A stretch of 64,000 nt of DNA, taken from positions 27,289 through 91,288 of the forward strand of contig ONAR01000028.1 of the NCBI GenBank assembly GCA_900315835.1. Direction: 5' to 3'. Below are positions 1-64,000 of this stretch, one piece after another; position 1 is the first letter of the stretch, and each line of letters begins with the position of its first letter. Under the pieces are notes generated by a model. The model ran no database searches and was not told the origin of the DNA. It worked only from the letters and a program-made list of their open reading frames with translations. The DNA comes from an uncultured Prevotella sp. Its GTDB lineage: Bacteria > Bacteroidota > Bacteroidia > Bacteroidales > Bacteroidaceae. The position numbers and the translations under genes were made by a program.

Positions 1-249
1 GTTGAACTGACCAACGCCAATGCGTCCACGTTCGTCGACAGCACCGATGCCTCAGGCGTTGCCACCTTCGATGTACCCGGCGGCCTCTACAGCGCCGTCA
101 GTTCCGAAGTATATATCGACACCATCTCGGCCGTGCACTACCGCTACATCTTCAACGGGCGCATGGATCAGCAGGTTATCTCACCCGATAGCGTATCTAA
201 CAACATCACCATCAAGTTGACGATGACGCGGAAGCGCTATTGGGGCTAA
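1..249 (+). CDS. C-terminal fragment of a hypothetical secreted protein (gene continues left of window)
   Basis: Frame 1 is open from base 1 to TAA at 247-249 (...GVATFDVPGGLYSAV...ITIKLTMTRKRYWG*). It has no in-window start, so it is absent from the ORF track. It is co-directional and tightly spaced with the next genes. Confidence 0.5.
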   Translation, partial: VELTNANASTFVDSTDASGVATFDVPGGLYSAVSSEVYIDTISAVHYRYIFNGRMDQQVISPDSVSNNITIKLTMTRKRYWG

Positions 250-287
250 CGAATGATTATTGTTTCATCATCAATAAATTATAGCTT

Positions 288-812
288 ATGAACAGTTTCA
301 TTAAACGATGCAAAGGCTTGTCCTTGTTGCTTGCATTGCTTGTCCTCCCACTGATGGCTTCAGCGGCCGTGAGCAATACGTCGAAGCAACAGGTGCTGGT
401 CATTGTCACGGGCAGCGACAGCCTCGTCTTTGCCCTGACCAATGAGCCCGTCATCACTTATTCGGGCAACAGTCTGGTGGTCAAAAGCCTCAACGACAGT
501 CTCGTAGCCGACCTTGGCGGCACTACCTACTACATTGAGGAGCGCACCATTGCAGACAACGTCACCACCGACATCAACAATGTCACACTGCCGGGTGTCA
601 ACACCGTAAAGCCACAGCTCGCCTTCGGCAACGGTTCCGTGAGCGGTCTGCGCGCCGGCGACGTCGTACGCATCTATCGCGTCAACGGCACCCTCGTCAA
701 AGCCGTCAAAGCCGATGCACAAGGGCATGCAGCCTTGGAGCTCAGTCAGTTGCCCAACGGCATCTTTATCATCAAAACGCCAACCAACAGTATTAAAATC
801 ATTAATCGATAA
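288..812 (+). CDS. small secreted protein with T9SS (Por) C-terminal sorting domain
   Basis: Signal peptide (LSLLLALLVLPLMASAAV). The C-terminus ...VRIYRVNGTLVKAV...LELSQLPNGIFIIKTPTNSIKIINR fits the type-A T9SS CTD pattern. Confidence 0.7.
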   Translation: MNSFIKRCKGLSLLLALLVLPLMASAAVSNTSKQQVLVIVTGSDSLVFALTNEPVITYSGNSLVVKSLNDSLVADLGGTTYYIEERTIADNVTTDINNVTLPGVNTVKPQLAFGNGSVSGLRAGDVVRIYRVNGTLVKAVKADAQGHAALELSQLPNGIFIIKTPTNSIKIINR

Positions 813-817
813 CAGCT

Positions 818-1936
818 ATGAAGAAAATTATACTTACTTTAGTCGCCGCCCTCGGACTGTTCAGCAGCGTCAACGCACAGACATGGAAAATGGTCGTCAC
901 CAAGGATGACGGCACCACTGATACCCTCGCTACCGGTAAAGTGAAGAGCGTCTCCTTTACTGTAGATGACCAAAACACTGAATCCATCATCATCAAGGAG
1001 TTGTACAACGGTGGTTGCCCATTGGATGCTGGCACTAGCTTCTTCCAATATGACAAAGGCTTCATTCTCTACAACAACAGCCCCGAAGTGGCTGTGGCCA
1101 ACAACCTGTGCGTGGGTATGATCAGTCCATATAATTCTAATGCAACCAACAATTGGTACAGCAATGGCGCTTTGACCTATACCGACACCATCCCTGCAAC
1201 TCTCGGCATCTGGTGGTTCCAGCAGCCTGTTATTCTTCGGCCCTATGAGCAGCGCGTGGTGAGTGTCTTTGGTGCTATTGACAACACGCAGACCAACTCT
1301 CAAAGCGTTGACTACGCCCATTCGGCCTACTATACCATGTACGATCCCGAGTCAGGCTTTAAGAATACAAAATACTATCCTACACCTTCCGACAGTATCC
1401 CCACCAGCCACTACCTCAAGGCTTATGAGTTTGGTTTGGGCAATGCATGGTCGCTGAGCGTCACTTCGCCGGGTCTCTTCATTTTCCAGACCAAAGGCGT
1501 CACGCCTAACGCTTTTGCTTCCAATAGCGACAACTACGTCTATGAGCCCGGAAGGCAAGCCACCGCTGCATTCCGTTGTCTGAAGGTGCCCACATCATGG
1601 GTGATTGATGGCATGGAAGTGTTTGTTGCTGGTGATGCCAACAACAAGAAGCGTCTGACAAGCGACATCGATGCCGGCTCAGTCAGTCTGACCAACAAAC
1701 TTGGGCATTCGCTCTACCGGAATGTAGATGCAGAGGCCACAGAAGCATTGCCTGAGAACAGCGGAAAGCTGGTCTACAACTACAGCAAGGCCGTCGACAG
1801 CGCCAACAATGGCGAAGGCGTGATTGACGCCGAAGCCTCCATCCGCAATGGTGCCCACATCATCTACATGGATACCAACAACTCCACCAACGACTTCCAC
1901 GAGCGCACGCAGTTCTCCCTGAGAGACGCTCAGTAA
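818..1936 (+). CDS. hypothetical secreted protein
   Basis: Signal peptide MKKIILTLVAALGLFSSVNAQ, starting 5 nt after the previous stop. No catalytic motif recognised. Its position next to a beta-barrel gene resembles Bacteroidota DUF4876/DUF6850-type modules (family assignment from memory, unverified). Confidence 0.6.
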   Translation: MKKIILTLVAALGLFSSVNAQTWKMVVTKDDGTTDTLATGKVKSVSFTVDDQNTESIIIKELYNGGCPLDAGTSFFQYDKGFILYNNSPEVAVANNLCVGMISPYNSNATNNWYSNGALTYTDTIPATLGIWWFQQPVILRPYEQRVVSVFGAIDNTQTNSQSVDYAHSAYYTMYDPESGFKNTKYYPTPSDSIPTSHYLKAYEFGLGNAWSLSVTSPGLFIFQTKGVTPNAFASNSDNYVYEPGRQATAAFRCLKVPTSWVIDGMEVFVAGDANNKKRLTSDIDAGSVSLTNKLGHSLYRNVDAEATEALPENSGKLVYNYSKAVDSANNGEGVIDAEASIRNGAHIIYMDTNNSTNDFHERTQFSLRDAQ

Positions 1937-1964
1937 ATTGCTTATCACTAATTGATTATCCGTC

Positions 1965-3626
1965 ATGCACAGCTCCACTTTTTTTCTATCACTCATCATA
2001 CTTGCCACCGTCAACCTTGACTGCTCGCAAGCTGTGGCCCACCCCGCCAATAGTGGCAACGGTGGAGCTGGTGCCGACTCTGTTTTGCTCCGCAACAGCG
2101 ACTATGTGACCGACGCCGACCCATGGCTGCCCTATGGCAATGCGGCGGCGCTCACACGATGGCGCAGCGATAACCTCTCGTGGGCAACGCTCAAGGCCAA
2201 CTACGGCTATGGCGGCTTCGTCAACTACAATGAGAGCAGCCGCGACTTGCGTATCGGCACCGATGTGCGGTCAGTCTATCGGCTGTCGAAGCGCACCGTC
2301 GGCTACGGTCGCATCAGCTACGACAACGCAGGGCTACACAACATGACGGGGTCTGTTTTCATTGCACCGGAGCGCTACCCCTTCAATATCGTCGAAGACT
2401 CGCTGACCAATGCGGGTAAGACCCATCAAGACACTTACCACCTCACGGGCGCCATCGGTGTCGACCTGTGGCAGGGACTGTCGCTCGGTGGACGCGTCGA
2501 TTTCACAGCTGCCAATGCAGCCAAATACAAAGACCTGCGCCACAAGAACAAGCTCATGGACATCGACGCCTCGTTCGCGCTCTATTGGCCCATCTCGACA
2601 TGGCTCAACATCGGTGCCAACTACCGTTACCTGCGCCATAGCGAGAGCCTCATCTTCAGCACCTATTCCAGCAACGACATCACCTACAAGTCGTTCATCG
2701 AATACGGCGGCATGATGGGAATGGTGGAGCAGTACAGTTCCAGTACGACCAACGGACTCACCAGTTCAAGCACCGAGCGACCGCTCTTCTACGACGGTCA
2801 CGGCTACGGCGTTCAGGCAGAGTTGCGTCTCTTGCCCGGTCTGACGTGGACCAATACGTGGGATATGGCTTACCTCAAAGGCTATTACGGCAAGGACACG
2901 CCCTACGACATCGTTTACATGCGCCACCACACGCATCGCTATCGCTTCACCACACGCCTGCAATATCACGCCAACCGCAGCCTCCACCATCTTGATGCGA
3001 GCATCGAAAACGAGAAACTGCGCAACTTCCAGAACCAGTACCGGCTCAGCACCAATGATCACGGCGCCCGTTACTACGAGTATTTCCAGCCGCTGAAGAC
3101 TGCCGACAAGGTGTGGGTGAACACCCACATCGGCTACACCGGCTACTTCGGACTCAACGGCGAGACACCGACATGGCTGGTGCAAGGTGGTGCGCGCATC
3201 GCTTACCGCAAATTGACAGCCTACAACTACCCCTACTACCGGCGTCAGCATTGGACGAGTACCGAGGGCTATCTCAACGTGGCGCGCAACTTATTGATGC
3301 GCAAGGGCATCCTCACCATCGAGGGTGGTTTCTCTTACATCAAGGGGAAGGGCGATCCGTATGAGGACGGCACCTTCATTGAACCAAGCGACAAGCAAAC
3401 GCAACCCGACGAGATGACCACCTTCCTCTACCGGGAATATGCAGCATTGATGGCACCACAATACGCCCTGCGCACAGCGGTGCAATACGCATTCATCTTC
3501 CCCACGACGCAGCTGAAGAGCTATGTGCGCACCGACTTCACCTATCGCCATTGCAATGTCGGCAACGACTATCTGCAAGGCACGATGCACTGGAACCTCG
3601 GCATCACCTTAGGCGTGAATTTCTAA
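1965..3626 (+). CDS. outer-membrane beta-barrel protein (DUF6850-like)
   Basis: N-terminal signal sequence, Gly/aromatic-rich alternating beta-strand pattern, and a terminal ...NLGITLGVNF with the C-terminal Phe typical of BAM substrates. Confidence 0.65.
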   Translation: MHSSTFFLSLIILATVNLDCSQAVAHPANSGNGGAGADSVLLRNSDYVTDADPWLPYGNAAALTRWRSDNLSWATLKANYGYGGFVNYNESSRDLRIGTDVRSVYRLSKRTVGYGRISYDNAGLHNMTGSVFIAPERYPFNIVEDSLTNAGKTHQDTYHLTGAIGVDLWQGLSLGGRVDFTAANAAKYKDLRHKNKLMDIDASFALYWPISTWLNIGANYRYLRHSESLIFSTYSSNDITYKSFIEYGGMMGMVEQYSSSTTNGLTSSSTERPLFYDGHGYGVQAELRLLPGLTWTNTWDMAYLKGYYGKDTPYDIVYMRHHTHRYRFTTRLQYHANRSLHHLDASIENEKLRNFQNQYRLSTNDHGARYYEYFQPLKTADKVWVNTHIGYTGYFGLNGETPTWLVQGGARIAYRKLTAYNYPYYRRQHWTSTEGYLNVARNLLMRKGILTIEGGFSYIKGKGDPYEDGTFIEPSDKQTQPDEMTTFLYREYAALMAPQYALRTAVQYAFIFPTTQLKSYVRTDFTYRHCNVGNDYLQGTMHWNLGITLGVNF

Positions 3627-3662
3627 CTGACAACCTTTTATTCACTCATTTGCAAAAACATT

Positions 3663-6482
3663 ATGAGAAAGAACATTATCCTTCTTCTACTTCTTTTCCT
3701 CGTAGCCGTCACCGGAGCAGCCCAGTCGTTGCCCCAGGATGACAGCTACCGCGTGGGTAAGTTGAGAAACGGACTCACCTATTACATCCGCCACAACGCC
3801 AAGGAAGCTGGCATTGCCGACTTCTACATCGCCCAGCGCGTGGGTTCTATCCTTGAGGAGCCCCGGCAACGCGGTCTGGCCCACTTCCTCGAGCACATGG
3901 CTTTCAATGGCTCGCAAAACTTCCAAGGCACTGCCACTTCACCTTCCATCGTGCATTGGTGCGAGGCCCACGGCGTTAAGTTTGGCGCCAACCTCAACGC
4001 CTACACCAGTGTCGATGAGACGGTCTATCACGTCGGGGCTGTTCCTGTCAGGCAGCAGAGCGTCATTGACTCCACCCTACTCATTCTCCACGACTGGAGC
4101 CACTACCTCAACCTGACCGGCACCGAGATTGACAAGGAGCGCGGCGTCATCCATGAGGAATGGCGCAACCGTCGTTCAGGAATGGCCGTACAACGCCTTA
4201 TGGAGCAGGCCATGCCCATCATCTATAAAGGCTCAAAGTATGCCGACTGCATGCCCATCGGTTCGATGGACATCGTCGACAACTTCCCTTACAACGACCT
4301 GCGCGACTACTACCACAAGTGGTATCGCCCTGACCTGCAGGCCATCATCGTGGTGGGCGACATCGACGTCGACCAGATGGAGCAGAAGATCAAGCAGACG
4401 TTCAGCAGCATCCCCATGCCCGAGAACCCGGCCAAGCGCATCTACTACCCCGTGCCCGACAACGACAAGATGATTGTGGCTAAACTCAAGGATGCAGAAC
4501 AGCCCATCATGCTCGTCAATCTCTATATGAAGAAGGAGGCTACGCCCGACAACGAGAAGAACACGAAGCAGTACATGCGCGACAACTACATCGACGCGCT
4601 CATCTCCTACATGGCCGGCGAGCGCCTCAACGAGATGCAGGAAGCCTCACCGAAGCCTTGCCTCAGCGCCTCGGCTCAATTAGGTATGTACTTCGTCAGT
4701 AAGACCAAGGATGCCTTCAACCTCGCCTTCGGTGCACGTCAGGACAATGTCAAGGGCAGCTTCGACGCCGCCGTTGGCGTTGTGGAGCGCATCCGCCAGC
4801 ATGGCTTTACCCAAAGCGAGCTCGACCGCGCCAAAGCTTTCAGCAGCAAGAGGGCCGACCGCTCATGGCAAGCCCGCAACGACCGCCGCAACAGCTACTA
4901 CGTAAGACTGGCGCAGGCCAACTTCCTCGACGGCGAGCCACTGCTCTCAGCTGAAGAGAGCAAGTCGCTGAATGATGAATTCAGCAAGAGCGTCACCTTG
5001 GCTGAAGTCAACAAAGCTATGAAAGCAGCCATCACCGACAAGAATCAGGTGCTGGTGGTCTATATGCCCGACAAGCCCGACTTTACTTCCATCACCGAGC
5101 AGCAACTTGAGCAGTACGTGCTCGATGCACAAGCCAAGAAATACCCCGCTTATAAGGAAGCCCCCGCTCCCACCAAACTGATGGCGAAGACACCGAAGCC
5201 AGGCCGTATCGTCAGCGAGAAGCCTTCGGTCAACGGTACGACGGAGCTGACGCTGAGCAATGGCGTGAAGGTGTATTACCGCCGCACCAACTACCAGGCC
5301 GACTACCTCATGACCCGCCTGTGGGGCGAAGGCGGCTCTTCGCTCTATCCAGCTGCCGACATGCCCAACATGCGGATGATCTCCACCGCCATCTCTGAAG
5401 CCGGAGTGGGCAATCTCAGCAAGAGCGACCTCGACAAGGTGCTGGCATCGAAGACTGTGCGCATCCGCCCGAACGTAGGCAATGAGACGCAGAGTATCAA
5501 CGGTACCTCATCGCTCAAGGACGCCGAGACGCTGTTCCAACTCACTTATCTCTACTTCACGCAGCCCCGCCGCGACGACAAGGCTTTTGCCAATGAAGTC
5601 GACCGCATGAGATCATTCCTCACCAACCGCAACGCCAGTCCGAAGGTGAGCTACAACGACTCTATTGCCTACGCCGTTTATGGCGATAACCCGCGCACCA
5701 ACCCCTTCGTCTTAGCCGACCTCGATAAGGTGAGCTACGACCGTGTGCTGCAAATCTATAAGGAGCGCTTTGCCGACGCCAGCGGCTTCCGCATGATGGT
5801 CATCGGCAACATCAGTCTCGATAGTCTGCGCCCTCTGCTGACGACCTACATTGCCTCGCTGCCCGCCAAAGGCCACATCGACAAGACGGTCGACAACTTC
5901 CCCGCCATTGTTGACGGCATGAAGGTACACGAATGGACCCGCGACACCAAGACGCCGCAGAGCAATGTCACCGTCATCTATACCTGGCAGGAGCCCGTCA
6001 CAGCGAAGAACGACCTCACGCTCGATGCCCTGCGCCGCGTGCTGTCTATCGCTTACGTCGACTCTGTACGTGAGGAGAAAGGCGGCGTGTATGGCATCAG
6101 CACCGAAGCCAGCATAGACGCCACCAGCAGGCCGACCGGCATGCTGAAGCTCTCGTTCACCACCGGACCAGACAAATATAAGATGGTGATGCCCATTGTG
6201 TTGCAGCAGTTGCAGAACATCGCCGACCACGGTCCGCTCGACGTGAGCCTGAACAAGGTGAAGGAATATCTGACGAAGCAATACGGCCAGGCCGTCATTA
6301 CCAATGACTATTGGAACTACGTCATCTACAACAACCTGCGCTACGGCATCGATTATGACAAGGATTATCTGAAGATGGTCAGCGACCTGACGGCTGACGA
6401 CCTGCAGCAAATGGCCCGCCGCATCGTCAACAGCCAGCGCCGCATCATCGTTACGATGCACTCGGTGGCAAAGAAAGGATAA
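3663..6482 (+). CDS. M16 family (pitrilysin/insulinase-like) zinc metallopeptidase, secreted
   Basis: Signal peptide. Inverted zinc motif HxxEH in GLAHFLEHMAFNGS. 939 aa with the duplicated M16 active and inactive halves. Confidence 0.9.
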   Translation: MRKNIILLLLLFLVAVTGAAQSLPQDDSYRVGKLRNGLTYYIRHNAKEAGIADFYIAQRVGSILEEPRQRGLAHFLEHMAFNGSQNFQGTATSPSIVHWCEAHGVKFGANLNAYTSVDETVYHVGAVPVRQQSVIDSTLLILHDWSHYLNLTGTEIDKERGVIHEEWRNRRSGMAVQRLMEQAMPIIYKGSKYADCMPIGSMDIVDNFPYNDLRDYYHKWYRPDLQAIIVVGDIDVDQMEQKIKQTFSSIPMPENPAKRIYYPVPDNDKMIVAKLKDAEQPIMLVNLYMKKEATPDNEKNTKQYMRDNYIDALISYMAGERLNEMQEASPKPCLSASAQLGMYFVSKTKDAFNLAFGARQDNVKGSFDAAVGVVERIRQHGFTQSELDRAKAFSSKRADRSWQARNDRRNSYYVRLAQANFLDGEPLLSAEESKSLNDEFSKSVTLAEVNKAMKAAITDKNQVLVVYMPDKPDFTSITEQQLEQYVLDAQAKKYPAYKEAPAPTKLMAKTPKPGRIVSEKPSVNGTTELTLSNGVKVYYRRTNYQADYLMTRLWGEGGSSLYPAADMPNMRMISTAISEAGVGNLSKSDLDKVLASKTVRIRPNVGNETQSINGTSSLKDAETLFQLTYLYFTQPRRDDKAFANEVDRMRSFLTNRNASPKVSYNDSIAYAVYGDNPRTNPFVLADLDKVSYDRVLQIYKERFADASGFRMMVIGNISLDSLRPLLTTYIASLPAKGHIDKTVDNFPAIVDGMKVHEWTRDTKTPQSNVTVIYTWQEPVTAKNDLTLDALRRVLSIAYVDSVREEKGGVYGISTEASIDATSRPTGMLKLSFTTGPDKYKMVMPIVLQQLQNIADHGPLDVSLNKVKEYLTKQYGQAVITNDYWNYVIYNNLRYGIDYDKDYLKMVSDLTADDLQQMARRIVNSQRRIIVTMHSVAKKG

Positions 6483-6531
6483 TAGCATTACCACATCCTG
6501 GTAATCGCATTGAACCATAATATTCAAAAAT

Positions 6532-6574
6532 CAAACCCCATGGCATAGGCAGAAAGCTATCGCCATGGGGTTTG
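6532..6574. terminator. bidirectional rho-independent terminator between convergent genes
   Basis: Perfect 13-bp stem caaaccccatggc (6532-6544) / gccatggggtttg (6562-6574) between the M16 peptidase and cdd 3' ends. Confidence 0.6.
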
Positions 6575-6640
6575 ACGTTGATGGTCGTATTCTCCTCAAC
6601 GGTTGCTATCCAGCTCGAGGCTGGCATTGCAAGAGCTAAG

Positions 6641-7120
6641 CTATCGCATGTCGCTGTCGGTGAAGCAGAAGGGCAGCAGGTCCTTGATGCTATGCATGCG
6701 GTAGATGCCCGACTTGCCATAGAGCAGTATCTCGATGGGTTGTTGGTAGCGGTCCTCCATCTCGATAACCACCTGACGACAGGAGCCGCAAGGTGAGACC
6801 GGTTTGTCGCGCAATACGCCCCCACTGCGCGCGGCAATGGCGAGCATACGGATGGGCTGGTCGGGGTAATTGGATTGAGCGGCAAAGATAGCGGAGCGCT
6901 CTGCACACAAGCCCGATGGGAAGGCGGCATTCTCCTGGTTGGCACCAATGACCACAGTGCCGTCGTTGAGCAATACGGCGGCGCCGACGCAGAAATGGCT
7001 GTATCGCGCGTACGAATTGCGCGTTGCGTCGCAAGCCCGCTGCACCAGCATCTGTTCGTCGGCATTCAACTCTTCAAACGAACAGAAGTCGTAGTCGATT
7101 TCAAGTTTCAGTTGCTTCAT
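6641..7120 (-). CDS. cdd: cytidine deaminase
   Basis: CAERSAIF (H/C-A-E) and PCGSCRQV zinc-ligand motifs. 159 aa. Confidence 0.9.
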   Translation of the reverse strand: MKQLKLEIDYDFCSFEELNADEQMLVQRACDATRNSYARYSHFCVGAAVLLNDGTVVIGANQENAAFPSGLCAERSAIFAAQSNYPDQPIRMLAIAARSGGVLRDKPVSPCGSCRQVVIEMEDRYQQPIEILLYGKSGIYRMHSIKDLLPFCFTDSDMR

Positions 7121-7132
7121 ATCGCAAAGTCT

Positions 7133-8578
7133 TTAATCTTCAGGTTTAATATATTCATAAGCGCCGATATCCGGCGTTTTCTTTCTGATCACACCAAGCC
7201 GGTCATCGGGCAAGGCTGTTGCTGGATTGGCCTTACCAATAGCGGCCGACACACTGTCAAGGCGGAAGTCATAGATGAGGTTGTCGGTGTCGATCTTATA
7301 GAAATGCTTCTCGCCCATGGTCGTTGTGTCCTTCACATCTTCGTAGATGACATTGGTGAAATGCACGCTGTCGGCAGTCGTCACCTTCGGCGTGCGGATG
7401 ATGCAATAGTCGAAGAGGTAATGGTCGAGCGCCGTCGTGTCAACGGCCGACCCCATCAATACATTGTCAGCATAACCGGTGAGCAGTGAGTTGGTCACCG
7501 ACAGACCGACAATCGGGTAACTGTTGTTGAAAGCCAGCGCTGCCCCACGCTGAGAGTCGAAAGGATAGAACTGCGCCAGCGTAGCGTTGTTCACGCTGAC
7601 GTCGCCACCGTTGACCAGCAGGCAGTCGTTGAGCGTATTGGTAATCTGCACATCCTCAAGCGTCACCTTGGCGTTGGTGGTCACGAGGCCGTAGCCCTGA
7701 CAGTTATGAATCGTCGCATGACTGAGCAGCAGCGTCTGCCGCGCCACGTCGGAAGAATCAACGGTAATGGCCGTGTTAGTGCTGTGCAACTCCGTGTAAC
7801 GCAACTCGTTATCGAATGAGGAAGAATGAAAGCGAACGCCCATCCACTGCGCCGGAACACGGTCGTAGGGCAGATAGTTAAACATGTGGTCGATGCGGTC
7901 GCCGCGCAACAAGATGCCGTTGTCGGCCGTTCCAATCGACCGCAGCCGACCATAGACATCCATTCCTGCATCGGAATGGAAATAGAGCGTCGACCCCGGC
8001 GTAATGGTCAGCGTGGCTCCGCTGTCCACCCTGATGTCGCCGTAGATGATGGTTGGCGTGGTCGACGCATCGAGCGTAGAGTCTTTCGTAATATGCACAT
8101 TGCGCAGCAACCGTGCATTCCAAGCCCACGCGTTGAGGTTGACGCGCTGCTCCACGCCACTCTCCAAGGTGAAGATGAGGTTATCTGACTGCTCCTCCGG
8201 CGTTGCAATACTCGCTGTCGGCAGTGTGGCCTCAATAAACACGCGTATGCAGTCTTTGTTGCGGACCTCCACTTCATTGGTGCTGTAATCGTTGTCTTCG
8301 CCCAGATAGATGCCATCCACATTGACGCGGAAACCCGACTGCGCACCGCGCTCGAGGCGGATGCTCGTACAGCGCAGGCCGTCGCCCGAGCGGTTGAACG
8401 CCCACAACGTCTTGGCAGCCGACGGCACATTACTGAACAAGGTGTCGAGCTTCACCGTGTCGGTAGAGAATGTGAGCAGGTTGGAGGGCGACGTGGTGAA
8501 ACTGTCGTCGTCCTGACAAGCGGCCATCAACCAAACCATGGCGAAGGAAAGAAAAAGTATAATGTCTTTCTTCAGCAT
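7133..8578 (-). CDS. lipoprotein with right-handed parallel beta-helix repeats
   Basis: Lipobox ...VWLMAAC at the N-terminus. Repetitive approx 22-aa N/T/G-rich segments (ATIHNCQGYGLVTTNAKVTLEDVQITNTLNDCLLVNGGDVSVNNATL). Confidence 0.7.
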   Translation of the reverse strand: MLKKDIILFLSFAMVWLMAACQDDDSFTTSPSNLLTFSTDTVKLDTLFSNVPSAAKTLWAFNRSGDGLRCTSIRLERGAQSGFRVNVDGIYLGEDNDYSTNEVEVRNKDCIRVFIEATLPTASIATPEEQSDNLIFTLESGVEQRVNLNAWAWNARLLRNVHITKDSTLDASTTPTIIYGDIRVDSGATLTITPGSTLYFHSDAGMDVYGRLRSIGTADNGILLRGDRIDHMFNYLPYDRVPAQWMGVRFHSSSFDNELRYTELHSTNTAITVDSSDVARQTLLLSHATIHNCQGYGLVTTNAKVTLEDVQITNTLNDCLLVNGGDVSVNNATLAQFYPFDSQRGAALAFNNSYPIVGLSVTNSLLTGYADNVLMGSAVDTTALDHYLFDYCIIRTPKVTTADSVHFTNVIYEDVKDTTTMGEKHFYKIDTDNLIYDFRLDSVSAAIGKANPATALPDDRLGVIRKKTPDIGAYEYIKPED

Positions 8579-8617
8579 ATCATTATTTTATATTGGTATA
8601 ACGGCCGTCATCGTATT

Positions 8618-9247
8618 TTATTGCATGACTTTGACGCCATGCGTGAAGTCATCGATGAGTTCATCGGCATATTGCGCCACCACTTCCCGCGGATTGGTCG
8701 TAGCGACACCGACGAGATAGATGCCGGCGGCTTTAACGCTGCGCATGCCGTTGACGCTGTCTTCAAAGCCCACACACTCGGCTGGAGTTACGCCCAGCGT
8801 CTTGGCACCTAAAAGGAAGCAGTCGGGGGCCGGCTTGCTGCGCGTGAAGTCCTCGCTGGTGAGCACGGCGTCGAAGAGCGATTTGAAGTCGGGATGCTGC
8901 TGATAGACCTGCGCCATCTTCGAATGGTTGCTGCTGGTCACCACAGCCGTCTTGATGCCTTTCTGCCGCAATTGGAGCAGAAAATCGTGTACGCCGGGGA
9001 TATAGTCGAAGCGCATGTGGGCTTCGAAATCGTCCAATGCTGCGGTGATACGCTGCTGCAGCGCGGGCTGACCAGGGAAATATTGGTCGTAAATCTGCAC
9101 CAGCGTCATGCCTTTGATGCGGTGGTGGAAGTCGGGAACATCGGGCTTAAACTGTCGCCCTTGGTTCTCCCAAAACTGCGAGTAAAGTGGTTCGGTATCG
9201 AAAATGACACCATCTAAATCAAATAGTGCTGCCTTATAAATCATCAT
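8618..9247 (-). CDS. HAD-family hydrolase (beta-phosphoglucomutase-like)
   Basis: Motif I LFDLDGVIFDTE directly after MMIYKAA. I chose the ATG at 9247 because the longer track ORF (9310) starts upstream of the TAACTTTG promoter box at 9265-9272. Confidence 0.85.
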   Translation of the reverse strand: MMIYKAALFDLDGVIFDTEPLYSQFWENQGRQFKPDVPDFHHRIKGMTLVQIYDQYFPGQPALQQRITAALDDFEAHMRFDYIPGVHDFLLQLRQKGIKTAVVTSSNHSKMAQVYQQHPDFKSLFDAVLTSEDFTRSKPAPDCFLLGAKTLGVTPAECVGFEDSVNGMRSVKAAGIYLVGVATTNPREVVAQYADELIDDFTHGVKVMQ

Positions 9248-9264
9248 TGTCTGCGGTTTGCCTA

Positions 9265-9272
9265 CAAAGTTA
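9265..9272 (-). promoter_or_regulatory. Bacteroidota -7 promoter box (TAACTTTG)
   Basis: Reverse complement of caaagtta. 17 nt upstream of the HAD hydrolase ATG. Confidence 0.5.
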
Positions 9273-9439
9273 CGACAATTTACGCATAATGAAGAAGAAA
9301 CAATGACCAAAATATATTCTTAGAGCGTTGATGCGATAGCACCCTTTCTCGATTGAATGATGTTCAACAAGCATTCGCATGACGGTCGTCAAACGATAAC
9401 GCGACGACCGACATGCGATGATAAAAGCATGGTAGTGGC

Positions 9440-10582
9440 CTAATAGGCGTCGCCTTCTTTAATCTCTTTCTGCGTCAGTTTGCTACGGTCTATCTGACGC
9501 CACGCGTACCAGATATAGGCCAAGACAAACGGCACCAACAGCGAGACGTAGAACATCACCTGCAGGGTGAACTGGCTACTGCAGCTGTTGACGATGGTCA
9601 GTGAGCTCTGCAGGTCAACATTCGATGGATAGTAAGCCGTATTGTTCCAACCTGCAATGAGGAAAAGCACCAGTACCACCATCACAACACCAATGCCCGT
9701 TGGCCAGATGCCCTTGATATAGTCTTGGCTCAACACCGTACGGCCAACGCCATAAAGCACGAGCACCACACCGATAAGGAAGACCACCAACAACGGCCAC
9801 ATTTGGATGAGGTTGTGCAGATACTTGTATGGCTCCATCGCGATGACGCCCGTTGCCGGGTCATAGGCAAAGCCGTCTTTGAGCAGCACATGAGCCAAGA
9901 AGGCCAGGAAGAGCACCAGGAAGATTACTGCGTTGATAAGGGTCTGCTTGCGTCCGCGGGCTCGAATGGCAGCGTCGTCCACATTATTAATAATGTAAAG
10001 CGTACCGAGCACGCGCGCCAGGAAGAAGACGGCAAGACCGAAGACCACATTCCAGAGGTCGAGCAAGGCATCGAGACCGCAGCTGGCATTGGCCCAGCGG
10101 CTAATTACTGGCTGAAAGCTGTCGATGATATTGTTCTTGGCAATAAGGAAGTTGCTGCCGTCGAAGAAGGTGGCTACGGCTCCGCCCAAGAGCACGGGCC
10201 CCACAATGCCATTAATGACGAGGCACACTTGGAAGGTCTTCGGGCCAAGGAAGTTGCCTATCTTGTTTTGGAATTCATAGCTCACGGCTTGGATAACGAA
10301 CGAGAAGAGAATGAGCATCCACAGCCAGTAAGCCCCGCCGAAGCTGGTGCTATAGAATAAGGGGAACGAAGCGAAGAAGGCTCCGCCAAAGGTCACCAGC
10401 GTGGTAAAGGTGAATTCCCACTTGCGACCTGTGGAATTGATGAGCAGACGCCGGCTGTCCTTGTCGGTTCCCAGCTGGAAAATCATAGAGTTGGCTCCCT
10501 GGACGAAGAGCAGGAACACCAGCAACGCTCCAAGAAGCGAGATGATGAACCACCAATATTGTTGCAGAAAACTATAAGTCAT
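9440..10582 (-). CDS. cydB: cytochrome bd ubiquinol oxidase subunit II
   Basis: 380-aa polytopic membrane protein (MTYSFLQQYWWFIISLLGALLVFLLF...) immediately downstream of cydA. Confidence 0.9.
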   Translation of the reverse strand: MTYSFLQQYWWFIISLLGALLVFLLFVQGANSMIFQLGTDKDSRRLLINSTGRKWEFTFTTLVTFGGAFFASFPLFYSTSFGGAYWLWMLILFSFVIQAVSYEFQNKIGNFLGPKTFQVCLVINGIVGPVLLGGAVATFFDGSNFLIAKNNIIDSFQPVISRWANASCGLDALLDLWNVVFGLAVFFLARVLGTLYIINNVDDAAIRARGRKQTLINAVIFLVLFLAFLAHVLLKDGFAYDPATGVIAMEPYKYLHNLIQMWPLLVVFLIGVVLVLYGVGRTVLSQDYIKGIWPTGIGVVMVVLVLFLIAGWNNTAYYPSNVDLQSSLTIVNSCSSQFTLQVMFYVSLLVPFVLAYIWYAWRQIDRSKLTQKEIKEGDAY

Positions 10583-10642
10583 AATGTCTGATCTTTAAAT
10601 TTAGATTACTTCGTTTGCGTCAAGAGTGCTGATGGTCTCAGG

Positions 10643-12214
10643 CTATTCAGCTTGGGGAGCTACATCCTCGCTGTGCTCGGGGCCCTTCTTGATTTGCTTG
10701 CAGAGGATGCTTATCTCCACGGCCAGCATGGTAGTGAAGAGCACGAGGAAGATAATGAAAGTGGTGACCACGGCTCCCGACTGCAGGTCGGAGACAGCGG
10801 CCCAGGTAGGCAGCATATCCTGGATAGTCCACGGCTGGCGGCCCATCTCGGCTACAATCCATCCTGCCTCGCTGGCCACATAAACCAGCGGAATGAGGCA
10901 GAGGGCAGCAATGTGAAGCCAGCGCATGCGTGAAATATCCTTCTTGTAGGAGATGAAGATCATCACGAGGAAATAAAGCATGAAGAGTGCACCCAGTCCC
11001 ACCATGATGCGGAACGCCCAGAAGCAGATGTTGATGGGCGGCACCAGGTCGTGGAGATTCTCCACATAGCCGTAACCGAAGTAAGGCATGTTTTTCTTCA
11101 CATACTCGAGTTGTACGTCAGCATTCTTACCCGCAGCCTTGGCCTTACGATAGGCGTAGAGGTTTGTCTGAGCGGCTTTGCCTTTAATAACCTTCTCTGC
11201 ATACGAGGGCACCTTGGTACCGTCAGGGAGGGTGTAGCCATTAAGCAGGTCGTTGACTCCCGGCACAAATCCGTGAATGTCGTGGGTGGCGAGGAAAGAC
11301 AAGCCATAGGGCATGGCAATTCGGAAGGGAGGCTCCTTATCGTTGGTATAGTCGGGCTGGCTGAAGGGATTGACCCAAGCCACACCCGTGAGGCTCTGGT
11401 CGGTGCCGCCATTATAGAGCGCCTCCATGGCAGCCAGCTTCATGGGCTGCGTCTTCGAGACCATGTAAGCTGAGTTGTCGCCCGTCAGGAAGGCCAGCAC
11501 GGCTGCCACCAAACCGACGATGCTGCCGATTTTAATGCTCTCTTTGGCCAGCCGCTGCTCACGTTTCTTCAGCAGATACCAGCAGCTCACGCCAAGGCAG
11601 AACACTGCACCGACCAGCCACGACGACGTGACCGTGTGGCAGAACTTGTCAACGGCAAAGGGTGAGAGGGCCACATCGGCAAACGACGTCATCTCATTGC
11701 GCATGGTGTCAGCGTTGAATTCGCAGCCCACGGGGTATTGCATCCAAGCGTTGGCCACCAGAATCCACCAAGCCGAGATGGTGGCGCCAAGGCCGGTGAG
11801 CCAAGTGGAGGCCAGATGGAATCCGGGCGAGACCTTCTTCCAACCGAAGAACATCACGGCCACAAAGGTGCTCTCCATGAAGAAGGCCACAATGCCCTCA
11901 ATGGCCAGGGGCGCACCAAAGATGTCGCCCACAAACCAGGAGTAATTGCTCCAGTTGGTGCCGAACTCAAATTCCAAGATGATGCCAGTGGCCACACCCA
12001 TGGCGAAGTTGACGCCAAACAGGCGCTGCCAGAAGCGGGCCGCATCTTTCCAGAAGGGTTTACGCGTGCGGTAATAGCACGTCTCGACAATGCCCATGAT
12101 GACCGCCAGACCCAACGTGAGGGGCACAAAGAGCCAGTGATAGATGGCTGTCAGGGCAAACTGCGCACGCGACCAGTCGATGGTCGACGCAGAGATAGTC
12201 AGGAGTTCATTCAT
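10643..12214 (-). CDS. cydA: cytochrome bd ubiquinol oxidase subunit I
   Basis: Conserved CydA N-terminus (LSRAQFALTAIYHWLFVPLTLG), a Q-loop region, and GRQPW near the C-terminus. Confidence 0.95.
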   Translation of the reverse strand: MNELLTISASTIDWSRAQFALTAIYHWLFVPLTLGLAVIMGIVETCYYRTRKPFWKDAARFWQRLFGVNFAMGVATGIILEFEFGTNWSNYSWFVGDIFGAPLAIEGIVAFFMESTFVAVMFFGWKKVSPGFHLASTWLTGLGATISAWWILVANAWMQYPVGCEFNADTMRNEMTSFADVALSPFAVDKFCHTVTSSWLVGAVFCLGVSCWYLLKKREQRLAKESIKIGSIVGLVAAVLAFLTGDNSAYMVSKTQPMKLAAMEALYNGGTDQSLTGVAWVNPFSQPDYTNDKEPPFRIAMPYGLSFLATHDIHGFVPGVNDLLNGYTLPDGTKVPSYAEKVIKGKAAQTNLYAYRKAKAAGKNADVQLEYVKKNMPYFGYGYVENLHDLVPPINICFWAFRIMVGLGALFMLYFLVMIFISYKKDISRMRWLHIAALCLIPLVYVASEAGWIVAEMGRQPWTIQDMLPTWAAVSDLQSGAVVTTFIIFLVLFTTMLAVEISILCKQIKKGPEHSEDVAPQAE

Positions 12215-12268
12215 ATTAATAATGTGATTGTTTTGGTAATGATATCAACAGTTTATGTCTCTTATACC

Positions 12269-12490
12269 TCAAGGCACCCGATGCAGCACCTGCTCAGATA
12301 CGAACTCGCTCTCGCTGCCCTTCTTGCTGTGTGTCTTGATGTAGTCGGGGAAAAAGAACAACTTGAGCACAAGGAAGATAATCGCCAGCTTGATCAGTAT
12401 GACCGTCCACAATGTCTTGCCAAGGGTCATCTGACGGAAGCCGTCGTAATAGAGGTGGAAAGCGCGGTTAATAAAGCTGTGCTTCTTCAT
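12269..12490 (-). CDS. small membrane protein upstream of cydAB (DUF4492-like)
   Basis: 73 aa with one TM segment (LWTVILIKLAIIFLVLKLFFF). This is the conserved position ahead of cydA in Bacteroidota. Confidence 0.7.
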   Translation of the reverse strand: MKKHSFINRAFHLYYDGFRQMTLGKTLWTVILIKLAIIFLVLKLFFFPDYIKTHSKKGSESEFVSEQVLHRVP

Positions 12491-12521
12491 CGGTTTGCGT
12501 TTTAGTTTATATGTCTTGGTG

Positions 12522-12529
12522 CAAAGTTA
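12522..12529 (-). promoter_or_regulatory. -7 promoter box (TAACTTTG) for the DUF4492-cydAB operon
   Basis: caaagtta on the + strand, 32 nt upstream of the ATG at 12490. Confidence 0.5.
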
Positions 12530-12573
12530 AGAAATTATTTCACTTATCATAGTAATTAAGCAAGATTTTTTTG

Positions 12574-12581
12574 TAATTTTG
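12574..12581 (+). promoter_or_regulatory. -7 promoter box (TAATTTTG) for rsmG
   Basis: Consensus TAnnTTTG, 23 nt upstream of the ATG at 12604. Confidence 0.5.
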
Positions 12582-12603
12582 CCAAATATTAGATATAAAG
12601 CCG

Positions 12604-13224
12604 ATGCAAATCATATCAAAGTATTTCCCCGACCTCACGGCCGTGCAGCAAAAACAGATTGACGCCCTCGACGCTCTTTACCGCGACTGGAACAGCAAAA
12701 TCAACGTGATTTCGCGCAAGGACATTGACAATCTCTACGAGCATCATGTGTTGCACTCGCTCGCTATCGCCAAGCTCATTCATTTCCGTCCAGGCACCCG
12801 CATTCTCGACTTCGGCACTGGCGGCGGCTTCCCCGGCATTCCCCTGGCCATCCTCTTCCCCGAATGCCAGTTCCGCCTCATCGACGGCACTGGGAAGAAG
12901 ATCAATGTAGTCAACGAGGTGGCCAAGGCCATCGGACTGACCAATGTTGAGGCGCTCCACCTGCGTGGCGAGGATGAGAAAGGACTCTACGACTTCGTCG
13001 TCTCGCGCGCTGTCATGCCGCTGACCGACATGGTGAAAATCGTCCGCAAGAACATCGGCAAGCAACAGCGCAATGCGCTGCCCAACGGCATCATCACGCT
13101 GAAAGGCGGCAATCTTGACGCCGAGACCAAGCCTTTCCACAAGATTATCGACATCACACCGGTGTCCAACTATTTTGATGAGGAATGGTTTAAGGATAAA
13201 TCCATCCTCTACCTGCCGCTGTAA
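12604..13224 (+). CDS. rsmG: 16S rRNA (guanine527-N7)-methyltransferase
   Basis: SAM-binding motif ILDFGTGGGFPGIPLAI. 206 aa, GidB-like. Confidence 0.9.
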   Translation: MQIISKYFPDLTAVQQKQIDALDALYRDWNSKINVISRKDIDNLYEHHVLHSLAIAKLIHFRPGTRILDFGTGGGFPGIPLAILFPECQFRLIDGTGKKINVVNEVAKAIGLTNVEALHLRGEDEKGLYDFVVSRAVMPLTDMVKIVRKNIGKQQRNALPNGIITLKGGNLDAETKPFHKIIDITPVSNYFDEEWFKDKSILYLPL

Positions 13225-13250
13225 TCACTGTTTATTTAATTGGAAAAGCA

Positions 13251-13895
13251 ATGGAAATAAAGCGTTTTGTCTGCAATATGATCCGCGAGAACACCTACGT
13301 GGTGAGCGACGACACCCGCGAGGCCGTCATCATCGACTGCGGTGCCTACTACGAGGAAGAGCGCAAGGCCATCAAACAATACATCGACGACAATAAGTTG
13401 CAACCCAAGCACCTCATCGCCACCCACGGTCACGTCGACCATCACCTTGGCGACCGGTTCGTCTACGATACCTGGGGACTGAAGCCTGAGGTGGGCGAGG
13501 CCGACGAGGACTTCATGAACCGGTTGCCCGAGCAGGCGCGACAGTTGTTCGAAATGGAGCTGTCCGACGACGATTTCGCTCCCGTAGGCCGCTACCTCAT
13601 GCCCGCCGACACTATCTCTTTTGGCCACACCACATTCAAGATTATCGAGACGCCGGGACACTCGCCAGGCGGTCTTTGCTTCTACAGTGAGGCCGACAAG
13701 ACGCTGTTCACGGGCGATACGCTTTTCCGCGGCAGCATCGGGCGCTCCGATTTCGACGGCGGCTCAATGTTCCTCATCATCCAGAGCCTGCGCGTGCTCT
13801 CGCAGTTGCCCGACGACACCATCGTATTGCCCGGCCACGGCGAGCGCACCACCATCGGCTATGAGGTGGCCACCAATCCTTACCTTGACCGTTGA
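13251..13895 (+). CDS. MBL-fold metallo-hydrolase (glyoxalase II-like)
   Basis: HxHxDH motif (THGHVDHH) and a downstream TPGHSPGG. Confidence 0.85.
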
Positions 13896-13905
13896 CGCTG
13901 AGCGC

Positions 13906-14469
13906 ATGGAGACTGAACGCATCATTCTCGGCATCGACCCCGGCACCAACGTCATGGGCTACGGCATTCTCAGCGTCAAAGGCAACAAGGCGCAGATGAT
14001 GGCGATGGGCGTCATCGACCTGCGGCCGCTTCACGACCCTTACCTGAAGCTCGGCCGCATCTTCGAGCGCGTTACGGGCATCATCGACGAGTTCCTGCCC
14101 GACGAGATGGCCATCGAGGCGCCATTCTTCGGCAAGAACGTACAGTCGATGCTGAAGCTCGGTCGGGCACAGGGCGTAGCCATCGCCGCGGCCATCCACC
14201 ACGACATCCCCATCCACGAATACGCACCATTGAAAATCAAGATGGCCATCACCGGTCAGGGGCAGGCCTCGAAAGAGCAGGTCGCCGCCATGCTGCAGCG
14301 TCTGCTCCACATCGATAAGGCCGACATGCCGAAGTTCATGGACGCCACCGATGCCCTCGGCGCGGCTTACTGCCACTTCCTTCAGCTCTCGCGCCCCGAT
14401 ACTGGCGCTCAGCATTATGGCTCGTGGAAAGACTTTGTCAAAAGAAACAGCAACAGGATAAGCAAATAG
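13906..14469 (+). CDS. ruvC: crossover junction endodeoxyribonuclease RuvC
   Basis: [16 protein letters not shown] catalytic Asp motif. The track ORF (13621) is an upstream in-frame extension overlapping the previous gene, so I took the ATG at 13906 ([13 protein letters not shown]). Confidence 0.9.
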
Positions 14470-14472
14470 ACT

Positions 14473-15966
14473 ATGCAGAAAATCATCAATATCGTCGAGG
14501 GCGTCGTACGCATGCCCGCTTGGCGCATGGCTGAACCCGTCAACTTCACAACGCTCGACGGCGAGCAGATTGCTATCTTAGGCCCCAACGGAGGCGGCAA
14601 GACGATGCTCGCCGACATCATCGTGGGCCGACACCCACTGCTCCTCCACGACCCGGAATACGACTTCTCGCCGAGCAAAAAGACCATGGTGGCCGACAAC
14701 ATCAAATACATCACCTTCCGCGATGCCTACGGCGGTGACAACGACCGCACCTATTACCTGCAACAGCGATGGAACCAGATGGAGATTGACGAGAACACGC
14801 CCACCGTCGGCAAGAAGCTGCAGGAAGCCTACGACCTGGCCCTCAAGACTGAGGGCGTCGAGGCTGACCAGTTGACGCAGCAGCGCGACCACCTCTACAG
14901 TCTCTTCCACATGCAGCCGTTGCTCGATAAGCCCATCATCCTGCTTTCAAGCGGAGAGCTGCGCAAGCTCAAGCTCACGGAAACGCTGCTCACGCAGCCC
15001 CGCGTATTGATTATGGACAATCCGTTTATCGGCCTCGATGCCGATACGCGGCAGCAGTTGCGCGACCTCTTGGGCAGCATCGCCAAGGAAGGCCGTCTGC
15101 AGATCATTCTCATTCTTTCGAAGACCGACGACATTCCGCCCTTCATCACCCACGTGGTTGAGGTGGACCACATGATTGTCCGCCCGAAGAAGACGCTGGC
15201 TGAGTTTGAGGCCAGCCGTCCTACCCTGCCCGACCACATGCTCAGTCAGACAATGCACGATGCCATCGTCGCCTTGCCCTACACCCATAAGGAATACCAC
15301 ACCCACGAAGTGGCCCGCCTCAACAAGGTCTGCATCCGTTACGGCGAGCGCACCATCCTCAAAGACCTCGACTGGGTGGTCTGCAACGGTGAGCGTTGGG
15401 CGCTGAGCGGGCAAAACGGCGCCGGCAAATCGACGCTGCTCAGCCTCATCTGCGCCGACAACCCGCAGAGCTATGCCTGCGACATCACGCTCTTCGACAT
15501 GCCCCGCGGTACCGGTGAGAGCATCTGGGATATCAAGCGCCACATCGGCTACGTCTCACCCGAGATGCACCGCGCCTACCAGCGCGACATCCCCGCCCTG
15601 CGCATCGTGGCCAGCGGTCTGAAGGACAGCGTGGGCCTCTACGTCAAACCCACCGATGAGGAACTCGAAGCCTGCCGCTTCTGGCTCGACGTCTTCGGAT
15701 TGAAAGACAAGGAGAACACCACCTTCCTCAAGCTGTCGAGTGGCGAACAGCGCCTCGTGTTGCTGGCGCGCGCCTTTGTCAAGGACCCCGAACTGATTAT
15801 CCTCGACGAGCCGCTGCATGGTCTTGACGACCGCAACCGTCGGCTGGTGAAAGACGTCATCAACGCCTTTGTCGAGCGCCACAACAAGACGCTCATCATG
15901 GTCACCCACTATGCCGAGGAGCTGCCCGCTTGCATCGACCACAAGCTGCGGCTCATCCGTCATTAA
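14473..15966 (+). CDS. ABC transporter ATP-binding protein, two fused ATPase domains (ModF-like)
   Basis: Two Walker A motifs (GPNGGGKT, GQNGAGKST) and two signature motifs (LSSGELRK, LSSGEQRL). No TM segments. Confidence 0.85.
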   Translation: MQKIINIVEGVVRMPAWRMAEPVNFTTLDGEQIAILGPNGGGKTMLADIIVGRHPLLLHDPEYDFSPSKKTMVADNIKYITFRDAYGGDNDRTYYLQQRWNQMEIDENTPTVGKKLQEAYDLALKTEGVEADQLTQQRDHLYSLFHMQPLLDKPIILLSSGELRKLKLTETLLTQPRVLIMDNPFIGLDADTRQQLRDLLGSIAKEGRLQIILILSKTDDIPPFITHVVEVDHMIVRPKKTLAEFEASRPTLPDHMLSQTMHDAIVALPYTHKEYHTHEVARLNKVCIRYGERTILKDLDWVVCNGERWALSGQNGAGKSTLLSLICADNPQSYACDITLFDMPRGTGESIWDIKRHIGYVSPEMHRAYQRDIPALRIVASGLKDSVGLYVKPTDEELEACRFWLDVFGLKDKENTTFLKLSSGEQRLVLLARAFVKDPELIILDEPLHGLDDRNRRLVKDVINAFVERHNKTLIMVTHYAEELPACIDHKLRLIRH

Positions 15967-15986
15967 CCATCCATCCCACCATACCC

Positions 15987-16074
15987 ATCCAACCCTATCA
16001 CCCCATCCACCCCATTCAACCCATTCCCCCATCCAACCCATTCACCCCATCCACCCCATTCAACCCATTCCCCC
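15987..16074 (+). repeat. 2 x 44-bp tandem repeat, C-rich and G-free
   Basis: atccaaccctatcaccccatccaccccattcaacccattccccc (15987-16030) is followed by atccaacccattcaccccatccaccccattcaacccattccccc (16031-16074), with 2 mismatches. The array ends at the ATG of the next gene. Confidence 0.9.
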
Positions 16075-17850
16075 ATGCGTCAGTTTAAACTTTTCCTCAT
16101 CGCGGCCGCGCTCTTGCTGCTCCCGCAAACCAACATTCTTGCAAAGACGCCGAAGCGGCAGAAGGCCAAAGCCACGATGGAGCTGCGCGTTGTCGAGACC
16201 AGCGACATGCACGGCAGCTTCTTCCCCTATGACTTTCTCAACCATCGGCCGAAGGCTGGCAGTACGGCTCGCGTCAGCAGCTATGTCAACGCCCTACGCC
16301 AGCAGTATGGTGACCGCCTGCTGCTCTTCGACAATGGCGACATCCTGCAAGGGCAGCCACTGAGTTATTTCTCCAACTTCATCGACACCACCGACGTCAA
16401 CATCGCCGCACAGGTGGTCAACTACCTGCGCTATGACGCACAAACCATTGGCAACCACGACATTGAGCCGGGCCATAAGGTTTACGACAAATGGATGAGC
16501 GAGGTGAAATGCCCCGTATTGGGCGCCAACATTATTGATACGAAGACCGGTCAACCCTACGCCAAGCCCTACGCCATTATTGAGCGCAACGGCGTCCGTA
16601 TCGCCGTTCTCGGCATGCTGACGCCCGCCATTCCCAACTGGCTGTCACCCGACATCTGGTCGGGACTGCGCTTCGACGACATGGTTGCCACGGCCCGGCG
16701 ATGGATGCCGGTGCTGCGCAATAAGGAGAAAGCCGACGTCGTTATCGGGCTGTTTCATTCGGGTAAGGAAGGCGGCATCACCACCGACACCTACATGGAG
16801 GATGCCTCAGAAGTAGTTGCCAGAGAGGTACCGGGCTTCGACCTCGTATTGTTCGGCCACGACCACACACGCCATAACGACACCGTTACCAACACCGCCG
16901 GCCATCAGGTGGTTTGCCTCGACCCCGCCAACAACGCCATGTCAGTAGCCGATGCCCGCATCTGCTTGTCCAAAGCCAATGGCAAATGGACCGTCGACAG
17001 CATCAGGGGAAGCATCAACAGCGTTGCCAACCTGCCCATCGACCAAGCCTATGAAGACCATTTCAAGGCTTATATAAATAAGGTGAACCGGTTCAACGAC
17101 GAGCCCATAGGCACCTTCAAGCATACCATACGCACAGCCGACTGCTATTTCGGCAATTCGGCCTTCAACGACCTCATCCTCAACCTCGAGCTGAGCATCA
17201 CCGGCGCCGACATCGCCTTCACTGCTCCCCTGCTCTTCAACGACAGCATCAAGGCCGGACCGGTGGCCATGAGCGACATGTTCAAACTTTATAAATACGA
17301 GAACATGCTCTACGTGATGCGTCTCACCGGCGAGGAGATACGCAAGCATCTCGAAATGAGCTACGACCTCTGGTTCAACACCATGACCGGCCCCGACGAC
17401 CACCTGCTTTTGCTCGACCGGCGCACCGGTGGCGACGCCCAGCGCATGGGCTTCAAGAATCTGTCGTTCAACTTCGACTCGGCGGCAGGCATCGACTACA
17501 CTGTCGACGTCACCAAGCCTAACGGTCAGAAGGTGACCATCCTCCGCATGAGCAACGGCCAGCCCTTCGAACCGAAACGCTGGTACCGCGTGGCCATCAA
17601 CAGCTACCGTGCCAACGGCGGTGGCGAACTGCTCACCCGAGGCGCCGGCATCCCCAAGGACAGCCTCGCCAGCCGCATCGTCTGGAAGTCAGACCGCGAC
17701 CAGCGCTACTACCTCATGCAGGAAATCAAACGGCAGAAGGTGCTCGACCCGCAACCCAACCACAACTGGAAGGTGATACCCGAGGACTGGACTGCGCCCG
17801 CCGCCAAACGCGACCGCGACCTGCTGTTCTCGCACCACACAACAAAATAG
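16075..17850 (+). CDS. bifunctional metallophosphatase / 5'-nucleotidase (UshA/CpdB-like), secreted
   Basis: Signal peptide. Calcineurin-like motifs ETSDMHG, NGDILQG, GNHD and GHDH, plus a C-terminal 5'-nucleotidase domain. Confidence 0.85.
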   Translation: MRQFKLFLIAAALLLLPQTNILAKTPKRQKAKATMELRVVETSDMHGSFFPYDFLNHRPKAGSTARVSSYVNALRQQYGDRLLLFDNGDILQGQPLSYFSNFIDTTDVNIAAQVVNYLRYDAQTIGNHDIEPGHKVYDKWMSEVKCPVLGANIIDTKTGQPYAKPYAIIERNGVRIAVLGMLTPAIPNWLSPDIWSGLRFDDMVATARRWMPVLRNKEKADVVIGLFHSGKEGGITTDTYMEDASEVVAREVPGFDLVLFGHDHTRHNDTVTNTAGHQVVCLDPANNAMSVADARICLSKANGKWTVDSIRGSINSVANLPIDQAYEDHFKAYINKVNRFNDEPIGTFKHTIRTADCYFGNSAFNDLILNLELSITGADIAFTAPLLFNDSIKAGPVAMSDMFKLYKYENMLYVMRLTGEEIRKHLEMSYDLWFNTMTGPDDHLLLLDRRTGGDAQRMGFKNLSFNFDSAAGIDYTVDVTKPNGQKVTILRMSNGQPFEPKRWYRVAINSYRANGGGELLTRGAGIPKDSLASRIVWKSDRDQRYYLMQEIKRQKVLDPQPNHNWKVIPEDWTAPAAKRDRDLLFSHHTTK

Positions 17851-17891
17851 ACGCCGCGAGCGCACAGACGCCACGTTAAAACATACGTGAT

Positions 17892-18719
17892 ATGGAAACG
17901 CAACTTACCTATTATTTCATCTTCAGCAAGACCGACCTGCTGTTGCAGCGACTGCCCGACGGCAGCCACACCGTGCCTTGCACCGCTGACATCCCTGTCA
18001 AGACCCATGCCTGGACGCATGTCATGAACATCACTCCGATGGATGACGGCACCCCCGTAAAAACCTTCAACATCGAGGATCCCCAGCATATCACCGTCAC
18101 CGACCAGGCCCTCAGCGAGGCCGGCTACGACTTCATCGGCTTGCGCGAGTCGTTCTATCATCTGCCGCTCGACCTCTATCTGAAGGCCGGCAAATGCCAG
18201 GAGTTGCTCTATTGGGACCACAACACGCAATTCTGCGGCGTATGTGGCGCACCCATGCGCATGGCCACCGACATTTCAAAGAAGTGCACCCAATGCGGTA
18301 AGGAGGTGTGGCCCCAGCTGGCCACCGCCATCATCGTTCTCATCCACAAAGGCGACGAGGTGCTGCTCGTTCACGCCCGCAACTTCAAGACCGACTTCTA
18401 CGGACTTGTAGCCGGATTTGTCGAGACCGGCGAGACCCTCGAACAAGCCGTGCGGCGCGAGGTGATGGAGGAGACCCAACTGACCATCAAGAACCTCACC
18501 TACTTCGGTTCGCAGCCCTGGCCCTACCCCTGCGGACTGATGGTCGGCTACATGGCCGAATACGAGTCGGGCGACATCCACCTGCAAAAGTCGGAGCTGT
18601 CGAAGGGCCGATGGTTCCGCTACGACAACCTGCCACGCATTCCGCAAAAGCTCAGCATTGCCCGCAAACTCATCGACAAATGGCTCGACGGCTACGGCAT
18701 TAAAAGCAATCAAGACTGA
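17892..18719 (+). CDS. nudC: NAD(+) diphosphatase (Nudix)
   Basis: Zinc ribbon CGVCGAPM...CTQCG followed by the Nudix box GFVETGETLEQAVRREVMEETQL. Confidence 0.85.
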   Translation: METQLTYYFIFSKTDLLLQRLPDGSHTVPCTADIPVKTHAWTHVMNITPMDDGTPVKTFNIEDPQHITVTDQALSEAGYDFIGLRESFYHLPLDLYLKAGKCQELLYWDHNTQFCGVCGAPMRMATDISKKCTQCGKEVWPQLATAIIVLIHKGDEVLLVHARNFKTDFYGLVAGFVETGETLEQAVRREVMEETQLTIKNLTYFGSQPWPYPCGLMVGYMAEYESGDIHLQKSELSKGRWFRYDNLPRIPQKLSIARKLIDKWLDGYGIKSNQD

Positions 18720-18769
18720 TAAAAAGCAAAAAATATTAACGTTGACTTTGGCATCAGCGTATAATGTTG

Positions 18770-18777
18770 TAACTTTG
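18770..18777 (+). promoter_or_regulatory. -7 promoter box (TAACTTTG)
   Basis: 21 nt upstream of the ATG at 18798. Confidence 0.5.
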
Positions 18778-18797
18778 CAGTATATTTCAGCGATAGT

Positions 18798-20489
18798 ATG
18801 GACTGGTTAATCAATCTTTTTACGACCCAAGACACCGTGGCACACATCGTGCTGCTCTATGGCATCGTCATTGCCTGCGGTGTTTTGTTGGGTAAACTAA
18901 AATTCGGCGGCATCTCCTTAGGTGTCACCTTCGTGCTGTTCTGCGGCATTGTGGCCGGGCACTTCAACTTCACGGCGCCCACCCCAATCCTTAACTTCAT
19001 GCAGGACTTTGGGCTTATACTCTTCGTCTTCTGCATCGGCTTGCAGGTGGGTCCTGGCTTCTTCGAAAGCTTTAAGAAGGGTGGCATTGCCCTCAACGGT
19101 CTTGCAGCTTTCACCATTCTGCTCAACATCCTGGTGATGTTCGGCTGCTACTATTTGTTCTTCGACACCTCCGACCCCACCAACCTGCCAATGATGATAG
19201 GTACGCTCTTCGGCGCTGTGACCAACACGCCGGGTCTTGGTGCCGCCAATGAGGCCCTCAACTCCATCTTCCCAGCAGGTAAGGTGCCGCAGATTGCCAA
19301 CGGCTATGCCTGCGCCTACCCCCTCGGCGTGCTGGGTATCATCGGTGCCACCATCCTCATCCGCTTCATCACGAAGACCAAACTCGATGAGGAGGAGCGG
19401 AAGCTCGATCAGGAAGAGGCTGCCAATCCTCACGCCAAGCCAAAGACGATGACCCTGAAGGTGGGCAACGCCTATCTGGCCGGTCGCACGATGATGGAGG
19501 TGAGCGAGTTCCTCAACCGCGACATCGTATGCACCCGCATCATGCACGACGGCAAGATTACCATCCCCAACCGCGACACGAAGCTCGAGATGGGCGACGC
19601 CGTCTACGTGGTTTGCGCCGAGGCCGACGCCGAAGCTGTGAAAGCTTTCATCGGTCCTGAGACCCAAGTGGAATGGGATACCACCGACGACCAACCGATG
19701 GTTTCGAAGCGTATCATCGTCACCAACCCGAAGATGAACGGTAAAACGCTCGGCAAGATGCATTTCTCCAGCGTTTATGGCGTCAACATCACACGAATCA
19801 GCCGTCAGGACATGGACCTCTTCGCCAGCCGCAACCACCACTTCCATGTGGGCGACCGCGTGATGGTCGTAGGCCGCGAGGACAACGTCAACCGCGTTGC
19901 CGACATTCTCGGTAACTCTGCACGCCGCCTCAACGTGCCCAATATCGCCACCATCTTCATCGGTATCATCATCGGTATCCTGTTCGGTAGCATACCCTTC
20001 GCCATCCCCGGCATGCCGGCTCCGTTGAAACTCGGTCTGGCCGGTGGCCCGCTTATCGTGGCCATTCTTATCGGCCGCTTCGGCTACCGCATCAAGCTCG
20101 TCACCTATACCACCACATCAGCCAACATGATGCTGCGCGAGATGGGGCTGGTATTCTTCCTCGCGAGCGTCGGCATCAAGGCCGGTGCAGGATTCGTCAG
20201 CACCGTGGTCCAGGGCGACGGACTGCTCTATGTGGGCACAGGTTTCCTCATCACCGTCATCCCCATCCTCATCGTCGGCACCATCGCACGACTGAAGTTC
20301 AAGTTCAACTACTTCACCATCATGGGTATGATTGCCGGTACCTACACCGACCCACCAGCCTTGGCCTACGCCAATGCCAGCTGCTCCAAGGAAGCTCCAG
20401 CCATCGGCTACTCCACGGTTTACCCGCTGAGCATGTTCCTCCGCATCTTCACCGCGCAGATCTGCGTACTCTTCTTCTGCGCGGCGTAG
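18798..20489 (+). CDS. YidE/YbjL-type putative transporter (AspT/AAE duplication with two TrkA-C/RCK_C domains)
   Basis: 563 aa. Two polytopic halves separated by a soluble region of about 170 aa ([20 protein letters not shown]..., ...[19 protein letters not shown]) typical of RCK_C pairs. Confidence 0.85.
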
Positions 20490-20529
20490 CACAAACGGCG
20501 AAATAATATTATAGACTATCATAAAACAG

Positions 20530-20578
20530 AAAGACCGCATTTGCGCAACATCTTGGTGCGACAAATGCGGTCTTTTTC
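20530..20578. terminator. rho-independent terminator (bidirectional)
   Basis: Stem agaccgcatttg (20532-20543) / caaatgcggtct (20562-20573), followed by TTTTT. A T-rich run also lies on the opposite strand. Confidence 0.75.
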
Positions 20579-20596
20579 GTTTACGGATGGGTTGGC

Positions 20597-20698
20597 TTAC
20601 TTCTCAGCGGGCTCCCATTTGCAGCGAACGGGCGAGACAATGGCGCCATCGGCCTTCAATTCCTTCATTGCCTTATCCACCTTTTTGCGGTCGAGGTC
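20597..20698 (-). pseudogene. 3' remnant of a small winged-helix DNA-binding protein gene
   Basis: Minus-strand frame reads ...[33 protein letters not shown]. This resembles the C-terminus of the approx 70-aa wHTH proteins of Bacteroidota/Firmicutes (recalled from memory). There is no start codon, and similarity stops exactly at the repeat-element border (20700). Confidence 0.5.
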
Positions 20699-20699
20699 G

Positions 20700-21130
20700 G
20701 AAAATAGCGGACAGAATCGTGTATGAGTTTTCTGTTGTTCCAGCGCTGGAACCACGCCGAAAATTAGATGGCGCAACGTAAAAAGGGCCCCGAAGACACC
20801 CTAATTGCCTTGCCGCATTGCGACAACTATGGTTCCGCATCGCGATAGCTATAGTATCGCACTGCGATAGCTATGGTATCGCAACGCGATAACTATGGTA
20901 TCCCACCACGATAGCTATGCTATCGCGACTCGATAACTATGCTATCGCGATGCGTTAGATAGCCTATCCAACCGCCATTCAAGTAATAATCTTCGTAGTT
21001 TGCTGATCAATAGCGACTTATGGAAACGAGCTTAAAACCGCCTATTTTTGCGTTTTTCGGAGCCAAGTAGGTCTTTGTTCATTTCAAGGCCCTTCTCAGG
21101 GGCCTAAAAACACCAAAGTTTTTGACAAAA
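20700..21130 (+). repeat. structured non-coding repeat element, copy E1 (116-bp arm A + 7 x 22-bp array + approx 160-bp arm B)
   Basis: Aligns end to end with the reverse complement of 50337-50734. Shared landmarks are gaaaatagcggaca..gttgttccagcg..gccttgccgc, the 22-bp array, gctg.t.a.t.atagcgactt, and taaaaa.caccaa...tttgacaaaa. Confidence 0.85.
20816..20969 (+). repeat. tandem array of seven 22-bp palindrome-containing units
   Basis: Units start at 20816, 20838, 20860, 20882, 20904, 20926 and 20948. Consensus is caNcGCGATAGCTATGGTATCG, and each contains CGATA-N7-TATCG. The outer units are degenerate. Confidence 0.9.
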
Positions 21131-21208
21131 TAAGGTACGCGGACAACAGATGACAATCCGATGACCGGCCATCAAAAACTATGAAACGATGCGAAGATTG
21201 CTGTACGT

Positions 21209-22012
21209 CTACTTGTTGACTTTCATCGACATCCTACCCGAATAAGATACGGTGATCTCTACGAGATAGCTGCTCTGGCCGTCATCAGGAATGACAAGCG
21301 ACGCCTGATAATGAATGCCATCGGCATCGCATCTGATGAAAGTGAGGTCACTCAGAATGCTCTGCTGCAGGAAATCGCGCGGCACCACCCTCGAAAACTG
21401 CTGCTTACGGAAGTCGCCGGAGAACAATTTCTCGGCACCATGATAAACGTTAAGGTTAATGATATTGTCGTAATACACATTGTCAACCTCAACGCCATCG
21501 TCGTTGTAGGAGGCCTTTATCACTTTATAGGTAGTCGGATTGACCTGCACGTAGCAGTGATACCGCTCACTGTTGTACATCACCACGGTATCACGCTTGA
21601 TGAGCTGTCCCTGATTGAGCGCCGTTGGACGCTTCGAAGAGAAGAACGTGGCGTCATCGGGGTCGGTGCTTTTCACCAGTTTCACCTCATCGCCATTCTG
21701 ATTGCGGAAAATGAAAAGATTGGCCGTCTGTCTGAGGATGGGATACTTCACCACATTGGCTCCATGCAGCAACAACGTATCGCCAATAATCTGGAAATAC
21801 ACCGGCTGTGACGTGGAGTCAGGATAGAAGATGGTGTCGCCCTGGGCCTTGAAGGCGACATCCTGCTCGTCCTCATCCACCCAGATACCTTGCAGCATCC
21901 GCTTTGCCTGATAATCCTCCTCGACAGCAGCCTGCCGGTCTGACTTCTTGCGACAACCTCCAAGGCCTGCAACCAGCAGCAACAGCAGAAGGAAAAATAC
22001 AGTTCTTTTCAT
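21209..22012 (-). CDS. hypothetical lipoprotein
   Basis: MKRTVFFLLLLLLVAGLGGC lipobox. The track ORF begins at a GTG two codons upstream (22018). No domain recognised. Confidence 0.7.
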   Translation of the reverse strand: MKRTVFFLLLLLLVAGLGGCRKKSDRQAAVEEDYQAKRMLQGIWVDEDEQDVAFKAQGDTIFYPDSTSQPVYFQIIGDTLLLHGANVVKYPILRQTANLFIFRNQNGDEVKLVKSTDPDDATFFSSKRPTALNQGQLIKRDTVVMYNSERYHCYVQVNPTTYKVIKASYNDDGVEVDNVYYDNIINLNVYHGAEKLFSGDFRKQQFSRVVPRDFLQQSILSDLTFIRCDADGIHYQASLVIPDDGQSSYLVEITVSYSGRMSMKVNK

Positions 22013-22118
22013 TGCCACAAAGATAGCAAACTATTTTCTGAGTGCCAAATGCTCGGGACATTATTTTTTATTTTCCGAAAAATAGCTGCAATTTGTTTGA
22101 GGTTTCAGTTTGTTTTCT

Positions 22119-22126
22119 TAATTTTG
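22119..22126 (+). promoter_or_regulatory. -7 promoter box (TAATTTTG)
   Basis: Lies inside the 5' extension of track ORF 22042..23229 and 6 nt before the GTG at 22132. This argues for the shorter gene model. Confidence 0.45.
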
Positions 22127-22131
22127 CAAGA

Positions 22132-23229
22132 GTGATAGCATTGGATCGACATATCGAGATATTGCTCTTAAGCAATGACTGCGTCATTGTGCCGGGTTTT
22201 GGTGGGTTTATAGCCCACCATATTGATGCGCGCAAAGACGAGAGCGACGGGAGTTTCCTGCCGCCCATCAGGACTATTGCGTTTAATCCAAAGCTCACCA
22301 TCAACGACTCGCTGTTGGCACAGTCGTATGTAGAGGCCTACGACATCAGCTATCCTGAGGCCACGATGCGCATTGAGGATGAGGTGCGCGAACTGCGCCA
22401 GCACATCGAGACCGAAGGCAGCTACACCTTCAACGGCATCGGTACCATCTCGCTCAACGACGATGGCAACTATGAGTTTTCACCTTGTGAAGCCGGCATC
22501 CTCACGCCTGAACTCTATGGACTGGGTAGCTTCAAGGCCGCTACGCTGCAGGAAATAAGAGCCGCCCTACTGGCTCAGCAAAAGCCGGAACAGACTGCCG
22601 CAATAACGACAAACGTCAATACAACCGCAACGGTCACTGACAACACCACGACCGACGATGCCGAGGAAACCGATAGCCAAACGGGGTCCAGTTCCCGATT
22701 CATAGCGCTTTGGCGCAATCTGGCCGTAGCTTGTGTGGCCATCATTGCCTTCCTACTCTTTCCTTCACCGTTAGTCAACAATACGCAACTGCAGGAAAGC
22801 AGCATCGACACCCGTCTGCTCGACCGCATCATGCCCAAAGATATCACCACGGGACAAGAGAAAGTGCTTGCCAGTATGCGCGAGAATAGCGCATTGGTCA
22901 ATAATAGATCGGCTAAGGAAGCCAACGCGGAGGCTGCTGCATTGAACGGCAAACCGTCGGCCAATCAGCAGGAAAATACGACCGCTGATCAGCAGGCCGA
23001 AAGCGGCTATGCCATCGTCTTGGCCAGCCGTGTGACCAAGACCAATGCCAAGGCTTATGTGGAAACGCTGCACCGCAAGGGCTACGATGAGGCGTATGTG
23101 TTTACGAAAGGACGCCGCAACAAAGTGCTTTACGGCCACTACGCCGATGAAAGCGAGGCCCGCAAAGTACTCAACCGTCTCAACAACCATGACGAGTTTG
23201 CCGAGGCGTGGATTACTTTCGTTAAATAA
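22132..23229 (+). CDS. HU-like (HU-CCDC81-type) N-terminal domain / SPOR C-terminal domain protein
   Basis: LDRHIEILLLSNDCVIVPGFGGFIAHH matches the N-terminus of Bacteroidota HU-domain/SPOR proteins, which normally start about here. There is one TM segment. The C-terminal YAIVLASRVTKTNAKAYVETLHRKGYDEAYVF...YGHYADESEARKVLNRL is SPOR-like. The start is uncertain: GTG at 22132 versus the longest ORF at 22042. Confidence 0.75.
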   Translation: MIALDRHIEILLLSNDCVIVPGFGGFIAHHIDARKDESDGSFLPPIRTIAFNPKLTINDSLLAQSYVEAYDISYPEATMRIEDEVRELRQHIETEGSYTFNGIGTISLNDDGNYEFSPCEAGILTPELYGLGSFKAATLQEIRAALLAQQKPEQTAAITTNVNTTATVTDNTTTDDAEETDSQTGSSSRFIALWRNLAVACVAIIAFLLFPSPLVNNTQLQESSIDTRLLDRIMPKDITTGQEKVLASMRENSALVNNRSAKEANAEAAALNGKPSANQQENTTADQQAESGYAIVLASRVTKTNAKAYVETLHRKGYDEAYVFTKGRRNKVLYGHYADESEARKVLNRLNNHDEFAEAWITFVK

Positions 23230-23241
23230 AATCACCAGCTT

Positions 23242-23769
23242 ATGAAACGCGTTCGCTGCCCAAAGTGCGACTCGTTCATCACCTTTGATGAGCGTAACTA
23301 TCAGGACGGTTCCTCCCTTATCTTTCAATGCCCCTATTGCGGCAAGCAGTTCGGCATCCGCATCGGTAAGTCCAAGCTCCATCCGAAGCAAGACGACGAA
23401 CGGCCCGAAGAGGAGGCTGCCCAGCAGAGTGAGGGCTGCGGAGAGATTGTTGTCATCGAGAACAACTATTGCTACAAGCAGGTCTTCCCCCTTCACATGG
23501 GCGACAACACCATCGGCCGATACATGAAGGGCAACAACGTAAACATTGCCATCGAGACCGGTGACCTGACGATGGATCTGCTGCACTGCGTCATCAATGT
23601 GAGCCGGAACAAGCGCGGCCAACTGAAATTTGTCTTACGCGACGGTCCCTCAAACCACGGCACCTTCCTCAACGGCGAGCGTATCGATGCCCGCGAGCGC
23701 CGTAACATCGAAGACGGAGCGGTGTTCAATATCGGCGTTACCAGCATCATCTTAAAAACCGAAGCGTAA
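23242..23769 (+). CDS. zinc-ribbon + FHA domain protein
   Basis: N-terminal CPKC...CPYC ribbon. C-terminal FHA signature (GDNTIGR...HCVINV...LRDGPSNHGTFLNGERI...GAVFNIG). Confidence 0.8.
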   Translation: MKRVRCPKCDSFITFDERNYQDGSSLIFQCPYCGKQFGIRIGKSKLHPKQDDERPEEEAAQQSEGCGEIVVIENNYCYKQVFPLHMGDNTIGRYMKGNNVNIAIETGDLTMDLLHCVINVSRNKRGQLKFVLRDGPSNHGTFLNGERIDARERRNIEDGAVFNIGVTSIILKTEA

Positions 23770-23840
23770 ATCCGCCTTACGACAACATCCCTACCTCCAT
23801 TGGTTACGCGTCTTCCGGCAACGCGCAAACAAAAACCACA

Positions 23841-23879
23841 AAGCCCCGGCTGAATGCTATCTGCAATCAGCCGGGGCTT
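23841..23879. terminator. bidirectional rho-independent terminator
   Basis: 13-bp stem aagccccggctga / tcagccggggctt between the convergent FHA gene and ilvC. Confidence 0.7.
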
Positions 23880-23903
23880 ATCTTGTTGTCTAAACTATTC
23901 TAA

Positions 23904-24947
23904 TTAATTGTTCTCAGGACGCAGCTTGCGGACGGTCTCGCCGGCGCGCCACATCTCCATGTCGTGCATCTCCTGCAGCTCCTTGTTGAGCTTCTCACGG
24001 TAATCAGGCTCCGAGTTGCGGTCGATAGAGATCTGAGCCTCGTTGCCCGACTCCACTGAGCTGTACAGCCACTCCATCACAGGCAGGTTGGCAGCCTTGA
24101 AGCGAGGACGCCAGTCGAGTGCACCACGCTGAGCCGTAGTAGAGCAGTTGGCATACATCCAATCCATACCCTTCTCACCGAACAGCGGGCAGAGGCTCTG
24201 CGTGAACTCCTCAACGGTCTCGTTGAAAGCCTCCGAAGGAGAGTGTCCATGCTCGCGAAGCACCTGATACTGAGCCTCGAACAGACCTTCGATAGCGCCC
24301 ATCAATGCACCGCGCTCACCGGTAAGGTCAGAGGTAGCCTCCTTGTTGAAGGTGGTCTCGAACAGGTAACCGGAACCGATACCTACGCCCATAGCCAGCG
24401 TCTTCTCCTTGGCCTTACCAGAAGCATCCTGATAAACAGCATAGGAAGAGTTGATGCCGCGGCCCTCGAGGAACAGTGTACGCAGTGAGGTACCAGAGCC
24501 CTTAGGAGCCACCATGATTACATCGATATCCTTGGGAGGTACCACACCGGTGCGGTCCTGCCAGTTGATGGCGAAGCCATGGCTGTAGTACAGCGTCTTG
24601 CCGGCAGTCAGGAACGGCTTGATCTTCGGCCACTGTGCAATCTGACCTGCATCAGACAGCAGCATGGCGATGATGGTACCCTTCTCGGCAGCTTCCTCAA
24701 TGGAGAACAGCGTCTTGCCAGGAACCCAACCGTCAGCAACAGCCTTGTCGTAAGAACGACCCTTACGCTGACCTACAATTACATTAAAACCGTTATCGCG
24801 AAGATTGCCAGCCTGGCCAGGTCCCTGAATACCATAACCGATAACAGCAATCGTCTCATTCTTCAGAACCTCACGTGCTTTCTCTAATGTAAACTCATCT
24901 TTTGTGACGATGTTCTCTTCAACGCCACCAAAATTCATTTTTGCCAT
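23904..24947 (-). CDS. ilvC: ketol-acid reductoisomerase
   Basis: 347 aa. GYGIQGPGQAGNLRDNG Rossmann motif. Class I KARI. Confidence 0.95.
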   Translation of the reverse strand: MAKMNFGGVEENIVTKDEFTLEKAREVLKNETIAVIGYGIQGPGQAGNLRDNGFNVIVGQRKGRSYDKAVADGWVPGKTLFSIEEAAEKGTIIAMLLSDAGQIAQWPKIKPFLTAGKTLYYSHGFAINWQDRTGVVPPKDIDVIMVAPKGSGTSLRTLFLEGRGINSSYAVYQDASGKAKEKTLAMGVGIGSGYLFETTFNKEATSDLTGERGALMGAIEGLFEAQYQVLREHGHSPSEAFNETVEEFTQSLCPLFGEKGMDWMYANCSTTAQRGALDWRPRFKAANLPVMEWLYSSVESGNEAQISIDRNSEPDYREKLNKELQEMHDMEMWRAGETVRKLRPENN

Positions 24948-25008
24948 AACTAAATGATTTAATTAGAACTATATGTTATCTATTTCTTTCTCTTATCTAA
25001 TGACGGTG

Positions 25009-25016
25009 CAAAGGTA
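25009..25016 (-). promoter_or_regulatory. -7 promoter box (TACCTTTG) ahead of ilvC
   Basis: caaaggta on the + strand in the 100-nt gap between the thioesterase gene and ilvC. Confidence 0.45.
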
Positions 25017-25047
25017 ATGAATTATAAGGAAACAGCAAAGAATACTT

Positions 25048-25818
25048 CTAATCTTTTACAAATTTAACACTACACCTTACAACCGTTTCGTTTTTCTCTC
25101 CACGTCGAACAAGCTTCACCGCATACGCGTCCTCACCCGTCTGCTGTTTGTAGAACGCCAGCTCATCGCCCTCGTGAGACTCTGCAACATAAGCTATCTC
25201 AAGCCGTTGCAGCCGATGGGTGCGGTAATATTCCACATCGAAAAGGTCGAGGACATGCTCAATATACTTCACTGAGTTGACGTGACCATTGATATCAATG
25301 TCGCTGTAGCGGGCAACAAACGAACTGTCAAAAGGTGCATCGGCCGACACCACTACCCTACCCGGATTGGCGATAGGGCATGGTTTCGATGCTTCGACAT
25401 ACTGCATAATCAGTCCGTCGTGTACTGACAGCAGGTCGGTAGGCTGTCGTGTGTCGGTGTCAATCATAGCCCATACGCTTCTCCCATAACCGTAAACGTG
25501 GCCGGTATCGGCGTTCTTCACTGCAAAATTTCGGCTGGTGAAGAACTTCATGGCAGCCTCCACCCACGTCTCGATGATGAGATGGTCGTAGGAAACCGGC
25601 GTTTCCTGCAGTTCGATGGCAAAACGCGACAGCACCCATGTCTTGTGTATCTTGTTGAGTTCGCTCACGCCATAGCCACGTTCACTGCTGTGATAATCAG
25701 CGGCATTAAGCATGGCATTGCCTAAATGACCCCAGAAGATATGATCGCTGAAGTCACAATGAAACGGCTCAACTAAGAACCGGTAGGCACCTACCTTGGG
25801 GAATTTCAAGTCTGACAT
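25048..25818 (-). CDS. acyl-ACP thioesterase family protein
   Basis: Double hot-dog architecture (two halves, ...INGHVNSVKYIEH...). This is the conserved position inside Bacteroides/Prevotella ilv operons. Confidence 0.8.
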   Translation of the reverse strand: MSDLKFPKVGAYRFLVEPFHCDFSDHIFWGHLGNAMLNAADYHSSERGYGVSELNKIHKTWVLSRFAIELQETPVSYDHLIIETWVEAAMKFFTSRNFAVKNADTGHVYGYGRSVWAMIDTDTRQPTDLLSVHDGLIMQYVEASKPCPIANPGRVVVSADAPFDSSFVARYSDIDINGHVNSVKYIEHVLDLFDVEYYRTHRLQRLEIAYVAESHEGDELAFYKQQTGEDAYAVKLVRRGEKNETVVRCSVKFVKD

Positions 25819-25860
25819 AGTAAGGACGAAGTCGATGAAGATACAAATTGCGCAAGAGTC

Positions 25861-26391
25861 TTATTTCTCCCGCTGCTCAAGATATTCACTCACCGGCTCC
25901 TCGGTGCTTCTTGTCACGGCAATGCGGCCCGACCGCGTGTACTGCAACAGACAGCCGAAGCTGTTCAATCGAGAATAGAGGTCGGTGATATCGTCGGTAA
26001 GCCCTGTGAGGAGCACCGTGGAATAAGTGGGGTTAACCTCCATCATGCGGGCATCGTGCTTACGGATGGTATGCGACACCTCGGGGTTGTCGAGCAACAC
26101 CGGCGTTGATATCTTATAAAGCGCCACCTCATGAATAAAGAGCTGATCATCAGTATAGTAGTTGGCCTTGATGACATTGAGCTTTTTCTCCAACTGCTTC
26201 TTAATCTTCACAATCTGCTCAGGATTGCTCCAACACGTGATGGTGTATTTGTGAACGCCGTCGATACTCGACGCCGACACATTGAGACTCTCGATGTTAA
26301 CCTGTATGCGCGTAAACACGTTGGTAACCTCGTTAAGGATGCCGGCAACGTTCTCGCTATATACTAATAAGGTGTAAAACTTATCTTCCAT
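25861..26391 (-). CDS. ilvN: acetolactate synthase small (regulatory) subunit
   Basis: ACT-domain N-terminus (YTLLVYSENVAGILNEVTNVFTRIQVNIESLNV), directly downstream of ilvB. Confidence 0.9.
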   Translation of the reverse strand: MEDKFYTLLVYSENVAGILNEVTNVFTRIQVNIESLNVSASSIDGVHKYTITCWSNPEQIVKIKKQLEKKLNVIKANYYTDDQLFIHEVALYKISTPVLLDNPEVSHTIRKHDARMMEVNPTYSTVLLTGLTDDITDLYSRLNSFGCLLQYTRSGRIAVTRSTEEPVSEYLEQREK

Positions 26392-26397
26392 GATTGA

Positions 26398-28194
26398 TTA
26401 AATATCCAAGTGCAACTTCATCTCGTCAATGGCGCTGCCCGGTGTGACCATCGGGGTAACGTTCTCTTCTTCCTTCACCGCACACTCGAGAATATAAGGT
26501 CCGTCGGCAGCCAGCATGTTGGCCACTTTATCCTTCAAATCCTCGCGATTGATGACGACGTCGTAGGCAATGCCGTAACCCTCGGCAATCTTCTGATAGA
26601 AGGGGTTGAGCATGTGGGTGAACGAACGGCGATGGTTGAACATCAGGTCCTGCCACTGGCGTACGTTGCCGAGATAGTTATTGTTGAGCAGGATAATCTT
26701 CAGCGGCGTCTGCTGCTCCATGATAGTACCCAACTCTTCGATACACATCTGGAAGCCTCCGTCGCCGGTGAACAGCACCACCTGCCGCGTCGGTGCGCCA
26801 AAGACAGCGCCGATGGCAGCCGGTAAGCCGAAGCCCATCGTACCGAAGCCGCCACTGCTGACGATGCTGCGGACGTGGCGGAACTTGAAGTAGCGGCACG
26901 AGAACATCTGATTGAGTCCGACGTCGTTGACCATCACCGCATCATCCTTAGAAGCCTCAGCCACGGCATTGATCACCTCGCCCATGAGCAGCGGACCTTC
27001 CGTAGGATGAATGGAGGGATTGATGACCTCGCGGTATTCCTCTTCCTGTAATGGCTTGAATGAACTGATCCACTTGCTGTGGTCAGCCTTATTGAGCAGC
27101 TTGGTGATGGCTGCGAGGCTCTCCTTACAGTCGCCAATCACGGCCACATCGGTCTTCACGTTTTTATCAATCTCAGAGGGATCGATGTCAAGATGAATAA
27201 TCTTAGCTTGCTTGGCGTAGCTGTCGAGCCTACCGGTGACGCGGTCGGAGAAGCGCATGCCGATGGCGATAAGCACGTCGCACTCCTGCTCCTTGATATT
27301 CGGGGCATAGTTGCCGTGCATACCTAACATACCCATATTGAGCGGATGATCCGACGGCAGCGCTGACAAGCCCAACAGCGTGCGGCCAGCGGGAATGTCG
27401 GCCAGTTCAAGGAACGTGCGCAGTTCCTCCTGCGCATTGCCGAGCTCCACGCCGTGACCGACCAATGCGAAGGGCTTCTTGGCATTGTTGATGAGGTCGG
27501 CAGCCTGCTTCACGGCGTTCTCATCAATCTTCGGATAAGGATTGTAAGAGCGCACCTTGTCGGCCTTACCCGGCATCCATACGGCTTTGCCCACCTGCGC
27601 ATTGCGCGGGAAGTCGAGCACCACAGGGCCCGGGCGACCGCTGCGGGCAATATAAAACGCACGGTTGACAGCCCACGCCACATCTTCAGGGCGACGGATC
27701 TGATAGCTCCATTTCGTAATTGGCTGAGCCATATCCACCAAGTCAACCTCCTGGAAAGCATCCGATCCCAGTGACTTGATGCCCACCTGGCCGGCAATAA
27801 CGACGATGGGAACCGAGTCCATCATAGCGTCGGCTACGCCGGTTAACGTATTGGTGGCACCGGGACCAGACGTCACGATGCATACGCCGACCTCGCCACT
27901 AACCCGCGCATAGCCTTCGGCGGCGTGAGCGGCGCCCTGCTCATGGCGCACCAATACATGCTTGAACCATGGCGAGCGCTTATGGGTGTAGGTATAAAGG
28001 GAATCATAAACCGGCATGATGGCTCCGCCGGGATAACCGAAGATAGTGTGTACGTTCTCTTGATAAAGCGCGCGCATGAGTATCTCAGAACCCGAGCACT
28101 CCTCGCCTATCTTCACACCTGCCCATGGCGCCTCAGGCTCAACAACAGTGCGCGAAGCAGCCGGCTGCATGGGTTGATTGCTTTTACTTTCCAT
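26398..28194 (-). CDS. ilvB: acetolactate synthase large subunit (biosynthetic type)
   Basis: ThDP-binding motif GDGGFQM...NN. GYPGGAIMPVYD at the N-terminus. Confidence 0.95.
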   Translation of the reverse strand: MESKSNQPMQPAASRTVVEPEAPWAGVKIGEECSGSEILMRALYQENVHTIFGYPGGAIMPVYDSLYTYTHKRSPWFKHVLVRHEQGAAHAAEGYARVSGEVGVCIVTSGPGATNTLTGVADAMMDSVPIVVIAGQVGIKSLGSDAFQEVDLVDMAQPITKWSYQIRRPEDVAWAVNRAFYIARSGRPGPVVLDFPRNAQVGKAVWMPGKADKVRSYNPYPKIDENAVKQAADLINNAKKPFALVGHGVELGNAQEELRTFLELADIPAGRTLLGLSALPSDHPLNMGMLGMHGNYAPNIKEQECDVLIAIGMRFSDRVTGRLDSYAKQAKIIHLDIDPSEIDKNVKTDVAVIGDCKESLAAITKLLNKADHSKWISSFKPLQEEEYREVINPSIHPTEGPLLMGEVINAVAEASKDDAVMVNDVGLNQMFSCRYFKFRHVRSIVSSGGFGTMGFGLPAAIGAVFGAPTRQVVLFTGDGGFQMCIEELGTIMEQQTPLKIILLNNNYLGNVRQWQDLMFNHRRSFTHMLNPFYQKIAEGYGIAYDVVINREDLKDKVANMLAADGPYILECAVKEEENVTPMVTPGSAIDEMKLHLDI

Positions 28195-28251
28195 TTTCTA
28201 TAGATTCTTACGATTAATACAGGTATTGCCCGAGTCCATCGGGCAATGCCA

Positions 28252-30051
28252 TCAAATAAGTCTCACGCCACCTTTGTCGGCCGAGCTGACGCTCTGCGCA
28301 TAAGCACGCAACGCCTTGCTCACCACGCGGTTACGCTTCAGCAGCTGTTGTTCGCGGGCAGCAAGTTCCTCGTCGCTAAGCTTGACGTTGATGCTGCGGC
28401 TGGGAATGTCGATAACGATGATGTCGCCATCCTTTATCTTACCGATGTTGCCGCCCGATGCTGCCTCAGGTGAGATGTGGCCGATGCTCAGTCCACTTGT
28501 ACCGCCAGAGAAGCGGCCGTCGGTGATGAGCGCACATTCCTTACCCAGATGACGGCTCTTAATATATGATGTAGGATAGAGCATCTCCTGCATGCCGGGA
28601 CCTCCCTTTGGTCCCTCATGGGTGATGACCACACAGTCGCCACTCTTCACCTTGCCGCCAAGAATGCCTTCGCAAGCATCCTCCTGCGAGTCGAAGACCA
28701 CGGCCGGACCTTCGAAGTGCCACAGTTCAGGTGCCACACCGGCTGTCTTCACCACGCAACCGTTCTGCGCGATGTTGCCAAAGAGCACAGCCAGACCGCC
28801 ATCTTTGGTATAGGCATGCTGAAGGTCGCGGATGCAACCATTGGCGCGGTCGGTGTCGAGCGACTCCCACTGCTCGTCTTGCGAACCCATCACCGTAGAG
28901 AAACGGCGACCGGGGGCACTGTGATAGATACGTGAGGCTTCGGGGTCAACCGCAGTACCGGTGATGTCATATTTCTTCATAGCCTCATCGAGCGTCGTAC
29001 CATCCACCCGGCGTACGCTGCCATCGATGAGTCCGCCCTTATTGAGTTCATTGAGAATACCGAGGATACCGCCGGCGCGGTTGCATTCCTGCACGCTGTA
29101 TTTCTGCGTGTTAGGCGCAAGCTTACAGATGCAAGGCACCTTACGGCTGAGCATGTCGATGTCGCTCATCTTGAAGTCAACGCCACCCTCCTGAGCCACA
29201 GCCAACAGGTGGAGCACGGTGTTGGTGCTGCCGCCCATGGCGATATCGAGCGTCATGGCGTTAAGGAACGCCTGACGAGTAGCGATGCTGCGCGGCAACA
29301 CCGACTCATCGCCGTCCTCATAATAAGCAAGTGCGTTCTTCACAATCTGGCGGGCAGCCTGCTTGAAGAGCTCAATGCGGTTCTTATGCGTAGCCAGTAT
29401 AGTACCGTTGCCAGGCAAAGCGAGACCGATGGCCTCGGTCAGCGAGTTCATTGAATTGGCGGTAAACATACCCGAGCAACAGCCGCAGCCCGGGCAGGCT
29501 GTCTGTTCAATCTTCGTCAAATCAGCATCGCTCACCGACGTGTCGGCACCGGCAATCATTGCCGTAATCAGGTCGGCGTTCTCGCCTTTCCAGCGGCCGG
29601 CTTCCATCGGGCCACCTGAGCAGAATATCGTAGGAATATTGAGGCGCATGGCAGCCATCAGCATACCCGGCGTCACCTTATCGCAATTGGAAATGCAGAT
29701 CATGGCATCGGCCTTATGCGCATTGACCATATATTCAACTGAATCGGCGATAATGTCGCGCGAAGGCAAGGAATAAAGCATACCATCGTGACCCATAGCG
29801 ATGCCGTCGTCCACAGCAATGGTGTTGAATTCAGCGGCATAACACCCCATCGACTCAATCTCTTTCTTTACAATCTGACCAATCTCATGCAGATGCGTAT
29901 GGCCAGGAACGAACTGTGTAAAGCTGTTGACGATGGCAATAATGGGTTTACCAAACTGCTCATGCTTCATACCTGCTGCCACCCACAGGGCGCGGGCGCC
30001 AGCCATTCTACGGCCTTCCGTACAGACCGCACTCCTTAATTGATGCTTCAT
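28252..30051 (-). CDS. ilvD: dihydroxy-acid dehydratase
   Basis: N-terminal [14 protein letters not shown] and [15 protein letters not shown]e-S cluster motifs. Confidence 0.95.
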
Positions 30052-30075
30052 AACCTACCAATTTGTAATTGTGTG

Positions 30076-30083
30076 CAAAGGTA
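30076..30083 (-). promoter_or_regulatory. -7 promoter box (TACCTTTG) for the ilv operon
   Basis: 24 nt upstream of the ilvD ATG, leaving no room for a leader or attenuator. Confidence 0.55.
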
Positions 30084-30303
30084 ATTACTTTTTGGATAAA
30101 TAACGACAATATCAGCAGGAAATAAGACAAAATACAAATAAATAATAAGGCATCATGGCCAAAATCGTTAGAATTCGAAAGTCCTGCGCAATTTTCTGGT
30201 ATGGCCGCAAGCACGTCAATGTGCCAGTACTACGGCCAAATTACCCAAGTACTTCACGTGCAGTACTACAGTAATCAAGGCCGAATTACTCGGGTAGTCA
30301 TTT

Positions 30304-30344
30304 AAAACAGACAATCCCGCCCCACCTCAACGGTGAAACGGGAT
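30304..30344 (-). terminator. terminator of ompA paralog 1
   Basis: Stem atcccg..cacc / ggtg..cgggat, followed on the minus strand by tgtctgtttt. Confidence 0.55.
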
Positions 30345-30380
30345 CTCAACTAATTGTATAAAATATATAGAATATGATGA

Positions 30381-31460
30381 TTACTTCACATAGACCACAG
30401 CGAGGCGGTTAGAAGTAGTACCCTGAACGCCCTTGCCGTTAGCCTCGTCAACGACGACACCCTTGCTCTTCAGGTATGCTGTCTGCGCGAGCCTGAGAAA
30501 TCTTCTGGTTGTTTCCTTGCTGCCTTCAGGAGAAGCAGTACCAACGATCTCAACGTGCTTGCCGCTCTTGATGCCGTCAAGAGCCTTCTTGGCCTCACGG
30601 CTCAGAACGGACTTGCCCTGGGCGAAAGTGACGAACACGAGGTTCTCCACCTTGACTTCCTCGGCGGGAGCCTGTCTCACAATTTCCTTAATCACCTCCT
30701 TGGGCTCCTTGGCAAGCTCCCGGCGCAGGTCATTGATCTGGCTGTTCAGACCGTCAATCTCGCTTTGGTCGCGGGCCTCAAGCACCTTGAAGTTGTGCGT
30801 GCCGTTGGAGTTGAGGAATTTATAGGCAATGCCGGCGTTGAGCTCAACGTAGCTGTGGTTGATGTGGTACTTCACGCCACCGTTGGAAATGTCGTAGTTG
30901 GCAGGGTCGCTCTTGTCGTTCAGTCCATAGAGGATAGCCGGCTCCACATAAGCCTGCCACTGCTTCTTGTTGCCGAAGTTGAAGGCGAAGTCGAGGCCCA
31001 ACTTTGATGTGAGGTTGTTGGGATACGTCTTCTTATGGCTGCCGTCGGTGCGCTCGTTGTTGTAGCCGAAGATGTGGCCCCAGCCGAGACCGGCCACGGG
31101 AATGAGTTCGAAGAAGCGGGGCTCTCCCTTGTAGCCGCCGAACCAGTTGAAGAGGTTCACCGTTCCTATCAAGCTGGTGTTGAGGTAACGCACGGCGGTG
31201 CTTGTGCTACGGAACGGCTTGTCGGAGAAATAAGCATTGCTCTCAACAGCGACACCCAAGACCGGGGTGAACCAGCGGCCGACGCGGATGCCAAAGTTCG
31301 GATCGAGGCCTTTCATCCAGGCATGGCCCGTGGTCTTTGTGGCGAAGCCGCCGTTCACGCCCACGTAGATGTTGTCCAACGTCTTGCTATACTGTACGGT
31401 CTGGGCGCTTGCACCTGCCGCAATCATGGCAGCGGCGACCAGAGAAACTAACTTTTTCAT
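30381..31460 (-). CDS. OmpA-family outer membrane protein, paralog 1 (Pgm6/7-like) with altered peptidoglycan-binding motif
   Basis: Signal peptide, N-terminal beta-barrel, a coiled coil (QSEIDGLNSQINDLRRELAK) and a C-terminal OmpA-like domain. It is 359 aa, a paralog of 35727..36806, and its last approx 100 nt are identical to that gene. Confidence 0.9.
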   Translation of the reverse strand: MKKLVSLVAAAMIAAGASAQTVQYSKTLDNIYVGVNGGFATKTTGHAWMKGLDPNFGIRVGRWFTPVLGVAVESNAYFSDKPFRSTSTAVRYLNTSLIGTVNLFNWFGGYKGEPRFFELIPVAGLGWGHIFGYNNERTDGSHKKTYPNNLTSKLGLDFAFNFGNKKQWQAYVEPAILYGLNDKSDPANYDISNGGVKYHINHSYVELNAGIAYKFLNSNGTHNFKVLEARDQSEIDGLNSQINDLRRELAKEPKEVIKEIVRQAPAEEVKVENLVFVTFAQGKSVLSREAKKALDGIKSGKHVEIVGTASPEGSKETTRRFLRLAQTAYLKSKGVVVDEANGKGVQGTTSNRLAVVYVK

Positions 31461-31505
31461 AATGCTATATCTGATTAAAATATTTAACTTGTTATCTGTC
31501 GGCTA

Positions 31506-31724
31506 TCACTCTGCGTCGTCAAACGAGGGAGAGAACGGCTTGGCAAAAGCTGATCCACCACCCACTTCGCCAGATGTCATTTCACTAATGCCGCCTGTTT
31601 CGTCTGAACCTGAGCCGGAAATTCGGTATCCGGCGCTGTCAGGTCCTGATCCAGATCCTGCCAACACGGTCTCGTTTTCTTCTACCTTGACGACTTTCGT
31701 CATCGGTTTAAAATACTTTTTCAT
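31506..31724 (-). CDS. small acidic Gly/Ser-rich hypothetical protein (72 aa)
   Basis: Sequence MKKYFKPMTKVVKVEENETVLAGSGSGPDSAGY...FDDAE. It has no hydrophobic segment and no Cys. It starts 25 nt downstream of the 1153-aa gene on the same strand. Confidence 0.5.
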   Translation of the reverse strand: MKKYFKPMTKVVKVEENETVLAGSGSGPDSAGYRISGSGSDETGGISEMTSGEVGGGSAFAKPFSPSFDDAE

Positions 31725-31749
31725 ACTTATATAATACTGTTATCCTCTT

Positions 31750-34700
31750 TTACTTAACTTCTATTTTCTTGTTGTTCCAAATATAGATACCTTTCTCAAG
31801 GCCGTCTGTAGTTGTAGCCCCACGCCTTACCAGCATGCCAGAGAGGGTATAGACGTTGCCTTTGGTCATGGGCTTCCTGCTAATCTCGCTGATGCCGGTA
31901 ACGGTGTCGCCGCTGATGATCTCGTCGCCGACAGCCATTGGGACTCTCTTTGCGGCACTGCCGCCGAAATTGATGGAATTGTCGTCGGTCATGTAGCAAC
32001 GCAAGCCGCGGAACTTGTTCACGGCTCCATTCACATAGACCATCTCCGCATTTCCACTTGTCGGCTTCAGAAGGAACGAGTAGAAGCCTGAGCCAACTGC
32101 GCCGAGCTTGTATGTGCCATGCCACGTAATCTTTGTTGCCTCCCAGATGGCGCAGGGGGTGTGGACAAATGAGAGCTCCCTTACCGTAGAGTCGTTCTCA
32201 GCCGTGTCGTAGCTCATGCCATGAATGAGGTAGCACTTGGCAGCAACATAGTCGCTGCCCGTCATGTTCTTCTCGTTGCCGGCTTTCTCATCGGCCAGCG
32301 TGCCGCTGCCGTTGTCGGCCGCAATGTTGCCGTCGATAGTCTCATCGCTGATGTTATCCACCTTGATGATATACGGCGTGTTCTTATGAAGCAGCACGTT
32401 GTTGCCATAGGTCTTGTCAATATAGAACTGCACGAAGTTGGGAGTGTCGGTGCGGAAGTCGGCGGGCTTTGCCAGGCGGGCCTTGCTGCCGAAGGTGGCG
32501 GCGAACTGATTGTAGGTCATATCCACCGGAAGGCAGATGGTAGTCCACATGCCCTGAGCAAAGGAGCGGTTGAGATACATCTTCGTGTTGGTGTAGTCGT
32601 GGGTCTTGTCGAGGGCCGTCTCATTCTCATCCACGAGGAAGGCCACGTTCGGGCAGCTCTCGTCGTCCTCGTAGTCGGGTATGCCGTCAGCGTCGGCATC
32701 AGAGAAGATGCGCATGCCGTAGTAGGACTCGCCATCTTTCAGTGCCTCCAGCACGCCACCGTCACTGATGACAATCTCATCGAAGTCGGCATTAGGCGTC
32801 CAGCGCACGGTATATTTGCCGCCAGTGCCAACAACCTTGGCGTCAAGCGTGTTCCAGTCTGTCTTCTCAGCCACTTTCTGTCCATTGAGATAAGCGTCAA
32901 TCTTGAACACCTTGGCGGCATCGACATTGGCCAGACCAACAATATTGCCCATCGTGATTTCCACCAGATGCTTGCCGGAATAAATCTTTCCCAACTTAAC
33001 GGGGATGACGTTGAACTTGCCTGCTGCACTGACCGTGTTGGCCACCGACAGGTAGTCGTCAAGGTTACCGTCGATGAAATTGGTATAGTTCTCCTTCAGA
33101 CCAACCACGGTAGCTACGCCGCCGAAGCCGCCAAGGAGCGTCTCATCGATACGCGCGCCGTTGTTGTAGCTGACAATCTCGCCCGTCGCGGCCTGCTCTT
33201 CTGCAAACTTCTGCGCGTCGGTGGCATCCTCGCTGAAGGCGTAATACACCTGCACCTTGCTTAGGTCGAGGTTCAACGTAGTGTTGTTGCAAAGCAGCAG
33301 CTCATCCACGTCCTGGTCTGCCTCAAGCTCAACATTGAACTCTGTGGTCGTCTCCTGACTCGTATTGGCGAGGTCAGCCTGCAGCAATTTGAAGTTATGG
33401 TCGCGTGAGACCACCGTAAGCTCCTTACCACCGCCATTGTAGGCATATACTTTCATGGAGTTGAGAAGGTCAACACTGAGCACGTTGGCCGGGAACTTCA
33501 GCACGAAGCCCACCACCGTTCTCTTATCGAGGTGCAATGGGACTGAGCGCTGAACGGCAGCAATGACCGTGGAGCCGGCAAGCTGCAAGCCGCCGACATA
33601 GCTCATGTAGTCGTCAACGGAGCCATTGACAAGGTTGGCGGTATCCTTTTGATTGTCCAACTTGATGAGGGTGAAGCCATTGATGCCTTTCTTCTTCATG
33701 TCTTTATCGGTCATAACGGAATAGGAGACGCTGGGGTCGGTGAAGTTGTTCACCCAAGGCATGGCCGTAGTGTTATATAGACGCTGCACGCCGTAGTTGA
33801 CGGTGGTGGTGCGGGTAGCCTTCGTCGTATCGTCGGTAGCTTCGAAGGTGTAGGTGCCGCCCTTGACAAATCCAGATACTGTGCAGCTCATGTGGTCGGC
33901 TGCATCATTGAGCTTGAGGCTCTTTCCATTATCAGAATTGCACTTCCATGTGACGGGGCGGTTGCTCTTCAGCACCACGTCCTTGGCATCCTCGCAGATA
34001 GTCTGCGCGGCTGAGACGCGGAGCGTGTCGTCAGCATCGATGGAGGGAGGAAGCACGACAAACATGCGGTAAGCCACGGTAGCGCCAAGTCCCAAAATGC
34101 TCTCAGCCCTGAGCTCGACAGCATTGCAATCCTCAGTAAGGGTGGTGATGACGTCCTTACGGCCACCGCCAAGGTCAAGCCCAAGCAGGGTGAATTCTCC
34201 ATCGTTGCCACCCTTGGGAGCCTCCTTCCAGCTCCAAGGGTGGCTAAACAAGCCTGTCTTGTGGCTGGGCGTCATGATATAAGGATGCAGCTTGACGGAA
34301 GATCCCACACCAAGAATGCCGGCGCCTGCTGTCTCGAAGCCTACCGTCATGCCCTTCTTGAAAGGAAGGTTGTTGGCCTCTGCGCCACCATAGGCAGAAA
34401 CGGTTACTGGCGTCCACACCGAAAGCAACGCATTGGTACTGACGTCCACAGAATTGTCGGGATTGTCGTCAATGGTCTTGCCGTTAGCATCAGGAGTCTT
34501 TTGCAAATCTGTGATACACTGACCCAAGACAAGTTTGTCGTTGTCAAAAGTGGTTCCAGGGTATGCTTTCTTCACAGCCTCCTTGAAATCCTCAATGCCA
34601 TTGGTCTTCTCACTGTCGATGAAGTATTTGCCGTTCTTGCCAACAAACGCATACTTCACCGTCATGGCACCGGCGACTTTGGCATTTAAAGCCTGAGCAC

Positions 34701-35211
34701 TGCTAAGACCTATCTCGTCAAAGTCGGCAGGGGCCTTGGCTGCAAACTCCAGGGTGTTCTTGCTAAAGGATGCAAGTTGAAGCTTAAGTAAGGAGCCTTG
34801 TTTTTGCTCGCAAGAGACAGAAGCTATCTCTTTGCCGTCCTTATAGAAGAAAATCCTCATAGGGACATCTATGACATCAAGTTTCAGCACGCTGTTGTCA
34901 ATTGTGACAACGAAACCGGCCGTGGTGCCCTTTGCATAGACGTGCTTTACGTCGCGTACGGTGAAAGTAGGCTCTATGCCTATCTCCGCCTTGACACCGT
35001 TGTAAAAGGGCGCGCCGTTGTCAAGGTTCTTATCGACCAAATACTCAAGGTGAGAGATACCACCGACCACAGACACCGTGGTGTTGAGCCGGTTCACCAT
35101 GCAGTTGGCACCTACCAACGCATGGCGGCGGTCAAGATAGTTCTTGCCCGTGGAGAGTGTGTCCTGATAAACAAGTTTTGAAACATTTGCATCGATGGCC
35201 GATACAGACAT
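31750..35211 (-). CDS. large T9SS-secreted surface protein (as sequenced, lacks its signal peptide because of a frameshift)
   Basis: C-terminus ...GNVYTLSGMLVRRGATTTDGLEKGIYIWNNKKIEVK is a T9SS CTD. There are three internal modules of roughly 180 aa sharing L[VI][DN]GN[LV]DDY ... FDE[IL] ... Y[AG]F. A Ca-binding-like DADADGIPDYEDDESC is present. The ORF starts at MSVSAID with no signal sequence. Confidence 0.85.
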   Translation of the reverse strand: MSVSAIDANVSKLVYQDTLSTGKNYLDRRHALVGANCMVNRLNTTVSVVGGISHLEYLVDKNLDNGAPFYNGVKAEIGIEPTFTVRDVKHVYAKGTTAGFVVTIDNSVLKLDVIDVPMRIFFYKDGKEIASVSCEQKQGSLLKLQLASFSKNTLEFAAKAPADFDEIGLSSAQALNAKVAGAMTVKYAFVGKNGKYFIDSEKTNGIEDFKEAVKKAYPGTTFDNDKLVLGQCITDLQKTPDANGKTIDDNPDNSVDVSTNALLSVWTPVTVSAYGGAEANNLPFKKGMTVGFETAGAGILGVGSSVKLHPYIMTPSHKTGLFSHPWSWKEAPKGGNDGEFTLLGLDLGGGRKDVITTLTEDCNAVELRAESILGLGATVAYRMFVVLPPSIDADDTLRVSAAQTICEDAKDVVLKSNRPVTWKCNSDNGKSLKLNDAADHMSCTVSGFVKGGTYTFEATDDTTKATRTTTVNYGVQRLYNTTAMPWVNNFTDPSVSYSVMTDKDMKKKGINGFTLIKLDNQKDTANLVNGSVDDYMSYVGGLQLAGSTVIAAVQRSVPLHLDKRTVVGFVLKFPANVLSVDLLNSMKVYAYNGGGKELTVVSRDHNFKLLQADLANTSQETTTEFNVELEADQDVDELLLCNNTTLNLDLSKVQVYYAFSEDATDAQKFAEEQAATGEIVSYNNGARIDETLLGGFGGVATVVGLKENYTNFIDGNLDDYLSVANTVSAAGKFNVIPVKLGKIYSGKHLVEITMGNIVGLANVDAAKVFKIDAYLNGQKVAEKTDWNTLDAKVVGTGGKYTVRWTPNADFDEIVISDGGVLEALKDGESYYGMRIFSDADADGIPDYEDDESCPNVAFLVDENETALDKTHDYTNTKMYLNRSFAQGMWTTICLPVDMTYNQFAATFGSKARLAKPADFRTDTPNFVQFYIDKTYGNNVLLHKNTPYIIKVDNISDETIDGNIAADNGSGTLADEKAGNEKNMTGSDYVAAKCYLIHGMSYDTAENDSTVRELSFVHTPCAIWEATKITWHGTYKLGAVGSGFYSFLLKPTSGNAEMVYVNGAVNKFRGLRCYMTDDNSINFGGSAAKRVPMAVGDEIISGDTVTGISEISRKPMTKGNVYTLSGMLVRRGATTTDGLEKGIYIWNNKKIEVK

Positions 35212-35228
35212 ACTGCTCTTAGCAGTAC

Positions 35229-35306
35229 TTACCTCCGCAGCTCGTAAGGGGGGGTAAAGCCCAAGCTTAGAATAGCACTAAGCACTAAAACATGTAAACG
35301 TCGCAT
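35229..35306 (-). other. out-of-frame signal-peptide mini-ORF belonging to the 1153-aa gene
   Basis: ATG at 35306 gives MRRLHVLVLSAILSLGFTPPYELRR*. The n-region and h-region form a canonical Sec signal. It is offset by one base relative to the ATG at 35211 (the two ATGs are 95 nt apart). Confidence 0.7.
35248..35254 (-). repeat. homopolymer G7 (C7 on the coding strand)
   Basis: ...ctcgtaaGGGGGGGtaaagc... It lies in the only stop-free overlap (35232-35277) of the signal-peptide frame and the main ORF frame. Confidence 0.7.
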
Positions 35307-35529
35307 TTCAACGAAGTAAAAATATATCTATAATCTAATTATCCAAAAAGTTCAAATAAATAAGACGGGTAGCAATAAATAAGTTGAAAAGTACGTCTTT
35401 GCTAAATGGATTTCCTATCTATTAAGTTCCAACTAATGCCTTTCTTAGCTTAAACTACGCTATGCTAATCTTAAATACCAAATCTTGTTTTCTAATACAA
35501 TCTAACTAATGTCTTTTTATTTTGCGCTG

Positions 35530-35537
35530 CAAAGGTA
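35530..35537 (-). promoter_or_regulatory. -7 promoter box (TACCTTTG)
   Basis: caaaggta on the + strand, about 225 nt upstream of the signal-peptide ATG, preceding an AT-rich leader. Confidence 0.4.
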
Positions 35538-35659
35538 AGCAGAAAAATTAATATATGAAAAGATTATTGGGGAATCTTTGTCTAAATATTGTTAACGGCG
35601 TGAACGGGCGAAGTCTTTGCCCACACACAAGCAACAGTCTCGCGGCCGCAGACTGGCGC

Positions 35660-35703
35660 ATAAACAGAAATCCCGCCTCACCACTACAAGTGAGACGGGA
35701 TTT
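35660..35703 (-). terminator. terminator of ompA paralog 2
   Basis: Stem aaatcccgcctcac (35668-35681) / gtgagacgggattt (35690-35703). Confidence 0.55.
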
Positions 35704-35726
35704 AATCTATTTCGTTTTATTGGTTA

Positions 35727-36806
35727 TTACTTCACATAGACCACAGCGAGGCGGTTAGAAGTAGTACCCTGAACGCCCTTGCCGTTAGCCTCGTCAACGA
35801 CGACACCCTTGCTCTTCAGGTATGCTGCGCGAGCCTGAGAAATCTTCTGGTTGATTTCCTTGCTGCCCTCGGGAGAAGCAGTACCAACGATCTCAACGTG
35901 CCTGCCGCTCTTGATGCCGTCAAGAGCCTTCTTAGCTTCCTTGGTCAGAGCGGTCTTGCCCTGTGCGAACGTTACGAATACGAGGTTCTCAACCTTAACT
36001 TCCTTAGTGGTAGCGGGAGCTTCCTTAACAACTTCCTTAACAACCTCCTTAGGCTTCTTAGCGAGCTCGTTGCGCAGGTCGTTAATCTGGCTGTTCAGGC
36101 CATCAATTTCGCTCTGGTCACGGAGCTGAGCGATCTTGAAGTTGTGAGTGCCGTTAGAAGTCTTGAACTTATAAACGACACCGGCGTTCAGCTGTGCGAA
36201 AGCGCGGTTGATGTTGTACTGGACATCGTCATAGCCGAAACCGTTGAGACCCCAAACCATAGCGGGCTCGATGTAGATCTGCCAAGCCTTGCTCTCACCG
36301 AGGTTGAAAGCGAAGTCGAGACCGGCCTTAGAGGTCAGAGAGTTGGCACGACCAATCTTGCTTGTATTGAAATCGGGATCTGCCTTACCAACCAGTGCGT
36401 TGCCCTTGGTGCCGAAAGTATGACCCCATCCGAGGCCATAGAGAGCGCTCACCTCGAAAGTACGGGGCTCACCCTTGTAGCCACCGAACCAGTTGCTCAG
36501 GTTAACGGTACCCAGCAGGCTGGTGTTCAGGGCGCGAACAGCAGTGCCGTTGCTCTTCCAAGGCTTGTTGGAGAAATAAGCGTTGCTCTCAACAGCCAGA
36601 CCGAAAACCGGAGTGAAGTTGCGGCCGATGCGAACACCGAAGTTGGGGTCGAGACCCTTCAACCAAGCGTGGCCAGTAGCTTTGGTAGCCACACCACCGT
36701 TGATACCGACATAAATGTTGTCGAAAGTCTTGCTCTCCTCAACGGTCTGAGCAGATGCGCCAGCTGCAATCACGGCAGCAGCGATCAAAGTAAATAACTT
36801 TTTCAT
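35727..36806 (-). CDS. OmpA-family outer membrane protein, paralog 2 (canonical motif)
   Basis: Same architecture as paralog 1. It retains GTASPEGSKEINQKISQARAAYL (the N-x2-[LI]-S-x2-R-A peptidoglycan-binding motif). Confidence 0.9.
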   Translation of the reverse strand: MKKLFTLIAAAVIAAGASAQTVEESKTFDNIYVGINGGVATKATGHAWLKGLDPNFGVRIGRNFTPVFGLAVESNAYFSNKPWKSNGTAVRALNTSLLGTVNLSNWFGGYKGEPRTFEVSALYGLGWGHTFGTKGNALVGKADPDFNTSKIGRANSLTSKAGLDFAFNLGESKAWQIYIEPAMVWGLNGFGYDDVQYNINRAFAQLNAGVVYKFKTSNGTHNFKIAQLRDQSEIDGLNSQINDLRNELAKKPKEVVKEVVKEAPATTKEVKVENLVFVTFAQGKTALTKEAKKALDGIKSGRHVEIVGTASPEGSKEINQKISQARAAYLKSKGVVVDEANGKGVQGTTSNRLAVVYVK

Positions 36807-36859
36807 AATACAAATAGTTGAATTAAATGTTATCTATTTCCCTTTTACTTAAAGCGGTG

Positions 36860-36867
36860 CAAATGTA
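36860..36867 (-). promoter_or_regulatory. -7 promoter box (TACATTTG) for ompA paralog 2
   Basis: caaatgta on the + strand, 54 nt upstream of the ATG at 36806. Confidence 0.5.
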
Positions 36868-37193
36868 ATGCCAATTTTTTAATCCCGCAAATTTTTCTGC
36901 GGAAATTTTACACCGCAAGCATAAAATTGTACTTTTTTTGACGTTAGTCAACCATTTTATCGGCCTAATCATGAAGAGGTTTAATACACTAACCCACTAT
37001 TCAATATTTCCACAACTTGGTACAGCAACATTGTCATGACAGTCGCACAATATGCGTCAGAATAGTGCTCATCTATATTAAACCTCTCAAATCAGGAACT
37101 CTATATACTAAATTGGGAGTCTCTATATATTAAATAAGGTGTATCCCCTAAGTTGGATAAGTCGGACAAGTAAGATGATGCAACAAAGCGCCC

Positions 37194-38072
37194 CTATTTA
37201 TAATAGGTTTTCTTGGCTGCCGCCAGCGTATTTTTCATCAGCGAGCAGATGGTCATAGGGCCTACACCACCTGGAACAGGGGTGATGAAAGAACACTTTG
37301 GCGCCACCTCGTCAAACTTCACATCGCCATTGAGGCGGAAGCCCTTCTTCTTCGTGGCATCGGGCACACGCGTCGTACCAACGTCAATGACAACAGCCCC
37401 CTCCTTGACCATGTCAGCAGTGACAAAGTTGGGGCGACCGATGGCCGCAATAATGATGTCAGCCTCACGACATTCCTGCTTCAGCGTTGTTGAATGGGAA
37501 TGACAAACTGTCACAGTGGCGTCGCCATATTGCTTCTGCATCATCAGTTGGGCGACAGGCTTGCCGACGATATTGCTGCGCCCCAATACCACACACTTCT
37601 TACCGGAAGTTGCAATATGGTAATGCTGAAGAAGCGTCAGAATGCCGAGGGGCGTCGCCGAAACAAAGCAAGGCAATCCGATAGCCATACGACCCACATT
37701 GATGGGATGGAAGCCATCGACATCCTTGCGGTAGTCAATGGCCATGATAATCTTTTGCTCGTCGATGTGCTTGGGCAAAGGCAGCTGGACGATAAAGCCG
37801 TCAACGTCGGCGTCGTTGTTGAGCCGGTTGACGCAGGCCAACAGTTCTTCCTCGGTGACGTCATCCTCATAGCGGATGAGCGTTGACTTGAAGCCACACT
37901 GCTCGCAGGCGATGACTTTGTTCTTCACATAAGTCTCCGATCCGCCATCGTGACCCACCAGAACGGCAGCCAAGTGAGGCTGCTTCTGACCGTTGGCCAC
38001 CATTTGGCTCACTTCCTCGGCAATCTGCTGCTTAATCGCTGCAGCCGTAGCTTTTCCATCAATCAGCGTCAT
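37194..38072 (-). CDS. folD: bifunctional methylenetetrahydrofolate dehydrogenase / methenyl-THF cyclohydrolase
   Basis: [14 protein letters not shown]..., [22 protein letters not shown]. Confidence 0.95.
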
Positions 38073-38087
38073 AGGTATTGCTTTAAT

Positions 38088-39419
38088 TTATTTTTTCATC
38101 TTGGGCATGTTGCGCATCATGTTACGCATGCCGCTTCCCGTCACCATCTTCATCATCTTACGGGTCTGGTCGAACTGCTTCACCAGTCGGTTGACCTCCT
38201 GGATGCTTGTGCCCGAACCCTTGGCGATGCGCATCTTACGGCTCTGGTTGAGTACCTCCGGATTGGTGCGCTCCTTGGGCGTCATGCTTCGGATGATGGC
38301 CTCAATACCGTTGAACGCATTGTCGTCAATATCGACATCCTTGATGGCCTTGCCTACACCCGGAATCATTGAAGCGAGTTCCTTCAGGTTGCCCATCTTC
38401 TTGATTTGCTCAATCTGGTTAAGGAAGTCGTTGAAATCGAACTTGTTCTTCTGAATCTTCTTCTGCAGACGCTTGGCCTCTTCCTCATCAAACTGTTCCT
38501 GGGCGCGCTCCACGAGAGAGACAACATCACCCATGCCGAGGATACGGTCGGCCATACGGTCGGGGTGGAACACATCGATGGCCTCCATTTTCTCGCCCGT
38601 ACCGATGAACTTGATGGGCTTGGTGACCACCGTACGGATGGAAAGCGCCGCACCGCCACGGGTGTCACCGTCGAGCTTGGTGAGCACTACGCCGTCGAAG
38701 TCGAGCCGGTCGTTGAATTCCTTAGCCGTGTTGACGGCATCCTGACCGGTCATGGCGTCAACGACAAACAGCACCTCGTCGGGATGGATATGCTCCTTCA
38801 GACTGCTGATCTCGTTCATCATCTCCTCATCAACAGCCAGTCGGCCGGCAGTATCGATGATGACCACGTCGTAGCCCTTGGCTTTAGCCTCCTGTACGGC
38901 ATGGTCGGCAATCTCGTTGACATTTTTGTTGTCCGGCTCACTATACACTGGAACGCCGATACCCTCACCGACGACTTTCAACTGGTCGATGGCGGCAGGG
39001 CGATAGACGTCGCACGCTACGAGCAAAGGCTTCTTATGCTGCTTCTGCTTGAGCATATTGGCGAGCTTGCCGCTGAACGTGGTCTTACCCGAGCCTTGAA
39101 GACCCGACATCAGGATGATAGACGGCTTGCTCTTCAACTGGAGCTCGGAAGCCTCACCACCCATGAGCTTGGCCAGTTCATCGTGCACAATCTTCACCAT
39201 CAACTGTCCAGGCTTGACGGCGGTGAGTACGTTCATACCCAGCGCTTTCTGCTTGACCGTATCGGTGAACGTTTTGGCTACCTTATAGTTGACATCAGCG
39301 TCGAGCAACGCGCGGCGAACGTCCTTCAGCGTCTCGGCTACGTTTATTTCTGTGATTTTGCCCTCGCCTTTCAGCATCTTGAACGAGCGTTCAAGGCGGT
39401 CGGTTAAATTCTCAAACAT
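38088..39419 (-). CDS. ffh: signal recognition particle protein
   Basis: MFENLTDRLE..., GLQGSGKTT P-loop, DTAGR, TKLDG, and a Met-rich M domain at the C-terminus. Confidence 0.95.
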   Translation of the reverse strand: MFENLTDRLERSFKMLKGEGKITEINVAETLKDVRRALLDADVNYKVAKTFTDTVKQKALGMNVLTAVKPGQLMVKIVHDELAKLMGGEASELQLKSKPSIILMSGLQGSGKTTFSGKLANMLKQKQHKKPLLVACDVYRPAAIDQLKVVGEGIGVPVYSEPDNKNVNEIADHAVQEAKAKGYDVVIIDTAGRLAVDEEMMNEISSLKEHIHPDEVLFVVDAMTGQDAVNTAKEFNDRLDFDGVVLTKLDGDTRGGAALSIRTVVTKPIKFIGTGEKMEAIDVFHPDRMADRILGMGDVVSLVERAQEQFDEEEAKRLQKKIQKNKFDFNDFLNQIEQIKKMGNLKELASMIPGVGKAIKDVDIDDNAFNGIEAIIRSMTPKERTNPEVLNQSRKMRIAKGSGTSIQEVNRLVKQFDQTRKMMKMVTGSGMRNMMRNMPKMKK

Positions 39420-39442
39420 ATGATTAATTGCTTATTTTCGTG

Positions 39443-39450
39443 CAAAGGTA
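39443..39450 (-). promoter_or_regulatory. -7 promoter box (TACCTTTG) for ffh-folD
   Basis: 24 nt upstream of the ffh ATG. Confidence 0.5.
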
Positions 39451-39571
39451 GCGAATATATTCGAAATAAGCGACATAGAGATGACAGAATTTGCGCAGCA
39501 ACCGCTGATTGCCCTCCCTATGAATTGACGATGCGCGACGATTGTCATTCCATCGTCATCTCACCCATATC

Positions 39572-40354
39572 TTACTGTTGGTCGGCAACGTTGCGCCTGA
39601 TTTTGGTAAGATACGCCTTCATGCCATCGGCATCCTTATTATCGATAATCTGCAGGAGCTCTTTCAGTTCACTGCGTATCTGCGCCACCTGGTCGTGGGT
39701 GTAGGGGTTGAAAAGGATCTCCTGCAGGAGGTAGTCGTCCTCGGACAGCACGCCGCGGGCGATGCGCATGTGCCGCTTGAACGTCGTGCCGGGCGCATCC
39801 TGGTGCTTCATCACTGCCGCAAAGACAAAGGTCGAGACAAATGGGATGCTCAGCGAGTAGGCCACAGTGCGGTCATGCTCATCGAAAGTATACTCATAGA
39901 TGTGCAGGCCCAGGCGCTGGTAGAGGTCCTTGAAGAAGATGCGGCCCATGTAGTCGCCCTCGCTGATGATGATGGCATTCTCCTCTGAGAGTTGGTTGAG
40001 GTTGGCAAATGTCGGGCCAAACATCGGGTGCGTAGAGACATAGGGATGGCCCGTCTTCTCGTAAAAGTCCTTAAGATTGGTCTTCACCGACGAGATGTCG
40101 GAGATGATGCAATCCTTTGGCAGATAGGGCAGTATCTGTTCGAAGGCAGGAATGGTGTACTTCACCGTTACGGCGTTGATGACCAATTCGGGCGCAAAGG
40201 CCTTTACCTCATCCATCGTCGTGAAGCGCTGGCAGTTGTAAGTGAAGCGCATGCGCTTCGGGTCCCGCTCAATGACGGCCACCTCGTGGTCGAAACTGAG
40301 CAGGTCGATAAAGAAGGAGCCCATCTTTCCGGCTCCCATAATCAGAATCTTCAT
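39572..40354 (-). CDS. tyrA: prephenate dehydrogenase
   Basis: MKILIMGAGKMGSF Rossmann motif. It is the last gene of the Bacteroides-type aromatic operon. Confidence 0.8.
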   Translation of the reverse strand: MKILIMGAGKMGSFFIDLLSFDHEVAVIERDPKRMRFTYNCQRFTTMDEVKAFAPELVINAVTVKYTIPAFEQILPYLPKDCIISDISSVKTNLKDFYEKTGHPYVSTHPMFGPTFANLNQLSEENAIIISEGDYMGRIFFKDLYQRLGLHIYEYTFDEHDRTVAYSLSIPFVSTFVFAAVMKHQDAPGTTFKRHMRIARGVLSEDDYLLQEILFNPYTHDQVAQIRSELKELLQIIDNKDADGMKAYLTKIRRNVADQQ

Positions 40355-40361
40355 GGCTGGC

Positions 40362-41429
40362 TTATTCGTTTACGATTTGCAACTGCTGGCGCACGCTCTC
40401 CTCGTGGATGAGTTCGAAGACGTGAGCCGCAAACTCCGGCGACATGCCGCAGAGCGAAGCCTGAGCGCCACGCTTCTCGAGAATCTCATTGTAGCGGCCT
40501 GCCTGCAGCACCGTCATATTATGCTCTTTCTTAAACGTTCCTATCTCGCGGCAGACACGCAGACGCTTAGCCATCAAGTCCATCAACTGGTTGTCGATCT
40601 CATCAATCTGGCTACGCAATTGGCGCAGACCCTCGGTTGTTGTATGTTCACTTCTCACCACCAATAAGCTTAAGATGTAGTCAAGAATATCCGGTGTCAC
40701 CTGCTGTTTGGCATCGCTCCAGGCGCAGTCGGGGTCACAATGGCTCTCGACGATGAGTCCGTCGAAACCGAGGTCCATGGCTTGCTGGCAAAGGGGAGCG
40801 ATGAGGTCGCGCCGGCCGCCGATATGGCTGGGGTCGCAGATGATGGGCAAGCTGGGTATGCGGCGATGCAGCTCAATGGGAATCTGCCACATGGGCAGGT
40901 TGCGGTAAATCTTCTTATCATAGCTCGAGAAGCCGCGGTGGATGGCACCCAACCGCTTGACGCCAGCCTGATTGAGGCGCTGCATTGCGCCAATCCACAG
41001 TTCGAGGTCGGGATTGACGGGGTTCTTGACCAGCACCGGACCATCGTAGTCCTTCAGGCTGTCGGCCAAATCCTGCATGGCGAAGGGGTTGGCCGATGTG
41101 CGTGCGCCAATCCACAGAATGTCGATACCATATTTCTGAGCAAGCTCCACATGCTCCGGCGTAGCCACTTCGGTGGCGGTGAGCATGCCGGTTTCCTTCT
41201 TCACCTCCTGCATCCAGGGCAGCGCAGCCTCGCCATTGCCCTCGAAGCCTCCCGGCTTGGTGCGCGGCTTCCAGATGCCGGCCCTGAACATGTGGCAGCC
41301 TTTATTGGCCAACTGCCGGGCGGTAGTCATCACTTGTTCCTCGGTCTCAGCCGAGCACGGACCTGCAATCACAATAGGTCTCTCACCGTTGTCTGACGGC
41401 AAATTGAGTGGTTCAAGTTCCAATTCCAT
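40362..41429 (-). CDS. bifunctional 3-deoxy-7-phosphoheptulonate (DAHP) synthase / chorismate mutase type II
   Basis: N-terminal KDO8P/DAHP-synthase-like TIM barrel (IAGPCSAE...FRAG.WKPRT...). C-terminal chorismate mutase type II helices (LRQLRSQIDEIDNQLMDLMAKRLRVCREIG). Confidence 0.85.
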   Translation of the reverse strand: MELELEPLNLPSDNGERPIVIAGPCSAETEEQVMTTARQLANKGCHMFRAGIWKPRTKPGGFEGNGEAALPWMQEVKKETGMLTATEVATPEHVELAQKYGIDILWIGARTSANPFAMQDLADSLKDYDGPVLVKNPVNPDLELWIGAMQRLNQAGVKRLGAIHRGFSSYDKKIYRNLPMWQIPIELHRRIPSLPIICDPSHIGGRRDLIAPLCQQAMDLGFDGLIVESHCDPDCAWSDAKQQVTPDILDYILSLLVVRSEHTTTEGLRQLRSQIDEIDNQLMDLMAKRLRVCREIGTFKKEHNMTVLQAGRYNEILEKRGAQASLCGMSPEFAAHVFELIHEESVRQQLQIVNE

Positions 41430-41436
41430 AGTGTTC

Positions 41437-42600
41437 TTATTTTATTGTTGCCTTAATTCTATTTAATGCCTCTTTCATCTTTTCATCCTTGGCGCAGAGG
41501 CTGATACGGATGTAACGCTCGCCGTTGTTGCCGAAGATGAACCCCGGAGTGATGAAGACGCGCGCCTTGTGCAGCACCGCTTCGGTGAGGTCCTCCACAT
41601 TCTCGTATTTGTCGGGTATCTTGCCCCAGAGAAACATGCCCACCTGCGTGGGGTCGAAGCTGCAGCCAAGGGCCCGCATGATGTCCTCGGCGATGACGCG
41701 GCGGCGGTGATAATTCTCAATGTTGTTCTCGCGGTGCCACTCGGGCGTATTGGTGTTGAAAGCCTCAGCGGCGGCGAGCTGTATGCCGCGGAAGGTTCCG
41801 TTCTCTATATTGCTCTGTATCTTGAACATCCACGAGATGTACTCGGGGTTGCTCACCATCATGGCGACACGCCAGCCGGGCATGTTATGGCTCTTCGACA
41901 TTGAGTTGAACTCGACGCAGCAGTCCTTGGCTCCCGGTACCTGCATGAGGCTCATGGGGTGGTCGTTGAGGATGAGCGAATAGGGATTGTCGTTGACTAC
42001 GAGGATGTCGTGGCGGCGGGCAAAGTCGACCAGCCGTTCGAAGGTCTCACGACGGGCGTTGCCACCGGTCGGCATGTTGGGGTAATTGGCCCACATCACC
42101 TTCACACGACTCAGGTCCATCTGCTCGAGCTGGTCGAAGTCGGGCTGCCAACCGTTGTCTTCGCGAAGGTCATAGTTGACTATCTTCGTACCGAACAGCT
42201 TGTTAACGGCGGTGTAGGTGGGATAGCCCGGATCGGGGATCAGCACCTCGTCACCGGCATTGCAGAAGGCAAGGGTGACATACATGATGCCTTCCTTCGA
42301 GCCAATGATGGGTTGGATCTCGCGCATCGGGTCGAGGTCGACGCCGTAGATGCGCTTGTAGAAGCCGGCCATAGCCTTATGCAACTCGGGCAGTCCACTT
42401 GTCGGCTGGTAGCCGTGGGCGTTGGGGTCGCGGGCCACCTTGCACAGTTTGTCAATGGTCTGCTTTGAAGGCGGCATGTCGGGTGAACCAATGGCCAGTG
42501 ATATAATGTCCTGACCTTCAGCGTTGAGCCGCGCTATCTCCTTGAGCTTACGGCTGAAATAATACTCTTGTATGCTGTTAACTCTTTCTGCTGGTTTCAT
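41437..42600 (-). CDS. class I/II pyridoxal-phosphate aminotransferase (aromatic/prephenate aminotransferase candidate)
   Basis: NSMSKSHNMPGWR contains the PLP-lysine motif (SxSK). The gene sits between pheA and the DAHP synthase gene. Confidence 0.85.
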   Translation of the reverse strand: MKPAERVNSIQEYYFSRKLKEIARLNAEGQDIISLAIGSPDMPPSKQTIDKLCKVARDPNAHGYQPTSGLPELHKAMAGFYKRIYGVDLDPMREIQPIIGSKEGIMYVTLAFCNAGDEVLIPDPGYPTYTAVNKLFGTKIVNYDLREDNGWQPDFDQLEQMDLSRVKVMWANYPNMPTGGNARRETFERLVDFARRHDILVVNDNPYSLILNDHPMSLMQVPGAKDCCVEFNSMSKSHNMPGWRVAMMVSNPEYISWMFKIQSNIENGTFRGIQLAAAEAFNTNTPEWHRENNIENYHRRRVIAEDIMRALGCSFDPTQVGMFLWGKIPDKYENVEDLTEAVLHKARVFITPGFIFGNNGERYIRISLCAKDEKMKEALNRIKATIK

Positions 42601-42613
42601 AGTGATGTTTGTA

Positions 42614-43444
42614 TTAAGATGCTTTGTATTCGCCTAATATCTTTAGAGTCTTCACTAAGGGCGTGATGGCGTCAATCGACTGGCGGTAGCGGATGAAGTC
42701 GGTGTAGGTGACATCGACGTAGAACATATATTCCCACTCGTGGCCGATGACGGGCAACGACTGTATCTTGGTGAGGTTGATATCGTAGAAGCTGAGGATG
42801 GTCAACACCTTCGACAGCGACCCTTCCTCATGGGGCAAAGAGAAGACGAGACTTGCCTTATTGGCTTGGTTGAGCGGTCGCAGGAAGTCGGCCTTGCGCG
42901 GGTCGGTGACGACGAGGAAGCGGGTGAAGTTGTGTTTGTTGTCCTCAATGTGGTTCTCGAGCACCTTCAATCCGTACATCTCAGCGGCGTCGGCGTGGCA
43001 GATGGCGGCCCATCCGTGGCATTGGTTGTCGTGAATAAACTCGGCGCTGCCTGCAGTATCCTCGGCCTCAACGGCTTTCAAATCAGGGTGGTTGGCAAGG
43101 TAGTCGCGGCATTGCATGAGTGCCACCGGATGGGAATGCACCTCGCGAAGCGTCGTCCAGTCGTCGTCGGGCAGACAGCAGATGCTGTGGGTGATGTGGA
43201 GCTTATGCTCGCCAACGATTGACGTTCCGCTGTCGCGCAGCAACTCATAGTTATGGAGCAATGAACCGGCGATAGTGTTCTCGATGGCGAGCATGCCAAT
43301 GACGGTGGGGTCGCGCTTGATATTCTCGAACACGCCCTCGAACGTAGCGCAGCAGATGATCTGCACCTGCTCACCCTCGAAATACTGGTGGGCCGCAATG
43401 TCATGGAACGAACCTAAGTAACCTTGTATCGCTATTCTTTTCAT
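42614..43444 (-). CDS. pheA: prephenate dehydratase
   Basis: PDT domain (IAIQGYLGSFHDIAA...NTIAGS) plus a C-terminal ACT domain (ASLVFSLPHEEGSL..., ESRP-like). Confidence 0.9.
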   Translation of the reverse strand: MKRIAIQGYLGSFHDIAAHQYFEGEQVQIICCATFEGVFENIKRDPTVIGMLAIENTIAGSLLHNYELLRDSGTSIVGEHKLHITHSICCLPDDDWTTLREVHSHPVALMQCRDYLANHPDLKAVEAEDTAGSAEFIHDNQCHGWAAICHADAAEMYGLKVLENHIEDNKHNFTRFLVVTDPRKADFLRPLNQANKASLVFSLPHEEGSLSKVLTILSFYDINLTKIQSLPVIGHEWEYMFYVDVTYTDFIRYRQSIDAITPLVKTLKILGEYKAS

Positions 43445-43458
43445 TGTCTTATTAAATT

Positions 43459-43492
43459 AAAAAATCCCGCCTCAATATACACTGAAGCGGGA
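43459..43492 (-). terminator. attenuator terminator upstream of pheA
   Basis: The minus-strand transcript forms UCCCGCUUCA-N8-UGAGGCGGGA (10 bp with one G-U pair) followed by UUUUUU, 15 nt before the pheA ATG. Confidence 0.65.
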
Positions 43493-43540
43493 CTATGATG
43501 TAAACCTTTCGGATTAACTATCGTTTGTCTTAAGTTGAAA

Positions 43541-43615
43541 TTACACGCAACTTCCCGCTTCGCAATTTCTTGCAAAGTAAAAGTAATAATAGGAATATGT
43601 TGCGTATGCCTTCAT
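43541..43615 (-). CDS. Tyr/Phe-rich leader peptide (24 aa) of the pheA operon
   Basis: atg aag gca tac gca aca tat tcc tat tat tac ttt tac ttt gca aga aat tgc gaa gcg gga agt tgc gtg taa translates to MKAYATYSYYYFYFARNCEAGSCV. 8 of codons 4-14 are Tyr or Phe. Confidence 0.6.
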   Translation of the reverse strand: MKAYATYSYYYFYFARNCEAGSCV

Positions 43616-43642
43616 AAGGATGATAATGTTTTAATTCGATTG

Positions 43643-43650
43643 CAAAAGTA
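43643..43650 (-). promoter_or_regulatory. -7 promoter box (TACTTTTG) for the leader-pheA operon
   Basis: caaaagta on the + strand, 28 nt upstream of the leader ATG. Confidence 0.5.
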
Positions 43651-43731
43651 AGGCTTTTCCTTCAAACCAACAAACAATTCGGGGAAAATTTATATAAAAT
43701 CTCGCTTTTTCTCTTATTTTATGATGATAAG

Positions 43732-44967
43732 TCAACTAACATCATGGTCGGTCATAGCCGCCACACACGAGTCGCTCCACACGTTTTCGGCCGTCTCCAC
43801 CATATCAATAATGGTGTAGATTGGCAGTATGATGCCCATGATGCCGACGGGCGCACCCTGACCGGTCATCAGCGAAAGCGTGAGGAAGTAGCACCCCATC
43901 GGCACTCCGGCATTGCCGACAGCGGCCACCACAGCGATGACGAGCCACAGCAGCATCATCGGCAGCGTGAGGTGGGTGCCGCCGTTCTGCATGACGAAGA
44001 GCGAGGTTACGAGGATGAAAGCCGCGCAGCCATTCATGTTGATGGTGGTGCAGATGGGCAGCACAAAGCGGGCCACCTTCGGCGCCACCCCCGCACGCTT
44101 CTCGGCCGTTTCCATGGTCACCGGCAATGTGGCAGCCGAGCTCTTGGTGAAGAATGCCATGAGCACGGCAGGCATCATCCTGCCCAAATGGCGTAGCGGA
44201 TTGATGCCGCGGGCCAACAGAAAGAGCGGCAACACAACGAAGAACTGCAACACATTGCCGCCGAGGATGACCGCCACGTAGCGGCCCAATGACGCTGCGG
44301 CCACACCGGCCGACACCTGTGCGCTGAGCTGGGCTGCGAAAGCCAGAATGCCCATCGGCAGTGTCCAGATGAGGCCTTTGATGAGCATAAACAGCAGATC
44401 CTGCAGTCCCAAAAAGAAGTTCAGCACCGTGGTGCGGCGCTCCCCCTGCCTCATCTTTGCCAGCGCGATGCCCACAGCCGCAGCGATGAGCAACAGCGAC
44501 AACACATTGGCGTCGAGAAACGGTTGCACGAGGTTGTTGGGCACAACGGAGAGAATGTGGTCGTAGTAGGTCTCGCCGCCGAGGTTCTGGGGGATGTTGG
44601 TTTGCCCGCCAGCCACCATCGCGGCCGGCAGGTTACCCGGCCGGATGAGGAGAAACAGCAGCAGTCCAACGGCAGCGGCGGCTACAGTGGTGAGCAACGT
44701 GTAGGTCAGGGCATGGCGGAAGATACGCCCCGTGTCTTTCTGGTCACCAATGGAAGCCAGCGTAGTGATGACCGCCAATACGATGGTGGGGACGGCCAGA
44801 AACTGAAACAGACGGGTATAGACGGTGGCAATGAACGTCATCAGTGCGTTGAGCCAGCCCAGTCCGAGTAATCCAAGTATGGCGCCAATGATGAGTGCGC
44901 CTATCCACAGTATGAGCTGCCGGCGGTTGTTGGCAATGCTTTTATTGACTTCTTGATGGTTATCCAT
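43732..44967 (-). CDS. dicarboxylate/amino acid:cation symporter (DAACS family)
   Basis: Polytopic protein with DAACS-like segments (FLAVPTIVLAVITTLASIG, ...SSAATLPVTME..., ...GVPMGCYF...). The track ORF starts at a TTG (44991) that overlaps the promoter box, so I took the ATG at 44967 (MDNHQEV). Confidence 0.85.
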   Translation of the reverse strand: MDNHQEVNKSIANNRRQLILWIGALIIGAILGLLGLGWLNALMTFIATVYTRLFQFLAVPTIVLAVITTLASIGDQKDTGRIFRHALTYTLLTTVAAAAVGLLLFLLIRPGNLPAAMVAGGQTNIPQNLGGETYYDHILSVVPNNLVQPFLDANVLSLLLIAAAVGIALAKMRQGERRTTVLNFFLGLQDLLFMLIKGLIWTLPMGILAFAAQLSAQVSAGVAAASLGRYVAVILGGNVLQFFVVLPLFLLARGINPLRHLGRMMPAVLMAFFTKSSAATLPVTMETAEKRAGVAPKVARFVLPICTTINMNGCAAFILVTSLFVMQNGGTHLTLPMMLLWLVIAVVAAVGNAGVPMGCYFLTLSLMTGQGAPVGIMGIILPIYTIIDMVETAENVWSDSCVAAMTDHDVS

Positions 44968-44988
44968 AATAAAGAGGGTTATTTTAGA

Positions 44989-44996
44989 CAAACGTA
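44989..44996 (-). promoter_or_regulatory. -7 promoter box (TACGTTTG)
   Basis: caaacgta on the + strand, 21 nt upstream of the ATG at 44967. Confidence 0.45.
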
Positions 44997-45334
44997 CGTT
45001 TGCGCGATTTATTATCCAATCATGACGGCTGTTAATAGCTTAGGGTCTGCGGGGTGATGCCGAGGTCCTCGCCGGAGAGACCTGTGGGGATAGGCTGGCC
45101 GATGAAGCCCCATAGCTCCTGCGCCCACGCTAACTTCAAAAACTCATAAACCGACAATCTCAAAAACTCAAATAATGTTAAGCCTCACCTCGTTTTGCTC
45201 ATTATTAGCGCAAACGGCGTAAATTTGCAGAAAAGACCACGGCAGACGACCGGCGTGAAGACATGGCACCGTTGCCGGAGCCATATCCTGCCGTTGCCGG
45301 GTCTATATATAATAATGTGTAAGGAGTATTCAAG

Positions 45335-45994
45335 ATGCATAAGACCATCAGTTTGATAGTATTGCTATTCATGGCGCTCACCGTGTCGGCTCAGAGTTAT
45401 CTGGCGCCGGCCCAACTGTCGCCGGTAACGCCCTCGACCCATCTGTCGACGTCGCCGCTTCACCAGGGCCTCAACGCGAGCGTCAACCTCAGCGTGATGG
45501 CGGGCTTCGGCAAGGGTGCACCCAAGGGTGCGGGCTTTGCGCAAAATGTTACTGCGACTTATGTGGCGCCCCTCGGCAAGCGGGCCTGGCTCACTGCGGG
45601 CGGCTATATCAACCACCTCAACTGGGATGGTATCAACGTCACCAATGGCGGACTCTACGGTGAGCTGGGCTATCAGTTCAACGACCATCTCACCGGCTAC
45701 GTCTACGGTCAGAAGTCGCTGGTCAACAGCGGCATGCAGGGCTATGGCGGCTATTTTGGTTACCCGGGCTACTTTGGCCGCTACGGTGCCCTGGGCTATT
45801 ACGACAGCTACCCCGGGTATAACGCTTTTGGCGATAAACTCGGGGCAGCATTGCGGTGGACACCCAATCCCAACTTCTCCCTGCAGATTTCAGTGGAGAA
45901 GAACTGGTGGCCTAAGCCCACTTCAGGCGCAGACTATTTAGAACCACGCTCAGACTTGAGAATGCCATCAGCGCACTACCCCACATCGGAGTGA
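45335..45994 (+). CDS. hypothetical secreted Gly/Tyr-rich protein
   Basis: Signal peptide MHKTISLIVLLFMALTVSAQS. Contains GYGGYFGYPGYFGRYGALGYYDSYPGYN low-complexity sequence. Its 3' end overlaps the copA 3' end by 83 nt. Confidence 0.55.
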   Translation: MHKTISLIVLLFMALTVSAQSYLAPAQLSPVTPSTHLSTSPLHQGLNASVNLSVMAGFGKGAPKGAGFAQNVTATYVAPLGKRAWLTAGGYINHLNWDGINVTNGGLYGELGYQFNDHLTGYVYGQKSLVNSGMQGYGGYFGYPGYFGRYGALGYYDSYPGYNAFGDKLGAALRWTPNPNFSLQISVEKNWWPKPTSGADYLEPRSDLRMPSAHYPTSE

Positions 45995-47810
45995 GCTGGA
46001 TGGGTGGATTGTCGTAGAACAGATAGAGCACACCGGCAGCCAAGGGGATGCAGATGAGGTTGTAGATGAACGCCCAGAAGAGGTTCTCCCAAATCATCTT
46101 CACCGTCTTGCGGCTGAGCCTTACGCTGTCGGGCAGCGCCATCATATCGTCGGAGATGAGCGTCACCTGCGCCACATCCATCGCCACGTCGGTGCCCGTA
46201 CCGATGGCGATACTCACGTCGGCCAGAGCCAACGCCTGCGTATCGTTGATGCCATCGCCAATCATGGCTACGGTCTTGCCCTCCTCTTTCAGCTTTCTCA
46301 CTAAGTTTTCCTTATCAGCGGGCACGCATTTAGCCTTATAATGCTTGATGCCCGCTTTGTCGGCCCAGTATTTGGCGGCCTCTTCCTTGTCGCCGCTCAT
46401 CATCCACACATCGATGCCATCTTTCTGCAGTTGCGCCATAGCCTCGGGCACATGTGGCTTCAGCCGTTCGCGATCCTCTAACGGCAGGTCATCGGCCTTG
46501 GTGAAGTCGACCTGCTGATTTGGGATGGTCAGCGTTCCGGTTTTATCGGTCACGAGGACATTCACCTTACGCAACAGCTCCAGCGCCGTAGCATCCTTGA
46601 TGAGCACATGACGGTCGGCCGCCTTGCCCACGCCCACCATCAGGGCTGTCGGCGTGGCCAGACCCATAGCGCAGGGGCAAGCGATGACCAATACGGTGAC
46701 GGCCGAGATGATGGCCTTCGGCAATACGGCCATACCGCCGACAGCCAACCAGACGAGGAAGGTGATAAGCGCGATGGCGCCCACTACGGGTACAAACACC
46801 AGCGCGGCTTTGTCGACGATGCGCTGCACCGGCGCCTTGCTGCCTTCAGCCTCCTGTACCACCTTGATGATATGCGCCAGCGCCGTGTTCTCGCCCACCT
46901 GGCGGGCACGCATGCGGAACTTACCTTGACTTGGGATGGTACCGGCCAGCACCTTCGATCCTTTCATCTTCTCGGCGGGTGTCGGCTCACCGGTAATCAT
47001 GCTCTCATCGACATAGGCGGCATCGGGCGTCATGAAGCTCTCAGCCGAGATCACCTCGCCGTCGACCGGCACCTTCTCACCGGGGCGCACCTCGAGCAGG
47101 TCGCCCACGTCGATCGTAGAGATAGGCACCTCGCGCACCTCACCGTCCTCGACGATGTGGGCCGTTTTCGGAGCGAGACCCATGAGCTGCTTGATGCTCG
47201 TGGCGGTGCCGTCCTTGGCTTTCTCCTCTAACAGACGACCGGTCAACACAAAGGTGATGATCATGCCGCAAGAGTCGAAATAAGTGAGCGACGCATCGCC
47301 CCAGAACGTGTTGTAGGCACTGAAAATGAAGGCGATAGCCGTGGAGAGCGCCACCAGGGTATCCATGTTGGCGGCACCGTGACGTATTTGTTTAAACGCC
47401 GATACATAGAACTGGCGGCCACAGAAATACATATTGGCCAAGGCGATGAGCAGCGCCACCTGATTGACCACCGTCGTGTCCCCGATGGGCAGCCACCGCA
47501 TGTTGATGCACATGCCGACCACCGACAACACCCACGACAGCACCGTGCGGCGAAGCAGAATGGTGTATTCGCGCTTCTGAATGGCCTCCACCGACCGGTC
47601 TTTCTCAATGACGAGATCGTAACCGATGCCATTGATTTCTTTCTTCATCGTCTCCAGACTGATCTTCGACGGGTCGTAGTCGACCAGTGCGGAGCGCCCG
47701 GCCAGACTGACTGAGGCCGACTGGATGCCGTCCAGCGAGTTCAACTTTCTCTCAACGTTGGCCGAGCACGACGCGCATGCCATGCCGACCACGGGTATTG
47801 TCTGTTTCAT
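45912..47810 (-). CDS. copA: copper-translocating P-type ATPase
   Basis: N-terminal HMA motif GMACASCS, CPC in IACPCAMGLATP, DKTGTLT phosphorylation site, and GDGINDT. Confidence 0.95.
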   Translation of the reverse strand: MKQTIPVVGMACASCSANVERKLNSLDGIQSASVSLAGRSALVDYDPSKISLETMKKEINGIGYDLVIEKDRSVEAIQKREYTILLRRTVLSWVLSVVGMCINMRWLPIGDTTVVNQVALLIALANMYFCGRQFYVSAFKQIRHGAANMDTLVALSTAIAFIFSAYNTFWGDASLTYFDSCGMIITFVLTGRLLEEKAKDGTATSIKQLMGLAPKTAHIVEDGEVREVPISTIDVGDLLEVRPGEKVPVDGEVISAESFMTPDAAYVDESMITGEPTPAEKMKGSKVLAGTIPSQGKFRMRARQVGENTALAHIIKVVQEAEGSKAPVQRIVDKAALVFVPVVGAIALITFLVWLAVGGMAVLPKAIISAVTVLVIACPCAMGLATPTALMVGVGKAADRHVLIKDATALELLRKVNVLVTDKTGTLTIPNQQVDFTKADDLPLEDRERLKPHVPEAMAQLQKDGIDVWMMSGDKEEAAKYWADKAGIKHYKAKCVPADKENLVRKLKEEGKTVAMIGDGINDTQALALADVSIAIGTGTDVAMDVAQVTLISDDMMALPDSVRLSRKTVKMIWENLFWAFIYNLICIPLAAGVLYLFYDNPPIQLTPMWGSALMAFSSLSVVLNSLRLKWA

Positions 47811-47921
47811 ATTTTGTTATCCCTTATATATTTTTCTCCACTATGTCACATGCGGCTGGTGGCCGGCACAAGGCCGGCCACTACACTGGCACCTAAGCGA
47901 AACCGCCTCAGGGCCATCGTC

Positions 47922-48131
47922 CTACAGCACCATCTCGAAGTGTCCGCAGTTGTCTACGGCATCCTTCATGGCTTCGGGCTGCACCTTGGCCTCATCATAG
48001 TCGACGGTCACGTTGTGGTCGGCCAGGCTCACCTCAGCGGCATTGACCCCGTCAATGGCCTTCAAAGCGCCTTCCACCTTAGCCTTGCAATGTTCACATC
48101 TCATTCCGTTTACTGTAATCACCTTTTTCAT
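47922..48131 (-). CDS. copZ: heavy-metal-associated (CopZ-like) metallochaperone
   Basis: 69 aa. GMRCEHCKAKVE is an MxCxxC motif. It lies directly upstream of copA. Confidence 0.85.
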   Translation of the reverse strand: MKKVITVNGMRCEHCKAKVEGALKAIDGVNAAEVSLADHNVTVDYDEAKVQPEAMKDAVDNCGHFEMVL

Positions 48132-48171
48132 TGTCGTAAGTATTAATATTAATGTTGCTTGTTTACGGTTG

Positions 48172-48179
48172 CAAAGTTA
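48172..48179 (-). promoter_or_regulatory. -7 promoter box (TAACTTTG) for copZ-copA
   Basis: 41 nt upstream of the copZ ATG. Confidence 0.5.
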
Positions 48180-48330
48180 CGGCAAACGGCGCATTCCGCT
48201 GTTACGAAATCTTGGAAAAAAGTTATGGAATAACGGATGGCGCCACGGCCGCGACCATTCGGGGCGCCCTGCCATATATAAAAAGCTATAAAAAAGCGGG
48301 GCGGACTTTGCCACATTAGCGGAAAAACAT

Positions 48331-48338
48331 TAAATTTG
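48331..48338 (+). promoter_or_regulatory. -7 promoter box (TAAATTTG)
   Basis: 30 nt upstream of the ATG at 48368. Confidence 0.5.
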
Positions 48339-48367
48339 CATCAATAAGACTATTAAACCAGATCGCT

Positions 48368-49885
48368 ATGCTAACACAGGCAGACAAACAACAGATTGAA
48401 GGCCGCGGCATGACCGTAGCCCAAGTAGAGCACCAATTAGAACAGATCCGACAGGGTTTCCCCTTCCTCAAGCTCGAAGGCGCAGCAGCCGTAGGCAAAG
48501 GCATCCTCGCCGAGGGTGCCGACCAGCAACAGCAAGACGTTGAGGCATGGGAAGCCTACAAGCAGCAAGGGCATAAGGTGGTGAAGTTTGTTCCCGCATC
48601 GGGTGCCGCCAGCCGTATGTTCAAAAATATGTTTGGCTTTCTCAATGCCGACTACGACAAGCCGCAGACCGACTTTGAGAAGACGTTCTTCAGCGACATC
48701 AAGCACTTCGCCTTCTACGAAGCCCTCAACGCCAAATGCGTGGAAAACAACAAGAAGAGCATCGATGAGCTTGTAGCCGACGGCGAATACAAGGCTGTTG
48801 TAGCCAACCTGCTCAATGCTGATGGACTGAACTACGGTCAGCTGCCGAAGGGCCTGCTGCTCTTCCACCGCTACGACGACGGCATCCGCACCCCATTAGA
48901 GGAGCATCTGGTAGAAGGCGCGCTCTATGCCAGCTCCAACGGCGAGTCGCACATCCACTTCACCGTTTCCCACGACCATCTGGAGCTGTTCAAGCAGCGT
49001 GTGGCCGAGAAGAAAGCCAAGTATGAGCAGAAATTCGGCATTCATTACGACATTACGTTCTCTGAGCAGAAGCCCAGCACCGACACCATCGCCGCCAATC
49101 CCGACAACACGCCCTTCCGCAACGAGGACGGGTCGTTGCTCTTCCGTCCGGGTGGCCACGGCGCACTCATCGAGAACCTCAACGACATCGATGCCGACGT
49201 CATCTTCATCAAGAATATCGACAATGTGGTACCCGACCGCTTGAAGGGCGACACCGTACAATGGAAGAAGGTCATCGGCGGTGTGCTGGTAAAGGTGCAA
49301 CGCCAGGTGTTCGATTATCTCAAACTGTTGGATTCGGGCCAATATAACCACGCCAAACTGGAAGAGATCATCCGCTTCGTACAACACGTGCTTTGCTGCC
49401 GCAAGTCCGACATCAAGGAACTGGAGGATGCCGACCTCGTCATCTATCTGCGGAAGAAGCTCAACCGCCCCATTCGCGTCTGCGGTGTGGTGAAGAACGT
49501 GGGCGAGCCCGGTGGCGGCCCGTTCCTCGCTTATAATCAGGATGGTACGGTCAGTCCTCAAATATTGGAGAGCAGTCAGATTGACAAGAGCAACGAAGCT
49601 TATGTAAAGATGTTCACCGGCGGTACCCACTTCAACCCCGTCGACTTGGTTTGCGCTACGAAAGACTATCAGGGGCATCCCTTCCACCTGCCCGACTATG
49701 TTGACCACAACACCGGCTTCATCAGTAGCAAGAGCAAAAACGGCCGCCAGCTGAAAGCGCTCGAGTTGCCCGGACTATGGAATGGTGCCATGAGCGACTG
49801 GAACACGGTCTTCGTAGAAGTGCCGCTGTCGACCTTCAACCCCGTGAAGACGGTCAACGACCTGCTGCGTGAGACACACCAGTAA
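48368..49885 (+). CDS. DUF4301 family protein (function unknown)
   Basis: 505 aa. The N-terminus MLTQADKQQIEGRGMTVAQVEHQLEQIRQGFPFLKL and the overall size match my recollection of the Bacteroidota DUF4301 family. PASGAASRMFK suggests a nucleotidyltransferase-like fold (inference). Confidence 0.7.
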   Translation: MLTQADKQQIEGRGMTVAQVEHQLEQIRQGFPFLKLEGAAAVGKGILAEGADQQQQDVEAWEAYKQQGHKVVKFVPASGAASRMFKNMFGFLNADYDKPQTDFEKTFFSDIKHFAFYEALNAKCVENNKKSIDELVADGEYKAVVANLLNADGLNYGQLPKGLLLFHRYDDGIRTPLEEHLVEGALYASSNGESHIHFTVSHDHLELFKQRVAEKKAKYEQKFGIHYDITFSEQKPSTDTIAANPDNTPFRNEDGSLLFRPGGHGALIENLNDIDADVIFIKNIDNVVPDRLKGDTVQWKKVIGGVLVKVQRQVFDYLKLLDSGQYNHAKLEEIIRFVQHVLCCRKSDIKELEDADLVIYLRKKLNRPIRVCGVVKNVGEPGGGPFLAYNQDGTVSPQILESSQIDKSNEAYVKMFTGGTHFNPVDLVCATKDYQGHPFHLPDYVDHNTGFISSKSKNGRQLKALELPGLWNGAMSDWNTVFVEVPLSTFNPVKTVNDLLRETHQ

Positions 49886-49956
49886 ACGCCGCGACGATGG
49901 AAGTTAACACACCATCGCATACGAAATAAAATAAAGGGCATTATCCTACAACCCTT

Positions 49957-50262
49957 TTACTTTAGCTTATCATACGTCTCATCCGACACGGGCTCGAGCC
50001 ACTCGTTGGAGGCTCCCTCCTGCACATCTTTCATGTAGGTGAGGTGCTGGAACCATGAGTCCTTGGCGGCGCCATGCCAGTGCTTCACGCCTTCGGGAAT
50101 GGCAATGACGCTGCCGGGCGTCATCTCGACGGCTTCCTTACCCCACTCCTGATACCAGCCGCGGCCGGCGACGCAGATGAGCACCTGCACGCCTTTGTGG
50201 TGGATGTGCCAGTTGTTGCGGCAACGGGGCTCAAAGGTGACGTTGTGAACACCGCCACCCAT
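49957..50262 (-). CDS. cupin domain protein, apparently 5'-truncated
   Basis: NVTFEPRCRNNWHIHHKGVQVLICVAGRGWYQEW...HWHGAA is a cupin core. The family-like sequence HELETQYIVGNSYLAD continues upstream of the only ATG (open to 50316) with no start codon. The N-terminal approx 20 aa expected for the family are missing. Confidence 0.65.
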   Translation of the reverse strand: MGGGVHNVTFEPRCRNNWHIHHKGVQVLICVAGRGWYQEWGKEAVEMTPGSVIAIPEGVKHWHGAAKDSWFQHLTYMKDVQEGASNEWLEPVSDETYDKLK

Positions 50263-50336
50263 ATCGGCCAGATAGCTGTTGCCGACTATATATTGTGTTT
50301 CAAGTTCATGCGAGCGTCAATCAACCCTGGAAGGGG

Positions 50337-50734
50337 TTTTGTCAAATTAATTGGTGATTTTTTAACATGGAGACGGCGTTATTTGCGAACAAGTCGTCCG
50401 TCGGTCAGCATACGGCCGCTACGCGAGAGTTTTAGCAAGTCGCTATAAATCAACAGCTTACATTGTTTAAGGTCTAAATCTCGGTTGAATCAGGCCACTA
50501 AGAGGCCGTCATCAGATACTTATCGTGGTGCGATAGCATACCTATCGCGGTGCGAGAGCATAGCTATCGCGATGCGATACCATAGTTATCGCGGTGCGAA
50601 AGCATAGTTATCGCGATGCGGCAAGGCAAAAACGCCGGTTTCCGCGCTGTTTTTTCGTTGTTTCATCCATAATTGGGCGTCGTTTCATCGCTGGAACAAC
50701 GCAAAACCCGAACACGATTTTGTCCGCTATTTTC
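50337..50734 (-). repeat. structured non-coding repeat element, copy E2 (inverted relative to E1)
   Basis: The reverse complement aligns with 20700-21130, with roughly 70-80% identity in the arms by eye. It contains the 22-bp array at 50509-50618. Confidence 0.85.
50509..50618 (-). repeat. tandem array of five 22-bp units (four well conserved)
   Basis: cgatagcatacctatcgcggtg (50531), cgagagcatagctatcgcgatg (50553), cgataccatagttatcgcggtg (50575) and cgaaagcatagttatcgcgatg (50597), plus one degenerate unit at 50509. These are the reverse complement of the E1 unit. Confidence 0.9.
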
Positions 50735-50780
50735 TTAGTTTTTAACATTTGGAATAACGGGCACAGACGAACCAAACAAA

Positions 50781-50814
50781 TTGCAATGGCCGAGCCCGGA
50801 GCCCGCCATTGCAA
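50781..50814 (-). terminator. terminator of the wecB-AraC operon
   Basis: 10-bp stem ttgcaatggc / gccattgcaa, followed on the minus strand by tttgtttgg. Confidence 0.65.
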
Positions 50815-50853
50815 CATCAAAAGCCCTTAAACCAAATGGCTCAAGAACACAAA

Positions 50854-51423
50854 CTAAATCTCATCCAACTTGCGCCGCTGTTGGCCGTGGAGGCGCTTGA
50901 ACTGCGACGGTGTCATACCGGTGACACTCTTGAACTGGCTCGAGAGATAGGCTACGCTGGAGTAGTTCATCTCCAAAGCAATCTGCGACAGCGTCAGCTC
51001 GTCGTAGGTCAGCAGCTCCTTCACCCGTTCGATGCGCTGTTCGATGTAATAGCGCTCGATGGTCTTTGAGGCATATTCGGAGAAAAGCTTCGACAGGCTG
51101 GAATAATCCTGATGCAGCTCCTGCCGGAGATATTCGGAGAGGTTGACCTGCGCGTTGCCCTGCTGATAGTGGACCAGACGGATGACGGCGGCCTTGATCT
51201 GCGCGATGGTCTGTTGCCGACGGTCGTCAAGCAATTCGAAACCGAGCTGCTGCAACCGTTGTTGGAGGGCGGTGCGCTGACCGGCGGTCAGTTCACCCTC
51301 AACCACAGCCTTGCCCAGCTCCACGCTGACCGGCCGGAGCGACTGCTGGCGCAAAGCGTCGTCAACAGCCATCACACACCGGTCACAAACCATGTTCTTA
51401 ATAAATAAGGCGGTCTCCTTCAT
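50854..51423 (-). CDS. AraC-family transcriptional regulator with N-terminal HMA-like CxxC domain
   Basis: N-terminal FIKNMVCDRCVMAV. C-terminal AraC HTH (LTLSQIALEMNYSSVAYLSSQFKSVTGMTPSQFK). Confidence 0.8.
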   Translation of the reverse strand: MKETALFIKNMVCDRCVMAVDDALRQQSLRPVSVELGKAVVEGELTAGQRTALQQRLQQLGFELLDDRRQQTIAQIKAAVIRLVHYQQGNAQVNLSEYLRQELHQDYSSLSKLFSEYASKTIERYYIEQRIERVKELLTYDELTLSQIALEMNYSSVAYLSSQFKSVTGMTPSQFKRLHGQQRRKLDEI

Positions 51424-52526
51424 GATTCCAAGATCTTCACGATACGCTCACCCGTACGGCCATCCCACTGCTCGGGCAGACCGCAGGACTTCCACCGGCC
51501 GGCCACCATATCGCCGACCGCTTCGGCCAGCCGTGAGGGCTCCTCGCCAACGAGCACGTTGGACCCCACCTTCACCGTCTCATAGTGCTCGGTGTAGCTG
51601 TTCAGCGTGATGCAAGGCACCAGGTTGAACGTGGCTTCCTCAGCCACATTGCCCGAGTCGGTGATGACGCCCTTGGCGTAAGCGGTGAGATAAGAGAACT
51701 CAAGATAGGGCAAGGAATCAATCACATAGATGTGAGCGGAAGCATTGGCCATAACGCATTGGCTTACAGCCTCAGCCGCTTTGCCGCGCAATGGCGCTAT
51801 CACCGGCACGTCGCCCTGACGGTCGGCAATGGCGAGCAGCAATTCCTGCAGGTGGTCAATGTCATGAATGAGCGCTTTACGGTTGAGCGTAAACACGATA
51901 TAACCGTTGTCCTCCAATGGCGGCAGTCCGGTCTTCGCATCGCCGTCGAAGATGGTCGGGCGCACGAGGCGGTCTCGGTTGAAGCGCAGGTTGTCCATCA
52001 GCACATTGCCCACCATATAGACCTTTGACAGTTCGGCGCCCTCGCGGTTGGCGATGGAGTTGTTGCTCACGCCGGCCGTGAACAAGATATCCGACAAGCC
52101 GTCGATGACCAGCCGGTTGACTTCCTTGGGCATGTTGATGTCGAACGACCGCGTACCGGCGGCGATGTGGGCCAGCCGCAGTCCCTGCTTCTTCGCCACA
52201 ATGGCCACAGCCATCGTCGAGGCGAGGTCGTCAACCACCACGACGGTATCAACCGGGTGATGCTGAAGCCAGAGCTCGAAACGCTGCATCACCAGTCCGG
52301 TAATCTCGTTGAGGTTCTCACAGGTGACGTCGAGGCAGTAATCGGGCGATTCGATCTGCAGATCACTGAACAGCGACGGTTCGATGGTCGGGTCGCCGTC
52401 AGCCCCCGTATAAAGCAAACGGTAATTGATGTCCACGCCATGGCGCTGCTCGGCCTTAATGGCGCGGATAACGGGCGCCACCTTCATGAAGTTGGGGCGG
52501 GCGCCACAAACAATACAAATATTCAT
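51420..52526 (-). CDS. wecB: UDP-N-acetylglucosamine 2-epimerase (non-hydrolysing)
   Basis: MNICIVCGARPNFMKVAPV..., 368 aa, GT-B-like epimerase pattern. Confidence 0.85.
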   Translation of the reverse strand: MNICIVCGARPNFMKVAPVIRAIKAEQRHGVDINYRLLYTGADGDPTIEPSLFSDLQIESPDYCLDVTCENLNEITGLVMQRFELWLQHHPVDTVVVVDDLASTMAVAIVAKKQGLRLAHIAAGTRSFDINMPKEVNRLVIDGLSDILFTAGVSNNSIANREGAELSKVYMVGNVLMDNLRFNRDRLVRPTIFDGDAKTGLPPLEDNGYIVFTLNRKALIHDIDHLQELLLAIADRQGDVPVIAPLRGKAAEAVSQCVMANASAHIYVIDSLPYLEFSYLTAYAKGVITDSGNVAEEATFNLVPCITLNSYTEHYETVKVGSNVLVGEEPSRLAEAVGDMVAGRWKSCGLPEQWDGRTGERIVKILES

Positions 52527-52550
52527 GGATGAATCGATTTATACGACAAA

Positions 52551-52589
52551 CTCCCCGCCAGCCCCAACGCGATGTCAGGGGCCGGGGAG
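52551..52589 (-). terminator. terminator of the nfeD-SPFH operon
   Basis: Long GC-rich hairpin (ctccccgcc agcccc ... ggggc cggggag) followed on the minus strand by tttgtcgt. Confidence 0.6.
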
Positions 52590-52596
52590 CGCTGTT

Positions 52597-53541
52597 TTAC
52601 TTGAACAATTCCTTGATGCCGCCTAAGCTGCCCATGAGATTGGTAGCCTCGTAAGGCAGGAAGACCGTCTTATTCTGGTCGCCGCTGGCCAACTGCTGAA
52701 GCATTGCGATGTAGTTTTTGGCCAAGAGATAGTTGGCCGGATTGGTCGACTGACCCACGGCCTGGGTAATCTTCTCGATGGCGGCAGCCTCGGCCTCAGC
52801 CTTGCGGATGCGGGCCGTAGCCTCACCTTCAGCGCGCAGGATGGACTGCTGCTTGTCGGCCTCGGCGCGGTTGATGGTAGCCGTCTTCTCACCTTCCGAC
52901 TTCAGAATCTGGGCCTGCTTCTCACCCTCAGAGGTGAGGATAGTGGCACGCTTGTCGCGCTCAGCCTGCATCTGCTTCTCCATGGCCATCAGCACGCTCT
53001 GCGGCGGCGTAATGTCCTGCAGCTCAACACGGTTGACCTTGATGCCCCATTTGTTGGTGGCATCGTCGAGAACGCCGCGCAGCTTTGTGTTGATGATGTC
53101 GCGCGAGGTGAGCGTCTGGTCGAGTTCCATCTCACCGATGATGTTACGCAGTGTGGTCTGCGTGAGCTTCTCGATAGCGTTGGGCAGGTTGTTGATTTCG
53201 TAAACAGCCTTGAAAGGATCGACAATCTGGAAATAGAGCAGTGCGTTGATCTGCATCTGGATGTTGTCTTTCGTAATCACATTCTGCTTGTCGAAGTCGT
53301 ACACCTGCTCACGCAAGTCGATGTGGTTGCTGTAAATATAGCGGCCACGCTGCATGGTGACAATCACCTTCGCCCTGTCGATAAAGGGGATGATGATGTT
53401 GATGCCGGGCTTGAGGGTGGCGTAATACTTACCGAGCCGCTCAATGATGCGGGTCTCACTTTGGGGAATAATCACGATGGCCATCTTGGCAAACAGGATT
53501 GCCAGAATGACGAGGCCTACTAAAACATAAAGTCCTACCAT
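52597..53541 (-). CDS. SPFH/band-7 (stomatin-like) protein
   Basis: N-terminal TM segment, SPFH core (IIPQSETRIIERLGKY...), and a C-terminal Ala/Glu-rich coiled coil. Confidence 0.9.
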   Translation of the reverse strand: MVGLYVLVGLVILAILFAKMAIVIIPQSETRIIERLGKYYATLKPGINIIIPFIDRAKVIVTMQRGRYIYSNHIDLREQVYDFDKQNVITKDNIQMQINALLYFQIVDPFKAVYEINNLPNAIEKLTQTTLRNIIGEMELDQTLTSRDIINTKLRGVLDDATNKWGIKVNRVELQDITPPQSVLMAMEKQMQAERDKRATILTSEGEKQAQILKSEGEKTATINRAEADKQQSILRAEGEATARIRKAEAEAAAIEKITQAVGQSTNPANYLLAKNYIAMLQQLASGDQNKTVFLPYEATNLMGSLGGIKELFK

Positions 53542-53583
53542 AGTAATAAGATTTAAATAATTGGATACTGATTAAAGGATAAT

Positions 53584-54051
53584 TCAAATTTGTTCCACGG
53601 TCACGATGATGCTCTCGCGGCCTACGATGCGCACGCGCTCGCCCTTGGCGATGCTGCCGCCATCCTTGGCTACGGCGCGCCACTCGTCGCCGTCGACTTT
53701 TACATAGCCGTCGCGGTCGGGGCGGATGGCCTCGATGACGACACCCTCACGACCGAGAAGGGCGTCGGCATTGCTCGGACGGTCGGCCTTGTTGGGATGC
53801 AGATACCTCAGCGCAAAGGGGCGAACGCAATACACGCTCAGCACCGAGCCTACAGCGAACACCAGCACCTGCACCCAGAAAGGTACGGGGAACAGGGAAA
53901 CCACGATGGAACACGCGGCGCCAAGCGCAAAACACATGAGGTAGAAAGTACCTGACGACACCTCTAAGATGAGGGCCAGGACACAGATGAGTGTCCAGAT
54001 GAGCCACAAATTGGATGTGAGATAGTCGATGAGATAGTAATAAGTCAACAT
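53584..54051 (-). CDS. NfeD family membrane protein
   Basis: Three TM segments plus a C-terminal OB-fold segment (GYVKVDGDEWRAVA...GERVRIVG). Classic partner gene upstream of SPFH. Confidence 0.85.
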   Translation of the reverse strand: MLTYYYLIDYLTSNLWLIWTLICVLALILEVSSGTFYLMCFALGAACSIVVSLFPVPFWVQVLVFAVGSVLSVYCVRPFALRYLHPNKADRPSNADALLGREGVVIEAIRPDRDGYVKVDGDEWRAVAKDGGSIAKGERVRIVGRESIIVTVEQI

Positions 54052-54077
54052 AGCTTTACTGCTTTTGGGTTACGATG

Positions 54078-54085
54078 CAAAGTTA
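54078..54085 (-). promoter_or_regulatory. -7 promoter box (TAACTTTG) for nfeD-SPFH
   Basis: 27 nt upstream of the nfeD ATG. Confidence 0.5.
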
Positions 54086-54118
54086 GGACTTATCCTTTAT
54101 AATTATCCTTTAATATCA

Positions 54119-54150
54119 TTCCACAGCGTTCCAAATGGAACAAAGTGGAA
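54119..54150. promoter_or_regulatory. nested 32-bp inverted repeat (putative operator)
   Basis: TTCCAC-agc-GTTCCA-aa-TGGAAC-aaa-GTGGAA lies in the divergent promoter region between nfeD and the gene at 54213. Confidence 0.45.
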
Positions 54151-54192
54151 CAAAATGAGCGGTATTGAGGCGGCATTTTAATGGAAAAACAG

Positions 54193-54200
54193 TAACTTTG
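54193..54200 (+). promoter_or_regulatory. -7 promoter box (TAACTTTG)
   Basis: 12 nt upstream of the ATG at 54213, implying a very short leader. Confidence 0.45.
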
Positions 54201-54212
54201 CCATAAAATCAA

Positions 54213-54908
54213 ATGAAAATGAGAACGCTCCTCAACTTAATGCTCACTGCCCAACCGGTAGCCTTTTACCGCAAGGATGCCTTCTGGGTGATGGCTGTCA
54301 GTCTGTTCATCATGCTCTTCCTCATTGTGGTCTTCATCATTTTGAGGAGGAAGTTCGACCGCGAGATTGTCTATCAGCGTAAGATAGCGCGGTCGTATGA
54401 GCGAGAACTGATGCAGCAACGCAAGGAAAACCAAATGAAGGAGGACGAACTGCACCGGCAGGAGCAACGGCTCGCCCACACGCAGAGCGAACTGGAGCGG
54501 GTCTCGATAGAGATTGAGAACTACAAGAGCATACTCAAGGAGAAGGAGCAGATGCTGGAGGATATCATCAACCAGAACAAGAGTTTCATGCGTCTGCTCC
54601 ACCAAACGAAGCTGGAAGGCAGTGCCCAAGACGTCGTCGACGCCGTGAGACGGTCGTCTGAGGGGCACCACGAGATGAGCGACGAGGAATGGAAACAACT
54701 GCTGCTGGCCGTGGATAAGCTCTACCCCGACTTCACCGACCTGCTCATCCGTAAGCTCGGACGCGTCGACCGTCAGGAGTTGCGCGTGTGTTATCTGATT
54801 CGCATCGGCCTCAGCAATCCGCAGATTCAGAACATCACCAACCTGCCGCGCACCACGGTTTGGCGTTGGACGAAGAAATACGAATGGATTGCCGAGCTCG
54901 ACAAATAA
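54213..54908 (+). CDS. membrane-anchored coiled-coil protein with C-terminal HTH
   Basis: One TM segment (FWVMAVSLFIMLFLIVVFIIL), a long coiled coil, and C-terminal RQELRVCYLIRIGLSNPQIQNITNLPRTTVWRWTKK (LuxR/HTH-like). Confidence 0.7.
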   Translation: MKMRTLLNLMLTAQPVAFYRKDAFWVMAVSLFIMLFLIVVFIILRRKFDREIVYQRKIARSYERELMQQRKENQMKEDELHRQEQRLAHTQSELERVSIEIENYKSILKEKEQMLEDIINQNKSFMRLLHQTKLEGSAQDVVDAVRRSSEGHHEMSDEEWKQLLLAVDKLYPDFTDLLIRKLGRVDRQELRVCYLIRIGLSNPQIQNITNLPRTTVWRWTKKYEWIAELDK

Positions 54909-55040
54909 GCCTCACCCCTTCCCTCTCCAAAAGAAAGCACAAAATAATACCGCAAGAAACCGATTTAGCTTCTTGCGGTAACATTGGGTAGCGGCTACGC
55001 CATACGTCCTTTGAGAGCGCTGGCGAAGGGCAGTTATGGA

Positions 55041-55946
55041 TTAGCGGCGCTTAGAAGTTGAACGCTTTTTCGTAGTTGTCTTCTTCGTGGTCGTTTTCTT
55101 TGTGGTCGTTTTCTTTGTGGTCGTCGACGATGCGGTAGCGGCCTTGTAATACTTCAGCGCCTCAGGCATTTCCTTCTGCAGGGCAGCGATACGCTTGGCA
55201 TCGCTGGGGTGGTCGCTGAAGATATCGCTCTGATTGCTGCTGGAACCGGATGCCATACGCTGCCAGAAAGGAATAGCCTGCTCGGGGTCGTAACCAGCCA
55301 TTGCAGCGAAAATCAGTCCGATGTGGTCGGCCTCGCTTTCGTTGTCGCGGCTGTATTTCAGATTGGCAAACGAGAAACCCTGCTGGGCAATGGCTGAGGC
55401 CACATCACCCACACCGTTGCCAACGGCCGAATTGAGCACCGTTCCGAGAATCTGTGTGCCATACTGCTGACGGATCTGCTTCGACATCTGCTCAGCCGAG
55501 TGCTTGGCGACGGCATGCGCAATCTCGTGGCCGAGCACGATGGCCAGCGAAGCCTCGTTCTGCGTATAAGGCAGAAGACCCTCATACACGACAATCTTAC
55601 CGCCGGGCATACAGAATGCGTTGGCTTCCTTGTTCTGCACAAGGTTGAACTCCCAACTGAAGTTCTGAATCTCCGAAGACATGCCGTTGTTCTTCAGATA
55701 GGTCTCAACAGCTGAGGCCAGCCGCTGACCGACCCGCTTCACCATAGCCGTATTGGTGGCATTAGTGGATACTTTGGCCGTCTTCATAAACTTATTGTAT
55801 TCCTGATTACTCAGGCTCAGCACCTGGGCATCAGATACCAACAGCGTGTGTTTGCGACCCGTAACAGGTACTGTAGACGTCGTACCGCAGGCTGCCATCA
55901 ATAAGGCAGCCGCCATCGACAAAACTAAAAACTTGATACTTTTCAT
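55041..55946 (-). CDS. M48 family zinc metallopeptidase lipoprotein with Lys/Thr-rich tail
   Basis: MKSIKFLVLSMAAALLMAAC lipobox, HEIAHAVAKH zinc motif, and a C-terminal (TTTKK)x4. The track start at 55994 is a TTG, so the ATG at 55946 is preferred. Confidence 0.85.
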   Translation of the reverse strand: MKSIKFLVLSMAAALLMAACGTTSTVPVTGRKHTLLVSDAQVLSLSNQEYNKFMKTAKVSTNATNTAMVKRVGQRLASAVETYLKNNGMSSEIQNFSWEFNLVQNKEANAFCMPGGKIVVYEGLLPYTQNEASLAIVLGHEIAHAVAKHSAEQMSKQIRQQYGTQILGTVLNSAVGNGVGDVASAIAQQGFSFANLKYSRDNESEADHIGLIFAAMAGYDPEQAIPFWQRMASGSSSNQSDIFSDHPSDAKRIAALQKEMPEALKYYKAATASSTTTKKTTTKKTTTKKTTTKKRSTSKRR

Positions 55947-56014
55947 CTTATTGATAGAAAATAGTTTATATAATCTCAAATCTACGCGACACAAACCGTC
56001 GCCTCATCTGCTTG

Positions 56015-56022
56015 CAAAGTTA
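56015..56022 (-). promoter_or_regulatory. -7 promoter box (TAACTTTG) for the M48 peptidase gene
   Basis: caaagtta on the + strand upstream of the gene. Confidence 0.45.
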
Positions 56023-56160
56023 TGTTATTTCCAAACAAGTCGTAACTATTTATGTGTTTTTAACATGTTCCTCAAGGCTCAAATCCGTCTTACCGAAGCC
56101 TGGAATGTTAAAAGATACTATAAAAGGTTAGCAATGTGTTGCTGCTTTAATAGATTATGG

Positions 56161-56168
56161 TAACTTTG
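56161..56168 (+). promoter_or_regulatory. -7 promoter box (TAACTTTG) for the polysaccharide export/rfb cluster
   Basis: 55 nt upstream of the ATG at 56223. Confidence 0.5.
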
Positions 56169-56222
56169 TAATCTAAAGGCTTCTCCTCTATAATACAACA
56201 GCAACAAAAATATAAGTAGAAT

Positions 56223-57032
56223 ATGTTAAATAGTTTAAGATTTCCGCTTCTTTGTGCAATATTCACAATGTTAGCGATGGTCGGTTGCCAAACGCCGAAG
56301 ACGATTGGCTACTTCCAAGACATTCAGCCCGGTCAAGGGGTGCCGTCGGTTCAGCCAAAATACATCACCTTCCAGCCAGGTGACAAGGCTACCATCATCG
56401 TAAAGAGCAAGGACCCGGAACTGGCCGAGCTTTTTAACCTCTCTACGGTTTCCTATCGTGTAGGGCAGGGTACAAACAACAGCTACTACAACGGCAGCCA
56501 GAATGTATCATTCTATACCATCGACTCGGACGGCAATATCGATTTCCCCATCCTCGGAAAAGTGCACATCGCCGGTTTGCAGCGCGGCGAGGTGGCATCG
56601 CTCATCAAGGGTATGCTCGTCGGCAAAGACCTCGTGAAGGACGCCATAGTGACCTGCGACTTTGCCAACCTCTACTTCTCAGTCCTCGGTGAAGTCGCCA
56701 AACCGGGTCAGTACTCTATCGACCGCGACCAGATTACCCTGCTCGACGCCCTCGGCAAGGCCGGGGACCTCACCATCTACGGTAAGCGCGACAGCGTAAC
56801 CGTGATGCGAAATGAGGGTGGCCTTAATAAAATATATAAGGTGGACCTCTGCTCTTGGAAGGATGTATCCAGCTCACCCGCCTATTTCATCCAGCAGAAT
56901 GACGTCATCTACGTCACGCCCAACGACACCCGCGCAAGACAATCAACAGTCAACGGTAACAATGTAAGGTCGACTTCCTTCTGGATTTCATTGGCCTCGC
57001 TGTTCACCTCCATCGCCGTACTGCTCAAATAA
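56223..57032 (+). CDS. wza: polysaccharide export outer-membrane protein (Wza-like)
   Basis: Lipoprotein-like signal (...LAMVGC), a Poly_export motif region (YITFQPGDKATIIV) and an SLBB-like segment. Confidence 0.85.
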   Translation: MLNSLRFPLLCAIFTMLAMVGCQTPKTIGYFQDIQPGQGVPSVQPKYITFQPGDKATIIVKSKDPELAELFNLSTVSYRVGQGTNNSYYNGSQNVSFYTIDSDGNIDFPILGKVHIAGLQRGEVASLIKGMLVGKDLVKDAIVTCDFANLYFSVLGEVAKPGQYSIDRDQITLLDALGKAGDLTIYGKRDSVTVMRNEGGLNKIYKVDLCSWKDVSSSPAYFIQQNDVIYVTPNDTRARQSTVNGNNVRSTSFWISLASLFTSIAVLLK

Positions 57033-57059
57033 TAACGAATATTCAAATCTTTTTCTCCT

Positions 57060-59480
57060 ATGTCTGAGAACGACAATATCCAACAGCAAGAAGTTCAAGA
57101 GGAGGGCTTAAACCTCCAAGCACTGTGGCTGCTTTTCAGCAGTAACTGGAAATGGTTTGTGATTTCTGTCATCGCCTGCCTTCTCTTGGGCATGTATTAT
57201 GTCAAGAAACAGCCAAAGCAATATACGCGCTCGGCCATCGTACTCATCAAGGACGAGACCAAACAGCAAGGCATCAGCGACATTTCGAGTGTATTCTCGA
57301 ATATGGGCTACAACATGGGCCAAACCAACGTAAACAATGAGCTCTACAACATTCAGGCCCCATCGGTGCTGCTCGAAGCAGGCCGTCGGCTCGGGTTGGA
57401 TATGAACTATATCGTTCCCGGCACCTTCCACGACTATGAGCTATATGGCAAGACGCTGCCGGTTACGGTGCGCTTTATGGGTCTCAGCGACGACGAGATG
57501 GCTTCGCTCAAACTGGAACTGAGCCCCAATGGCAAAATCAAGATGTCGGAGTTCACACGCGATGGAGAAGTCATGGGTGAGGACCAGACGGTTGAAGGTT
57601 TCGTCAATCAGGTCATCAACACCCCTGCCGGTAAGGTCATCGTGAAGCCGACCAGCTATTTCGGCTCCTTTGTTTCTGAAGACAACCTGCCTATCACCGT
57701 CTTCCGCTCCACGCTCTACAGCATGACGACTGAGCTGCAGTCGCGCCTGTCTGTGGCGCTGGCTGACAAACAGTCGTCTGACCTCAACATCAGCTATACC
57801 GACGTCATCCCGGAGCGCGCCACCGACGTGATCAACACCATGATAAGCGTTTACAAGGAGCAGTGGGTGAAGGATAAGAACCAGGTCATCAGCGCTACGT
57901 CGAAGTTCATCAATAACCGTATCGCTATCATCGAGAAGGAACTCGGCGGCCTCGACGCCAACATCTCGTCTTACCGCAGCTCTCACCTCATTCCCGACGA
58001 GCAGTCAACCGCCGACCTCTATATGCAGCAGTCAAAGGATGCCAACAAGCAGTTGATTGACCTCAGCACCCAGCGCGCTATGGCCACTTACGTGCGCGGC
58101 ATGCTCTTCCGCAGTACGAAGAACCACTACCAGCTGCTCCCGGCAAACTCGGGAATAGACAACCAGTCCATCGAGAAAGAGATTTCCGCATACAACACGC
58201 TGCTCATGCAGCGCAACCAGCTGGTGGCCAACTCGTCGACCAAAAACCCCATCGTGGAAGATTATGATGAGCAGCTTGCCGCCATGCGTAAGTCGCTGCT
58301 CTCTGGCATCGACAACCTCGTAGCCGGAATCAACGCGCAAGTAGGTCAGGCGCAGCTTGAGGAGAACAAGACCAAGCAGCGTATCGCGCAAGCTCCTGGT
58401 CAGGCTGAATATCTGCAGAGCGTAGGACGTCAGCAGAAAGTGAAGGAGCAGCTGTATATCTTCCTCCTCCAAAAGCGTGAGGAGAATGAGCTCTCGCAGG
58501 CTTTCACCGCTTACAACGTACGTGTAATCTCTGCACCTTTCGGTTCCAACAGACCCGTATCGCCAAAGTCTAAGCAGATTATGCTTATCGCACTGGTATT
58601 GGGTCTCATTATCCCGGCCGGCATTCTCTTGCTCATCGAGAACATGAATACCCGCCTGCGTAACCGCAAGGATCTCGAGGATGTGAAGGTTCCTCTGGTT
58701 GGCGAGGTGCCTTATGGTAATCAGATTAAGTGGTACAAGCGCCTGACCCGTAAGGATATGGATAAGGATAAGCTCAAACTCGTTGTGAAGGAAGGCGGAC
58801 AAGACATGATGAATGAGAGCTTCCGCTTGCTTAGAACAAAGGTGGACTACTTCCTCGGCAACAACAAGGAGAAGAACGTCCTCTTGCTTACTTCATTCAA
58901 TCCGAATAGTGGTAAGACCTTCCTCACCCTTAATACAGCCGCAGCCATGGCCATCAAAGGCAAGAAGGTGCTTATCATAGACTGCGACCTGCGCAAGGCT
59001 TCGATGTCAACGTTCGTAAATTCTCCGAAGAAGGGACTCTCACTTTACCTCAACGGCATGAGCGACAATCCACAGGAGCTAATTGTCAAGTCAGCACATA
59101 TCGACAACCTCTACCTGATACCGGTTGGAGTGATGCCGCCTAACCCCGCAGAGCTTTTGGCTAATGGTCGGTTGAAGACGCTTCTGGATGAGCTTCGCGA
59201 CCAATACGACGTCATCCTCTTAGACTGTCCGCCAGTGGAGGTTGTAGCCGATACCGAAATCATTGCATCCTATGCCGACAATACGCTCTTCGTGGTGCGT
59301 GCAGGTCTCCTCGAACGCTCTATGTTGCCTGAGCTCAACCGCATCTACGATCAAAAGAAGTATCCGCACATGGCATTGATTCTCAACGGCACTTCTGTCA
59401 GCAAACGCTACGGCTATGGCTACGGTTACGGCTATGGCTACGGCTATGGTACCGACTATAAATACGGAAACAAGAAATAA
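57060..59480 (+). CDS. wzc: polysaccharide co-polymerase / tyrosine autokinase (Wzc-like)
   Basis: Two TM segments flanking a large periplasmic coiled-coil domain. Walker A SFNPNSGKTF. C-terminal tyrosine cluster RYGYGYGYGYGYGTDYKY. Confidence 0.9.
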   Translation: MSENDNIQQQEVQEEGLNLQALWLLFSSNWKWFVISVIACLLLGMYYVKKQPKQYTRSAIVLIKDETKQQGISDISSVFSNMGYNMGQTNVNNELYNIQAPSVLLEAGRRLGLDMNYIVPGTFHDYELYGKTLPVTVRFMGLSDDEMASLKLELSPNGKIKMSEFTRDGEVMGEDQTVEGFVNQVINTPAGKVIVKPTSYFGSFVSEDNLPITVFRSTLYSMTTELQSRLSVALADKQSSDLNISYTDVIPERATDVINTMISVYKEQWVKDKNQVISATSKFINNRIAIIEKELGGLDANISSYRSSHLIPDEQSTADLYMQQSKDANKQLIDLSTQRAMATYVRGMLFRSTKNHYQLLPANSGIDNQSIEKEISAYNTLLMQRNQLVANSSTKNPIVEDYDEQLAAMRKSLLSGIDNLVAGINAQVGQAQLEENKTKQRIAQAPGQAEYLQSVGRQQKVKEQLYIFLLQKREENELSQAFTAYNVRVISAPFGSNRPVSPKSKQIMLIALVLGLIIPAGILLLIENMNTRLRNRKDLEDVKVPLVGEVPYGNQIKWYKRLTRKDMDKDKLKLVVKEGGQDMMNESFRLLRTKVDYFLGNNKEKNVLLLTSFNPNSGKTFLTLNTAAAMAIKGKKVLIIDCDLRKASMSTFVNSPKKGLSLYLNGMSDNPQELIVKSAHIDNLYLIPVGVMPPNPAELLANGRLKTLLDELRDQYDVILLDCPPVEVVADTEIIASYADNTLFVVRAGLLERSMLPELNRIYDQKKYPHMALILNGTSVSKRYGYGYGYGYGYGYGTDYKYGNKK

Positions 59481-59507
59481 AGCAGAAAGAAACATTCAAT
59501 ATATATA

Positions 59508-60389
59508 ATGAATATATTAGTCACTGGGGCCAACGGGCAGCTCGGCAACGAGATGCAGTTGGCCAGCAAGACGAGCAGAGACCACTACCTCTTCACCGAC
59601 GTGTGTGAGGGCTACACCCATCTTGACATTACCAACATCGGCGATGTGCGCCGGATGGTCAGCGAGAACCATGTGGGCTGCATCATCAACTGCGCCGCAT
59701 GGACCAACGTGGACAAAGCAGAGACTGCAGGCGACATCGTGGAAACGCTGAACGCTACAGCACCAGAGAACCTCGCCAAGGTGATGAAAGAGGTGAATGG
59801 ACTGCTGGTGCACATCTCCACAGACTACGTCTTCGGCGGAGATCCCTACAATACGCCTTGCAAGGAAGATCAAAAAGGTACGCCAACGGGTGTCTATGGT
59901 CTGACAAAGCTCCACGGCGAACAGAAAATCCAAGCCGTAGGCTGCGACTATATTATCCTGCGCACCGCCTGGCTCTATTCTGAATACGGCCATAACTTCG
60001 TCAAGACGATGATGAACCTCACCGCCACGAAGCCACAGCTGAAGGTGGTCTTTGACCAGTGCGGCACGCCGACCTATGCCGGTGACCTGGCCGCAGCCAT
60101 CTTCGACATCGTCGAAAACAGAAAATACGTGGGGAAGAACGGCATCTACCACTTCTCCAATGAAGGCGTTTGCAGCTGGTATGACTTCACCATCAAAATC
60201 GCAGAACTGGCCGGAAACCACAACTGCGACATTGAGCCATGCCACAGTGACGAGTTCCCGTCTCCCGTCAAGCGGCCTGCCTATTCGGTGCTTGACAAGA
60301 CTAAGATAAAACAAACCTTCGGCATCAAGATACCCTACTGGGTTGACTCGCTGAAGAAATGCATGACCAACCTCTTATCTCAAAAGTAA
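59508..60389 (+). CDS. rfbD: dTDP-4-dehydrorhamnose reductase
   Basis: [13 protein letters not shown]ossmann motif, YGLTK catalytic motif, 293 aa. Confidence 0.9.
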
Positions 60390-61291
60390 TGAAAGGCATC
60401 GTTCTCGCCGGTGGAAGCGGCACCCGCCTCTACCCCATCACCAAGGGCGTGAGCAAGCAGCTCATCCCTATCTTCGACAAGCCGATGATCTATTATCCTA
60501 TATCGGTACTGATGTTGGCCGGTATACGCGATATTCTCATCATATCCACACCATTCGATCTGCCTGCCTTCAAGCGTCTGTTAGGCGACGGCAATGACTT
60601 TGGCGTACGGTTTACCTACGCCGAACAACCGTCTCCTGACGGTCTGGCGCAGGCTTTTATCATCGGGCGTGAGTTCATCGGCGACGATGACGTGTGTCTG
60701 GTGCTGGGTGACAACATCTTCCACGGCGCCGGACTGACAGGCATGCTCCGCGATGCCGTGCGTACGGCAGAGGAAGAGCGGAAGGCTACGGTCTTCGGCT
60801 ATTGGGTCAATGATCCCGAGCGCTATGGCGTGGCTGAGTTCGACGAGAACGGCAACTGCCTGAGCATCGAAGAGAAGCCCAAGCAGCCTAAGAGCAACTA
60901 TGCTGTCGTCGGACTCTACTTCTATCCTAATAAGGTGGTAGACGTGGCTGCCCACATCAAGCCGTCAACGCGTGGAGAACTGGAGATTACTTCCGTAAAC
61001 CAAGTCTTCCTCGACGATAAGGAACTGAAGGTGAAGACGCTCGGCCGTGGCTTCGCATGGCTCGATACCGGCACACACGACTCACTGGCAGAAGCCTCGA
61101 CCTTCATCGAGGTCATTGAGAAGCGCCAAGGTCTGAAGGTGGCCTGCCTTGAGACCATCGCCTTTGAGCAGGGATGGATCGATGAGCAGAAACTGATTGA
61201 AGATGCCCAACCCATGCTCAAAAATGAATACGGACAATATCTCGTAAGAATTGCCAAAGAGGGCAAGCACAAGAACAAGCCAGTATTTTGA
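60389..61291 (+). CDS. rfbA: glucose-1-phosphate thymidylyltransferase
   Basis: [18 protein letters not shown]. Its ATG overlaps the rfbD stop (TAATG). The track ORF start at 60359 is an in-frame upstream extension. Confidence 0.9.
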
Positions 61292-61312
61292 ACATCATTA
61301 ATCATCAACATT

Positions 61313-62482
61313 ATGGCTACTTCCTATAAAAGAACGATTGTCATCACTGGCGGCGCCGGTTTCATCGGCAGCCATGTGGTAAGGCTTTTCGTCAATAAAT
61401 ACCCCGAGTATAAAATCATCAACCTCGACAAGCTCACCTACGCTGGCAACTTAGCCAACCTGAAGGATATTGAGAACAAGCCCAACTACAAGTTTGTCAA
61501 GATGGATATCTGCGACTTCGCCGATTTCCGTAAGCTCATTGAAGACGAGCAAGTAGACGGCATCATCCACCTTGCTGCCGAGAGTCATGTCGACCGCTCC
61601 ATCAAAGACCCGTTCACCTTTGCACATACCAATGTCATCGGTACGCTGAGTCTTTTGCAGGCTGCCAAGGACTATTGGGGCAACCAACCTACACCTTGGT
61701 ACATCGAGAAGAATGGCGAGAAGGTAGCTTGCCGCTTCTACCATATCTCAACCGATGAGGTATATGGTGCGCTGAAACTCACCAACCCCGAGGGGCTTGA
61801 AAGTCCGTTCACCACAAAGGCCTCGTCTGAGCATCACCACGCCTACGGCACTGAGTTCTTCACCGAAGAGACGAAATACAACCCTCACTCTCCGTACTCT
61901 GCCTCGAAAGCATCGAGCGACCACTTTGTCCGCGCTTTCCACGACACCTACGGCATGCCGACTATCGTGACCAACTGCTCCAACAACTACGGTCCTTACC
62001 AGTTCCCGGAGAAGCTCATCCCCCTATTCATCAACAATATCCGGCACCGCAAGCCGCTCCCCGTCTATGGTAAGGGCGAGAATGTACGCGACTGGCTCTA
62101 CGTCGAAGACCACGCACGCGCCATTGATCTCATCTTCCATAAGGGTAAGATTGCCGACACCTATAACATCGGCGGCTTCAACGAATGGAAGAATATCGAT
62201 ATCATCCATGTCGTCATCAAGACCGTCGACCGTCTGCTCGGCCGTAAGGAGGGCGAAGATGAGAACCTCATCACCTACGTCACCGACCGACCCGGCCATG
62301 ATATGCGCTACGCCATTGATAGCCGGAAGTTGCAGCGTGAACTCGGATGGGAGCCCAGCCTGCAGTTTGAGGAAGGCATTGAAAGAACCGTACGTTGGTA
62401 TCTCGACAACCAGGAATGGATGGACAATGTCACCTCTGGCGACTACCAGAAGTACTACGATAACATGTATAAGAACAGATAA
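61313..62482 (+). CDS. rfbB: dTDP-glucose 4,6-dehydratase
   Basis: TGGAGFIGS, YSASKASSD (YxxxK), 389 aa. Confidence 0.9.
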   Translation: MATSYKRTIVITGGAGFIGSHVVRLFVNKYPEYKIINLDKLTYAGNLANLKDIENKPNYKFVKMDICDFADFRKLIEDEQVDGIIHLAAESHVDRSIKDPFTFAHTNVIGTLSLLQAAKDYWGNQPTPWYIEKNGEKVACRFYHISTDEVYGALKLTNPEGLESPFTTKASSEHHHAYGTEFFTEETKYNPHSPYSASKASSDHFVRAFHDTYGMPTIVTNCSNNYGPYQFPEKLIPLFINNIRHRKPLPVYGKGENVRDWLYVEDHARAIDLIFHKGKIADTYNIGGFNEWKNIDIIHVVIKTVDRLLGRKEGEDENLITYVTDRPGHDMRYAIDSRKLQRELGWEPSLQFEEGIERTVRWYLDNQEWMDNVTSGDYQKYYDNMYKNR

Positions 62483-62500
62483 GCAAGGAAGGCAAGAAGA

Positions 62501-63070
62501 ATGAATGTCATCAAAACCAACATTGAAGGCGTACTGATTATCGAGCCACGCCTCTTCAGAGATGCGCGCGGTTACTTCTTTGAGAGTTTCTCGCAGCGTG
62601 AGTTTGATGAGAAAGTCGGCCACATCGATTTCTGCCAAGACAACGAATCGATGTCGTCTTATGGTGTGATGCGTGGTCTGCATTTCCAGCGCCCGCCTTA
62701 CAGTCAGAGTAAACTGGTGCGCTGTGTACGCGGCAGAGTGCTCGACGTGGCTGTAGATATCCGAAAAGGTTCACCCACTTACGGCCAACATGTTGCCGTA
62801 GAATTGACCGAAGATAACCACCGTCAGTTCTTCATTCCACGTGGCTTCGCTCATGGCTTCGCCGTATTGTCAGAGACCGCTATCTTCCAGTACAAATGCG
62901 ATAACTTCTATCACCCGGAGGCCGACGGCGGCATTTCCATCCTCGACGATTCGCTGGGTATTGACTGGCGCATCCCTACCGAGCATGCCAACCTTTCAGA
63001 GAAGGATACCAAGCACGACTTACTGAAGGACTTCGAATCGCCTTTCGATATCAACGTTCCTCTCTACTAA
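62501..63070 (+). CDS. rfbC: dTDP-4-dehydrorhamnose 3,5-epimerase
   Basis: FRDARGYFFESF, RGLHFQ, QSKLVRCVRGRVLDVAVD, RGFAHGF. Confidence 0.9.
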   Translation: MNVIKTNIEGVLIIEPRLFRDARGYFFESFSQREFDEKVGHIDFCQDNESMSSYGVMRGLHFQRPPYSQSKLVRCVRGRVLDVAVDIRKGSPTYGQHVAVELTEDNHRQFFIPRGFAHGFAVLSETAIFQYKCDNFYHPEADGGISILDDSLGIDWRIPTEHANLSEKDTKHDLLKDFESPFDINVPLY

Positions 63071-63218
63071 GCAAAGGAGCTCACTCATTTATAGATTCCT
63101 TAAATAGAGGCCCGTCTACAAAAACGACGTGACAGCAACAGCAGTTTGCTTCCTTCGTTAAGACTTTAGTCTGTAAAACGTTGCTAAGCAGCGTTTCTCT
63201 CATTCCTCATCAAAAAGG

Positions 63219-63256
63219 AAGCCCCAACTAAGCTTGTAACCGCTTAGCTGGGGCTT
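63219..63256. terminator. terminator between convergent rfbC and phosphorylase genes
   Basis: Stem aagccccaactaagc / gcttagctggggctt (1 mismatch). T-runs are present on both strands. Confidence 0.65.
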
Positions 63257-63278
63257 TCCATTTATCGTTAATCTTATA

Positions 63279-64000
63279 TTAGTCGAGCCACTTCACGTAG
63301 CAGAAGTCCTGACGGTGAGGCAAGTTCTTGTTCTTCGGGAACATGCGCACGCAACTCTTAAACGAACCAGCATGCTCAGGCTCCAATGTCAACTCAAAGT
63401 TGTAATTGTTGCCCTCGTGGCCAGTCATCTTGAACTCCTTCACGCTATAGATGCGACGGTCGCTGGGATCGGAATCAGGCTTCAGCGTAACGAGTTCCAG
63501 TCCAATAGCGTCATTCAGTCCCTGCTCATCGATGGTGTAACGGATGACGTACTTCTGTCCAGTCTCACCACCGTTCTCGAGATAAGAGCTGTCTTTGCTG
63601 ACTACATTGATATTATCCCAACGCTCTGCAACGGTTTCCTTCCATTGAGCAATCTCCTTGGCCAGATGGTTGTTATTGGCCGAAATCTTTGCAAAGCGGG
63701 CTGCCTCCTTATTATAGAACTTGCTGTAATAGTCATCCAACTGACGCTTCATCGTATAGTGAGGAGCGATGGTTGCGATAGAGTTCTTGATGACCTTAAT
63801 CCAATTGGGGCTGAAGCCCTTCTTGTTCTGCTCATAATAGAGAGGCACGATCTCATGCTCGAGCAACGAATAGATTGTAGCTGCGTCAAGCTGATCCTGA
63901 TAGCCTTGGTTCTGGTAGGTACGCTCCTGAGGGAGTGCCCAACCGGCACCCTTACGATAGCCTTCAACCCACCAACCGTCAAGCACGGAGAGGTTGACCA
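63279..64000 (-). CDS. alpha-glucan (glycogen/maltodextrin) phosphorylase, 3' part (gene continues right of window)
   Basis: ...[13 protein letters not shown]... and the C-terminal extension are typical of Bacteroidota alpha-glucan phosphorylases. The frame stays open to base 64000. Confidence 0.8.

Follow-up and report, generated by a model that had tools for sequence, protein, structure and literature searches.

A dispersed 22-bp minisatellite module among mosaic intergenic repeats of uncultured Prevotella

The array of 22-bp units described here is probably one copy of a dispersed, non-coding minisatellite module, which forms part of a lineage-specific set of mosaic intergenic repeats of the BIME/REPIN/MITE kind in uncultured Prevotella. 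The unit of the family is the 15-mer CGATAGCTATGGTAT followed by a variable 7-mer, and it is repeated with an exact period of 22 bp, usually five to six times. The copy number and architecture of the module, the REP-like modules that go with it, a REPtron-like locus, its lineage-specific presence, a truncated gene and the minisatellite dynamics of the arrays were observed directly. The window, that is the whole stretch of 64,000 nucleotides that was analysed, carries two such arrays, A and B. No description of such a Prevotella repeat was found in the searchable literature.

Array A was read directly as seven head-to-tail 22-bp units at 20816-20969, as the first-pass annotation had claimed, and Tandem Repeats Finder bore this out with a repeat at 20813-20948 (period 22 bp, 6.2 copies, 80% matches, 0 indels). 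The same program reported a further 22-bp array in the window at 50516-50620. The unit cores of array A lie at 20821, 20843, 20865, 20887, 20909 and 20931, and a degenerate last unit starts from 20953; of the seven units, the five internal ones are good and the two at the ends are degenerate. The motif CGATANCTATNNTATCG, with up to two mismatches, occurs 11 times in the window as against 0.21 expected from shuffles, a count that was reached in none of 100 shuffles, and nine of the 11 matches are inside arrays A and B. The strict phasing noted earlier holds in the window, the array is indeed non-coding, and it is rightly set apart from CRISPR as the units abut without spacers and no cas gene is present in the window.

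The homology between the two window copies reaches past the arrays on both sides. Each array is the middle of an element of about 400-430 bp with the order LEAD-array-TAIL, at 20700-21127 on the plus strand and 50340-50734 on the minus strand, and the two elements are inverted to each other at a distance of 29.6 kb (Table 1). The LEAD is about 115 bp long and runs GAAAATAGCGGACA…TTGCCTTGCCGCAT; its left end is sharp and common to about 12 copies, and in element A it contains an A-tract, a short hairpin and a T-tract adjoining the array. The TAIL is about 160 bp long with the pattern …ATAGCGACTT…CACCAA…TTTGACA. The size of the LEAD/TAIL element, its multiple copies, its intergenic position, its lack of a conserved ORF and its presence in some but not all related genomes are MITE-like features. 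In a repeat search, the LEAD and TAIL ends of the window-type element did not form a terminal inverted repeat. No target-site duplication was seen by eye at about 10 LEAD/TAIL copies, a set that holds no exact filled and empty pair for comparison, and neither a 5-bp duplication nor TGT…ACA termini were seen by eye at the element ends, where no clean empty site serves as a reference. Neither a conserved RNA structure nor covariation was seen in the LEAD or the TAIL. Rfam gave no match in the whole window at gathering thresholds, and at E<=1 it gave just sub-threshold eukaryotic noise; the scan for tRNA and tmRNA had no match. Around site A, the scan for sigma-70 promoters and terminators stayed at chance level, Bacteroidetes-type promoters being outside its reach. 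There is no REP near either window array, and the solitary REP-like hairpin module (HP1) listed in Table 1 is part of the same mosaic repeat system as the arrays.

Table 1. Positions of the arrays, their flanking modules and associated features in the window
Feature	Position	Strand	Description
Small-gene remnant	20597..20704	-	C-terminal ~33-35 codons and stop of a gene for a ~59-aa winged-helix-like protein
LEAD of element A	20700..20815	+	Starts GAAAATAGCGGACA; aligns with copy B
Array A	20816..20969	+	7 head-to-tail 22-bp units, read directly
TAIL of element A	20970..21127	+	…ATAGCGACTT…TTTCGGAGC…GGCCC hairpin…AAAACACCAAA…TTTGACA
Solo HP1 (REP-like hairpin module)	47854..47889	+	GGCTGGTGGCCGGCACAAGGCCGGCCACTACACTGG; no array beside this copy
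TAIL of element B	50340..50508	-	More diverged; common blocks ATAGCGACTT, CTTGTTC, CACCAA…TTTGACAAAA
Array B	50509..50620	-	4 good 22-bp units and 1 degenerate one; in the opposite orientation to array A
LEAD of element B	50621..50734	-	Inverted match to copy A: 219 nt, 79%

The databases were searched with a two-unit pattern. Among about 185,000 species-representative genomes only four loci were found, three of them in Prevotellaceae MAGs, and the arrays in these other Prevotellaceae MAGs are short or diverged. The pattern scan of viral contigs and the blastn search of plasmids and phages gave no match. Metagenome contigs yielded 84 stretches, all from four samples and often several per contig. 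The counting of copies elsewhere, which had been proposed as a check, was thus informative: 86 arrays were counted in these stretches, which fall into 72 separate sites (61 if sites are judged by their far flanks only), and numbers per genome are estimates as the contigs come from several strains. In one assembly, 44 array loci are present on 23 contigs with a total of 2.16 Mb, which is about one per 49 kb. The arrays range from two to eight units (five units in 37 arrays, six in 25), and 365 of the 366 core-to-core distances measure exactly 22 bp. Every site is intergenic: 20 lie between convergent, 18 between tandem and 11 between divergent genes, and 22 of the 72 are at contig edges; arrays of this kind break short-read assemblies. 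The orientation of the arrays is unbiased with respect to local GC skew (25 vs 27).

The architecture had earlier been likened to plasmid iterons, to partition centromeres and to Tn7-like ends. The suggestion that the array belongs to mobile DNA was roughly right, but all three of these specific classes fail on their defining features, and it is very improbable that the arrays are plasmid-type iterons, a centromere of the parC, sopC or parS type, or multi-site Tn7-like ends spanning 20.8-50.6 kb. The resemblance is one of form alone: tandem units of about 20-22 bp, phased on the helix and with dyad symmetry, and two inverted arrays 29.6 kb apart. Comparison of 50 window ORFs with Pfam gave housekeeping or unassigned genes throughout. 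These include cytochrome bd, GidB, RuvC, ilvBNCD-type, FolD, Ffh and aromatic amino-acid biosynthesis genes, along with a P-type ATPase, capsule export and rml genes. In agreement with what had been stated before, no rep, parA/parB/parR, tnsA-E or other transposase gene is found among these ORFs. The 29.6 kb between the arrays hold ilv, folD, ffh and aromatic-biosynthesis genes, and the gene order across site A is unbroken in a relative without the element; the arrays are therefore not transposon ends. An iteron or a centromere would be expected as a single locus or an origin-proximal cluster, whereas this module is dispersed along the chromosome over about 61-72 intergenic sites, which adjoin unrelated housekeeping genes, rather than placed at one replicon-specific locus beside a rep or par gene, and nothing related was found on viral contigs, plasmids or phages. 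Iterons, par centromeres and Tn7 ends come with a cognate gene, a replicon or a transposon context, which the Prevotella arrays lack at dozens of chromosomal sites. A false lead is hereby removed, as the window contains no hidden plasmid origin, centromere or Tn7-like island.

The one neighbouring ORF that could be taken for a missing cognate protein is the small ORF next to array A, for which comparison with Rep3_C gave a weak and non-significant score (E = 0.16). It was rejected as a partner. The ORF belongs to a widespread family of winged-helix-like proteins, not to Rep, with 240 representative proteins at E<=1e-3 and intact members of about 59 aa, and P0122, the intact homologue nearest to it, is placed in an unrelated setting. 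The remnant is cut exactly at the LEAD terminus so that its N-terminal half is absent, and in the 0.9 Mb searched it is present at site A only; it is thus a gene truncated by the element rather than a partner protein.

Operator arrays of a transcription-factor regulon are another form that palindromic units in intergenic DNA could take, and an AraC-type gene (50854-51423) adjoins array B. It is hardly credible that the arrays serve such a regulon. The genes at 83 neighbouring positions have no common function or Par enrichment (110 Pfam families, each seen at most three times), and many arrays are placed where two genes converge, a position without a promoter. The element is also absent at the orthologous sites of relatives which keep the genes, and the arrays are accompanied by common flanking modules that are not regulatory.

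Comparison between strains has shown that unit number changes faster than point mutation. Variation in unit number, another check that had been suggested, was seen at 9 of the 18 sites which are represented in more than one sample, and five pairs with different unit numbers have no substitution in about 680 bp of flanks. At site B, two other samples (L022 and L077) have exactly one unit more. Point divergence between strains is similar inside the arrays (1.6%) and in the upstream flanks (2.4%). At site A the same 720-bp spacer is present in four strain contigs, and array A is nearly invariant there; the strain that diverges most has 16 differences, 12 of which cluster in the LEAD. Every strain of the same species that was sampled has the element at site A. 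The relatives with 91% and 79% identity in the DUF4738 protein keep the gene order and lack the element, and their syntenic spacers, of 214 and 247 bp respectively, are unalignable with the window. These relatives offer no clean junction between a filled and an empty site, the intergenic DNA being unalignable, and no transposition event was caught.

The anatomy of the unit was resolved with 379 units from 72 sites. The 15-mer is almost invariant among them, while the 7 nt that follow it vary (CGCGGTG, CGCGATG, CGCACTG, CGCACCG, CGCATCG, CGCGACT, GACGGTG and others); it should be noted here that the set was chosen with at most three mismatches, which inflates the apparent conservation of the unit. 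The unit had been described as a palindrome, CGATA-N7-TATCG. A palindrome is indeed present, but its boundaries are different, and the pattern of conservation speaks against the half-sites proposed earlier. The 7 nt between CGATA and TATCG are nearly invariant and asymmetric, and the 3 nt between TATCGC and GCGATA vary as reverse-complement pairs, with counts of 54 for GAT and 19 for ATC, 45 for GGT and 25 for ACC, and 7 for AGT and 28 for ACT. The symmetry thus belongs to TATCGC-N3-GCGATA, or to the inner ATAGCTAT. Along the palindrome arms about 170 one-sided changes were counted and not a single compensatory double change, so that it is the sequence that is kept and not the pairing of a hairpin. 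The arrays are polar and mostly end in …CGACT, CGATG. The order of the unit variants differs from site to site, the variants being shuffled between arrays. That the 15-mer hardly varies from site to site could be due to selection for protein binding and not to recent spread or gene conversion.

A host function as a phased protein-binding platform is possible but unlikely. A putative dimeric protein would coat five to six sites at each of about 60 intergenic loci, on the palindrome TATCGC-N3-GCGATA (or the inner CGATAGCTATSG) every two helical turns; nucleoid-associated proteins, gyrase or IHF-like proteins as on the BIMEs of E. coli, or an insulator would be the candidates, and such a role is compatible with an origin as a mobile repeat. 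The invariance of the 15-mer next to differing flanks, the absence of compensatory changes, the exact period and the narrow range of unit numbers are in keeping with it, and the central triplet is free to vary and flip like the spacer of a symmetric site. Against this, the survey of the 83 neighbours gave no candidate protein, and the sole adjacent ORF of a DNA-binding type is the truncated one-off at site A. The invariance can be explained by recent amplification or gene conversion, besides its inflation by the choice of units, and the similar divergence of arrays and upstream flanks, together with the free drift of unit number, fits neutrality. In addition, 22 bp correspond to 2.1 turns; over six units the shift adds up to about half a turn, so that the sites would not keep to one face of the helix. 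Slightly less likely still is the broader proposition that the arrays are about 60 phased nucleoprotein platforms across the chromosome or else serve a mobilisation machinery other than the RAYT as its recognition module; if it holds, the arrays would be the Bacteroidota counterpart of functional BIMEs, with a tunable number of units. Should the arrays bind a protein, they would offer a natural system for phased binding with a variable number of sites, and this would be the most interesting outcome.

The array strand in the window is strongly self-complementary (folding z = -5.4), and sites between convergent genes are over-represented. Both observations bring in a cis element at the RNA level, in which a run of GCGAUA…UAUCGC hairpins would block 3' exonucleases, terminate transcription or form a small RNA. 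The A-tract, hairpin and T-tract of the LEAD next to the array are compatible with this, and so are the similar roles reported for REPs (PMC6006769) and the promoter activity in BrickBuilt segments (PMC4596501). Such a role is nevertheless improbable. The arms have about 170 one-sided changes and no restoring double change; there is no Rfam match, and the LEAD and TAIL are without conserved structure or covariation. Moreover, the arrays take either orientation with respect to flanking tandem genes (12 the same, 6 opposite), and some lie between divergent genes.

The preferred reading, a minisatellite module within a mosaic repeat system, rests in part on the settings in which the arrays occur. 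Many are found at the apex of long inverted composites, and others inside LEAD-TAIL elements or alone in unique DNA. The composites consist of REP-like GTAG-hairpin modules and short tandem repeats with long inverted arms, and the symmetric order is M4- M3- HP2- HP1- [array] HP1+ HP2+ M3+ M4+. HP1 lies within 90 bp of the array at 27 of the 72 sites. The window type, LEAD-array-TAIL, accounts for about 12 of the 72 sites and has the most degenerate units of all. Folding of the full composite L028 gives a single long hairpin in which the array occupies the apex (-212 kcal/mol, z = -18.8). The hallmark of a REP is GTAG or GTGG placed 0-2 nt 5' of a G+C-rich hairpin, and the rules for predicting REPs call for a hairpin loop of 2-5 nt (PMC6006769). 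On the strand that reads toward the array, HP1, HP2 and HP3 each carry GTAG and then a G+C-rich hairpin, and they agree with this hallmark, with the reservation that the loop of HP1 is 7 nt and outside the range of the rule. The 22-bp unit itself carries neither GTAG nor GTGG and is not a REP. HP1 is present in 116 copies in 818 kb. Out of 32 inverted HP1 doublets, eight enclose an array and 24 enclose other recurrent inserts of 84 or 191 bp; the doublets with these recurrent inserts are REPIN-like families.

A motif scan of 0.9 Mb for Bacteroidetes RAYT signatures gave a single RAYT-like ORF, in the locus L055 at about 2656-3170 on the minus strand, with the motifs NHIH, WQ and YICLNP. It scored 34.4 bits against Pfam Y1_Tnp (cutoff 23) and 27.7 bits against the IS200 model. 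Among NCBIfam models it matches the REP-associated tyrosine transposase best, with a score of 65.8 bits (E = 3.6e-18) that falls short of the equivalog cutoff of 80, and no PDB sequence matched it. The ORF is bracketed by HP1, with a doublet at 2306-2440 and a further copy at 3263-3296, and HP1 thus lies within the 1 kb of the gene by which REP/RAYT pairs are recognised. The HP1 of this locus is the loop variant HP1b, and the arrays adjoin HP1a. A different 22-bp tandem array was seen beside the RAYT-like ORF. These observations document a repeat-rich intergenic architecture, with REP-like hairpins, a RAYT-like gene, tandem modules and a hypervariable minisatellite, in an uncultured and widely sampled Prevotella lineage.

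It could be that the arrays were carried along as passenger DNA by the REP hairpins on either side, which a RAYT would mobilise in trans; the window copies are REP-less. Mobilisation by the RAYT would pass through single-stranded intermediates, in which the composite may fold into one long hairpin. Recombination and gene conversion among copies may have further spread or homogenised the arrays. Solo arrays would be leftovers after the loss of their flanking modules, and the degenerate LEAD/TAIL subfamily of the window is presumably older. Gain and loss of units could arise from replication slippage or from unequal exchange between the self-complementary units. Effects on the host, such as hairpins at terminators or mRNA ends or a protein-binding platform, would be secondary, if there are any.

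Among described systems, the closest analogue in layout is BrickBuilt of Porphyromonas gingivalis, and in the logic of the system the BIMEs and REPINs. BrickBuilt is a MITE with a leader, a spacer-less 23-nt minisatellite and a tail; it is intergenic and multi-copy, its 12-bp terminal inverted repeats are common with resident IS elements, and promoter activity was shown for it (Klein et al. 2015, PMC4596501). Both elements are from the order Bacteroidales, have spacer-less tandem units of 22-23 nt between a conserved leader and tail, are always intergenic and present in tens of copies without a transposase of their own, and have a narrow host range with copy-number differences between strains. 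However, their sequences are unrelated (AGAYCATARTATCCTCTCRTRTG vs CGATAGCTATGGTATCGCNNNG) and the window-type Prevotella element is without terminal inverted repeats. The Prevotella unit is itself palindromic, and its array is also found between REP-like hairpins and alone.

The likeness to the BIMEs and REPINs of E. coli and Pseudomonas with their RAYTs (PMC6006769) lies in mosaic intergenic elements that join inverted pairs of GTAG-hairpin REPs with short motifs, in many copies per genome, in the potential for a long hairpin, and in a RAYT-like gene of the Y1/HUH type that has the same REP on both sides, as in the REPtron-like L055. BIMEs repeat the REP itself in alternating orientation, whereas Prevotella has 22-bp direct repeats without GTAG between REPs; further differences are the longer loop of HP1, the score of the RAYT-like ORF below the equivalog cutoff and the absence of REPs at both window copies. 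The themes of REP/RAYT and of a MITE with a minisatellite are in this way extended within the Bacteroidota. As in minisatellites and VNTRs, the units of 10-100 bp are placed head to tail and the polymorphism of unit number outpaces point mutation. A classical VNTR is a single locus-specific array, whereas the Prevotella unit forms a family at about 60 loci with common flanking modules. For the tracking of strains in gut and rumen metagenomes, the arrays provide ready VNTR markers at many loci.

The substitutions between strains at site A, one of the two window copies of the 22-bp array family, are unevenly spread (window:20697-20819 compared with L007 and L023). The LEAD segment of about 120 bp carries 12 of the 16 substitutions, and none falls in the roughly 240 bp past the array. 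Several of those in LEAD shift toward the family consensus (…ATTTTTGCC, GCATCG). The LEAD substitutions look like a gene-conversion tract copied from another copy of the element. In a few LEAD/TAIL-type copies (L061:143-400, L082 and L034/L053) the array core, marked by the GCTATGG segment, is flipped relative to LEAD while the variable N3 triplets of the units hold their orientation to it, which implies that segments between the palindromic arms were inverted. A near-perfect array of 5.3 units ends a 4.3-kb contig (L003) that carries the bin label 'Synergistaceae'. This contig is probably mis-binned, because its units are identical to those of the Prevotella family.

A second 22-bp tandem array, of about nine units and unrelated to the first family, is placed in locus L055 directly between a doublet of HP1, a REP-like hairpin module, and a RAYT-like transposase gene. 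Tandem arrays with periods of 22 bp or 11-12 bp seem to recur in this mosaic repeat system. The RAYT-like ORF has REP-like HP1 hairpins on both sides, and together they form a REPtron-like arrangement. The ORF may represent a divergent Bacteroidota subclass, since its score is below the NCBIfam equivalog cutoff. HP1 inverted doublets also hold strongly conserved inserts of 84 bp or inserts of 191 bp; the longer ones appear to be an 84-bp form enlarged by about 107 bp. These inserts occur at many loci in either orientation; the surrounding doublets use the loop variant HP1b (GGCCTGGTGCC) and with them constitute a REPIN-like family of their own.

Coordinates of the repeat modules and ORFs
Feature	Location	Strand	Sequence or length
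Array on 'Synergistaceae' contig	L003:4159-4275
Second 22-bp array	L055:2441-2640		CACCAATACCGTTTGCGGCAAA
M4, short-period tandem module (22-bp or 11-12-bp class)			GCGGTAATGTT
M8, short-period tandem module (22-bp or 11-12-bp class)			GCTGAGGGTTT
Tandem array (22-bp or 11-12-bp class)	L055:1308-1365		GGGGTACCACGA
RAYT-like Y1 transposase ORF	L055:2656-3170	-	171 aa
HP1 beside RAYT-like ORF	L055:2306-2440, 3263-3296
HP1 inverted doublets, 84- or 191-bp inserts	L009:4825-5068, L026:8037-8280, L036:1038-1281
HP1 inverted doublets, 84- or 191-bp inserts	L017:2283-2419, L052:1843-1979, L091:3392-3528
9-bp tandem repeat	window:15966-16080		CCATCCAAC-like
Short tandem repeat	window:55069-55124		TTCGTGGTCGTTTTC x3.7
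Short tandem repeat	window:59407-59459		GCTACG x6.7
Short tandem repeats, 79% relative	L094:4305-4551		AAGAATAAGCTAAG…, CCTACCTTGCCTATCATCG…
Paralogous ORF	window:30381-31460	-	359 aa
Central ORF	window:31750-35211	-	1153 aa
Paralogous ORF	window:35727-36806	-	359 aa

Other tandem repeats lie in the window. The 9-bp repeat, present in about 11 copies and showing a higher-order period of 44 bp, occupies the whole gap from an ABC-ATPase gene to the start of a 5'-nucleotidase ORF. Of four strain contigs, three (L005, L006 and L008) give a called 5'-nucleotidase protein of 591 aa and one (L007) a protein of 557 aa. The further repeat at 55069-55124 is intergenic, and the one at 59407-59459 is near the 3' end of a Wzz/tyrosine-kinase-like ORF. 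The orthologous intergenic spacer of the 79% relative, which lacks the element, has different short tandem repeats of its own. Repeat-rich intergenic DNA may be common across this clade.

The window also contains a 1153-aa ORF with a 359-aa paralogous ORF on each side. A Pfam search matched none of the three at E<=1e-5. The two paralogues, 5.35 kb apart, share 74-98% nucleotide identity in blocks.

Follow-up and report, generated by a model that had tools for sequence, protein, structure and literature searches.

A poly-C tract in signal-peptide codons as a probable slipped-strand switch of a large putative surface protein gene of gut Prevotella

Introduction

Can a gene for a large, presumably exported protein be in working order if its signal peptide is encoded one base out of frame with the rest of it, and does a run of seven cytosines at the junction set that frame? 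The question is raised by a locus in DNA of an uncultured Prevotella sp. (contig ONAR01000028.1), of which a stretch of 64,000 nucleotides, referred to below as the window, was analyzed. A short open reading frame (ORF) with the features of a signal peptide ends there just ahead of an ORF of 1153 codons, which begins MSVSAIDANV and has no hydrophobic segment at this point.

Anatomy of the site

The elements of the site, as read from the sequence, the ORF list and a three-frame translation, are the following:

35229..35306, minus strand: 25-codon signal-peptide ORF, MRRLHVLVLSAILSLGFTPPYELRR*, with ATG at 35306 and TAA at 35231-35229 (ORF list and sequence)
35248..35254, minus strand: poly-C tract, exactly C7 on the coding strand, i.e., G7 on the plus strand
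31750..35211, minus strand: gene body, an intact 1153-codon ORF with ATG at 35211, ending ...GIYIWNNKKIEVK
35232..35277, minus strand: joint stop-free overlap of the signal-peptide and body frames (three-frame translation)

On the minus strand the site runs from ttgaa ATG cga cgt, through ttt acc ccc cct tac gag ctg cgg agg TAA gtactgctaagagcagt, to ATG tct gta tcg. Signal peptides were judged in this work by their n/h/c-region anatomy, and the 25-codon ORF is composed of an n-region (MRR), an h-region (LHVLVLSAILSLGF), a c-region (TPP) and an out-of-frame tail (YELRR) followed by the TAA codon. The leader would thus combine a basic n-region, a 14-residue hydrophobic core and a Pro-Pro c-region, the latter encoded by the poly-C tract, with predicted cleavage at LRA|AE once the body frame is joined. 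At C7 the body is one base out of frame with the signal-peptide ORF, and reading from the ATG at 35306 halts after 25 codons, 17 nt ahead of the ATG at 35211.

Upstream, the body frame extends only to 35277 (TAG at 35280-35278), so the two frames are jointly open only in 35232-35277, and any indel fusing them must fall within these limits, as this is the only stretch that is stop-free in both. The C7 run is the sole repeat inside it. In the three-frame reading, no ATG, GTG or TTG was found in the body frame between 35277 and 35211. The lengths giving the ON state of the window allele are C8 and C5, whereas C7 is OFF, and the product computed from the sequence for C8 is ...GFTPPLRAAEVSTAKSSMSVSAID... 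/ ...SLGFTPPLRAAEVSTAKSSMSVSAIDANV....

The original prediction, made from the letters of this DNA and its ORF list, had given the positions of both ATGs and both ORFs, a run of seven counted by eye, the stop-free overlap holding it, a one-base offset that C8 or C5 would repair, and a body start devoid of a hydrophobic segment. Re-reading of the sequence and the ORF list, a recount of the run and three-frame translation bore out each of these points, as well as the statement built on them, namely that the gene is OFF as sequenced, with a homopolymer separating a Sec signal peptide from the body.

Flanking elements

Three further elements were distinguished around the gene:

35530..35537, minus strand: candidate Bacteroidetes-type -7 promoter element TACCTTTG, found by motif match only, 231 nt upstream of the ATG at 35306
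35668..35703, minus strand: terminator-like hairpin after the upstream OmpA-like gene (14-nt arms, 93% complementary, 8-nt loop)
31506..31724, minus strand: small conserved downstream ORF of 72 aa, MKKYFKPMTKVVKVEENETVLAGSGSG...

The hairpin following the upstream gene suggests that the switch gene has its own transcription unit. A small ORF of this kind follows the large gene in every homologous locus, and no family match was obtained for these small downstream ORFs.

Control by an inverton of the Bacteroidales type was considered and rejected, because no inverted repeats flank the promoter region. The segment 35150-35760 holds only the terminator hairpin of the upstream gene, and in a search of 30000-37200 for inverted repeats of 25 nt or longer the only pair was that at 36975-37087, located beyond the neighbouring gene. 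No recombinase adjoins the gene.

Reproducibility and integrity of the window allele

In the assembly collection, 89 blocks contain the 1153-aa protein in identical form. In all ten places at which its DNA was read the tract is A-C7-TTACGAG; these places belong to several ENA studies and were obtained with different assemblers (MEGAHIT-style k141 contigs as well as scaffolds from other pipelines). The same constancy was found for three other alleles, i.e., P0012 (C9 in 8/8 places), P0047 (C7 in 7/7) and P0084 (C7 in 6/6), so that, among the consensus sequences of contigs encoding an identical protein, no heterogeneity of the tract was observed in any of the 31 places representing four alleles. 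All sampled copies of the window allele are OFF, and no C8 version of this exact allele was seen.

As homopolymers are error-prone on some platforms, it might be supposed that the true tract is C8 and the gene an ordinary, intact one. Against this, C7 recurs across the ten places, studies and assemblers, the same types of data give C8 and C9 for other alleles, reproducibly for each of them, and the other ORFs of the window are free of homopolymer-type breaks. We consider an artefact highly improbable, and C7 as an assembly error is effectively excluded. Because each allele has the same tract length at every place, this length is reproducible and heritable and does not represent sequencing noise; by the same constancy (31/31 places), switching is not so fast or so neutral that the consensus drifts while the protein stays identical.

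The second explanation to be weighed is inactivation fixed in the lineage, i.e., a young pseudogene that arose by a 1-nt deletion in a mutable run and undergoes no functional switching. The occurrence of C7, and hence of the OFF state, in 10/10 assemblies of the window allele speaks for it, but the 1153 codons contain neither a stop nor a further frameshift, and the signal-peptide ORF upstream of the tract is perfectly preserved. Moreover, comparison of the window allele with three sister alleles (about 93% aa identity) by the Nei-Gojobori method gave dN/dS values of 0.34-0.36, the numbers of differences being 69-86 (synonymous) and 84-111 (nonsynonymous). Of the four alleles in this comparison three are out of frame, the window allele among them; a dN/dS of about 0.35 among mostly out-of-frame alleles indicates purifying selection on the gene while it is sampled in the OFF state. 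With an intact ORF and this dN/dS, the gene is not a decayed pseudogene. A fixed tract of seven combined with additional inactivating mutations, the dead gene for which the original prediction had allowed, was therefore found in its first half only: the tract is constant, but the additional mutations are absent.

The tract against its sequence background

The C7 tract is the only G/C homopolymer of at least 6 nt in the 64 kb window (53.5% G+C), for which a first-order Markov model gives an expectation of 17.6 +/- 3.9 runs of at least 6 nt and 4.2 +/- 1.9 runs of at least 7 nt. CCC is the commonest proline codon (300/712), yet CCCCCC occurs in none of the 14 Pro-Pro dicodons of the 46 ORFs taken as genes. 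These run counts and the Pro-Pro dicodon usage indicate that the genome avoids long G/C runs and that the C7 tract is a retained exception. Retention of the tract throughout the family (see below), in a genome that otherwise purges such runs, is a further argument against a lineage-fixed inactivation.

Sister alleles and the allelic series

Most members of the cluster formed at 90% identity are, like the window protein, calls of 1150-1154 aa with an MS[AV]S... start, and are OFF. The same cluster also contains an ON sister, P0133 (1184 aa; DNA L015), in which the sequence A-C9-GTTTACGAG is in frame and the protein starts MRRLHVLVLSVILSLGFTPPRLRAAEVSTAKSSMSASALDANV. This protein is the predicted fusion of leader and body (…GFTPPRLRAAEV…; MRRLHVLVLSVILSLGFTPPRLRAAEV...). 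The OFF sisters L001, L016 and L017 have A-C7-GTTTACGAG, and L014, also OFF, has a variant flank, A-C7-GTTTGCGGG.

In the sub-lineage of L015 a tract of C6 or C9 gives the ON state, and the prevailing C7 is OFF. The window allele belongs to a sub-lineage whose flank is 2 nt shorter; here C5 or C8 gives ON, and C7 is OFF as well. The frame offset has opposite signs in the two sub-lineages, one requiring a +1 and the other a -1 change, and since they differ in this way, the frame state has changed more than once without decay of the gene. This bears on the lineage-fixed inactivation as well: that the sister lineage is mostly OFF too (L001, L014, L016, L017) is what it would lead one to expect, but the OFF sister lineages are offset in opposite directions and an ON member is present in the same 90% cluster.

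A series of tract lengths was found among loci whose 5' region, coding for MRRIYYFLFSVILNIVCTPP..., together with 80 nt upstream of it, is 94-98% identical:

C6 (L018, L019): OFF
C7 (L043-L048): OFF
C8 (L049): ON, the sole ON length in the series
C9 (L050-L052): OFF

As tract lengths differ among near-identical alleles, length change at the DNA level certainly occurs.

Tract length across the family

The position of the tract, which comprises 5-9 C, is conserved: it falls on the T-P-P codons of the leader even in alleles whose identity is down to about 40%. Besides the loci described above, the following states were recorded:

L002, L003: C8, ON
L021: TG-C8, OFF
L025: C9, OFF
L026-33: C9, OFF
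L034-40: C7, OFF
L041: C7, OFF
L042: C5, OFF

Comparison of tract length among orthologs, which had been put forward together with the original prediction, gave 5 to 9 C's among relatives, with both ON and OFF states represented, and a tract fixed at an in-frame eight in all strains, as an ordinary gene would have, was not found among them. Depending on the allele, a shift of +1, of -1 or none is needed, the in-frame members being L015, L049, L002 and L003. The starts of ON alleles follow the pattern M[RQ]R..(hydrophobic 13-15)..TPP.WA|SG or similar, and in ON homologues, including P0004, P0009 and P0024, signal peptide and body form one continuous frame. Wherever the 5' end of an OFF allele was covered, the leader ORF is intact up to the tract.

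Most alleles in the family are OFF, although most of the DNA evidence was obtained through exact-protein look-ups and is biased towards the state of the looked-up call. Among loci not chosen by gene call (GTDB representatives and JGI metagenomes), 3 of 11 are in frame at the tract, which is close to the one third expected of a freely slipping tract. The scan of the genome collection yielded only 3 loci and that of metagenome contigs 10 loci. Every ON/OFF state reported here was read from DNA. Gene-call N-termini ('MVNRL...', 'MSVPPP...') were tried as a proxy for the OFF state and dropped, because P0037 is called from an internal Met and yet its contig, L003, is in frame.

An outgroup lineage is without the long C run and has GTT-TTT-TCC-CC at the homologous site. 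With the sequence otherwise identical, T6 is ON there (L054) and T5 is OFF (L023).

The tract is an in-frame C8 in two relatives, L053 and L022 (cluster of 88 member sequences), which are nevertheless broken by an A4-to-A3 frameshift located about 520 nt into the gene relative to L002. Since the break lies outside the tract, ordinary pseudogenisation also happens in the family, and such irreversible-type frameshifts lend some weight to the idea that the window allele has been inactivated for good. Weighed with the constraint on its 1153 codons and the opposite offsets of its sisters, we regard a lineage-fixed inactivation of the window allele as unlikely.

Possible recoding of out-of-frame alleles

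The third explanation accepts the tract as functional and places the correction of the frame in gene expression: slippage of RNA polymerase, or -1/+1 slippage of tRNA-Pro on CCC-C, would allow OFF alleles to give a constant low level of full-length exported protein, its yield being tuned by the length of the tract in DNA. Sites of the CCC-C type are frameshift-prone for tRNA-Pro, and in the window allele a -1 ribosomal slip on ACC-CCC-CCT would lead exactly to ...TPPLRAAEV.... Recoding would also suit the stability of consensus lengths within alleles and the combination, in most alleles, of a shifted frame with purifying selection. Both the alleles needing +1 and those needing -1 could be served by stuttering, which may go either way.

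On the other hand, the four in-frame alleles need no recoding, and near-identical alleles differ in tract length at the DNA level. Known programmed frameshifts have a fixed slippery site, a fixed direction and a universal out-of-frame arrangement, none of which was found here; the length of the tract varies (5-9), the shift has no fixed direction and no obvious conserved stimulatory element accompanies it. Transcriptional slippage, in turn, has its best-documented cases in A/T runs of at least 9. We therefore give this explanation little credence, about as little as the fixed inactivation: recoding as the sole mechanism is disfavoured, whereas as leakiness it could coexist with switching at the DNA level.

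The encoded protein

No Pfam or NCBIfam family was assigned to the 1153-aa protein, either as a whole or in its N- and C-terminal parts. Its homologues (1256 matches) come from human and animal gut metagenomes and Prevotella/Bacteroidales MAGs; none has a precomputed Pfam domain, the sole source name seen was 'hypothetical protein', and the closest match in the genome collection was 'uncultured Prevotella sp. MGYG-HGUT-04621'. An AlphaFold (AF2) model built on 38 homologues is all-beta and of reasonable confidence (pLDDT 76, pTM 0.73). Searches of the PDB with the body model by means of Foldseek returned reelin repeats, neuropilin b1b2 (discoidin), CBM32/CBM51, F-lectin and sialidase carbohydrate-binding modules, from which it follows that the body is a string of galactose-binding-like jelly rolls and Ig-like domains. 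Judging from the modelled fold, it is probably a surface-exposed, glycan-binding or adhesive protein.

The C-terminus of the body, ...TGI...GNVYTLSGMLV...GIYIWNNKKIEVK, resembles a Bacteroidetes secretion tail, and the original prediction had labelled it a T9SS C-terminal sorting domain. This label did not find the support of an HMM or of a fold: no Pfam or NCBIfam model, those of Por_Secre_tail (PF18962 / TIGR04183) included, matched the whole protein, its C-terminal 113 aa, six full-length homologues or 18 C-terminal segments, at thresholds up to E 10 for the C-terminal 113 aa of the window protein and E 1 for the homologues. A model of the isolated C-terminal 95 aa was poor (AF2, pLDDT 66) and gave no match in Foldseek. 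A family profile of the last 95 residues matched the extreme C-termini of 4kca_A (E 5.5e-5), an endo-arabinanase which we take to originate from a rumen metagenome, and of 7jvi_A (E 0.018). Assignment of the protein as T9SS cargo with a type A C-terminal sorting domain is plausible but unconfirmed. The need for Sec export, which the original prediction had derived from that label, stands independently of it, because the in-frame homologues carry canonical signal peptides.

A shared 5' cassette

Four loci with a 5' region encoding MRRIYYFLF... are 94-98% identical over their first 200 nt, which extend from 80 nt upstream through leader and tract into the first mature codons. Downstream of this region the same loci are only about 45-65% identical, and beyond the divergent bodies the C-terminal tail is conserved again. 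Such a mosaic, reminiscent of antigenic-variation families, may have arisen by recombination or gene conversion that passed a common expression cassette between divergent bodies. We propose tentatively, and with rather less than even confidence, that the locus belongs to a multigene or multi-allele family of large lectin-like Prevotella surface proteins, in which a shared, recombining 5' cassette, composed of promoter region, signal peptide and poly-C tract, would on divergent bodies provide phase and antigenic variation of the Opa/Vsp style, with most alleles OFF in the human gut. If this is true, the cassette family would be the first SSR-based 'phasome' described in Bacteroidales.

Proposed mechanism

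The locus is probably a simple-sequence-repeat (SSR) contingency locus, in which slipped-strand switching acts on a large exported surface protein. The candidate slipped-strand switch of the original prediction gains support from the in-frame sister L015, from the C6/C7/C8/C9 series and from the family-wide position of the tract. Out of five features of SSR contingency loci four were found, i.e., a repeat that sets the frame, length polymorphism on near-identical flanks, ON and OFF states with an intact, constrained ORF, and retention of the repeat against the sequence background, the fifth being high-frequency reversible switching within a clonal population.

According to this mechanism, the protein would be exported only when the tract has a length at which signal peptide and body share a frame, and slipped-strand mispairing during replication, by adding or removing C, would produce heritable and reversible ON/OFF states. 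At C7, any product initiated at the ATG at 35211 (by re-initiation) would have no signal peptide and would not be exported. The tract would supply the helix-breaking prolines of the c-region, so that the presence of one, two or three of them should alter only the cleaved leader; as no residues but Pro are encoded by the tract, and these directly precede the predicted cleavage site (LRA|AE in the window allele; for relatives, WA|SG or AAA|G), the mature protein would not be affected if the tract grew or shrank by 3 nt.

From the sequences compared, we infer that the length changes arise by replication slippage, at a rate that may be high enough for a switch within a population. The OFF majority, in turn, would reflect selection or bet-hedging in the gut. 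The constant consensus length would be compatible with switching at a modest rate, the OFF state being favoured in the gut, with leaky expression of OFF alleles, by -1/+1 slippage on CCC-C or by transcriptional stuttering, and, for the window allele, with the young fixed knockout judged unlikely above.

Judging from the locus and its 1256 homologues, surface variation in this genus, which is dominant in the gut of non-industrialised populations, may have a second layer based on SSRs. These genes are truncated or split by gene callers (many database entries begin at an internal Met, 'MVNRL...'), and their ON/OFF state is missed by presence/absence analyses. The tract may serve as a sequence-readable marker of expression state, which can be mined from metagenome reads and related to host immunity, phage pressure and transmission. 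The locus merits follow-up on several grounds: it occurs in gut Prevotella, its tract is conserved throughout the family, the OFF state predominates in human metagenomes, and a 5' cassette is shared.

Comparison with known systems

Switches of this architecture are known from other phyla. Neisseria pilC has a poly-G tract in the signal-sequence region, and in Helicobacter pylori the genes oipA/hopH, hopZ and sabA have CT repeats in the region coding for the signal peptide. In all of them, as at the locus described here, a homopolymer or dinucleotide tract at the 5' signal region forms a frameshift switch, and strains are found in both ON and OFF states. Unlike our locus, they belong to other phyla and protein families, and their switching has direct experimental proof, whereas the 5' cassette that is 94-98% identical across bodies sharing only 45-65% identity distinguishes the Prevotella genes.

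In Bacteroides and other Bacteroidales, phase variation is discussed in reviews from 2025 only in terms of invertases (PMC11868660, PMC12632263), which agrees with the remark accompanying the original prediction that slippage is not the usual mechanism in this group. For Prevotella, Segatella and Bacteroidales, a search of the full-text literature, with incomplete coverage, did not bring up any account of phase variation by homopolymers or slipped-strand mispairing. The mechanism itself is of a well-known kind, and its occurrence in gut Prevotella is new as far as the literature found. With invertible promoters of the Mpi/Tsr type (CPS, SusC/D, fimbriae) the locus has in common a stochastic ON/OFF control of surface structures of gut Bacteroidales, but it differs from them in relying on a homopolymer in the coding region, with neither inverted repeats at the promoter nor an adjoining recombinase.

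The poly-C tract of the Gardnerella sialidase gene nanH3 is presented as a recently recognised SSR phase-variation site that extends phase variation to new organisms (PMC11868660). Like the tract studied here, it is a homopolymer in the 5' part of the coding sequence for a secreted or surface protein, and its host is a commensal of human mucosae; unlike it, it concerns a single gene for another protein in an actinobacterium, whereas in Prevotella a large family shares the tract-bearing 5' cassette.

A close parallel in arrangement is offered by the opa genes of Neisseria, in which CTCTT pentamer repeats within the region coding for the leader peptide mediate slipped-strand ON/OFF switching (PMC3960869). 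In both cases the reading frame of an outer-surface protein depends on a repeat located in the codons of the signal or leader peptide, the gene bodies vary among the members of a family, and in-frame changes of the repeat touch the cleaved leader only. The differences concern the repeat and its host (a pentamer in a proteobacterium versus a mononucleotide C run in a gut Prevotella of the Bacteroidales) as well as the protein, since in place of the 8-stranded Opa barrel the Prevotella gene encodes an unrelated protein of several beta-sandwich domains and about 1150 aa, which may be sorted by the T9SS.

Mosaic structure of the 5' cassette and its homopolymers

Comparison of four homologous loci (L018, L043, L049, and L050) revealed that the 5' cassette, i.e., the promoter region, the leader encoding the signal peptide and the C tract, compared here as the first ~200 nt counted from a point 80 nt before the ATG of the leader, is 94–98% identical, whereas the gene bodies share just 45–65% identity and the boundary between the two is sharp. 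This mosaic pattern suggests that the promoter-leader-tract module is exchanged by recombination or gene conversion. Among near-identical 5' cassettes (L018, L043, and L045) a T run located about 15–20 nt upstream of the leader ATG varies, being T7, T6, or T5 followed by AAA; in the window a T5 run lies at about 35317–35321. This run is a possible second tuning site.

It was also found that G/C homopolymers are strongly avoided genome-wide, as judged from counts over the whole 64-kb window: 17 G/C runs of at least 5 nt were observed (77 expected) and a single run of at least 6 nt (17.6 expected).

Frame changes outside the C tract and reliability of gene calls

Members of the family are also inactivated by routes other than the C tract. 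The homologous loci L053 and L022 carry an in-frame C8 tract, yet their gene bodies contain an A4-to-A3 frameshift relative to L002 (at about 1880 in L053), about 520 nt into the gene, which splits it into calls of 197 aa and 952 aa. The cluster comprises 88 member sequences. An outgroup lineage (L023 and L054) is devoid of a long C tract; the corresponding site of its leader c-region reads GTTTTT(T)CCCC (about 1440 in L023 and 650–660 in L054), where T6 (L054) is in frame, whereas T5 (L023) is frameshifted, the rest of the sequence being identical.

Gene calls do not reliably indicate the ON/OFF state in this family. The database protein P0037 was called from an internal Met (MVNKL...), though in its contig, L003 (CAAGLS010000001.1), the reading frame is continuous starting at the ATG of the leader, and many database entries of the family are truncated at the N-terminus.

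Genes adjacent to the switch gene

In homologous loci with the 3' flank covered, the large gene is followed by one to three small ORFs of 43–78 aa each:

window 31506–31724 (minus strand), small downstream ORF(s)
L026 4884–5281, small downstream ORF(s)
L041 4212–4621, small downstream ORF(s)
L043 4304–4882, small downstream ORF(s)
L049 3692–4098, small downstream ORF(s)

Most of them begin with a common motif, MK.YIKP....IK.D..PLLAGSG, and those of most lineages have ...DDxxNW, KKWY or KWL at the C-terminus. They contain no signal-peptide-like core and have no match in Pfam or NCBIfam.

On either side of the switch gene lies one of a pair of 359-aa paralogues arranged as direct repeats:

window 30381–31460 (minus strand), 359-aa paralogue, weak beta-barrel-like or OmpA-like match
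window 35727–36806 (minus strand), 359-aa paralogue, weak beta-barrel-like or OmpA-like match

Their overall identity is 69%, but it rises to 98% in a 107-nt stretch that includes the final ~100 nt of each gene together with its stop codon. Among assemblies with an identical 1153-aa gene, the called lengths of these paralogues vary from 267 to 363 aa, owing to indels within the OmpA-like C-terminal part that they have in common. Either the repeat was collapsed during assembly or the two copies have truly recombined. Flanking direct repeats of this kind could also allow looping-out of the switch gene.
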